DNA from: a virus
Lineage: Duplodnaviria > Caudoviricetes
DNA length: 27,871 bases
Direction: 5' to 3' (one strand)
Virus record (IMG/VR): IMGVR_UViG_3300033741_000014
Location: 1 to 27,871 of that record
Part shown: one piece after another, positions 1 to 27,871 of the stretch
Layout: each line of letters starts with the position of its first letter
How positions within the stretch are numbered: the stretch's first letter is position 1
The notes under the pieces: generated by a model
The model's input: the letters and a program-made list of their open reading frames with translations, nothing else
Told to the model about the DNA's origin: nothing
Databases searched by the model: none
Position numbers and translations under genes: made by a program

Positions 1-1
1 G

Positions 2-184
2 GAGCTGGTGCTGGTGTCACGCAAGTCCAAGGTTGACGAGCGGGTCGCCTCGCTCTCGGCTGGCAAGGCTCGTAGCCGTAATGCCACGGGTCGGGATGGT
101 GCAGCTATGCACGGGTACAAGGCCGGACAGAATGCCAACACCGGAGGCAAGTCCATGACACAGGGACGCGGGATCAGCGCCTAA
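2..184 (+). CDS. 3' end of a hypothetical protein (possibly DUF2786-like), truncated by the window edge
   Basis: Open frame from base 2, read by hand: ELVLVSRKSKVDERV...HGYKAGQNANTGG...ISA, TAA at 182-184. The LVLV.R...GY.AG pattern recalls C-termini of actinophage DUF2786 proteins. Confidence 0.6.
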   Translation, partial: ELVLVSRKSKVDERVASLSAGKARSRNATGRDGAAMHGYKAGQNANTGGKSMTQGRGISA

Positions 185-193
185 AAGTTAGAT

Positions 194-222
194 TTGGTAT
201 TTGTTGAGGTGGAGTGTATTGT
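194..222 (+). promoter_or_regulatory. Putative sigma-A-like promoter
   Basis: TTGGTA (194-199), 17-nt spacer, TATTGT (217-222) in an AT-rich gap upstream of the ATG at 265. Confidence 0.5.
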
Positions 223-264
223 TCTAAGTAGCAAGAACACTCCACCACAAGCAAGGGACACAAA

Positions 265-864
265 ATGACTCGCTCCACAGAAATCGCAACGGCACGCAAG
301 GTTGACACCGAGGTCGCTCGCCTCTGGGACGAGTTCCACAAGGTCAACGACGTCATCAATGAGTACTACCGCAAGATCGAGCGCACTCGCAAGGCCAGCG
401 TCTACTCCGAGGCCCGCCGACTGGCACTCGTTGCCGACTTCCAGGACTACATCGAGATCCTGACCCCCAAGGCACACGTCCTCCGTATGGCCGCTCGCGA
501 CTACGACGAGGCCAACTACAAGGGATGGACCCGCTTCTTCTTCGTGCAGCACATCCACAACACTCAGCACTGCTCCAGCTTCCGTCCCACGACCCGCATC
601 ATGTGGCTTCCCACGGTATCCGGCCTGACCGAGGTTGAGGCAGTCAAGGAACACGGGAAGACCCTTTGCACCATCTGCTTCCCGTCGGCACCTACCGAGC
701 TGACCACGGCACAGGTTGACACGAGCATCTGCACCGGACGCCGTGACTACACCGGCCCGAGCCGTCAGGGTTACTACTCCGGCAACTGGGGAACCTGCAC
801 CGATGGATGCCAGCGCGTCACGCTCACCTCCTCAGGCAAGCTCCGCAAGCACAAGAAGGCATAA
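265..864 (+). CDS. Hypothetical early protein with Cys/His clusters (possible Zn binding)
   Basis: 199 aa ORF, purine-rich RBS (AAGGGA), strong C/G-ending codon bias; HIHNTQHC and LCTICFP motifs. Confidence 0.85.
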   Translation: MTRSTEIATARKVDTEVARLWDEFHKVNDVINEYYRKIERTRKASVYSEARRLALVADFQDYIEILTPKAHVLRMAARDYDEANYKGWTRFFFVQHIHNTQHCSSFRPTTRIMWLPTVSGLTEVEAVKEHGKTLCTICFPSAPTELTTAQVDTSICTGRRDYTGPSRQGYYSGNWGTCTDGCQRVTLTSSGKLRKHKKA

Positions 865-876
865 CCCAGCTACACC

Positions 877-898
877 GGGGGAGGGTCAAACCTCCCCC
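877..898. other. GC-rich stem-loop after the 265-864 gene
   Basis: GGGGGAGG (877-884) / CCTCCCCC (891-898), 6-nt loop; followed by AAAAG rather than a U-tract. Confidence 0.6.
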
Positions 899-929
899 AA
901 AAGTAATTTGACTAAATGTGGACTTTTGG

Positions 930-958
930 CTTGTGGGACATCTAAGTTCATGTATAGT
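930..958 (+). promoter_or_regulatory. Putative sigma-A-like promoter
   Basis: CTTGTGG (930-936) then TATAGT (953-958), spacer 16-17 nt; upstream of AAGGAG RBS and ATG 1001. Confidence 0.55.
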
Positions 959-1000
959 TGTAATTACCAAGGCAAGCAACACAACATCAAGGAGTACACC

Positions 1001-1273
1001 ATGGCCAAGACAGTTCTTCTCCCCGTAGACGACAATCAGGGTTACGCACCGGAGCAGGTAAGCACCAGCGTCACCCTCCAGGACATGCTTGAAGCTATTG
1101 AGCAGGCCATCGAAGAATTCGGTGCAGACTCCAAGGTCGTTCTCAGCAACGGCCAGCGCACCGGGGCAGGCTTCGGTCGCATCCAGGCGTTCGGCCGTGA
1201 GGTAGTAATCAGCGACGCTAACCCGGACTACGACGAAGACGGCATGGAGACCGGCGACGACTTCCGCTTCTAG
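1001..1273 (+). CDS. Hypothetical acidic protein (90 aa)
   Basis: Start moved from 716 to ATG 1001, which follows an AAGGAG RBS; MAKTVLLPVDDNQGY...GDDFRF. Confidence 0.85.
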   Translation: MAKTVLLPVDDNQGYAPEQVSTSVTLQDMLEAIEQAIEEFGADSKVVLSNGQRTGAGFGRIQAFGREVVISDANPDYDEDGMETGDDFRF

Positions 1274-1294
1274 CAGTAAACCTGGAGGTTGGGC

Positions 1295-1323
1295 TTGCAC
1301 TCAGCCTCCAGGACCACTAGGCT
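1295..1323 (+). promoter_or_regulatory. Putative sigma-A-like promoter overlapping an inverted repeat
   Basis: TTGCAC (1295-1300), 17 nt, TAGGCT (1318-1323); the -35 lies at the centre of CCTGGAGG...CCTCCAGG (1281-1312). Confidence 0.65.
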
Positions 1324-1355
1324 TATAACATCAACCAAGCACAAGGAGAATCACA

Positions 1356-1526
1356 ATGGCATCCGAAAACACGACCCCGACCCCGTCCCCCTACACCGAA
1401 ATGGAAGATGCAATGACGTACTTCCGCATGGACCTTACCATCACGGACCTCAACCTTCTGGCCAAGCTTGGGCAGGATACCCCCGTCAGCGGCGACGCCA
1501 TCCGGGTCTATAGCCAGCTTGCCTAA
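1356..1526 (+). CDS. Hypothetical protein (56 aa), absent from the ORF track
   Basis: AAGGAG RBS, ATG 1356, MASENTTPTPSPYTEMEDAMTYFRMDLTITDLNLLAKLGQDTPVSGDAIRVYSQLA, TAA 1524-1526; fills the gap between two promoters. Confidence 0.8.
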   Translation: MASENTTPTPSPYTEMEDAMTYFRMDLTITDLNLLAKLGQDTPVSGDAIRVYSQLA

Positions 1527-1547
1527 ACCTAGAGCAAGGCGTATACT
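1519..1547 (+). promoter_or_regulatory. Putative sigma-A-like promoter for a leaderless transcript
   Basis: TTGCCT (1519-1524), 17 nt, TATACT (1542-1547), 6 nt, ATG 1554; no SD. Confidence 0.75.
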
Positions 1548-1553
1548 GAACAC

Positions 1554-1763
1554 ATGAAGAAAACACAGATCACTCTAGGCACACTGGTAGCGTCAGACCT
1601 CCTGGGAATGACCACACCGCAGACCATCTCAACGCCGGAGGGTTACACCTTCAGTTGGGACGAGGAAGCTGGCATGTACATTAACGACGGTCCTGAGTCC
1701 GTGTTCCTCTACATTGAAGGCGAAGAGCTTACGGCTGATTCCTACTACGAGATCAGCCACTAG
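1554..1763 (+). CDS. Hypothetical acidic protein (69 aa), probably leaderless
   Basis: ORF begins where the 1519-1547 promoter would initiate and is followed by a hairpin. Confidence 0.8.
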   Translation: MKKTQITLGTLVASDLLGMTTPQTISTPEGYTFSWDEEAGMYINDGPESVFLYIEGEELTADSYYEISH

Positions 1764-1768
1764 CCGAC

Positions 1769-1807
1769 AGGGCCACACCTAGCACCAGCGCGGCTAAGTG
1801 TGGCCTT
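1769..1807 (+). terminator. Putative terminator-like hairpin
   Basis: GGCCACAC (1771-1778) / GTGTGGCC (1798-1805) plus inner TAGC/GCTA, just after the stop codon; pyrimidine tail but weak U-tract. Confidence 0.5.
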
Positions 1808-1811
1808 CCCC

Positions 1812-1840
1812 TTGCGGGAAAATAATCCATGCGCTAAGCT
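1812..1840 (+). promoter_or_regulatory. Putative sigma-A-like promoter of the nucleotide-modification operon
   Basis: TTGCGG (1812-1817), 17 nt, TAAGCT (1835-1840); AAGGAGG RBS before ATG 1888. Confidence 0.7.
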
Positions 1841-1887
1841 AAACCTAGCCCGGTTCCCCGCCGGTCGACAGTCCAAGGAGGACTAGC

Positions 1888-2625
1888 ATGCTGCACAAGA
1901 ACACGATTGAAGATGTGGTGCTGGCACTTGCCAGCGCACCCATCGATTCCCGCACTGGTAATAAGGTGCTCTACTCGGTTGATTGGCTGGCCGACGCTGA
2001 CTCCATGGTCGGAAGCGTTAACGCCGACTGGGTGCGACGCGAACTTGCATGGTTCGCCGGAGGAAGCAACCGGATCAGTGACATGGAAGGTCCGGTACCC
2101 AAGCTCTTCCAGGCATGCGCTGGCATTGACGGCAAGGTCAACAGCGCCTACGGCCACATCCTGTTCTCAGACGACGACCTGCGACACCGCGACCGGAGCC
2201 TGTTTGACCGGGTGGTTGACACGTTCATCAACGAGGGTGCTGGCACACGACACGCGGTAGCCATCATCACCGACCGAGACGTGCACGAGCTGTCCACATA
2301 CAATGGACGCAACGACTTCATCTGCACTAACGCGCTCAACTTTATGGTTGACTCCGACAACCGCCTGCACATCATGGCACAGATGAGGAGCATGGACGCC
2401 GTGTTCGGATACCGTGCCGATTACTCCATGTGGGATTACCTGATGGAGTTCCTCCTGGGAAACCTGGAGATGGTATTCCCGGGCATCCAGCGGGGCGACA
2501 TCTCCTTCCAGGTGGCCAACCTGCACGTCTACCCCCGGCACTTCGACGCACTGAACAACGCGGCCGAGGCCATTGACGAAGCCAATGACCGCAAGGTGTG
2601 GCTGGATCAGAGCGTGACCAAGTGA
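1888..2625 (+). CDS. Thymidylate-synthase-superfamily enzyme, most likely dCMP hydroxymethylase (T4 gp42-like)
   Basis: RELAWF, VNSAYG, DFICTN (catalytic Cys146), MRSMDAVFGYRAD (Asp178), NLHVY. These follow T4 gp42 (RELEWY, INSNYG, DFMCTN, MRSNDVVFGFRND, SLHVY), not ThyA (LxPC, GLPFN). Confidence 0.85.
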   Translation: MLHKNTIEDVVLALASAPIDSRTGNKVLYSVDWLADADSMVGSVNADWVRRELAWFAGGSNRISDMEGPVPKLFQACAGIDGKVNSAYGHILFSDDDLRHRDRSLFDRVVDTFINEGAGTRHAVAIITDRDVHELSTYNGRNDFICTNALNFMVDSDNRLHIMAQMRSMDAVFGYRADYSMWDYLMEFLLGNLEMVFPGIQRGDISFQVANLHVYPRHFDALNNAAEAIDEANDRKVWLDQSVTK

Positions 2626-2942
2626 ACCCGTGGGAGATTCTGCTGACGCTACTTGGGTGGACGTTACTGACCGCCTCGTTTGTGGTAGTAGTAATCATCC
2701 TTCTGGCCGTGGTGTATGGTGTGGCGACATGGGTCCGTGGCCTGCGTACTGCCAAGCCTGCCAAGCAGGCTAAAGACGCCAAGCCATACCCAGCCGGACA
2801 GCCGTTGCCGGACTCCGAGCAGGACGACTACATGGCTGAGGCTACCGTCGTTGGAATAAGCCTGTACGGCAGCTATAACCCATCCCTGGAGGCCTTCAGA
2901 CAGGGCGCTCGCTGGGCTTGGACGTTCTTCCACCGCAAGTAA
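2622..2942 (+). CDS. Membrane protein (106 aa)
   Basis: GTG 2622 overlaps the upstream TGA (GTGA); long N-terminal hydrophobic segment. Confidence 0.75.
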   Translation: MNPWEILLTLLGWTLLTASFVVVVIILLAVVYGVATWVRGLRTAKPAKQAKDAKPYPAGQPLPDSEQDDYMAEATVVGISLYGSYNPSLEAFRQGARWAWTFFHRK

Positions 2943-2952
2943 CCCAAGTCTC

Positions 2953-2983
2953 CCCCGGCTCACTCACCAACTGTGGGCCGGGG
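2953..2983 (+). other. Intergenic stem-loop
   Basis: CCCCGGCTCAC (2953-2963) / GTGGGCCGGGG (2973-2983) with one G:U pair; no U-tract. Confidence 0.55.
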
Positions 2984-3009
2984 CAGCACTACCCAAGAGA
3001 GTCCACCTC

Positions 3010-3237
3010 ATGTCACAGACAATAGACCTCCATGGAGGCCCTTGGCACGGTAGAACCGTGGAACTGCCAGACGGCCAAGACCACTTCCATATCGTAGGAC
3101 CTATGGACCTGCCAGTAGACTACACCGCCGAGTCCGCTGACATGGAGATAGGCCAAGTGCACACGAGGGAAGGCATGTACTCCCGGGTATGCAGATCACG
3201 CAACTTTGAATGGGACGGATGGCTCAGCCATGACTAA
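3010..3237 (+). CDS. Hypothetical protein (75 aa)
   Basis: L.GGP..G motif common in small actinophage proteins; overlaps the next start. Confidence 0.75.
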   Translation: MSQTIDLHGGPWHGRTVELPDGQDHFHIVGPMDLPVDYTAESADMEIGQVHTREGMYSRVCRSRNFEWDGWLSHD

Positions 3238-4174
3238 CGAACACATTGAACTACTAGGATCGGCTAAGGTTAGCTGGCTCTATCCCATCTACGTGCCAAG
3301 CTACTCCAGGGCTGGAGAGGCACCGCTGCTGGAGATGCTGAAAGACGCTAACGCTTCTGTCCGCGCAAAGGTGCACGTCGTCGTCAGGCCGTCTGAGGTC
3401 AAGTCGTATGCACGTGCATACCCGTGGGCTACAATCGTCTCAGAACAGACTCCAGGGATCGGCCCGGCCCGAATGCGCTGCATGGTGGACGCCACCGAGC
3501 GTGGATACGGCCGGATAACAGTCCTTGACGACGACATCGTTCACGTGAGCCTCCTGGAACACACCGAGCGGCCCGACGGAAAGAACCACACGAGGCGATA
3601 CAGCAATAAGGTGAGCGGCATCCGTGAGCCGTACCTGCTGGTGAGGTCTCTAGCCGTCGCCTGTAGGCTTGCTGACGGCGTATTCGCCGAGCGCCCGGCT
3701 GCTGCATACGGGGCAGCCCGTAACGCGCTCTTCAGCGGAGACGTGGACGTCAGCGTGTGTGCTACCCTCAATAAGGGAAGCTTCCCGGCCTGTGTCATGT
3801 TCTTTGACGTAGCACGTTTCGCAATGCGGAAGATGCCACTGCCTTACCAGTACCACGGCGAGGACCTAGCCATGTTCCTGGACACCCTGTCTGGACGGCA
3901 GGAGGCATTCACCCTCACGAGTGTGGCCTATGATCAGCATGGTGGTATCACCTCTACTATCCCTCTGGACCCTCTCAGTACAGTGGGTCGGCCACACCTG
4001 AGCACTACCGACAAGTTCTACCCAGAGATTCACCCGTTTCTCAGGGTATCAATGAAGAATAAATTGGGAGGGGTTATGCGGATAGGTATAAACTGGATAC
4101 AGTGGTATAAAGCCACACACAGTGAACCCGTCATAATCCCTCTATCGTCCATCATCAATAAGGAGACCACCTAA
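3230..4174 (+). CDS. GT-A fold glycosyltransferase, resembling the nucleic-acid-base family (T-even beta-glucosyl-HMC alpha-glucosyltransferase / TAGT / GREB1-like)
   Basis: YPIYVPSYSRA, HVVVRPSEVKSY, GIGPAR, VLDDDI (DxD), GEDL. Start placed at ATG 3230, overlapping the upstream gene. Confidence 0.8.
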   Translation: MTNEHIELLGSAKVSWLYPIYVPSYSRAGEAPLLEMLKDANASVRAKVHVVVRPSEVKSYARAYPWATIVSEQTPGIGPARMRCMVDATERGYGRITVLDDDIVHVSLLEHTERPDGKNHTRRYSNKVSGIREPYLLVRSLAVACRLADGVFAERPAAAYGAARNALFSGDVDVSVCATLNKGSFPACVMFFDVARFAMRKMPLPYQYHGEDLAMFLDTLSGRQEAFTLTSVAYDQHGGITSTIPLDPLSTVGRPHLSTTDKFYPEIHPFLRVSMKNKLGGVMRIGINWIQWYKATHSEPVIIPLSSIINKETT

Positions 4175-4764
4175 TGTTCATCGCTTTTGAAGGACCAGAT
4201 AACGTCGGCAAGTCAACGACTGCCCAAGAGCTGTCCACAGACCACCACCCCTTCTACAACGTGACCAAGTCCATTCACGACTTTCAGACGCAGCTTGCCA
4301 AGGCCAAGGACGTTCCTGACAGCGTGGTTACCTACGACCGGATCGACTGGTTCAGTCACATGGTGTACCGGCTGTCACTGCCTGACCGCGACTGGAACGA
4401 CGATCGTCCTCGTACTGTGTTCGCCATGCCTGACACCCACTTGGTTATCAAGCTGCACCACCCAGACCTCTCGAACTTTATGGCCGACGAAGTTGTGAGC
4501 ACGCCTATCGCCGAGGTGAATCCTATGTATGGGTACTTCACCGGGTTCCTCATGGATATGAACATCGTGCGTAACTTCGCACTGTTCAAGACCATCTCAC
4601 TCGTGGAGGTGCGTAACGACCCAATCTCTGGCAGCTATAGCCAGCACCTGCGGGAGTTCTCCAGCCCTGTCATGGGTCTTGAGTCAGTTTCCACACGGTT
4701 AGTGGATACTAACGAAAAGCTGCTAGAGTTGCTACGGCTCGATGACAGCCTGCGAAACAACTGA
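4174..4764 (+). CDS. Thymidylate-kinase-like dNMP kinase
   Basis: FIAFEGPDNVGKST P-loop and YDR...FSHMVY motif; coupled to the GT gene by TAATG. Confidence 0.85.
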   Translation: MFIAFEGPDNVGKSTTAQELSTDHHPFYNVTKSIHDFQTQLAKAKDVPDSVVTYDRIDWFSHMVYRLSLPDRDWNDDRPRTVFAMPDTHLVIKLHHPDLSNFMADEVVSTPIAEVNPMYGYFTGFLMDMNIVRNFALFKTISLVEVRNDPISGSYSQHLREFSSPVMGLESVSTRLVDTNEKLLELLRLDDSLRNN

Positions 4765-5452
4765 CCACATACACCACGACCACATATTCAAGGTCGGAGT
4801 GTTGTGTGGTAGGTTGAATACCAAGTGGCCTCTAGCTGTACGTGAGGAGGCCACGGCTGAGCTCATGCGGTACCGTGACCAAGGCCTCATCATCCAAAAG
4901 TATGGGAAGGATCAAGAAGTGACTACCAAGGCCACACGTGCCCACGACGAGCCAGCTACGTTCAGCGGTCAGGGAATCCTGTTCGCAGTCATAGACGACC
5001 GAGAAGGTATGGGAAGCGGTCGCGTAACCACCATCGATATCATCTCAGACGCTATCGAGTCGGCCCTGGACGCCGGGCACTCCACCAGTGATGAGATTGC
5101 ACGGTTCCTGACCACCAGCGCCTTTCAGCACATCCCAGACAAGCGTGTACGGTTCAATAGCGTGCTCAAGGCTGGAGACGCGGTAGGTGCTCAAATTGTG
5201 CAGAAGCTTCACAACGCATATAGTGAGTTAGCCGACATGGCAGACGATGAAGATGATCCCAAGAAGAAGGCTGAAATAAAGGCCGAGGCAACGGGATTCG
5301 CTGAGGCACTCAATGTAGTTATCAGCCCGTTTAGCTGTGAAGACCCGGACGACCACCGACTGGTCAACTGGGATGAAGTAGACCGTATCACCGCTGCATT
5401 CGAAAAGGAACAGCGGTTCGTCCGCAGAGAGAGAAAGGGTAAGCCACAATGA
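4742..5452 (+). CDS. Hypothetical protein (start uncertain)
   Basis: 236 aa ORF overlapping both neighbours; no motif recognised. Confidence 0.75.
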   Translation: MTACETTDHIHHDHIFKVGVLCGRLNTKWPLAVREEATAELMRYRDQGLIIQKYGKDQEVTTKATRAHDEPATFSGQGILFAVIDDREGMGSGRVTTIDIISDAIESALDAGHSTSDEIARFLTTSAFQHIPDKRVRFNSVLKAGDAVGAQIVQKLHNAYSELADMADDEDDPKKKAEIKAEATGFAEALNVVISPFSCEDPDDHRLVNWDEVDRITAAFEKEQRFVRRERKGKPQ

Positions 5453-6129
5453 GCGACTACGGACCCACATGCTGCACCGGCGAGTGTTGTGGATTGGGTT
5501 CCTACTGCTGTGGACACCCAGACAACGATCATGAACATACAGAAGAAGAGGAAAACACAATGAGTGAACGCGACGACCTGACAGAGCAGGCTTTCCATCA
5601 GCCCCCCGTCACCAACGACAAGGTGACAATCGCCACCCTGAAGCGTGAGCTTCGTGAGGCTCGTGAACTGCTGGTAGTACGTGCCGACCACGCTGGCAGG
5701 CTGGCTGACGAGCTGGTGGCCTTGCGTGCTGGAGGCAACACTTCCGGAGCGGTGCAGATACTGTCACACAACGCAGAGACCGGCCTGGACTTCATGCTCG
5801 GTCTACAGGGAGACCTAGAAGACGTGTGGGGTCGGCGTGTGGACCCGGCTGACCCCGAGGCAGTGAGCACCTACGTTCGTGAAGTTGTCCTGTGTGCTGA
5901 GGACGAGCTGCACGAGGTGCTTGCCGAGGTGCACTGGAAGCCCTGGAAGGACAGCCGGGGCATCAAGGACCGCGACAAGTACCGCGAAGAAATGGCCGAC
6001 GTGCTGCACTTCGTTCTTGACCTGTACTTGGCAGGCGGCATCACCGGTCGCGAGATCATCGCTGACTACTTGGCCAAGAACAACGAGAACCTCGGCCGCA
6101 ATAAGAGCGCGGAATACCGGGCGTCATAA
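5449..6129 (+). CDS. All-alpha NTP pyrophosphohydrolase (dimeric dUTPase / T4 gp56 dCTPase / MazG-like); alternative start at 5560
   Basis: EDELHE, WKPWK, EEMADVLHF, YLAKNNEN..R motifs. Confidence 0.85.
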   Translation: MSDYGPTCCTGECCGLGSYCCGHPDNDHEHTEEEENTMSERDDLTEQAFHQPPVTNDKVTIATLKRELREARELLVVRADHAGRLADELVALRAGGNTSGAVQILSHNAETGLDFMLGLQGDLEDVWGRRVDPADPEAVSTYVREVVLCAEDELHEVLAEVHWKPWKDSRGIKDRDKYREEMADVLHFVLDLYLAGGITGREIIADYLAKNNENLGRNKSAEYRAS

Positions 6130-6590
6130 TGTCACGATCTTCATGGGACACCGTTTGGGCAGATGTTGCTCAGGCGGTGTCCCGTCGTAGTTCATGTGGC
6201 CGTGCGTCTGTCGGCGCTGTCTTGGTAAAGGATAACCGTGTGGTCTCGACCGGCTACAATGGCCCGGCCAGCGGGTACCCGGCTAATACTGGCTTGGGCT
6301 GTGCCAACTGGTGCACACGTGCCCAAGGAGAGACGCCTGAGAGCTCTCTGGGCTATGGCTACTCCTGCCCAAGCATCCACGCCGAGGCTAACGCCTTGCT
6401 ATATGCCAGCCGTGCCGAAACTGAAGGTGCGTTCATGTATGTGACGCATGCTCCTTGCGCCGACTGTGCCAAGCTCATTTCCAACTCAGGTGTGTCTAGG
6501 GTGGTCATGCTACAAGCACCAGAGGACCACAGACCAGACCCTGTGCCGTACCTGCAAACATGCGGAATAGAGGTGATGCTTTTCTCATGA
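6129..6590 (+). CDS. dCMP deaminase
   Basis: RSSC.R.SVGAVLV, TGYNG, HAEANA, PCADC zinc-deaminase motifs; TAATG coupling. Confidence 0.92.
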   Translation: MSRSSWDTVWADVAQAVSRRSSCGRASVGAVLVKDNRVVSTGYNGPASGYPANTGLGCANWCTRAQGETPESSLGYGYSCPSIHAEANALLYASRAETEGAFMYVTHAPCADCAKLISNSGVSRVVMLQAPEDHRPDPVPYLQTCGIEVMLFS

Positions 6591-7969
6591 GACTACAACT
6601 CAGAGACTCGCAGCAAGTGGCCCTGGAACGCCTGACTGAACCGGACCGACACTTTGCTGCACTGTGGGCTGAACCCCGTTCCGGGAAGACAGCGGTGGCT
6701 CTGAAGTGGGTTGAGCACGTGAAGCCAGCGGTGGTCGTTATAGTTGGACCGAAGATAGCGGAAGGGACCTGGAGAACCGAAGCTGCTAAATGGCTGACGA
6801 TAACCTACAGGTTCTATCCTCTAACGGCAGGCAACGCCTATCCCACTCCGGGTATGTTCAAGGGTGTGACCCTCCTGTTCGTGAACTATGAGCAGTTCGG
6901 AAAAGCACCGTGGCAGCGTCTTCGTCCTTTCCTGGCCACACTAGCCAAGAACATTGACGGGAAAGGGATGATGCTACTGGACGAGTCACACATGATAAAG
7001 ACGCCGTCGTCAGTCACTGGACGTAACATCCGTCCACTGGCTCACAAGTGGTATTACCGTCTTCTTATGACTGGGACACCAGTGACTAACCCGAACCAGA
7101 TAGACGCGGTGTATGGGCAGTGGACATTCCTTGACCCGGCCATCCGCGACGAGTGGCCTTCTGCGCGTGAATTCAGAGAGCACTTCGGGGAATGGACCAC
7201 TGTAAAGGGCTTCCCTGAACTTATCAGGCCTCGTAATCAATACCAGTTGAATCAGTACATTCAACCTAACGTGATAACTATGGTCGGTCCTGGTAACCCA
7301 GTGCCCATCAGACGTGTCCGTTATTCTGTCCCGGATAGTGTGATGAAACAACACAAGGACATGCTGAAGCACGGGATAGTTGAGATGGGTGGCCACACTG
7401 CCATCGGTCTAAACCCGCTGACACGGCTTCTTCGTATGCGGATGCTTGTGGGTGGCTGGCTGAAGGACGACAAGGGTGAATCGTTCACTGTGCCGGATGC
7501 TGCTCGTGCCCGGCTGGCAGCCTTGGGAAAGGTGCTGGAGCGCTGTGATGGGAAGATCATCATTGCCTGTACCCACTTGTGGGAGATCAAGCTGGTTCGC
7601 CGGTACCTGCGTCTCAAGGGTGTGGGCTACTTGCTTATCACAGGGGCCACACCAGATAAGAACAACGTGATTGAAGCCTTCCAGATGGACCGCGAGGCCC
7701 GTGTGTTGCTTGTGCAGCCTAGGACCGTGTCCATGGCCGTAGACATATCGGTGGCCAACGACCTGATCTGGTACACCAGCGACTTCAACTATGTGACGTT
7801 CAAGCAGGCGTCAGACCGCATCAAGCTGTCCCCGGCTAATCCCCACGTGTGGTTCTTGTGTGGCCGTGGCACAGTGGATGAGGACGTGTGGACGACACTG
7901 CAAGAGGACCACGCACACCTGTCCAAAGTCATTCAGCGCATCAAAAAACGACCTGGAAGAATGCACTAA
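6587..7969 (+). CDS. SF2 (SNF2-like) DNA helicase
   Basis: LRDSQ, EPRSGKT, LLDESH, MTGTP, QASDRI; start at ATG 6587 (ATGA overlap). Confidence 0.9.
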   Translation: MRLQLRDSQQVALERLTEPDRHFAALWAEPRSGKTAVALKWVEHVKPAVVVIVGPKIAEGTWRTEAAKWLTITYRFYPLTAGNAYPTPGMFKGVTLLFVNYEQFGKAPWQRLRPFLATLAKNIDGKGMMLLDESHMIKTPSSVTGRNIRPLAHKWYYRLLMTGTPVTNPNQIDAVYGQWTFLDPAIRDEWPSAREFREHFGEWTTVKGFPELIRPRNQYQLNQYIQPNVITMVGPGNPVPIRRVRYSVPDSVMKQHKDMLKHGIVEMGGHTAIGLNPLTRLLRMRMLVGGWLKDDKGESFTVPDAARARLAALGKVLERCDGKIIIACTHLWEIKLVRRYLRLKGVGYLLITGATPDKNNVIEAFQMDREARVLLVQPRTVSMAVDISVANDLIWYTSDFNYVTFKQASDRIKLSPANPHVWFLCGRGTVDEDVWTTLQEDHAHLSKVIQRIKKRPGRMH

Positions 7970-7988
7970 AAATAGTTGCCATCTGAGC

Positions 7989-8017
7989 TTGCGCTTATTG
8001 CGGAGTTCGGGCATACT
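7989..8017 (+). promoter_or_regulatory. Putative sigma-A-like promoter
   Basis: TTGCGC (7989-7994), 17 nt, CATACT (8012-8017), just after the helicase stop. Confidence 0.65.
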
Positions 8018-8147
8018 TATATTTATCAGCAACACAGGCTCAGGGCTAAGGCACCGCGACTGAGGCAAGGCGACACGGTCGGTCACCTCTTGTGTTACTG
8101 GTACACTTCATATAACCGACCTGCACTACCACCACAAGGAGATCATC

Positions 8148-8612
8148 ATGGCACCTCGCAGCAAAGCAGCAGTCCTGGACACCGAGCTCGACATCGAAGA
8201 CGTTGTCGAAGAGGCCGTCGCAGAGCCGACCGAAAAGCAGATCATCAACGACGGCATCGTCCGGGTGGTTGAGTCCACCGGCATCGACGTGCAGAAGAAC
8301 CGTTACAAGGCCATGCGAGCCATCGCATTCCAGGCGTTCAGCAACGCAATCGCCGACGGCACCTTCGACGAACTGGTGGACGAGGCCATTGCCAACGTCG
8401 ACAACCTCCCCGCCGGATGGGAGATTGAGCGCGGCGAAAAGGCCGAAGCTCCCGTCAAGGCACCTGCCAAGGTCACGAAGGCCACGAAGGTTGCCCCGGT
8501 GAAGGCCGAGACCCCGGTCAAGGCACCGGCCAAGCGTGCACCGGCCAAGGCCAAGGCAGCCGCGACCACCGAGACCGCTGCACGTCCGGCACGTCGCCGT
8601 CCCGCACGCTAG
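8148..8612 (+). CDS. Hypothetical protein, acidic N-terminus and Ala/Lys/Pro-rich histone-like tail
   Basis: AAGGAG RBS; strongly biased codons; repeated PVKAPAK; ends ARRRPAR. Confidence 0.88.
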   Translation: MAPRSKAAVLDTELDIEDVVEEAVAEPTEKQIINDGIVRVVESTGIDVQKNRYKAMRAIAFQAFSNAIADGTFDELVDEAIANVDNLPAGWEIERGEKAEAPVKAPAKVTKATKVAPVKAETPVKAPAKRAPAKAKAAATTETAARPARRRPAR

Positions 8613-8650
8613 TACGACCCACGGGTACCCTCTAACGAGGTGTCCGTGGA

Positions 8651-8723
8651 GGGCCAGTAGCTCAATCGGCAGAGCGCGTCGCACATTAGCGGCGAGGTAT
8701 AGGTTCGAATCCTATCTGGTCCA
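8651..8723 (+). tRNA. tRNA-like element with alanine acceptor identity and undetermined, non-canonical anticodon
   Basis: Acceptor GGGCCAG/CTGGTCC + A; D arm GCTC-AATCGGCA-GAGC; T arm ATAGG-TTCGAAT-CCTAT; anticodon arm CGTCGC-ACATTA-GCGGCG; no encoded CCA. Confidence 0.8.
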
Positions 8724-8859
8724 CGCAGCTAGCAGCCCTTAGTCCGGTTGCTTGAACTTCCTTCGTCATAGAGTACCCGAGCTTCGGCCGGGGTGGACAT
8801 GGAATCGGTATAGCCTCCGATGCAAGGTAAACGGCTCCTTATAACTTAGGAGTCCACCT

Positions 8860-10716
8860 ATGCAGTTGATTATCAGCGACGAACTTGCTGAGGTACAGGA
8901 GTACCTAGCACAGTCTACCGCTCCACTTATAGTGGACATCGAGACCACGGCATTGACCGTCGGCAAGGGCCACATCCTGTGCGTCGCTTTTGCACCATAC
9001 GACCGTGAAGACGTCATGGTCTGGTGGCCGCAAGACCTGACCGAGATAGCACAGCTACGCCTTCACAAGATGGTGGCACACAATGCGCCCTTCGACGAGC
9101 GCTGGCTCAAGAGCTACGGTGCTTCATGCCGTGTGGTGTGGGACACTATGTTCATGGCTTACCTATTAGACGAGAACCACCCCGTCGGCCTCAAGGACCT
9201 CGGTGAGCGCCTCCTGGGATACCAGTCGTGGTCTGACGATAATGTGGCACACCTCGGCGATGAGTTCCTGCCACACGTGCCCAAGGCTGCACAAGCCAAG
9301 TCCAAGCGTCGGATCAGCATGTATGCGGGTAAGGACGTGCACATCACACGTGAGCTGATGAAGTGGCAGCGCAAGCACATTCGCACGAACCTGAAGCCCC
9401 ACGAAGACCCGGTAAGAGTCATGCGAGACATCATGATACCTGCCATTGAGCCGCTTCGGCAGATGGAGAATAACCGCCTGCCTGTGCGCCTTGGCTTGGT
9501 TACTAAGACCAAGGAGGATGTGTCAAACCGCATTGCAGCTATTGAGAAGAAGCTGGATGCAAGTATTCCACCGAAGGACAGGTGGCCTGACTGGCTACAG
9601 AAGACGACTCCCAAGTGGGGTAACACTAACTGGACCAAGTGGTGGCTCTACGAGCATCAGGGTGCACTGTGCCCCCGTCGCACTAAGCCGACCAAGACAT
9701 GGCCAGAGGGTAACCCGGGAATGTCCCAGGAGGACTTGGGGAAGATAGACCATCCGGCAGCACGTCTGCTGAGCACCAGAAGCACGCTCTACAAGCAGCT
9801 CACCGGCTTCCTGGTGCCCCTGGAGGAGCGTACTGTCAACGGACGAGTAAGCACTAGCTTCAAGCTCACCGGAACTGTTACAGGACGACTCAGCAGCTCG
9901 AGTCCTGGAAAGGATGACCCCGGCATCAACTCGCAGCAGATACCACGCGAGAAGTCAACTCGCAACCTGTTCGGCGAAAAGGGGCTTGCATGGCTGGAGG
10001 TAGACTTCAGCCAGTTGGAACTACGTGTGGCCGCTGTGATGAGCGGCGATCCGACCATGATAGCGCTATTCGCGGCCGACGCTGACATCCACACATACAT
10101 CGCTTCCCGAGTTACCAAGAAGGACGAGAAGGACGTAACCAAGGCCGACCGTACCCTTGCTAAGGGTGTGAACTTCGGCTTCCTGTACGGTATGATGGCT
10201 AAGCACTTCGCGGACTACGTTCGTGAGAACTACGGTGTGATCATTACCAAGAAGGAAGCTGAAACATTCCGTGAGGAGTACTTCCTGAACTTCAACGGCC
10301 TGCCTGAGTGGTACCGTAAGCAACGGCAGGAAGCCCTGGAGTTCGGTGGTGTGCATAACGAGTTCGGTCGCTTTCGGCACTTGCCTCGCGTGTACCACGA
10401 GAACTTCTGGATACAAGAAAACGCATTCCGTCAGGCTATCAATTCCCCCGTGCAGTCCACGGGTAGTGACTTCATGCTAATCAGCTTGGCTCGTATGTCA
10501 CGTGACTTGCGACTGCCTGCACTTGGGGCTAAGCTAGTGACCACAGTTCACGACAGCGTCTGCATTACTGCACCATATAAGACAGCGCGCAAAGTTGGAC
10601 GTATCGTAAAAGACATTATGGAGCATGCAGATGACAACCTCGAACGCAAATTCTACCTCAAGGCGGACGTCACGATCTCGCGTTGCTGGGGAGGTGAACC
10701 GCTCGCCGAGTTCTAA
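8860..10716 (+). CDS. Family A DNA polymerase (3'-5' exonuclease + polymerase)
   Basis: Exo motifs DIETT, AHNAPFD, YAGKD; TGRLSS; motif A DFSQLELR; motif B RTLAKGVNFGFLYG; motif C VHDS. Confidence 0.96.
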   Translation: MQLIISDELAEVQEYLAQSTAPLIVDIETTALTVGKGHILCVAFAPYDREDVMVWWPQDLTEIAQLRLHKMVAHNAPFDERWLKSYGASCRVVWDTMFMAYLLDENHPVGLKDLGERLLGYQSWSDDNVAHLGDEFLPHVPKAAQAKSKRRISMYAGKDVHITRELMKWQRKHIRTNLKPHEDPVRVMRDIMIPAIEPLRQMENNRLPVRLGLVTKTKEDVSNRIAAIEKKLDASIPPKDRWPDWLQKTTPKWGNTNWTKWWLYEHQGALCPRRTKPTKTWPEGNPGMSQEDLGKIDHPAARLLSTRSTLYKQLTGFLVPLEERTVNGRVSTSFKLTGTVTGRLSSSSPGKDDPGINSQQIPREKSTRNLFGEKGLAWLEVDFSQLELRVAAVMSGDPTMIALFAADADIHTYIASRVTKKDEKDVTKADRTLAKGVNFGFLYGMMAKHFADYVRENYGVIITKKEAETFREEYFLNFNGLPEWYRKQRQEALEFGGVHNEFGRFRHLPRVYHENFWIQENAFRQAINSPVQSTGSDFMLISLARMSRDLRLPALGAKLVTTVHDSVCITAPYKTARKVGRIVKDIMEHADDNLERKFYLKADVTISRCWGGEPLAEF

Positions 10717-11878
10717 GCCTGTGAAAGTATTACCGGCCACAGGTAAGAAGCCTGGAGCGTGGCACGGCCCTAGAGGAACATGGCCTACCACTGCCGACGG
10801 GAAGCTGGTGATAACCCAGAGCATGGTCAGTGGATTCGTTGAGTGCCCTCGTGAGACGTACTACGGCATCGTCTTGGGCTTGCGCCCCCGTATCTCCAGC
10901 AAGCCTCTCACAAGAGGAACCTGGATACACGCACTCTTGGAAGAGCGCGGCAAGGGCGGCGACTGGAAGGCGCTGCACAAGGAGCTGACAGCCAAGGCAG
11001 AAGCCGAGAAATTTGAGGAGGAGATAGCCGGACTTGCTGAGGAGTGCTACAATATAGTCCTCAGCTATGAGTACGTGCACAAGAACGAGGTTCTCACACC
11101 TGTCGCAGTTGAGCTCACGGTGGAGCGTCCCATGTTCAAGGGAAAGGTGCTTTACCGTGGCCGCATCGACATAATCTGGATAGACAACGAGGGGGACATA
11201 TGGCTGGGTGACCACAAGACGCACGCCACGCTCCCTGACTGGAGATACCGTGAACTAGCCTTCCAGCATTATTCCTACTTGTGGGCAGTGGCACAGGCAC
11301 CTGGATACAAGGCGCTACGCTACAAGGGGAAGCCGCTTCCACAGCCGAAGGGGTTCATCTACGACTACTGCCGCACCAGTGCCATCCACACGCCCAAGCT
11401 GACCACTAAGGGCAAGATCAGTCGCGTGCTGAAGCCCTCGGGTACCACGCTCCCGGTCTTCCTCGAGTGGTTACGTGAGCAGCACATGATGACCACCATC
11501 AAGGGAAAGAACCTGTTAGCCATTGAGGACCCCACTGAGCGTGCATACGTTGAAGAGTTCATTGTGGCCTTGCAGCAGCGGGACTACAGTACCGAGTTCC
11601 GTCGTGACCGTATGGTGTTCAGCGCCGAGCAGCGTGAACGTCAGCGCAAGGCTTTTGTCACTTCGGCCCGTAGACTGCTAACCTATAAGTGGGATGATCC
11701 AGATTGCGTGGAGCGTAACCTGCACGCCTGCTCTGGGTTCATGTGTAACTACAAGGATCTAACTGTGGCTGACCTTATGCACGGCTCCAGCGAACTTGAG
11801 CAGAAGACCCGGTACGTGACCACGCGTGACCCGCTGGACTACTACCCTAACCAAAAGAAGAAGGGCACTAAGAAATGA
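10625..11878 (+). CDS. PD-(D/E)XK (RecB/Cas4-like) exonuclease; start uncertain (GTG 10721 possible)
   Basis: CPR..YY, RGTWIHALLE, VE, GRIDII, DHKT, QHYSY motifs; C-terminal cysteines. Confidence 0.88.
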   Translation: MQMTTSNANSTSRRTSRSRVAGEVNRSPSSKPVKVLPATGKKPGAWHGPRGTWPTTADGKLVITQSMVSGFVECPRETYYGIVLGLRPRISSKPLTRGTWIHALLEERGKGGDWKALHKELTAKAEAEKFEEEIAGLAEECYNIVLSYEYVHKNEVLTPVAVELTVERPMFKGKVLYRGRIDIIWIDNEGDIWLGDHKTHATLPDWRYRELAFQHYSYLWAVAQAPGYKALRYKGKPLPQPKGFIYDYCRTSAIHTPKLTTKGKISRVLKPSGTTLPVFLEWLREQHMMTTIKGKNLLAIEDPTERAYVEEFIVALQQRDYSTEFRRDRMVFSAEQRERQRKAFVTSARRLLTYKWDDPDCVERNLHACSGFMCNYKDLTVADLMHGSSELEQKTRYVTTRDPLDYYPNQKKKGTKK

Positions 11879-12009
11879 AAACCATCGGATGCACCTACTG
11901 CGGTGCCAAGCCCGGAGACAACTGCACTTTCGTGCTGGCTCCAGAGACATCACCCGTTTCGGTGTCGTGGTCGCACGGCTCCAGAAAACCGAAGGTCGTG
12001 CTAGTATGA
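11875..12009 (+). CDS. Small zinc-finger protein (44 aa), absent from the ORF track
   Basis: MKTIGCTYCGAKPGDNCTFVLAPETSPVSVSWSHGSRKPKVVLV; ATGA overlaps at both ends; CxxC-x7-C...HxxR. Confidence 0.75.
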   Translation: MKTIGCTYCGAKPGDNCTFVLAPETSPVSVSWSHGSRKPKVVLV

Positions 12010-12692
12010 GCATCTACTGCATCTACGGTCGGCCGAAGGTTGGCAAGACCACACTCGCGCTCAAGGGTGCCGTCAAGAACAAGACTGCTATCCTCAGCGC
12101 GGACCGTGGACTTGTCGGTATTGAGACCGCTGGGTATACTGTGGTTGAGGACCTGAGCACGGCCAACTTGAACAAGGTCATCAACAGCCGGTTCCTCGCA
12201 CAGCACGAACGCATTGTCGTTGACACTGCTACTTCGCTCCACGGCCTGTTCCTCATGGAAGCTGGCTCCGGCAAGGCGTCTCAGCAAGCGTACGGCGTCG
12301 CGAATAACGGTCTGGCCACATTGCTCAGGACCCTCCGTGACGAGAAGAAGGAAGTCATCGTCACCGCACAGGAGAAGCTAATCATGCCTGGACAGGGCCT
12401 CGGCTCAGACGGCAAAGAAGATTGGTCGCCTGAAGATGACGATGAAGACATGACTGTGATGACGACGGTAGACCTGCCTCCCGGTGCAGCTAGTGCGTTA
12501 TTGCAGTTGTCGGACGTAATAGGTAGGCTGTACATTGCCCACGTGAACGGCAAGCCCGTTCGCCGCTTGTGGCTTGGGCCGTCATCTTCAATTATTGCTG
12601 GTGCACGCAGTAAGGTGTATCATGGTAATCCGCCCTATCTCAAACAGCCCAGCATCTCAGGGCTCAATACACTTCTTGGCTGGACCCGCTAG
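12006..12692 (+). CDS. AAA_24 / Sak4-like P-loop ATPase
   Basis: IYGRPKVGKTT, IVVDT, TAQEK, SDVIG; true start is ATG 12006, not 11826. Confidence 0.88.
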   Translation: MSIYCIYGRPKVGKTTLALKGAVKNKTAILSADRGLVGIETAGYTVVEDLSTANLNKVINSRFLAQHERIVVDTATSLHGLFLMEAGSGKASQQAYGVANNGLATLLRTLRDEKKEVIVTAQEKLIMPGQGLGSDGKEDWSPEDDDEDMTVMTTVDLPPGAASALLQLSDVIGRLYIAHVNGKPVRRLWLGPSSSIIAGARSKVYHGNPPYLKQPSISGLNTLLGWTR

Positions 12693-12728
12693 TCAAGATC
12701 ATCAAAAGCAAGAAGAAGGATAAATATC

Positions 12729-13571
12729 ATGGCTAAGAAGATTCGCTTGGACTTTAGCAAGACCGAAGAACGTTCCGGCTGGAACACGAAGCACATCGAC
12801 GAGGGTCTTCACAAAATGAAGATTGAAGGCGTGCAGGAGACCGAGGCACAGGACGGGACAGCAATGCTGATCTTCGCAATGGTGCCGGAGGACCCGAAGC
12901 TCAAGACTCGTCGTTTCCCGTTCTACTGCAAGCTTCAGCCGAACCAGCTCTGGAAGCTCCGCGACCTGCTCGTGTCGGCTGGCCAGACGGTTCCCAAGAA
13001 GATCGTCAGCATCGATCCCGGTGTCGTCGTTGGCAAGTTCATCGCCGCTGAAGTTGAGGACGACAACTATCAGGGGAACCTCCGCTCCACGATCAACGGC
13101 ACCTACGGCCTGGAAATCCTGGACGACGAGGACGGTGCAGCGCCGGAGGACGACGAGGACGAAGAGACCGAGTACGACGAAACGGAATCCGAAGAGGCTG
13201 ACGAAGAGGAGTACGAGGAAGAAGACGATGAGGAGGAAGAGGAGGAGGAAGAAGACCTCAACGACCTCTCCATCGGCGACCTGCGTGCCCGTGCCAAGGC
13301 GCTTGGAATCGTGACGCTGAAGAAGCCCAAGGCTGCACTCATTGATGAGATCATTGATGCCGAAGCTGAAGGCGAAGCCGACGAAGACGAGGACGAGCTG
13401 GAAGACGAGGACCTTGAAGATGAGGAACTTGCCGACGAGGAGTTCGAAGACGACGAGGAAGAGGAAGAGGAACCTGCTCCGGCACCCACGCGTCGTGCAG
13501 CCCCCGTCCGCAAGGCCGCTCCGGCAGCCAAGGCCGCACCTGCCAAGCGTGCAGTGACGCGTCGCCGCTGA
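12729..13571 (+). CDS. Putative ssDNA-binding protein (DUF669-like) with long acidic tail
   Basis: LDFSK...IDEGLHKMKI...LWKLRDLL N-terminal domain; position after a Sak4-like ATPase; two D/E tracts; basic end. Confidence 0.7.
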   Translation: MAKKIRLDFSKTEERSGWNTKHIDEGLHKMKIEGVQETEAQDGTAMLIFAMVPEDPKLKTRRFPFYCKLQPNQLWKLRDLLVSAGQTVPKKIVSIDPGVVVGKFIAAEVEDDNYQGNLRSTINGTYGLEILDDEDGAAPEDDEDEETEYDETESEEADEEEYEEEDDEEEEEEEEDLNDLSIGDLRARAKALGIVTLKKPKAALIDEIIDAEAEGEADEDEDELEDEDLEDEELADEEFEDDEEEEEEPAPAPTRRAAPVRKAAPAAKAAPAKRAVTRRR

Positions 13572-13575
13572 GCTA

Positions 13576-13863
13576 ATGCAGGAGGCTGAGATAGTCCGAC
13601 GCATGTTGGCTATTCTCAATGCCATTGACGGAGTGTATGCAGTACGCACTCACGGGGGTTCCTTTCAACAGAAGGGGACCCCCGACGTTCTTGGATGTGC
13701 TCATGGCTTTTTCTTTGCTATTGAAGCTAAGCGGTCAGCACGGGAAAAGCCTTCACCGTCACAGATATATAACCTGAAGAAGTTCGAAGAGGCAGACGGA
13801 AAGACATTCGTTAGCCATGATCCAAAAGCCAAGGAAGTAACAGCATGGATAGCGAGTCTCTAA
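13576..13863 (+). CDS. VRR-NUC nuclease / resolvase
   Basis: E..I, KGTPDV, FFAIEAK, PSPSQ motifs; 95 aa. Confidence 0.9.
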   Translation: MQEAEIVRRMLAILNAIDGVYAVRTHGGSFQQKGTPDVLGCAHGFFFAIEAKRSAREKPSPSQIYNLKKFEEADGKTFVSHDPKAKEVTAWIASL

Positions 13864-15497
13864 GCCTAATCCGTAAGGTGTGGCGTCACTCCGGAATAGC
13901 CGGTAACGTGTGGATGCCGCACATTTATAAGATCGGTCACAAGACAGACCAGAAGTTCCGCGAAGGCGAAACGCTTGATGCACAATCACCGGACTTCACA
14001 CCGCTCCGTGATTCGGTGGACTGGTACTGGACACCAGCAGTTAGCAGCAGTGACAGCCGCAAGGCCAAGGAGTACCCGGCACAGCGCGCTATCTGGGTAG
14101 ACTGCGATGAGTCGTACGACAATAAGCTTTTAGAAAGCCTGAAGCCTTCCTATATGTGGGAGACAAGCCCTGGACATAAACAGGCAGTCTGGCTCCTCAG
14201 AGAATCCATAGCCACATCTGAGTTCCACCGGGACGGCTTCATTGGAATGATCACCCAAGCTCTGGGCGGAGATAAGTCCGGCGTGGACATCGGACAGCTA
14301 CTGCGTGTGCCCGGAACCATGCACCACAAGCGCGAGCCATTCAGAGGCGGTATCCTGCGTAGCGCTGGCACTGTGTACACGCGCGGCCAGCTTCTCTCAC
14401 GTGTGGCCAGAGGACTGGGATTCTCTCCAGGGCTGGCCTCTGAGCTCGGTGCAGATGACCCCTTCGGTGACCGGAGTAAAGTGCTATGGCGCTTCTCTAG
14501 AAATGCGGCTGAGCTTGGCTTAGCACAGGACCTGACGTTCAAGCTCATCAAAGCTACCAAGTGGAATAAGTGGACCGATGACCCTGACCGGCTCAAAGAA
14601 GACATTGCTAACGCATACGCTCATGAGCCGACTCCCAAGCCGGATAAAGAGCAGCAGCAAGCACAGGACCAGTACGACTCTCACGAGGACTCTGAGGACG
14701 TAGAACCGTGGGGCATGGCCACGGTAGACACCTTCGGTCCTGTAATTCGCAAGCCGATCTCCTGGGTCGTTCCTGGCATCATCCCCTCCGGTGGGTGTGG
14801 GCTACTGGTGTCAGCGCCCAAAGTAGGCAAGACCCGTATCGCCATAGAGATCGCGCTTGGCTTGGCTACCGGACGAAAGCCTCTGGGGATATCTATCCGT
14901 CGCCCGTTGTCCGTTGGGTTCTTCTCCTTGGAGGACGGCGAATACCTGTTCTCCAGCCGCTTGGACGGTTCGCTGAATACAGATCACGGTCGGTTCAAGT
15001 ACCACTGGGACGGCCACATCAATAAGGAATTGCGGTGGGCACCGCCTCAGGCGATGGACCTATTCACGAACTTTTCGCAGGTTGACTTGAGCGATGACGG
15101 CGATAAGCAACGCCTTCTTGAGACGATCAATAAGTATGAACTGAAGCTGGTGATCATAGACACACTAAGCATGGCTATCGGCAAGTCAGACGTCTCTAAC
15201 TCCAAAGACATGTATGCCATCCTCAAGGATGTGAAGACCATTGCCAAGGCTACGGGCTGTGCAATCATGTTCATCCACCACACTCGTAAGCGGGTATTTG
15301 AGAAGGGTGAGTCCATCCAGGAAATGGTGCTAGGTAGCACTGCTCTCCACGCTTGGTCTGACTTTATTATGAACCTCGCAGCGCCGTCTGAGGACAGCGA
15401 GTTGTTACGCCTTGGAGTACAGACCAAGATGGGCAACGACACCCACTACATCGACACTCGGCTCAAGATCATCAAGCAGCCGGTCCTGGAAGAGTGA
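13845..15497 (+). CDS. Primase-helicase (RepB-like primase fused to RecA-like AAA_25 ATPase)
   Basis: WVDCD, ETSPGHKQAVW, LLRVPGT primase motifs; APKVGKT, SLED, VIIDT, IHHTRK, GSTAL helicase motifs. Confidence 0.88.
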   Translation: MDSESLSLIRKVWRHSGIAGNVWMPHIYKIGHKTDQKFREGETLDAQSPDFTPLRDSVDWYWTPAVSSSDSRKAKEYPAQRAIWVDCDESYDNKLLESLKPSYMWETSPGHKQAVWLLRESIATSEFHRDGFIGMITQALGGDKSGVDIGQLLRVPGTMHHKREPFRGGILRSAGTVYTRGQLLSRVARGLGFSPGLASELGADDPFGDRSKVLWRFSRNAAELGLAQDLTFKLIKATKWNKWTDDPDRLKEDIANAYAHEPTPKPDKEQQQAQDQYDSHEDSEDVEPWGMATVDTFGPVIRKPISWVVPGIIPSGGCGLLVSAPKVGKTRIAIEIALGLATGRKPLGISIRRPLSVGFFSLEDGEYLFSSRLDGSLNTDHGRFKYHWDGHINKELRWAPPQAMDLFTNFSQVDLSDDGDKQRLLETINKYELKLVIIDTLSMAIGKSDVSNSKDMYAILKDVKTIAKATGCAIMFIHHTRKRVFEKGESIQEMVLGSTALHAWSDFIMNLAAPSEDSELLRLGVQTKMGNDTHYIDTRLKIIKQPVLEE

Positions 15498-15694
15498 TGG
15501 ACTCCCAAGTGGTGTGGATAGGCGACAGCTTGCGTTACGACTGGCTGACTTTCCACCCGGATGCCATAGCGGGGCAGGTTCCCTGTCACGAGTGCGGTGG
15601 GTCTGGCTACTGGGGATTCGGGCCAGCACCCGACACCTGTGGAGACTGCATCGATTGCAAGGGCACGGGTCGCGAGTGGGTAGGACTTGCGTGA
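15494..15694 (+). CDS. Small DnaJ-type zinc-ribbon protein
   Basis: CHECGGSG and CIDCKGTG; GTGA overlap with the upstream stop. Confidence 0.75.
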   Translation: MMDSQVVWIGDSLRYDWLTFHPDAIAGQVPCHECGGSGYWGFGPAPDTCGDCIDCKGTGREWVGLA

Positions 15695-15715
15695 ACACTG
15701 ATCAAGGTGCACACT
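15687..15715 (+). promoter_or_regulatory. Putative sigma-A-like promoter for a leaderless transcript
   Basis: TTGCGT (15687-15692), 17 nt, CACACT (15710-15715), 6 nt, ATG 15722; same geometry as 1519-1554. Confidence 0.65.
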
Positions 15716-15721
15716 AGGTAC

Positions 15722-16504
15722 ATGGACATCAACAGCACTCACCCGACGGTCATCTCCCACGAAGGATACACCTTCCTAGAGTTCAACGGCGAATTCTACA
15801 AAGGTTGCCCTCGTTGTGGAGGCGAAGGCCAGTACTCCTTCAACGGAGAACACTCCCGGTGCTACGACTGCAATAACACGAGCTCCAAGCTCGGAGTGCA
15901 CTTTGACAGCCGTGCAGACGCTGAAAAGTGGTGCCACGGAAAAGCAGTGGCACAGGCTAACCGCGACCGGCTACGTGAGAACAAGAGACTGGCGCTTGTG
16001 GCCAAGATGGAGAGCTACCAAGAAGCCGTGAAGGAAGCTGACGAAGAGGTGTACAGCTTCTTGGAGGCTATCCACGAGTCAGAAGAACCGACCAAGGACA
16101 CGTTCATAGCCAACATGGTAGACGCCCTGTTCTGCGTCTCATACGCTAAGCCCTTCACACCTAAGATGATCGCAGCAGTTCGTAAGAACCTGGACAGGGC
16201 GGCTGAGCAGGAAGCAGCGTCAGCAGCTCACCCGGCACCTACAGGCCGCGTCGTTGTCACAGGGGAGATCACTTCAACCAAGGTCGTTGAAGGCGACTAC
16301 GGCATGTCCTTCAAGATCATTGTCAAAGACGACGCTGGCTTCAAGGTCTGGTGCACCATCCCGCGTGCACTGATGGACGACCTGACCGGAGGCTTCAGCG
16401 AGGTCAAGGGACGCCGCATCACGTTCACGGCCACACTAGAGGCCAGCCGGGATGACGTAGCCTTCGCGTTCGGCAAGCGGCCCACGAAGGGTGCTTGGCT
16501 GTGA
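15722..16504 (+). CDS. Hypothetical protein, N-terminal Zn ribbon and probable C-terminal OB-fold
   Basis: CPRCGGEG...CYDC; C-terminal beta-rich GRVVVTGEITSTK...KVWCTIP...GRRITFTATL. Confidence 0.75.
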   Translation: MDINSTHPTVISHEGYTFLEFNGEFYKGCPRCGGEGQYSFNGEHSRCYDCNNTSSKLGVHFDSRADAEKWCHGKAVAQANRDRLRENKRLALVAKMESYQEAVKEADEEVYSFLEAIHESEEPTKDTFIANMVDALFCVSYAKPFTPKMIAAVRKNLDRAAEQEAASAAHPAPTGRVVVTGEITSTKVVEGDYGMSFKIIVKDDAGFKVWCTIPRALMDDLTGGFSEVKGRRITFTATLEASRDDVAFAFGKRPTKGAWL

Positions 16505-16604
16505 CCCTGTAGGGCTGGCAGGCTGGCAGGCTGGTAGGTTATGCCTACCGGCCCACGGTAGCGACACCTGAGACGACCTGACCGAGAACCGCAGAGACAT
16601 ACGC

Positions 16605-16645
16605 AAGAGGCACCCTAGGCCAGTTAGCCCAAGGTGCCTCTTTTT
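16605..16645. terminator. Probable bidirectional intrinsic terminator between the converging arms
   Basis: AAGAGGCACC (16605-16614) / GGTGCCTCTT (16633-16642); T-run on the + strand; on the - strand the stem extends further with G:U pairs. Confidence 0.75.
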
Positions 16646-16658
16646 GGTTCATTTATTG

Positions 16659-17054
16659 CTATGCAGCATGTTTCGGCAGGGAATCCGGATCAGCCACTAG
16701 ACCATTGGACACGGGGATGTCCGTACGGATACTGACGCCGAGCTGGGTGGCACCTGCCTTAATGAGGGCGATGATGATGATGATGATCTGCTCACGCGAA
16801 GGCACGCCGTCAATGAAGAACGGGATGAGAGCAATGAGCAGCACACCCACCATCTCCACGGCCATCTTGCCACCAGCGGCCCACTTCCCTTTCAGCAAGG
16901 GGACAAAGAAGATGCCGACCGCGCTTGCCACCAGCACCGAGAGCTGAAGGATGTCCACGATTTCCGGCACCGTGGGAAGCACTGACAAGGCCGTAAGCAA
17001 CACGACCAGGAACGATGCTAATGCTGCACCGTACTTCTGCATAATTGTACTCAT
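16659..17054 (-). CDS. Holin-like membrane protein (about 4 TM)
   Basis: Four hydrophobic segments, AAGGAG RBS, last gene of the lysis block; ends PKHAA. Confidence 0.75.
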   Translation of the reverse strand: MSTIMQKYGAALASFLVVLLTALSVLPTVPEIVDILQLSVLVASAVGIFFVPLLKGKWAAGGKMAVEMVGVLLIALIPFFIDGVPSREQIIIIIIALIKAGATQLGVSIRTDIPVSNGLVADPDSLPKHAA

Positions 17055-17083
17055 TATTTTCTCTCCTTATTGTTTGATGTTAC

Positions 17084-17398
17084 TTATTCCCATTCCGGCG
17101 GTATGAACCCGGCGGATGCTAATACATCCATATGGCGTTTTGAAAGGACGGGAGGGTGTTCCCCCTGCCACTGATCAGCGACTTCTCCCAGTACCACGAC
17201 CGCTGATCCCAAGACCCGTTCTACCCGGTCAAGCCTTTCCCAGACTTGCTGGGTGGTGGGTGGTGCTGGTGTCTTGATTGATTCACGATCTTTTCGTCGT
17301 TCCCTAAATGTTTGGAGCAACGCAGCAATAAGAACACCGATCAGCGCCAGAGATCCAGTCACGAACCCAGGAAACCACGGCTCTGTCGTTATACTCAT
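17084..17398 (-). CDS. Lysis-cassette membrane protein (1 TM + soluble helix)
   Basis: N-terminal TM then RERRKDR; ATGA coupling with the upstream gene. Confidence 0.8.
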   Translation of the reverse strand: MSITTEPWFPGFVTGSLALIGVLIAALLQTFRERRKDRESIKTPAPPTTQQVWERLDRVERVLGSAVVVLGEVADQWQGEHPPVLSKRHMDVLASAGFIPPEWE

Positions 17399-17886
17399 TT
17401 TGTTTCCCTGACCCTTGCCAATCTGATTCGTGATACTTGGATAAATAGCTTAGTTATGCGCGGACCTAATAGCCACACTGCCATCACGAGAACGATAGCC
17501 AGAAAGCCATTTGGCTCCCCGGGTCTTGAAAGGAATGCGACCGTGCCTGCATAACTGCCGAGCATGAACACGATAGCGAGTTTCCCGATAAGTTCAACGA
17601 TGCTGAACTTAGGGAACACCACACCTATGAGGCACAGTACCGATGCGATCATTAGAAACATTCCCATTATGTAAGTGAACCATTCCGGGAATAGGTGGGT
17701 GAGGAGTGGTGACCCAAGCGCTAACGCAGAAACTCCAAGAGCGAAAGCAATCAGATCATATGTGGGATACCAGAATCGAGGACCAGAACGCTCCTCATCA
17801 TCCGGGTCAGTATTCAGTGGATGCCATACTGTACTACGCTTGAAGCGTTCCCAGTACGTGATGACTTTGATAGGCTTAGTGGTCAC
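17395..17886 (-). CDS. Lysis-cassette membrane protein (about 4 TM)
   Basis: Start reset to GTG 17886 after GAAGGGAG; four hydrophobic segments. Confidence 0.8.
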   Translation of the reverse strand: MTTKPIKVITYWERFKRSTVWHPLNTDPDDEERSGPRFWYPTYDLIAFALGVSALALGSPLLTHLFPEWFTYIMGMFLMIASVLCLIGVVFPKFSIVELIGKLAIVFMLGSYAGTVAFLSRPGEPNGFLAIVLVMAVWLLGPRITKLFIQVSRIRLARVRETK

Positions 17887-17923
17887 CGGATTCTCCCTTC
17901 TGTGTGGCCTAGCCTGTGTGTCG

Positions 17924-18871
17924 CTACTTAGCGGCCGAGGCTGCCTTAGCAGCAGCTTCCGATGCGACAACTGCCTGAGCATCCGCAAGCGCTTTGAGCG
18001 TTGCTGTCTGCTCTCGAATGATAACCGAGGCCACACGTGGGGCTGCCTGTGCGAACGCTTCAGCGAGGACCTCAGGATCGATGACGAGGTCTTGTAGGTC
18101 AGCAACGGACACCTTTATTCCCTTAGTGTTGAGTGCGTCTGCCACTGCCGAGGCCAGCTTCACGGGGTCCAGAGTGACAGGCGCTTGGGTGTTGTTAGCC
18201 AAGGCCAGTAGCCGGATCTGACCGTTCATCATATCAACCTCAGCTCGGTTGAATGTTTCCGGCCTGGAGGAAGTCTGGTTTGACACGATGAGGCGCTTGA
18301 ACAGGTCGTAGAACTGCATACTAGGCAGGCCACCCCATCCGTCCTCAGTAACGAGCCAGCCGGTTCCACCTGTATCCCATGCGAGTTTCATATCGTCATC
18401 CATTCTGTTAGTGTTTATGTTGATCGGTGTAGATCCGCTACCTGCGGTAGAGGACGTGAGTGAGAAATAGTTCCAAGGGTTATAACGGATACCCTTGTAT
18501 TCCAGATGCCGGTGTAGGTGCTGTGCCACCCCTCCAGTGTTACCGGAGTAGGCGATTAGCTGGCCTTGGTTGAAGAACTGATTGTCAGCTCCGGTGTAGC
18601 TGGATAGGTGCGAGAACACGTCTCCCCATCCAGGGTTATCCCTGTGCTCGAAGATCATGGAGTTACCGGCTGTGCCATTGTTAGGGCGGCGACGCACCCA
18701 CCCAGCAGTCGGAGCATACACAGGCGTCCCGACAGGGGCCACTAGGTCTACACCACCACGACCCGTTCCAGCCCTCTGGATGTGGTGGAGCCAGCTCACG
18801 TCCGGGTCTCTGTCGTCCAGGTAGATAATGACAGACGGGCCATTCAACACATAGTTCTTTAGTGCGGCCAT
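17924..18871 (-). CDS. Endolysin with M23 peptidase domain
   Basis: GVDLVAPVGTPVYAP, FSHLS, GQLIAYSGNTG, HLH; S/T/G linker; helical C-terminus; upstream of holin-like genes. Confidence 0.88.
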   Translation of the reverse strand: MAALKNYVLNGPSVIIYLDDRDPDVSWLHHIQRAGTGRGGVDLVAPVGTPVYAPTAGWVRRRPNNGTAGNSMIFEHRDNPGWGDVFSHLSSYTGADNQFFNQGQLIAYSGNTGGVAQHLHRHLEYKGIRYNPWNYFSLTSSTAGSGSTPININTNRMDDDMKLAWDTGGTGWLVTEDGWGGLPSMQFYDLFKRLIVSNQTSSRPETFNRAEVDMMNGQIRLLALANNTQAPVTLDPVKLASAVADALNTKGIKVSVADLQDLVIDPEVLAEAFAQAAPRVASVIIREQTATLKALADAQAVVASEAAAKAASAAK

Positions 18872-19179
18872 CAGGCCACCTCAGCTCCCCACACAGCGGT
18901 CACGGCCTGTGCAAGCTGGGTGTCGGTTACAGCAGCCGGGTTCGCTCCGGGCTTGGGTGGCAGGGCTGCCACGGCTGCACGGTACACGCTGTCCGCGTAT
19001 GCGTGCACAGATGTGACGGTAGTGCCAGAGCCAATTTCCGTGGAAATGAGCACTCCCACGTTAGTGGTGACGAATTCTTCCGGGTTAGGGATGTGTGCCT
19101 GTTCAGCGGATGCGACAAGGCGCTTCACGAGGTCAGTGTCGTCCCGTGCTGCCATGTGCTGTGCGGTGGTGTCAGTCAT
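18871..19179 (-). CDS. Hypothetical protein between tail fibre and lysin
   Basis: AGGAG RBS; 102 aa; PG.NPAAVTD motif; TGATG coupling to the lysin. Confidence 0.8.
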   Translation of the reverse strand: MTDTTAQHMAARDDTDLVKRLVASAEQAHIPNPEEFVTTNVGVLISTEIGSGTTVTSVHAYADSVYRAAVAALPPKPGANPAAVTDTQLAQAVTAVWGAEVA

Positions 19180-19194
19180 TGTGGTTCTCCTGTG

Positions 19195-19875
19195 TTATAT
19201 CTTGATAATGTAGTTTAGTGTGACGTATGGCTGGAGGTTATTGTGGGCCGACCCGCCTCCAGATGCTGTCATAGAGTTGTCAGCAGTTCCTGTCGTATAT
19301 TGAGTATTCCCGAGGAACTTAGTCCACACGTTACCAGTGTTAGTGAGAGGAAGATTCTGGCCAGTCTGTGCGCCGTATGTCTGGTGACGGTGAGAGGGCA
19401 TTTCAGCTTCTGTTAGCGTATGCGTCTTAGATCCACCAGTTTGTCCGAGCGTTCCGAAGTTAGTGTCAGCCAGCAATCCACCTACTACCACTCTACCACG
19501 AGTGTCAGGAATAGAGAAGTGGGTGCTGTCGGGTGCTCCATACCTAGTACCGATAGCCAAGAACAGACGTGGATAAGACGACCGGAGCAGAGACTGCCCC
19601 TGAGCCAGCAGCCACCCAGAGGGGGCAGTAGCAGCGGCAGTAACTTCCATCCTACCAGACTGCCCACCACCAGCACTGATTCCATGGATAACTACCTTAC
19701 GAAGTGACAGTTCCACCCTGACCCTGTCACTAACCGACAGCTCCAGCGGGTCTACAAGCGAATCGGGGATTAGTGCTAGTGCACTTGTGTCGCCATCCAA
19801 CTTGATAGCGAGAGGGCTAACTCCGGTAACCGTTGCCCACTTGAATGAAGTGATATCTGATACGTCAGTAATCAT
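19195..19875 (-). CDS. Minor tail protein with tail-collar domain
   Basis: APSGWLLAQGQSLLRSSYPRLFLAIGTRYG...FSIPDTRGR; HTLTEAEMPSHRH; HNNLQPY..LNYIIK. Confidence 0.9.
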   Translation of the reverse strand: MITDVSDITSFKWATVTGVSPLAIKLDGDTSALALIPDSLVDPLELSVSDRVRVELSLRKVVIHGISAGGGQSGRMEVTAAATAPSGWLLAQGQSLLRSSYPRLFLAIGTRYGAPDSTHFSIPDTRGRVVVGGLLADTNFGTLGQTGGSKTHTLTEAEMPSHRHQTYGAQTGQNLPLTNTGNVWTKFLGNTQYTTGTADNSMTASGGGSAHNNLQPYVTLNYIIKI

Positions 19876-21041
19876 AATGAGATCACCTCCTGGAGTGTTG
19901 TTTTCATTAGACCGATAGGAGAAGTATCCAATTGGATATGTGTTATGACATGACGGGCATCGACACCTGCCTGCACATGCGAGAACCTGAGTACGTCTGA
20001 CACACGCACGGGGATAGGCAGGTGGGTGATCTTTACCTGTGCTTGAACAGCAGACATCTGGACCAGAGTGGTCTGAGCGCGGTTCTGCAGAAAAGTGATG
20101 ATAGCCCCGTTAGTGCCTTCGGGACATTCCACCGAGTCAAGAACGTGGGGTACCCAGCGCCCTCGGGCCACATAGGAATAAGGGCTGTCCGGGTCTGTGT
20201 TGGTCCAGGTTCCCACCAGTGCAGCGGCGTCATCTCCCCCGGCTGCCTGCACTGCGATAACCTTGTTCGGCACGTCAAAGGAGTCACGATTCCGGGTCCA
20301 AGAAGGTGTGTAGATGGACTGGCTTCCGTCACGAAGTTCACGTGGTATGCCTAGAAGCTCGTACGTGATCGACCGCTGTGCAGGTAGCACTCGCGGAGTG
20401 ACCTTGAAGCTACCATAGCCGTCCATCCACATAGCGCTGTATCCAGCCACATCAAGCAGGTCATTGATGATCTTGAGCTTGCTTGTGCCAGCCTCCCAGA
20501 CCATGCCGTTTGATGTGGCCTGAGTGTTGGACTCGTCTATAGCAATGTACTCGCCAGAGGACGCCAGGATCGTTCGTACGGTCTGCATAATAAGCGCACC
20601 GGCTGCCACTGAGTAGGACTCGTCTACGGCGTCCTGAGAAGGAACTGTGCACTTGTCAAGAAGCTCCAGGGACCACACGCGACCAGTGTTTTCCCAGTCT
20701 TCGGTCGCAGACGAAATAAGGAACACGCCCAGCGGGTTTTCTGGCAAGCCCGCGATGACGCACACGGGGCGCACACGCACCGAAGCAAGGTTCAGAGAAC
20801 CGATGCGAAGCAGACCGGGAGAGGCCACGTCTAGGTCGTTCACAGTGGCCTTGCCTGTGCCCTTCACAGCCGCGTTCTGTGTCCATGTAAGAGCGCCATC
20901 AGACACGCCGTCAAGCACTCCGACGAGCTGGTCTATGCCGTTTGAGTGTTCAAGTACTTCCCACCTGTATGACGTGACACGGTCACCGTATAGCACATCT
21001 TCAGTGGAAAGGTTCTTCACTGGTATGATTGGATCTGGCAT
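19872..21041 (-). CDS. Minor tail protein (baseplate hub-like)
   Basis: 389 aa; position in the tail operon; PLGVFL, INDLL...GY, VPNKV patterns. Confidence 0.8.
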   Translation of the reverse strand: MPDPIIPVKNLSTEDVLYGDRVTSYRWEVLEHSNGIDQLVGVLDGVSDGALTWTQNAAVKGTGKATVNDLDVASPGLLRIGSLNLASVRVRPVCVIAGLPENPLGVFLISSATEDWENTGRVWSLELLDKCTVPSQDAVDESYSVAAGALIMQTVRTILASSGEYIAIDESNTQATSNGMVWEAGTSKLKIINDLLDVAGYSAMWMDGYGSFKVTPRVLPAQRSITYELLGIPRELRDGSQSIYTPSWTRNRDSFDVPNKVIAVQAAGGDDAAALVGTWTNTDPDSPYSYVARGRWVPHVLDSVECPEGTNGAIITFLQNRAQTTLVQMSAVQAQVKITHLPIPVRVSDVLRFSHVQAGVDARHVITHIQLDTSPIGLMKTTLQEVISL

Positions 21042-21050
21042 GGTACCCTC

Positions 21051-23267
21051 CTACGAAGTTTCGGTCAGGGTAAAGGACAGGTCACCGCGTGCAGCCTTGT
21101 CGTACGAAAGGGAGCCGCTAACCGAGCCGAATACCCTACGGCCAGAGGAGTCGCGATAGCAAGCCTTGCCAGGAACTAGCAAGATAGCCCGTACCTGACT
21201 AACACTGGAACCGAATCCTTCAAAGATCAGTGACTTCACTTTTAGCTGGACCGATGTCTCTATACCATAAAGGCCGATAGGCTTGGTACGACCAGCAGCC
21301 TCGACGGTAGCACTGGCCACACTGAGTGATTCACTAACGGAAAGGTTGCCACCGAATACGACCACGTTACTGAACCCAGCGCCTTTAGAAAGGTAAGCTC
21401 GTCGGCATTCTTCGGTGACCATTATGACAGTAGTCACCGACTGAGCGCCGAGAGCGCTGGTGGTGGTGAATGTGTATGTGTTAGTGCCGTGGATAGTAGG
21501 TGTGGTATCCAGGAATGTGAGAGCAGAGGATACCGGGTATGAGCTAACAATGACCTCAGTGATGCCATCGATCTTGCGAGTGATTGTCAACGTGGTAGCA
21601 GCCGATTGACCACCAGCGGGAGAGGCGATAGATACGTTGAGCTGTCCGTAGCCGGTGTCCGGGAGGTAGCTGGCGGTCGCCACGGCAGGGACAGGGGACA
21701 GGTACACGACGTTGAACGTGCTGGTAGCCCAGCTAGACCAGATGCCGTTAGAGTCCTGCACACGTGCCCTGACAGTGTAGCTACTGCCATTCTGCACTTG
21801 GGTAGAGAGTGTGATTCCCACCTGGAGCGCGCTGTCCATGGTCTCAAGAAGCGTGGCACCTTGCTTCAGTTCAATCTGGGTACCTACGAAAGAAGCCCCT
21901 TCTGCCTGTGAGAACCCTACTGTCACTCTAACAGTGGCGTCGTTTAGCGTGGACCCGCTGGACGGCGTGGTGATGGTGGCCGCTGGTGCTGTCTTGAATG
22001 TGACAGCCCGTAGGTCAGACCACGGGGACGCACCAGTACCCTCAGAGCCGCCTGTGGTAGCAGAACCCCAAGTACGCACACGGGAAGTGAACGTGAGGCC
22101 CGCCGGGATAGTGTTAGCGTCCAGTGTGCGAAAGGTCACCGTTGAGGTGATCTTACCTGTGGTGGTGTACGAAGCACCGCCATTCAGCGAGTACGAAAAC
22201 TCATACGCCTTCTGAGGAGTGGTGTCAATAGGGTTATGCACCCAGTAGAAGTCCAGTGCAACGGCCTTGTCAGCATATGCAGCCATGGAGGGGACGTCAG
22301 GCTTATTAGGCGCGACAAGAAGCTGCACTGACTGAGTGGTGGAGTACCCAGAGTACAAAGACCCACTAGCCGACCGGACACGGTAGACGTGCACCTGCCC
22401 TGAGTTGGGTGCGGTGTGCGTGTAGCCGGTTGTCCCAGAAGCCAGTGTGGCCAAGGCTGAGCCGTCCCACGTAGTCACACCGCCGGACACCGTGCCGTGC
22501 CACACCTGATGGGTGTGCTCAGTGTAGGCCACATTAGGTGTGAAGGCAATGTCAATATTGAGGCTGGAGTTCTTCACAGCGGTGGCGTTCGTGGGCGCTC
22601 CGGGCGTGGTGTACACTGCCGCAGACGCGGCTGACGTGCCACCGAACCCAGCAGAGTTCCACGAACTTACCTTGTAGGAAAGCTTCTGGTTAGCGGCAGA
22701 AGTGACGCTGGCTGATGTAGTGGCTCCAATATCCAATACCTTGTCATAGGAAGAACCGTTGACGGAGCGGTAGATCTGGCTGGATACAGGCTGGCCGTTA
22801 GACGCTGAAGACTGTGCCCACGAGACGTTCACGGACGTGTCAGACACACGTGCAGCAGTCACACCGCTAGGCGTTCCTGGGACGACCTTCAGAGTGCTGA
22901 GACCGAGCGTGCCTTGCGCAGTTGCGTCCCCGAGTACGCCATATGTGTTTCCGTCGTCAAACGACCCGCCGATATAGGCAGAGCCGGTTCCGTCTGCACT
23001 GTGGTTGATAGTTGTAGACCCAGAAGCAAGGGTCAGGAGGCTGTAATTTCTGAAGTCATAACTGCTGAATGAACCGGAGTACGTGTTACCACCGATGTTC
23101 ACAGACCAGTAGTGAGGACCGCCTGCGTACTTGCCGGAACCAGTTCCCTTGATGATCTCGAGATACCACGACACGCTTGACTGATTAGCCGAAGCGTTAG
23201 TGGATGCCTCCCAAGCGTTCATTCTTAGGACATAGCTGGATGCGAGCCCAGCATCGTAATTAGCCAA
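21051..23267 (-). CDS. Minor tail protein with fibronectin-III-like repeats
   Basis: S/T/G-rich beta protein after the TMP; PGTPSGVTA...VSW, YRVRS, YTVRARVQD..G.WS.W. Confidence 0.85.
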   Translation of the reverse strand: MANYDAGLASSYVLRMNAWEASTNASANQSSVSWYLEIIKGTGSGKYAGGPHYWSVNIGGNTYSGSFSSYDFRNYSLLTLASGSTTINHSADGTGSAYIGGSFDDGNTYGVLGDATAQGTLGLSTLKVVPGTPSGVTAARVSDTSVNVSWAQSSASNGQPVSSQIYRSVNGSSYDKVLDIGATTSASVTSAANQKLSYKVSSWNSAGFGGTSAASAAVYTTPGAPTNATAVKNSSLNIDIAFTPNVAYTEHTHQVWHGTVSGGVTTWDGSALATLASGTTGYTHTAPNSGQVHVYRVRSASGSLYSGYSTTQSVQLLVAPNKPDVPSMAAYADKAVALDFYWVHNPIDTTPQKAYEFSYSLNGGASYTTTGKITSTVTFRTLDANTIPAGLTFTSRVRTWGSATTGGSEGTGASPWSDLRAVTFKTAPAATITTPSSGSTLNDATVRVTVGFSQAEGASFVGTQIELKQGATLLETMDSALQVGITLSTQVQNGSSYTVRARVQDSNGIWSSWATSTFNVVYLSPVPAVATASYLPDTGYGQLNVSIASPAGGQSAATTLTITRKIDGITEVIVSSYPVSSALTFLDTTPTIHGTNTYTFTTTSALGAQSVTTVIMVTEECRRAYLSKGAGFSNVVVFGGNLSVSESLSVASATVEAAGRTKPIGLYGIETSVQLKVKSLIFEGFGSSVSQVRAILLVPGKACYRDSSGRRVFGSVSGSLSYDKAARGDLSFTLTETS

Positions 23268-25692
23268 GAACGCTCACCCCCTGACGTGATTGGACCCGAA
23301 TAGAGTCAACGATTGCGGAAGCCAACGAGTTGATGGAATCCTTGGAAAGGCTAACCGAAGCGCTGTCCTGGCTCCGGTCGTTAGCTGCAAACGAATCAGC
23401 AATAGCTGACGAGATAGCATAGGGGTCTAGTGTGGCCTCCACGCTAAATGTTCCCGCCTGCTGAGGAGTTGTCTGCATGGGAACCAGAGACTGGATGCCG
23501 CTGGTGTCGTGGGTGAATGCGACAGTGGTGTTCAGCTTCTGTGCCTCTGACATGATCTTAGTGTTGAGATCCTGGATAGGCTTGATAGCATCTTGAGCGC
23601 TATCTTCTACACCTTCACCGATACCGGAAGGCAGGAATGAACCCACCTCGTCGCGCAAGCGTCGTGACGGGGAGTGGATACCGAAGAAGTCCTTGATGCC
23701 GCCTACCACACTAGAAGCGAATCCACCGAGCTTTCCCAGGAGCCAGCCAGTAGCGTCTGAGATGCCACCCCACAGGCCCTGGATGAGCTGAAGGCCAGCA
23801 GCCGCGAGCTGAGGCACAGCGCCCACGATAGCGCCTATGATACCAGTGATGATCTGAGGAATAGCGCCGACAATGCCACCGAGGATAGCTGGCATGTTGG
23901 ATACCAAGGCCACAAGCAACTGGATACCGGCGCTGATGAGCATCGGGATGGAACCCACGAGAGCGCTGATAAGACCGGTGATGATTTGTGGGATAGCAGC
24001 GACGATTGTGGTGATGATCTCAGGCAGTGCACCGATAAGCGCTACGAACAGCTCGATTCCACCTTCGATGAGCTGAGGTATAGCACCCAGCACTCCATCC
24101 AAGATAGCGGTGAAGATAGCCGGTAGAGCTGTGACGATACTGGTGATGATGGTGGGCATTGCTGTCACCAGTGCGCTCAGCAGTGCGATACCGGCTGCCA
24201 CGAGCTGAGGTATGGCGCTTGTGATTGCACCGATGATTGACGTTATGATCTGAGGCAATGCAGCCAGGAGCGACGTGATGACAGTGGGGATAGCTTCCAC
24301 CAGCGAGAGGAATAGCTGGATAGCTGCATCCAGAAGCATGGGGATGGCACCTGTCACAAAGGTTATGATCTGGTGAATGAGCTCCGGCAGGTATTCAATT
24401 AGCACCGGGATAGCCTCCAGGAGGCCGTCAGCTAATGCCATGATGAGCTGGATACCCACGTCAAGCAGCATGGGAAGGTTTGACAGGATGCCCTCGGCGA
24501 TACCAGTGAGCATGAATGCCAGCAACGGCAGGAGACCGGGTATGGCCTGCACAAGTCCTTCACCCAGCGCGATAACCGCCTTCATACCGGCGTCGACGAG
24601 CTGAGGGAGCATGCCTGCGAGGCTGGTGACCAAGCCTACCAAGCCAGGAACCAAGGCCGTGATGAGGCTAGGGAGAGACTGCGTGATGCCAGTGAGGAGA
24701 CCACCGATGAGCGCCACGCCTGCGTCAAGCAATGCAGGGATAGCACTGGCCACGGCTCCCACAAGGCCAGACATCATTTCGCCGAGCTTGGGTCCAAGGG
24801 TAGCAATGTTAGACCCGAGGTTTTCAATGATAGGCTGGACGTTAGTGATAACCTGCTCGAGCGAATCAATAACGTTACCGGCCAGCGTGGCCACATCAGA
24901 GTCAGCGCTGCCAAGTCCCGTCAAGAGGTTAGCGAATGCGCCCTGCATGGTGGCGACAGAGCCGGAGATGGTGGTAGAAGCCTCGAGGGCGGTGGTTCCG
25001 GTAATGCCCATTTCATCTTGGACGGCACCGATAGCCGCGATGATCTGGTCGTACGATACATCGTTGATGTTAGCAGCAGTGGCCGTGAACGAATCACCCA
25101 TGACACCTGACTCATTGACGAGTCGTGCCATTTCGGAAGCGGTACCACCGTAACCAAGCTTGAGGTTATCAAGCATGGTGAAGTTTTGTTTGGCGAAGCC
25201 TTGGTAGGCATTCTGGATCTCGCCAATGTTAGAGCCGAACTTATTAGCGTTGTCCGACATGTCAATGATGGCCCGGTTAGCCACCTCTCCGGCCTTTTCG
25301 GTGTCACCACCGAGGCCCTGGAGAAGTGATGCCGAGAACGAAGTAACCTGCGACATGTAGTCGTTGGCACTTAGTCCGGCTGTCTTATACGCTTCACCAG
25401 CGTACTTCTCCATCTTGCCAGCGGAATCCCCGAACAGGGTCTCAATACCGCCGATGTTCTGCTCGTACGCTGCATAGGCACCCAGCACACCAGTGGTGAG
25501 AGCGCCACCAGCAGCGACAGCAGCCAGTGAGAAGCCGACCAGTGCTTTACCAGCACCGGCCAGCCCACCACTGACCATACCGCCAAGCTTGGAGTCAGCC
25601 GAGCTGGCACCGCTTCCGATGTCACCGAGGCCCTTCTGGACGCTATCGGCACCATCTAGTGAGACTTTGATCTTCACATTATTGTCTGCCAT
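23260..25692 (-). CDS. Tape measure protein
   Basis: 810 aa; YEQNIGGIETLF, YQGFAKQNFTMLDNLKLGYGGT, amphipathic Pro-spaced repeats, FGIHSPSR. Confidence 0.95.
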   Translation of the reverse strand: MADNNVKIKVSLDGADSVQKGLGDIGSGASSADSKLGGMVSGGLAGAGKALVGFSLAAVAAGGALTTGVLGAYAAYEQNIGGIETLFGDSAGKMEKYAGEAYKTAGLSANDYMSQVTSFSASLLQGLGGDTEKAGEVANRAIIDMSDNANKFGSNIGEIQNAYQGFAKQNFTMLDNLKLGYGGTASEMARLVNESGVMGDSFTATAANINDVSYDQIIAAIGAVQDEMGITGTTALEASTTISGSVATMQGAFANLLTGLGSADSDVATLAGNVIDSLEQVITNVQPIIENLGSNIATLGPKLGEMMSGLVGAVASAIPALLDAGVALIGGLLTGITQSLPSLITALVPGLVGLVTSLAGMLPQLVDAGMKAVIALGEGLVQAIPGLLPLLAFMLTGIAEGILSNLPMLLDVGIQLIMALADGLLEAIPVLIEYLPELIHQIITFVTGAIPMLLDAAIQLFLSLVEAIPTVITSLLAALPQIITSIIGAITSAIPQLVAAGIALLSALVTAMPTIITSIVTALPAIFTAILDGVLGAIPQLIEGGIELFVALIGALPEIITTIVAAIPQIITGLISALVGSIPMLISAGIQLLVALVSNMPAILGGIVGAIPQIITGIIGAIVGAVPQLAAAGLQLIQGLWGGISDATGWLLGKLGGFASSVVGGIKDFFGIHSPSRRLRDEVGSFLPSGIGEGVEDSAQDAIKPIQDLNTKIMSEAQKLNTTVAFTHDTSGIQSLVPMQTTPQQAGTFSVEATLDPYAISSAIADSFAANDRSQDSASVSLSKDSINSLASAIVDSIRVQSRQGVSVLG

Positions 25693-25710
25693 GCTGTCCT
25701 CCTTACTTGG

Positions 25711-26085
25711 TTAGTGTTCCGGCTGTGGAAGCGATTCGCCTTCACGTTGGCTAAGCCAGAATGTCCCCATCCGGGGGTCTGGACCGTTGCCCTTATTGTG
25801 CGATTCAATAGCCGACTTATTAGCCGTGTTCCACATTGTCTGACCCTCTGCGATGACTTGCTGAGCGGGGCATTCCATGGACCATGCTGTATAGTCTTCT
25901 ACCGTTTCCTCACGGCCTAATCTTGAGTTGTGTAAGTGCTGGGATAGTGGTCTTCCACATCCTGGACACTTGGCCTCCTTCATATATTTCCACTGAGACA
26001 AGACCTCTAGGTCAAGTTCAGTCCAAGAGCCTGGATTACCCCCGTCAAGGAGGCGAACCGGAGGTAACCCAGACTCTAGGGCCAA
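25711..26085 (-). CDS. Second tail assembly chaperone frame (probably the -1 frameshift extension)
   Basis: Between TAC and TMP; the TTG start has no SD; the frame is -1 to the upstream gene and open back to about 26217; CPGCG...C motif. Confidence 0.7.
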   Translation of the reverse strand: MALESGLPPVRLLDGGNPGSWTELDLEVLSQWKYMKEAKCPGCGRPLSQHLHNSRLGREETVEDYTAWSMECPAQQVIAEGQTMWNTANKSAIESHNKGNGPDPRMGTFWLSQREGESLPQPEH

Positions 26086-26099
26086 GTCAAGCAGTAATG

Positions 26100-26654
26100 C
26101 TAAACGTGGCCCGATTTCGTAGGGCGGATGGAAACTTCGCCCCCCGAGTTCTGCCAGGACATGAACGCCTGCACGACCTGATGCAGAGCACCGCCCGGCA
26201 GAATTCCTTTGACGCCCTTAGAACTCAAGAGCGCGCCGTCTGTGGAGAGAGGAGTGGCATCCTCAAGTGTGTTACCATCTTCGTCTACGGGGTCAATTCC
26301 GTACACGCCGATGAACGTGGTAGGCAGTACCTTTTCGTACTGGTCGATGGGCGTGAGATTGGTCTGCTTTACCAGCAGTGCCCACTCCCCGAGGTCGAGT
26401 TTGCGGTACTGCACCCAGACGGAATTCGCCTTGGGCTTGGTCTCGGCCACACGTGCTTCAAGGTCGGCAAGGTTATCCGCGAGGAACCCCTGCCCACCAG
26501 TGAATGCCTTCATGGCCTTGGCCTGTGCAAGTTCCTTCTTTGCATCCTCGTAGTCCTGGGAGTAGGTGCCTCCCATGTCTACCTCCAGAGTCAGGATCGA
26601 CTTGCGTCGTGACTCTACCGCTGCCTGTAGTTCTTCGTAACTGTTGAATGCCAT
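26100..26654 (-). CDS. Tail assembly chaperone
   Basis: AAGGAG RBS; position between major tail and TMP. Confidence 0.8.
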   Translation of the reverse strand: MAFNSYEELQAAVESRRKSILTLEVDMGGTYSQDYEDAKKELAQAKAMKAFTGGQGFLADNLADLEARVAETKPKANSVWVQYRKLDLGEWALLVKQTNLTPIDQYEKVLPTTFIGVYGIDPVDEDGNTLEDATPLSTDGALLSSKGVKGILPGGALHQVVQAFMSWQNSGGEVSIRPTKSGHV

Positions 26655-26693
26655 TTCTTCTTCTCCTTGGTCAGTTGGTTAGGTGTGGCCCGG

Positions 26694-27191
26694 TCAGGCT
26701 ACGACTGCGACGGCAGTGGCACTTCGCCCCTGGACCGTGATGTGTGCGGTGATGCCGACGAACGTGTTGTTTGCCTCGAGAGGGTCGATGGAGGTCACGA
26801 TAACCTTCCATACCCAGACGAGCTGGCCTGCCGCGATTGCTTCCACGTGGTCAACGCCATCACGACGCCACACGTAGACAACGTCGCCGATGCTGAGACC
26901 GGCGATGAGGTCAGCGTCATCCTGCCCTGTGCCCTTGATGACGAGGTCATCGATGGTGTGGGTGGTGCTGCCAGGAAGGTTCTCGCTGGAGGGGTCACAG
27001 AGCCAGTCGACGGTCGTGCTGTCGGTGCTCGAGGTTCCGTTGAACGTCTGGATGGAGCAGTCCAGGCCGATGCCTGCACCGAATTCCGCGACGGAAGGTG
27101 CTTCCAGGTCAACGACCACAGGCGCGACGCCTACAGCAACGTTTCCCCGGCTGATCTGTGTGGAGGGATTCCACTGAACGAGAGGTGCCAT
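26694..27191 (-). CDS. Major tail protein
   Basis: 165 aa, strong codon bias, GAAAGG RBS; APSVAEF..G..LDC and LCD motifs; synteny. Confidence 0.85.
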   Translation of the reverse strand: MAPLVQWNPSTQISRGNVAVGVAPVVVDLEAPSVAEFGAGIGLDCSIQTFNGTSSTDSTTVDWLCDPSSENLPGSTTHTIDDLVIKGTGQDDADLIAGLSIGDVVYVWRRDGVDHVEAIAAGQLVWVWKVIVTSIDPLEANNTFVGITAHITVQGRSATAVAVVA

Positions 27192-27203
27192 TGTCTTACC
27201 TTT

Positions 27204-27419
27204 CTACTTGGTATCCGTGGATACCTCGGAAGAGGCCCCATCGGTCTTGTGTGTGGCCTTGGCCGGAGTTTCCGGCTTGCGCTTCGGCTGAAAGCCAAGC
27301 ACCGTTTCACCGGGGTTCAGGGCACGAACTTTCGTGTGCACCTTTCCGTTGAAATTCTTTTCGGAGATGGCGTAACGAACGCCGGACTCCTTGTGGTCTA
27401 CTACTATGCCACGAGACAT
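27204..27419 (-). CDS. Hypothetical protein (71 aa)
   Basis: AAGGAGG RBS, TAATG coupling. Confidence 0.8.
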   Translation of the reverse strand: MSRGIVVDHKESGVRYAISEKNFNGKVHTKVRALNPGETVLGFQPKRKPETPAKATHKTDGASSEVSTDTK

Positions 27420-27775
27420 TAGATACCTCCTTGGTTGAGTTGGACGGTCACTTGGGATTCATAGTGGCCTTCGACTTGGGCACCTGCATAGCCCATAGAC
27501 GTTGAGAGTGTGGTGCTGCCTACACGTGCGCCCTGGAGGGTACGCATGAGCTCCACGGCCAGATTCATAGACGCTTCCGCACTTGCACCGCAAGCGTAGA
27601 GGGTGGTCTGGTAATCCCAGCCGACTGCGTCTCCGCTAAGAGCCGTATCCACCGTTCCGACAATAAGTGGTCGGTGAACCGCATACGGGAGCTGAGCTCC
27701 TGTGGGTGCGTAGCCAGTGTGAATGGGAAGACCTGCCACTGACACCAGCGCGCTAATGTCCGTCAATGCGCTCAT
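27419..27775 (-). CDS. Tail terminator-like protein
   Basis: 118 aa; AP.GA.LPY.V motif; position upstream of the major tail gene. Confidence 0.7.
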   Translation of the reverse strand: MSALTDISALVSVAGLPIHTGYAPTGAQLPYAVHRPLIVGTVDTALSGDAVGWDYQTTLYACGASAEASMNLAVELMRTLQGARVGSTTLSTSMGYAGAQVEGHYESQVTVQLNQGGI

Positions 27776-27870
27776 GATAGACCAAGGTCTCTCAGCAATT
27801 TACCTTGATTCATAGCGCCCTGGAGTTTCTTAGCAGCGGTGATATGAAACGGCCGAGCAGCCATCCGGCT
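27772..27870 (-). CDS. 3' end of an HK97 gp10-like neck protein, truncated by the window edge
   Basis: SRMAARPFHITAAKKLQ...LGLS stop; ATGA overlap with the next gene. Confidence 0.65.
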   Translation of the reverse strand, partial: SRMAARPFHITAAKKLQGAMNQGKLLRDLGLS

Positions 27871-27871
27871 T

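What the first reader, a model, noticed from the sequence alone, without database searches (positions are those of the whole stretch)
1888..6590. Compact T4-like cytosine hypermodification pathway in a small actinobacterial siphovirus
Seen: one run of largely overlapping genes encodes a gp42-like dCMP hydroxymethylase, a base-type GT-A glycosyltransferase, a dNMP kinase, a gp56-like all-alpha pyrophosphatase and a dCMP deaminase. Established: in T4 the equivalent functions make hm-dCTP, remove dCTP, divert dCMP to dUMP and glycosylate hmC. Inference: this phage replaces some or all C with a glycosylated 5-hydroxymethylcytosine as anti-restriction armour, using a family A rather than family B polymerase. 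Generic annotation (thymidylate synthase, thymidylate kinase, MazG) would hide this. The sugar, the extent of substitution and prior description are unknown to me.
Basis: partly seen in the sequence, partly recalled or inferred. Interest (0 to 1): 0.85.

Follow-up and report, generated by a model that had tools for sequence, protein, structure and literature searches.

The report
Partial sugar-cytosine armour in Microbacterium phages
This uncultured relative of the common cluster EA Microbacterium phages carries a gene block, labelled 'thymidylate synthase' in GenBank but with the active site of phage T4's cytosine-modifying enzyme, that likely puts sugar-coated hydroxymethylcytosine into its DNA, though probably at only some cytosines, because its genome still avoids restriction sites as unmodified phages do.

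Summary
The five genes are real, intact and at the stated places. The window is an uncultured cluster EA-type (Microbacterium) siphovirus. The 1888 protein's best solved relative is T4 gp42 (E 5e-28) and it keeps the published hydroxymethyl-dCMP signature (Cys146, Asp143, Asp170, Asp178), not the thymidylate, 5mC or 5-hydroxy-C signatures. The glycosyltransferase is a GT-A enzyme of the DNA-glycosylating TAGT family. Three corrections. (1) The block is not peculiar to this phage: 191 GenBank Microbacterium phage records have the synthase. (2) The core is synthase, kinase, a swappable pyrophosphatase and usually a glycosyltransferase; the dCMP deaminase is accessory (10 of 30 lineages). (3) Full T4-like armour is doubtful: the genome avoids C-containing restriction palindromes (0.62 of expected) like unmodified RB49 (0.63), unlike fully modified T4 (0.84) or Xp12 (0.88). 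Best reading: partial replacement of C by glycosylated hmC. I found no paper saying this for these phages, but synthase plus GT-A clusters are in print as a class. New variant of a known kind, testable at once on cultured phages with 0, 1 or 2 glycosyltransferases.

The parts
1888..2625 (+). dCMP hydroxymethylase-like synthase (T4 gp42 family), 245 aa; Glu52, Asp143, Cys146, Asp170, Asp178
   Evidence: signature from PMC13326640
2622..2942 (+). Small predicted membrane protein, 106 aa, variable slot; role unknown
   Evidence: hydrophobic N-terminus read from the sequence; 'membrane protein' in this slot in relatives
3010..3237 (+). Small protein of unknown function, 75 aa, directly before the glycosyltransferase in most relatives
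3230..4174 (+). GT-A glycosyltransferase, TAGT family, 314 aa; Arg27, Asp100-Asp102, Glu211-Asp212
4174..4764 (+). P-loop nucleoside monophosphate kinase, 196 aa; predicted hm-dCMP kinase
4742..5452 (+).
5449..6129 (+). All-alpha NTP pyrophosphatase, dimeric dUTPase/gp56 type; catalytic part about residues 105-226; predicted dCTPase/dUTPase
6129..6590 (+). dCMP deaminase, 153 aa; accessory
6587..7969 (+). SNF2-type helicase, overlapping the deaminase stop; the run continues into it
8860..10716 (+). Family A DNA polymerase with 3'-5' exonuclease; would incorporate hm-dCTP

Best explanation
The block is the conserved nucleotide module of cluster EA-type phages, and it likely makes 5-hydroxymethyl-dCTP, puts it into phage DNA at probably only a share of cytosines, and likely adds a sugar to those bases. 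Steps: (1) the 1888 enzyme would convert dCMP to hm-dCMP with methylene-tetrahydrofolate and water (signature residues shown, activity inferred); (2) the 4174 kinase and a host diphosphate kinase would make hm-dCTP (inferred from position and 30-of-30 linkage); (3) the 5449 pyrophosphatase would turn dCTP and dUTP into monophosphates, lowering the competitor and feeding step 1 (inferred); (4) the family A polymerase would use a mixed dCTP/hm-dCTP pool, giving partial substitution (inferred from site avoidance); (5) the 3230 enzyme would move a sugar from a host nucleotide-sugar onto hmC in DNA (family and fold shown, acceptor and sugar unknown; no sugar-making gene was recognised in the window); (6) the deaminase is an optional add-on that would send dCMP to dUMP for the host's thymidylate synthase. 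Partial cover would thin out cuttable sites, and the sugar would hide hmC from some hmC-reading nucleases, leaving selection against common palindromes.
For: Synthase: best PDB match T4 gp42, E 4.7e-28; Asp at ThyA positions 143, 169 and 177 as in gp42, unlike ThyA (Leu, Asp, Asn) and RB69 gp48 (Glu, Asn, Asp) (rule from PMC13326640). The Asp170...Asp178 motif is in 89 of 93 EA-type loci (copies included), the other 4 being cut at contig ends, and in 47 of 51 from a scan whose seeds lay elsewhere. The EA clade (support 99) joins the gp42 group (96) in a quick tree. No DHFR match in EA-type genomes, as expected for a hydroxymethylase. Glycosyltransferase: TAGT above cut-off, R..DDD..ED motif of tested 5hmC-DNA glycosyltransferases, model pLDDT 94 matching TAGT proteins and a beta-glucosyl-HMC-alpha-glucosyltransferase, E 3e-12. 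Linkage in 30 lineages: kinase 30, pyrophosphatase slot 30 (12 gp56-like, 18 MazG/PRA-PH type, never both), glycosyltransferase 29 (one only a weak TAGT match). The MazG type matches a gene next to the synthase of fully 5mC-substituted Xp12 (40%, E 3e-13). A Microbacterium testaceum enzyme, Mte37I, cuts beside glucosyl-hmC (PMC3627594 tables), so the genus is armed against such DNA. Partial: C-palindromes 215 seen against 346 +/- 16 expected, 8 of 28 testable sites strongly avoided; 26 of 30 lineages below 0.8; T4 0.84 and Xp12 0.88.
Against: No chemistry exists for any EA phage in what I could search. The most avoided sites are G+C-only hexamers (GGGCCC 0.01, GGCGCC 0.06 of expected), which partial substitution should protect best; that fits modification-dependent cutting or very low substitution as well. 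EA4 phages have no glycosyltransferase, so the sugar is dispensable. The nearest T-even fold match adds a second sugar to glucose, not to hmC (my knowledge of T2/T6), and most GT-A contigs in Pyle et al. had no base-modifying neighbour. The pyrophosphatase is as close to dUTPases as to gp56. The EA synthases all have Met where gp42-like proteins have Asn (position 169). The avoidance controls have other hosts and are 45-50 kb parts of their genomes.
Confidence: 0.48

Rival explanations
1. Complete T4-like replacement: every C is hmC, mostly glycosylated, and the palindrome avoidance comes from modification-dependent nucleases that read modified palindromes, from enzymes blind to the modification, or from history.
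For: Same enzyme evidence as the main reading. The pyrophosphatase slot is never empty. G+C-only palindromes are the most avoided. The two deepest EA-type lineages show little avoidance (1.07 and 0.85).
Against: T4 and Xp12 show 1 of 34 and 0 of 32 strongly avoided sites against 8 of 28 here. Full hmC alone blocks 82% and glucosyl-hmC 94% of 227 Type II enzymes (PMC7653180 abstract). Avoidance holds in both genome arms and within the module (39 against 58 +/- 7), so it was not imported with the structural genes. Which sites are avoided differs by lineage, as with ordinary Type II enzymes.
Confidence: 0.22
2. The module does not modify virion DNA to any useful degree: hm-dCMP is a side product or a tool to disturb host pools, and the glycosyltransferase acts on a protein, the virion or the host surface.
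For: Avoidance equals that of unmodified RB49. PDB fold matches are protein and glycan transferases. A predicted membrane protein sits in the run.
Against: Synthase, kinase and pyrophosphatase are kept together in 30 of 30 lineages beside helicase and polymerase. Viral fold matches are TAGT and hmC-DNA glucosyltransferase; the PDB matches are far weaker (E 1e-6, TM below 0.5). Avoidance is strongest in the phage without a glycosyltransferase (Golden 0.51) and weakest among whole EA genomes in the one with two (Librie 0.76) (single genomes).
Confidence: 0.13
3. The end product is a thymine analogue: hm-dCMP is deaminated to hm-dUMP and the JGT-like enzyme makes a base J-like sugar-hmU, perhaps helped by the aGPT-Pplase1-like protein encoded upstream.
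For: A dCMP deaminase is in the run; the GT-A family is related to the base J glucosyltransferase; the same phage encodes a PF18723 protein, a family tied to hmU pathways. It would also leave C-rich sites unprotected.
Against: The deaminase is missing in 20 of 30 lineages and in all 7 whole cultured EA genomes tested; PF18723 is missing in 13 of 23 lineages with enough upstream DNA. No P-loop 5-hmU DNA kinase or clade 2 transferase was recognised in the window.
Confidence: 0.08
4. The synthase reads dCMP but makes another C5 product (5-hydroxy-C or 5-methyl-C).
For: gp42-like enzymes include flavin-dependent hydroxylases. The EA clade is a long branch with its own Met169.
Against: It lacks the D169N mark of hydroxylases; it has acidic Asp143 and no DHFR partner, unlike Xp12 and the EB phages.
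Confidence: 0.06
5. Ordinary thymidine-supply genes, as annotated: thymidylate synthase, thymidylate kinase, dUTPase, dCMP deaminase.
For: GenBank labels; Pfam names; deaminase and dUTPase-type enzyme tend to co-occur (8 of 10).
Against: Asp178 where dUMP enzymes have Asn; Asp143; far below all thymidylate synthase cut-offs in NCBIfam; no DHFR.
Confidence: 0.03

Closest known systems
T-even glucosyl-hmC pathway (T4 gp42, gp56, gp1, cd, alpha- and beta-glucosyltransferase)
   Same: gp42-family synthase with the same signature residues; gp56-like pyrophosphatase (28%); a monophosphate kinase; a dCMP deaminase; a DNA-type glycosyltransferase.
   Different: GT-A/TAGT enzyme rather than the GT-B alpha/beta enzymes; thymidylate/cytidylate-type kinase, no gp1 match; family A polymerase; 40 kb siphovirus of a probably actinobacterial host; no recognised counterpart of the T4 nucleases that remove C-containing DNA; strong restriction-site avoidance, which T4 lacks.
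T2/T6-type beta-glucosyl-HMC-alpha-glucosyltransferase
   Same: Closest named T-even match by profile (PHROG 842, E 2e-12) and by predicted fold (E 3e-12, TM 0.62).
   Different: That enzyme adds a second glucose after an alpha-glucosyltransferase (recalled); here there is no such first enzyme, so the protein would have to act on hmC itself. EA5 phages have two paralogues in tandem.
TET-associated GT-A glycosyltransferases of Pyle et al. (bioRxiv 10.1101/2023.12.21.572611)
   Same: Same R..DDD..ED motif and Pfam family; shown to add sugars to 5hmC in DNA; the paper reports many GT-A genes beside thymidylate synthase homologues.
   Different: The tested enzymes work with a methyltransferase and TET enzyme after replication; the synthase-linked class was only counted in the section I read. 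No mention of Microbacterium in the main text; its Table S4 and Fig. S13 could not be seen.
5-hydroxy-C arabinosylation of RB69 and DLP3 (PMC13326640)
   Same: dCMP-specific synthase, kinase and glycosyltransferase in one cluster.
   Different: Those synthases carry D169N and a flavin and come with GT-B enzymes and sugar-making genes; this one keeps Asp.
Xanthomonas phage Xp12 (all C as 5mC)
   Same: Small-genome tailed phage with a dCMP-specific synthase, dCMP deaminase and a MazG-type gene related to the EA MazG type.
   Different: Methyl product with DHFR beside it, no site avoidance, no glycosyltransferase annotated in the 50 kb read.
Cluster EA Microbacterium phages (PMC7302621)
   Same: Same gene order and 57-82% protein identity across replication and tail genes.
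   Different: This phage has the gp56-type pyrophosphatase and a deaminase where the cultured ones examined have a MazG/PRA-PH enzyme and no deaminase; lower G+C; the paper lists the gene only as thymidylate synthase.

Membership tests
dCMP hydroxymethylase (T4 gp42 family) | Catalytic Cys and Glu of the thymidylate synthase fold | tested here: met
   Cys146 and Glu52 align with gp42
dCMP hydroxymethylase (T4 gp42 family) | Asp at ThyA position 177 (dCMP preference) | tested here: met
   Asp178; 89 of 93 EA-type loci, 4 truncated
dCMP hydroxymethylase (T4 gp42 family) | Acidic residue at ThyA position 143 (water access) | tested here: met
   Asp143 (rule)
dCMP hydroxymethylase (T4 gp42 family) | Makes hm-dCMP from dCMP | not testable with these tools
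   needs an assay
5-hydroxy-dCMP synthase (RB69 gp48) | Asn at ThyA position 169 | tested here: not met
   Asp170 here, Asn in RB69 gp48
Canonical thymidylate synthase ThyA | Asn177 and hydrophobic 143 | tested here: not met
   Asp at both; 23 bits against a cut-off of 327
TAGT / JGT-like DNA glycosyltransferases | PF20691 match and R..DDD..ED motif | tested here: met
   37.4 bits against cut-off 27.5; motif invariant in 65 of the 120 listed homologues that were aligned
TAGT / JGT-like DNA glycosyltransferases | GT-A fold | tested here: met
   predicted model, pLDDT 94, TM 0.56-0.69 to the best TAGT proteins
TAGT / JGT-like DNA glycosyltransferases | Sugar transfer to a hydroxymethyl base in DNA | not testable with these tools
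   needs an assay
T4 gp56 dCTPase-dUTPase | All-alpha pyrophosphatase with the E..E / WK.WK / E..D motifs | tested here: met
   aligned with gp56
T4 gp56 dCTPase-dUTPase | dCTP as substrate, hm-dCTP spared | tested here: inconclusive
   as close to dimeric dUTPases; only context speaks for dCTP
T4 gp1 dNMP kinase | Sequence match to gp1 | tested here: not met
   profile search of PDB sequences gave cytidylate/thymidylate kinases and YorR, no gp1 among 21 matches
T-even glucosyl-hmC system | Complete replacement of C in virion DNA | tested here: inconclusive
   indirect test goes against it: palindrome avoidance 0.62 against 0.84 for T4; needs LC-MS
T-even glucosyl-hmC system | GT-B alpha- or beta-glucosyltransferase | tested here: not met
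   the only glycosyltransferase in the window is GT-A; about 30% of the genome was not in the window, of which 6 kb were read in L098

The most novel reading that the evidence does not exclude
Cluster EA, the most often isolated Microbacterium phages, carry a plug-and-play cytosine modification not yet described in any actinobacterial phage: hmC with no sugar, one sugar, two sugars or a different sugar according to subcluster, and in the lineages with the stand-alone aGPT-Pplase1-like protein possibly a non-sugar group on hmC. Their loss of G+C-only palindromes would then be the footprint of host nucleases that cut the modified sites, while the neighbouring cluster EB answers the same hosts with full 5-methylcytosine.
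Probability: 0.2. Interest if true: 0.85.

Novelty: new variant of a known kind. Interest (0 to 1): 0.62.

Why it matters
It re-reads a gene carried by 191 GenBank Microbacterium phage records as a cytosine-modifying enzyme, and predicts modified DNA in a large, cultured, harmless phage group. The group offers natural knock-outs and duplications (no glycosyltransferase in EA4, two in EA5, divergent ones in EA3 and EA6, two unrelated pyrophosphatases), so the sugar, the extent of substitution and the defence it answers can be tested with stock phages. If substitution is partial, it shows a T4-like kit used in a different way; if complete, the site avoidance points to unknown modification-dependent nucleases in Actinobacteria.

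Tried and rejected
Nanopore runs of an EA1 stretch, to look for miscalls at C: none was listed, so no reads were laid. Bacterial and archaeal genomes: no relative of the EA synthase found with the two seed patterns. The 236-aa protein at 4742: no Pfam, NCBIfam or PDB match, ESM Atlas scores 0.78 or less, and its fold job did not finish. PDB sequence searches with the glycosyltransferase gave nothing. The wide profile search of protein representatives and the wide structural search could not be run, so distant relatives of the glycosyltransferase are less fully mapped. Promoter and terminator scans of 800-8900 were at chance level. I first took the EB phages as unmodified controls and dropped that: their synthase has Asp177 and a DHFR. 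Avoidance did not differ between lineages with the two pyrophosphatase types (0.73 against 0.70, p 0.21), and the deaminase did not track G+C (p 0.17). The careful tree did not finish; the quick one has long branches for ThyA and RB69 gp48. Iyer et al. 2013 and the journal version of Pyle et al. were not held.
Full report
WHAT THE WINDOW IS. It is 27.9 kb of an uncultured siphovirus; the same phage lies on a 39,690-base contig (L098, 10,621 of 10,622 overlapping bases identical). The flagged stretch matches 191 phage records, all Microbacterium phages, at about 69% DNA identity. Replication and tail proteins are 57-82% identical to six cultured cluster EA genomes. It is therefore EA-type. The host is not shown: G+C is 56% and the endolysin has no match in the EA genomes held.

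OBSERVATION. The five genes are intact and overlap as described, with three further ORFs between them and the run continuing into a helicase. Confirmed.

THE SYNTHASE. Its best solved relative is T4 gp42 (E 4.7e-28); the best true thymidylate synthase scores E 0.01. Lee et al. 2026 (PMC13326640; I read the abstract and sections 24, 28 and 29, not the supplement) give three diagnostic positions in ThyA numbering: Asp177 for dCMP, an acidic 143 for a non-methyl product, Asn169 for 5-hydroxy-dCMP. The window protein has Asp, Asp and Asp, the gp42 pattern; RB69 gp48 and ThyA in the same alignment show their own patterns. Of 93 EA-type loci (copies included), 89 show the Asp170...Asp178 motif and 4 are cut short; 89 show Asp143-Cys146. 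The viral scan was seeded on two of these motifs, but the metagenome scan was not and gave 47 of 51. A quick tree puts the 30 EA lineages in one clade (99) joined to the gp42 group (96); the careful tree did not finish. Two EB DHFR queries found no match in any EA-type sequence; a hydroxymethylase does not oxidise its folate and needs none (established knowledge).

THE GLYCOSYLTRANSFERASE. Pfam TAGT, above cut-off. The R..DDD..ED motif named by Pyle et al. for enzymes that glycosylate 5hmC in DNA (bioRxiv 10.1101/2023.12.21.572611; passages and section 9 read, supplements closed) is invariant in the 65 homologues aligned out of 120 listed. The model (pLDDT 94) matches TAGT proteins and a T-even beta-glucosyl-HMC-alpha-glucosyltransferase (E 3e-12, TM 0.62); PDB matches are generic GT-A enzymes. 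The sugar cannot be read from this.

KINASE, PYROPHOSPHATASE, DEAMINASE. The kinase is a P-loop monophosphate kinase with only weak matches to cytidylate and thymidylate kinases and none to gp1. The pyrophosphatase aligns with T4 gp56 (28%) and as well with dimeric dUTPases. The deaminase's 40 best phage matches are from Micrococcus, Gordonia, Mycobacterium, Rhodococcus and one unnamed actinomycete phage, none from Microbacterium.

WHAT IS CORE. Of 93 EA-type loci, 61 span synthase to helicase and fall into 30 lineages at 92% identity. Kinase 30 of 30; pyrophosphatase slot 30 of 30, filled by a gp56-type (12) or an unrelated MazG/PRA-PH type (18), never both; glycosyltransferase 29 (one a weak match); the unknown 236-aa protein 29; deaminase 10. 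A slot always filled by one of two unrelated enzymes points to a needed job. The MazG type matches a gene beside the synthase of Xp12, a phage with all C methylated (40%, E 3e-13), which supports dCTP removal as that job. In GenBank 191 Microbacterium records have the synthase and 174 this glycosyltransferase at E 0.001. EA4 has none, EA5 two, EA3 and EA6 divergent ones.

A TEST THAT GOES AGAINST FULL ARMOUR. If all C were modified, C-containing restriction sites should be free to drift: T4gt and T4 DNA resist 82% and 94% of 227 Type II enzymes (PMC7653180, abstract and passages). Against a synonymous-codon shuffle, the window has 215 C-containing six-base palindromes where 346 +/- 16 are expected (0.62), with 8 of 28 testable sites at a fifth or less of expectation, among them CAGCTG 0 of 14 and GCCGGC 0 of 11. 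A Markov null gives the same 0.62. Controls: T4 45 kb 0.84 (1 of 34), Xp12 50 kb 0.88 (0 of 32), RB49 45 kb, recalled as unmodified, 0.63 (13 of 43); 24 of the 51 distant gp42-like viral loci, median 0.96. Of 30 EA lineages 26 are below 0.8; the effect holds in both arms and in the module itself. In 28 pooled lineages (the two deepest left out) palindromes have a median of 0.71 and other hexamers 0.97; the shuffle also flags A+T runs, an artefact shared with EB. So these genomes are, or long were, cut at C-containing sites. Partial substitution explains this. So could nucleases that need the modification: the most avoided sites are G+C-only (GGGCCC 0.01, GGCGCC 0.06), and a Microbacterium testaceum enzyme, Mte37I, cuts beside glucosyl-hmC (PMC3627594, two table rows). 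The controls have other hosts, so the test is indirect. The two EB phages (0.99) were first meant as unmodified controls, but their own synthase has Asp177 with a DHFR, so they are probably 5mC phages and fit the pattern.

MECHANISM AND ODDS. Synthase makes hm-dCMP: about 0.85. hmC reaches virion DNA: about 0.75. Partial, glycosylated hmC as set out in Best explanation: 0.48. Full T4-like replacement 0.22; no useful DNA modification 0.13; sugar-hmU 0.08; another C5 product 0.06; plain thymidine supply 0.03. All enzyme activities are inferred; none is shown.

OUTSIDE THE WINDOW. The same phage encodes a stand-alone PF18723 protein about 650 bases before base 1. In Lee et al. 2021 (PMC8989533, passages) the tested 5-hmU DNA kinases are P-loop proteins and the tested transferases are clade 2; this helical family is recalled as clade 1, with no function shown in the passages I read. 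It is optional (10 of 23 lineages).

WHAT IS IN PRINT. Seven searches on Microbacterium or actinobacterial phages with modification terms found no paper reporting modified cytosine in EA phages; the library lacks most subscription journals. Jacobs-Sera et al. 2020 (PMC7302621, passages) list the gene as thymidylate synthase; a 2026 EA5 announcement (PMC13741009, first part) notes two glycosyltransferases without a function. PMC5889632, PMC12908700 and PMC13216743 (passages) added nothing on these phages. Synthase plus GT-A clusters are in print as a class, and Table S4 and Fig. S13 of that preprint, which I could not see, may list EA genomes. Unchecked notes from this scan describe similar cassettes in other small phages; they lower uniqueness and are not used as support.

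VERDICT. Real, correctly spotted, and wider than one genome. It works like the T4 pathway at the nucleotide level but is not a member of the T-even system: different glycosyltransferase fold, kinase and polymerase, and probably incomplete substitution. New variant of a known kind; interest 0.62, mainly because a cultured phage group with natural knock-outs makes it directly testable and because the site avoidance is unexplained.

Noticed in passing
L098:4627-5469 (same phage, about 650 bases before window base 1): A stand-alone PF18723 protein (HMUDK_hel, the aGPT-Pplase clade 1 helix-hairpin-helix family; E 1e-34). Present in EA3, EA4, EA5 and EA6 phages and 10 of 23 lineages with enough upstream DNA; kept in EA4, which has no glycosyltransferase. 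Function unknown.
   Followed up: partly
L152:38333-39265 and L153:36227-37141 (cluster EB phages Dismas and Armstrong): Their 'thymidylate synthase' has Asp at ThyA position 177 and a hydrophobic 143, with a DHFR and a gp56-like 'dUTPase' in the genome, like Xp12; they show no general C-palindrome avoidance. Cluster EB probably has 5-methylcytosine DNA. One paper search found nothing on it.
   Followed up: partly
L016:36713-37969 (Theresita, EA7): Same EA structural genes but no synthase block; it has a PurA-like gene (recalled as the aminoadenine pathway) and the strongest palindrome avoidance seen (0.49), including A-containing sites.
   Followed up: partly
L008:31787-33696, L007:32641-33573, L015:32779-33666, L009:33208-33891: The glycosyltransferase slot holds two paralogues (EA5), a 24-26% divergent TAGT (EA6), a barely recognisable one annotated as hypothetical (EA3), or nothing (EA4).
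   Followed up: yes
window 4742-5452: 236-aa protein kept between kinase and pyrophosphatase in 29 of 30 lineages and duplicated in the deepest one; no family found.
   Followed up: partly
L040-L042, L135-L139, L046: Deep-branching EA-type phages of 52-54% G+C with the same core and little or no site avoidance (1.07, 0.85); candidates for full substitution or a different host.
   Followed up: no
L002:10087-10680 (Teagan gp42, 'phosphoesterase'): 2H phosphoesterase with a weak match to anti-CBASS Acb1 (E 0.009, below cut-off) in the slot where this phage has its deaminase.
   Followed up: no
window 2943-3009: The only gap in the run holds an inverted repeat that could form a hairpin (read from the sequence); not scored as a terminator.
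   Followed up: no
window 17924-18871 (-): M23 peptidase endolysin with no match in 7 EA and 2 EB genomes, a hint that the host differs from M. foliorum.
   Followed up: no
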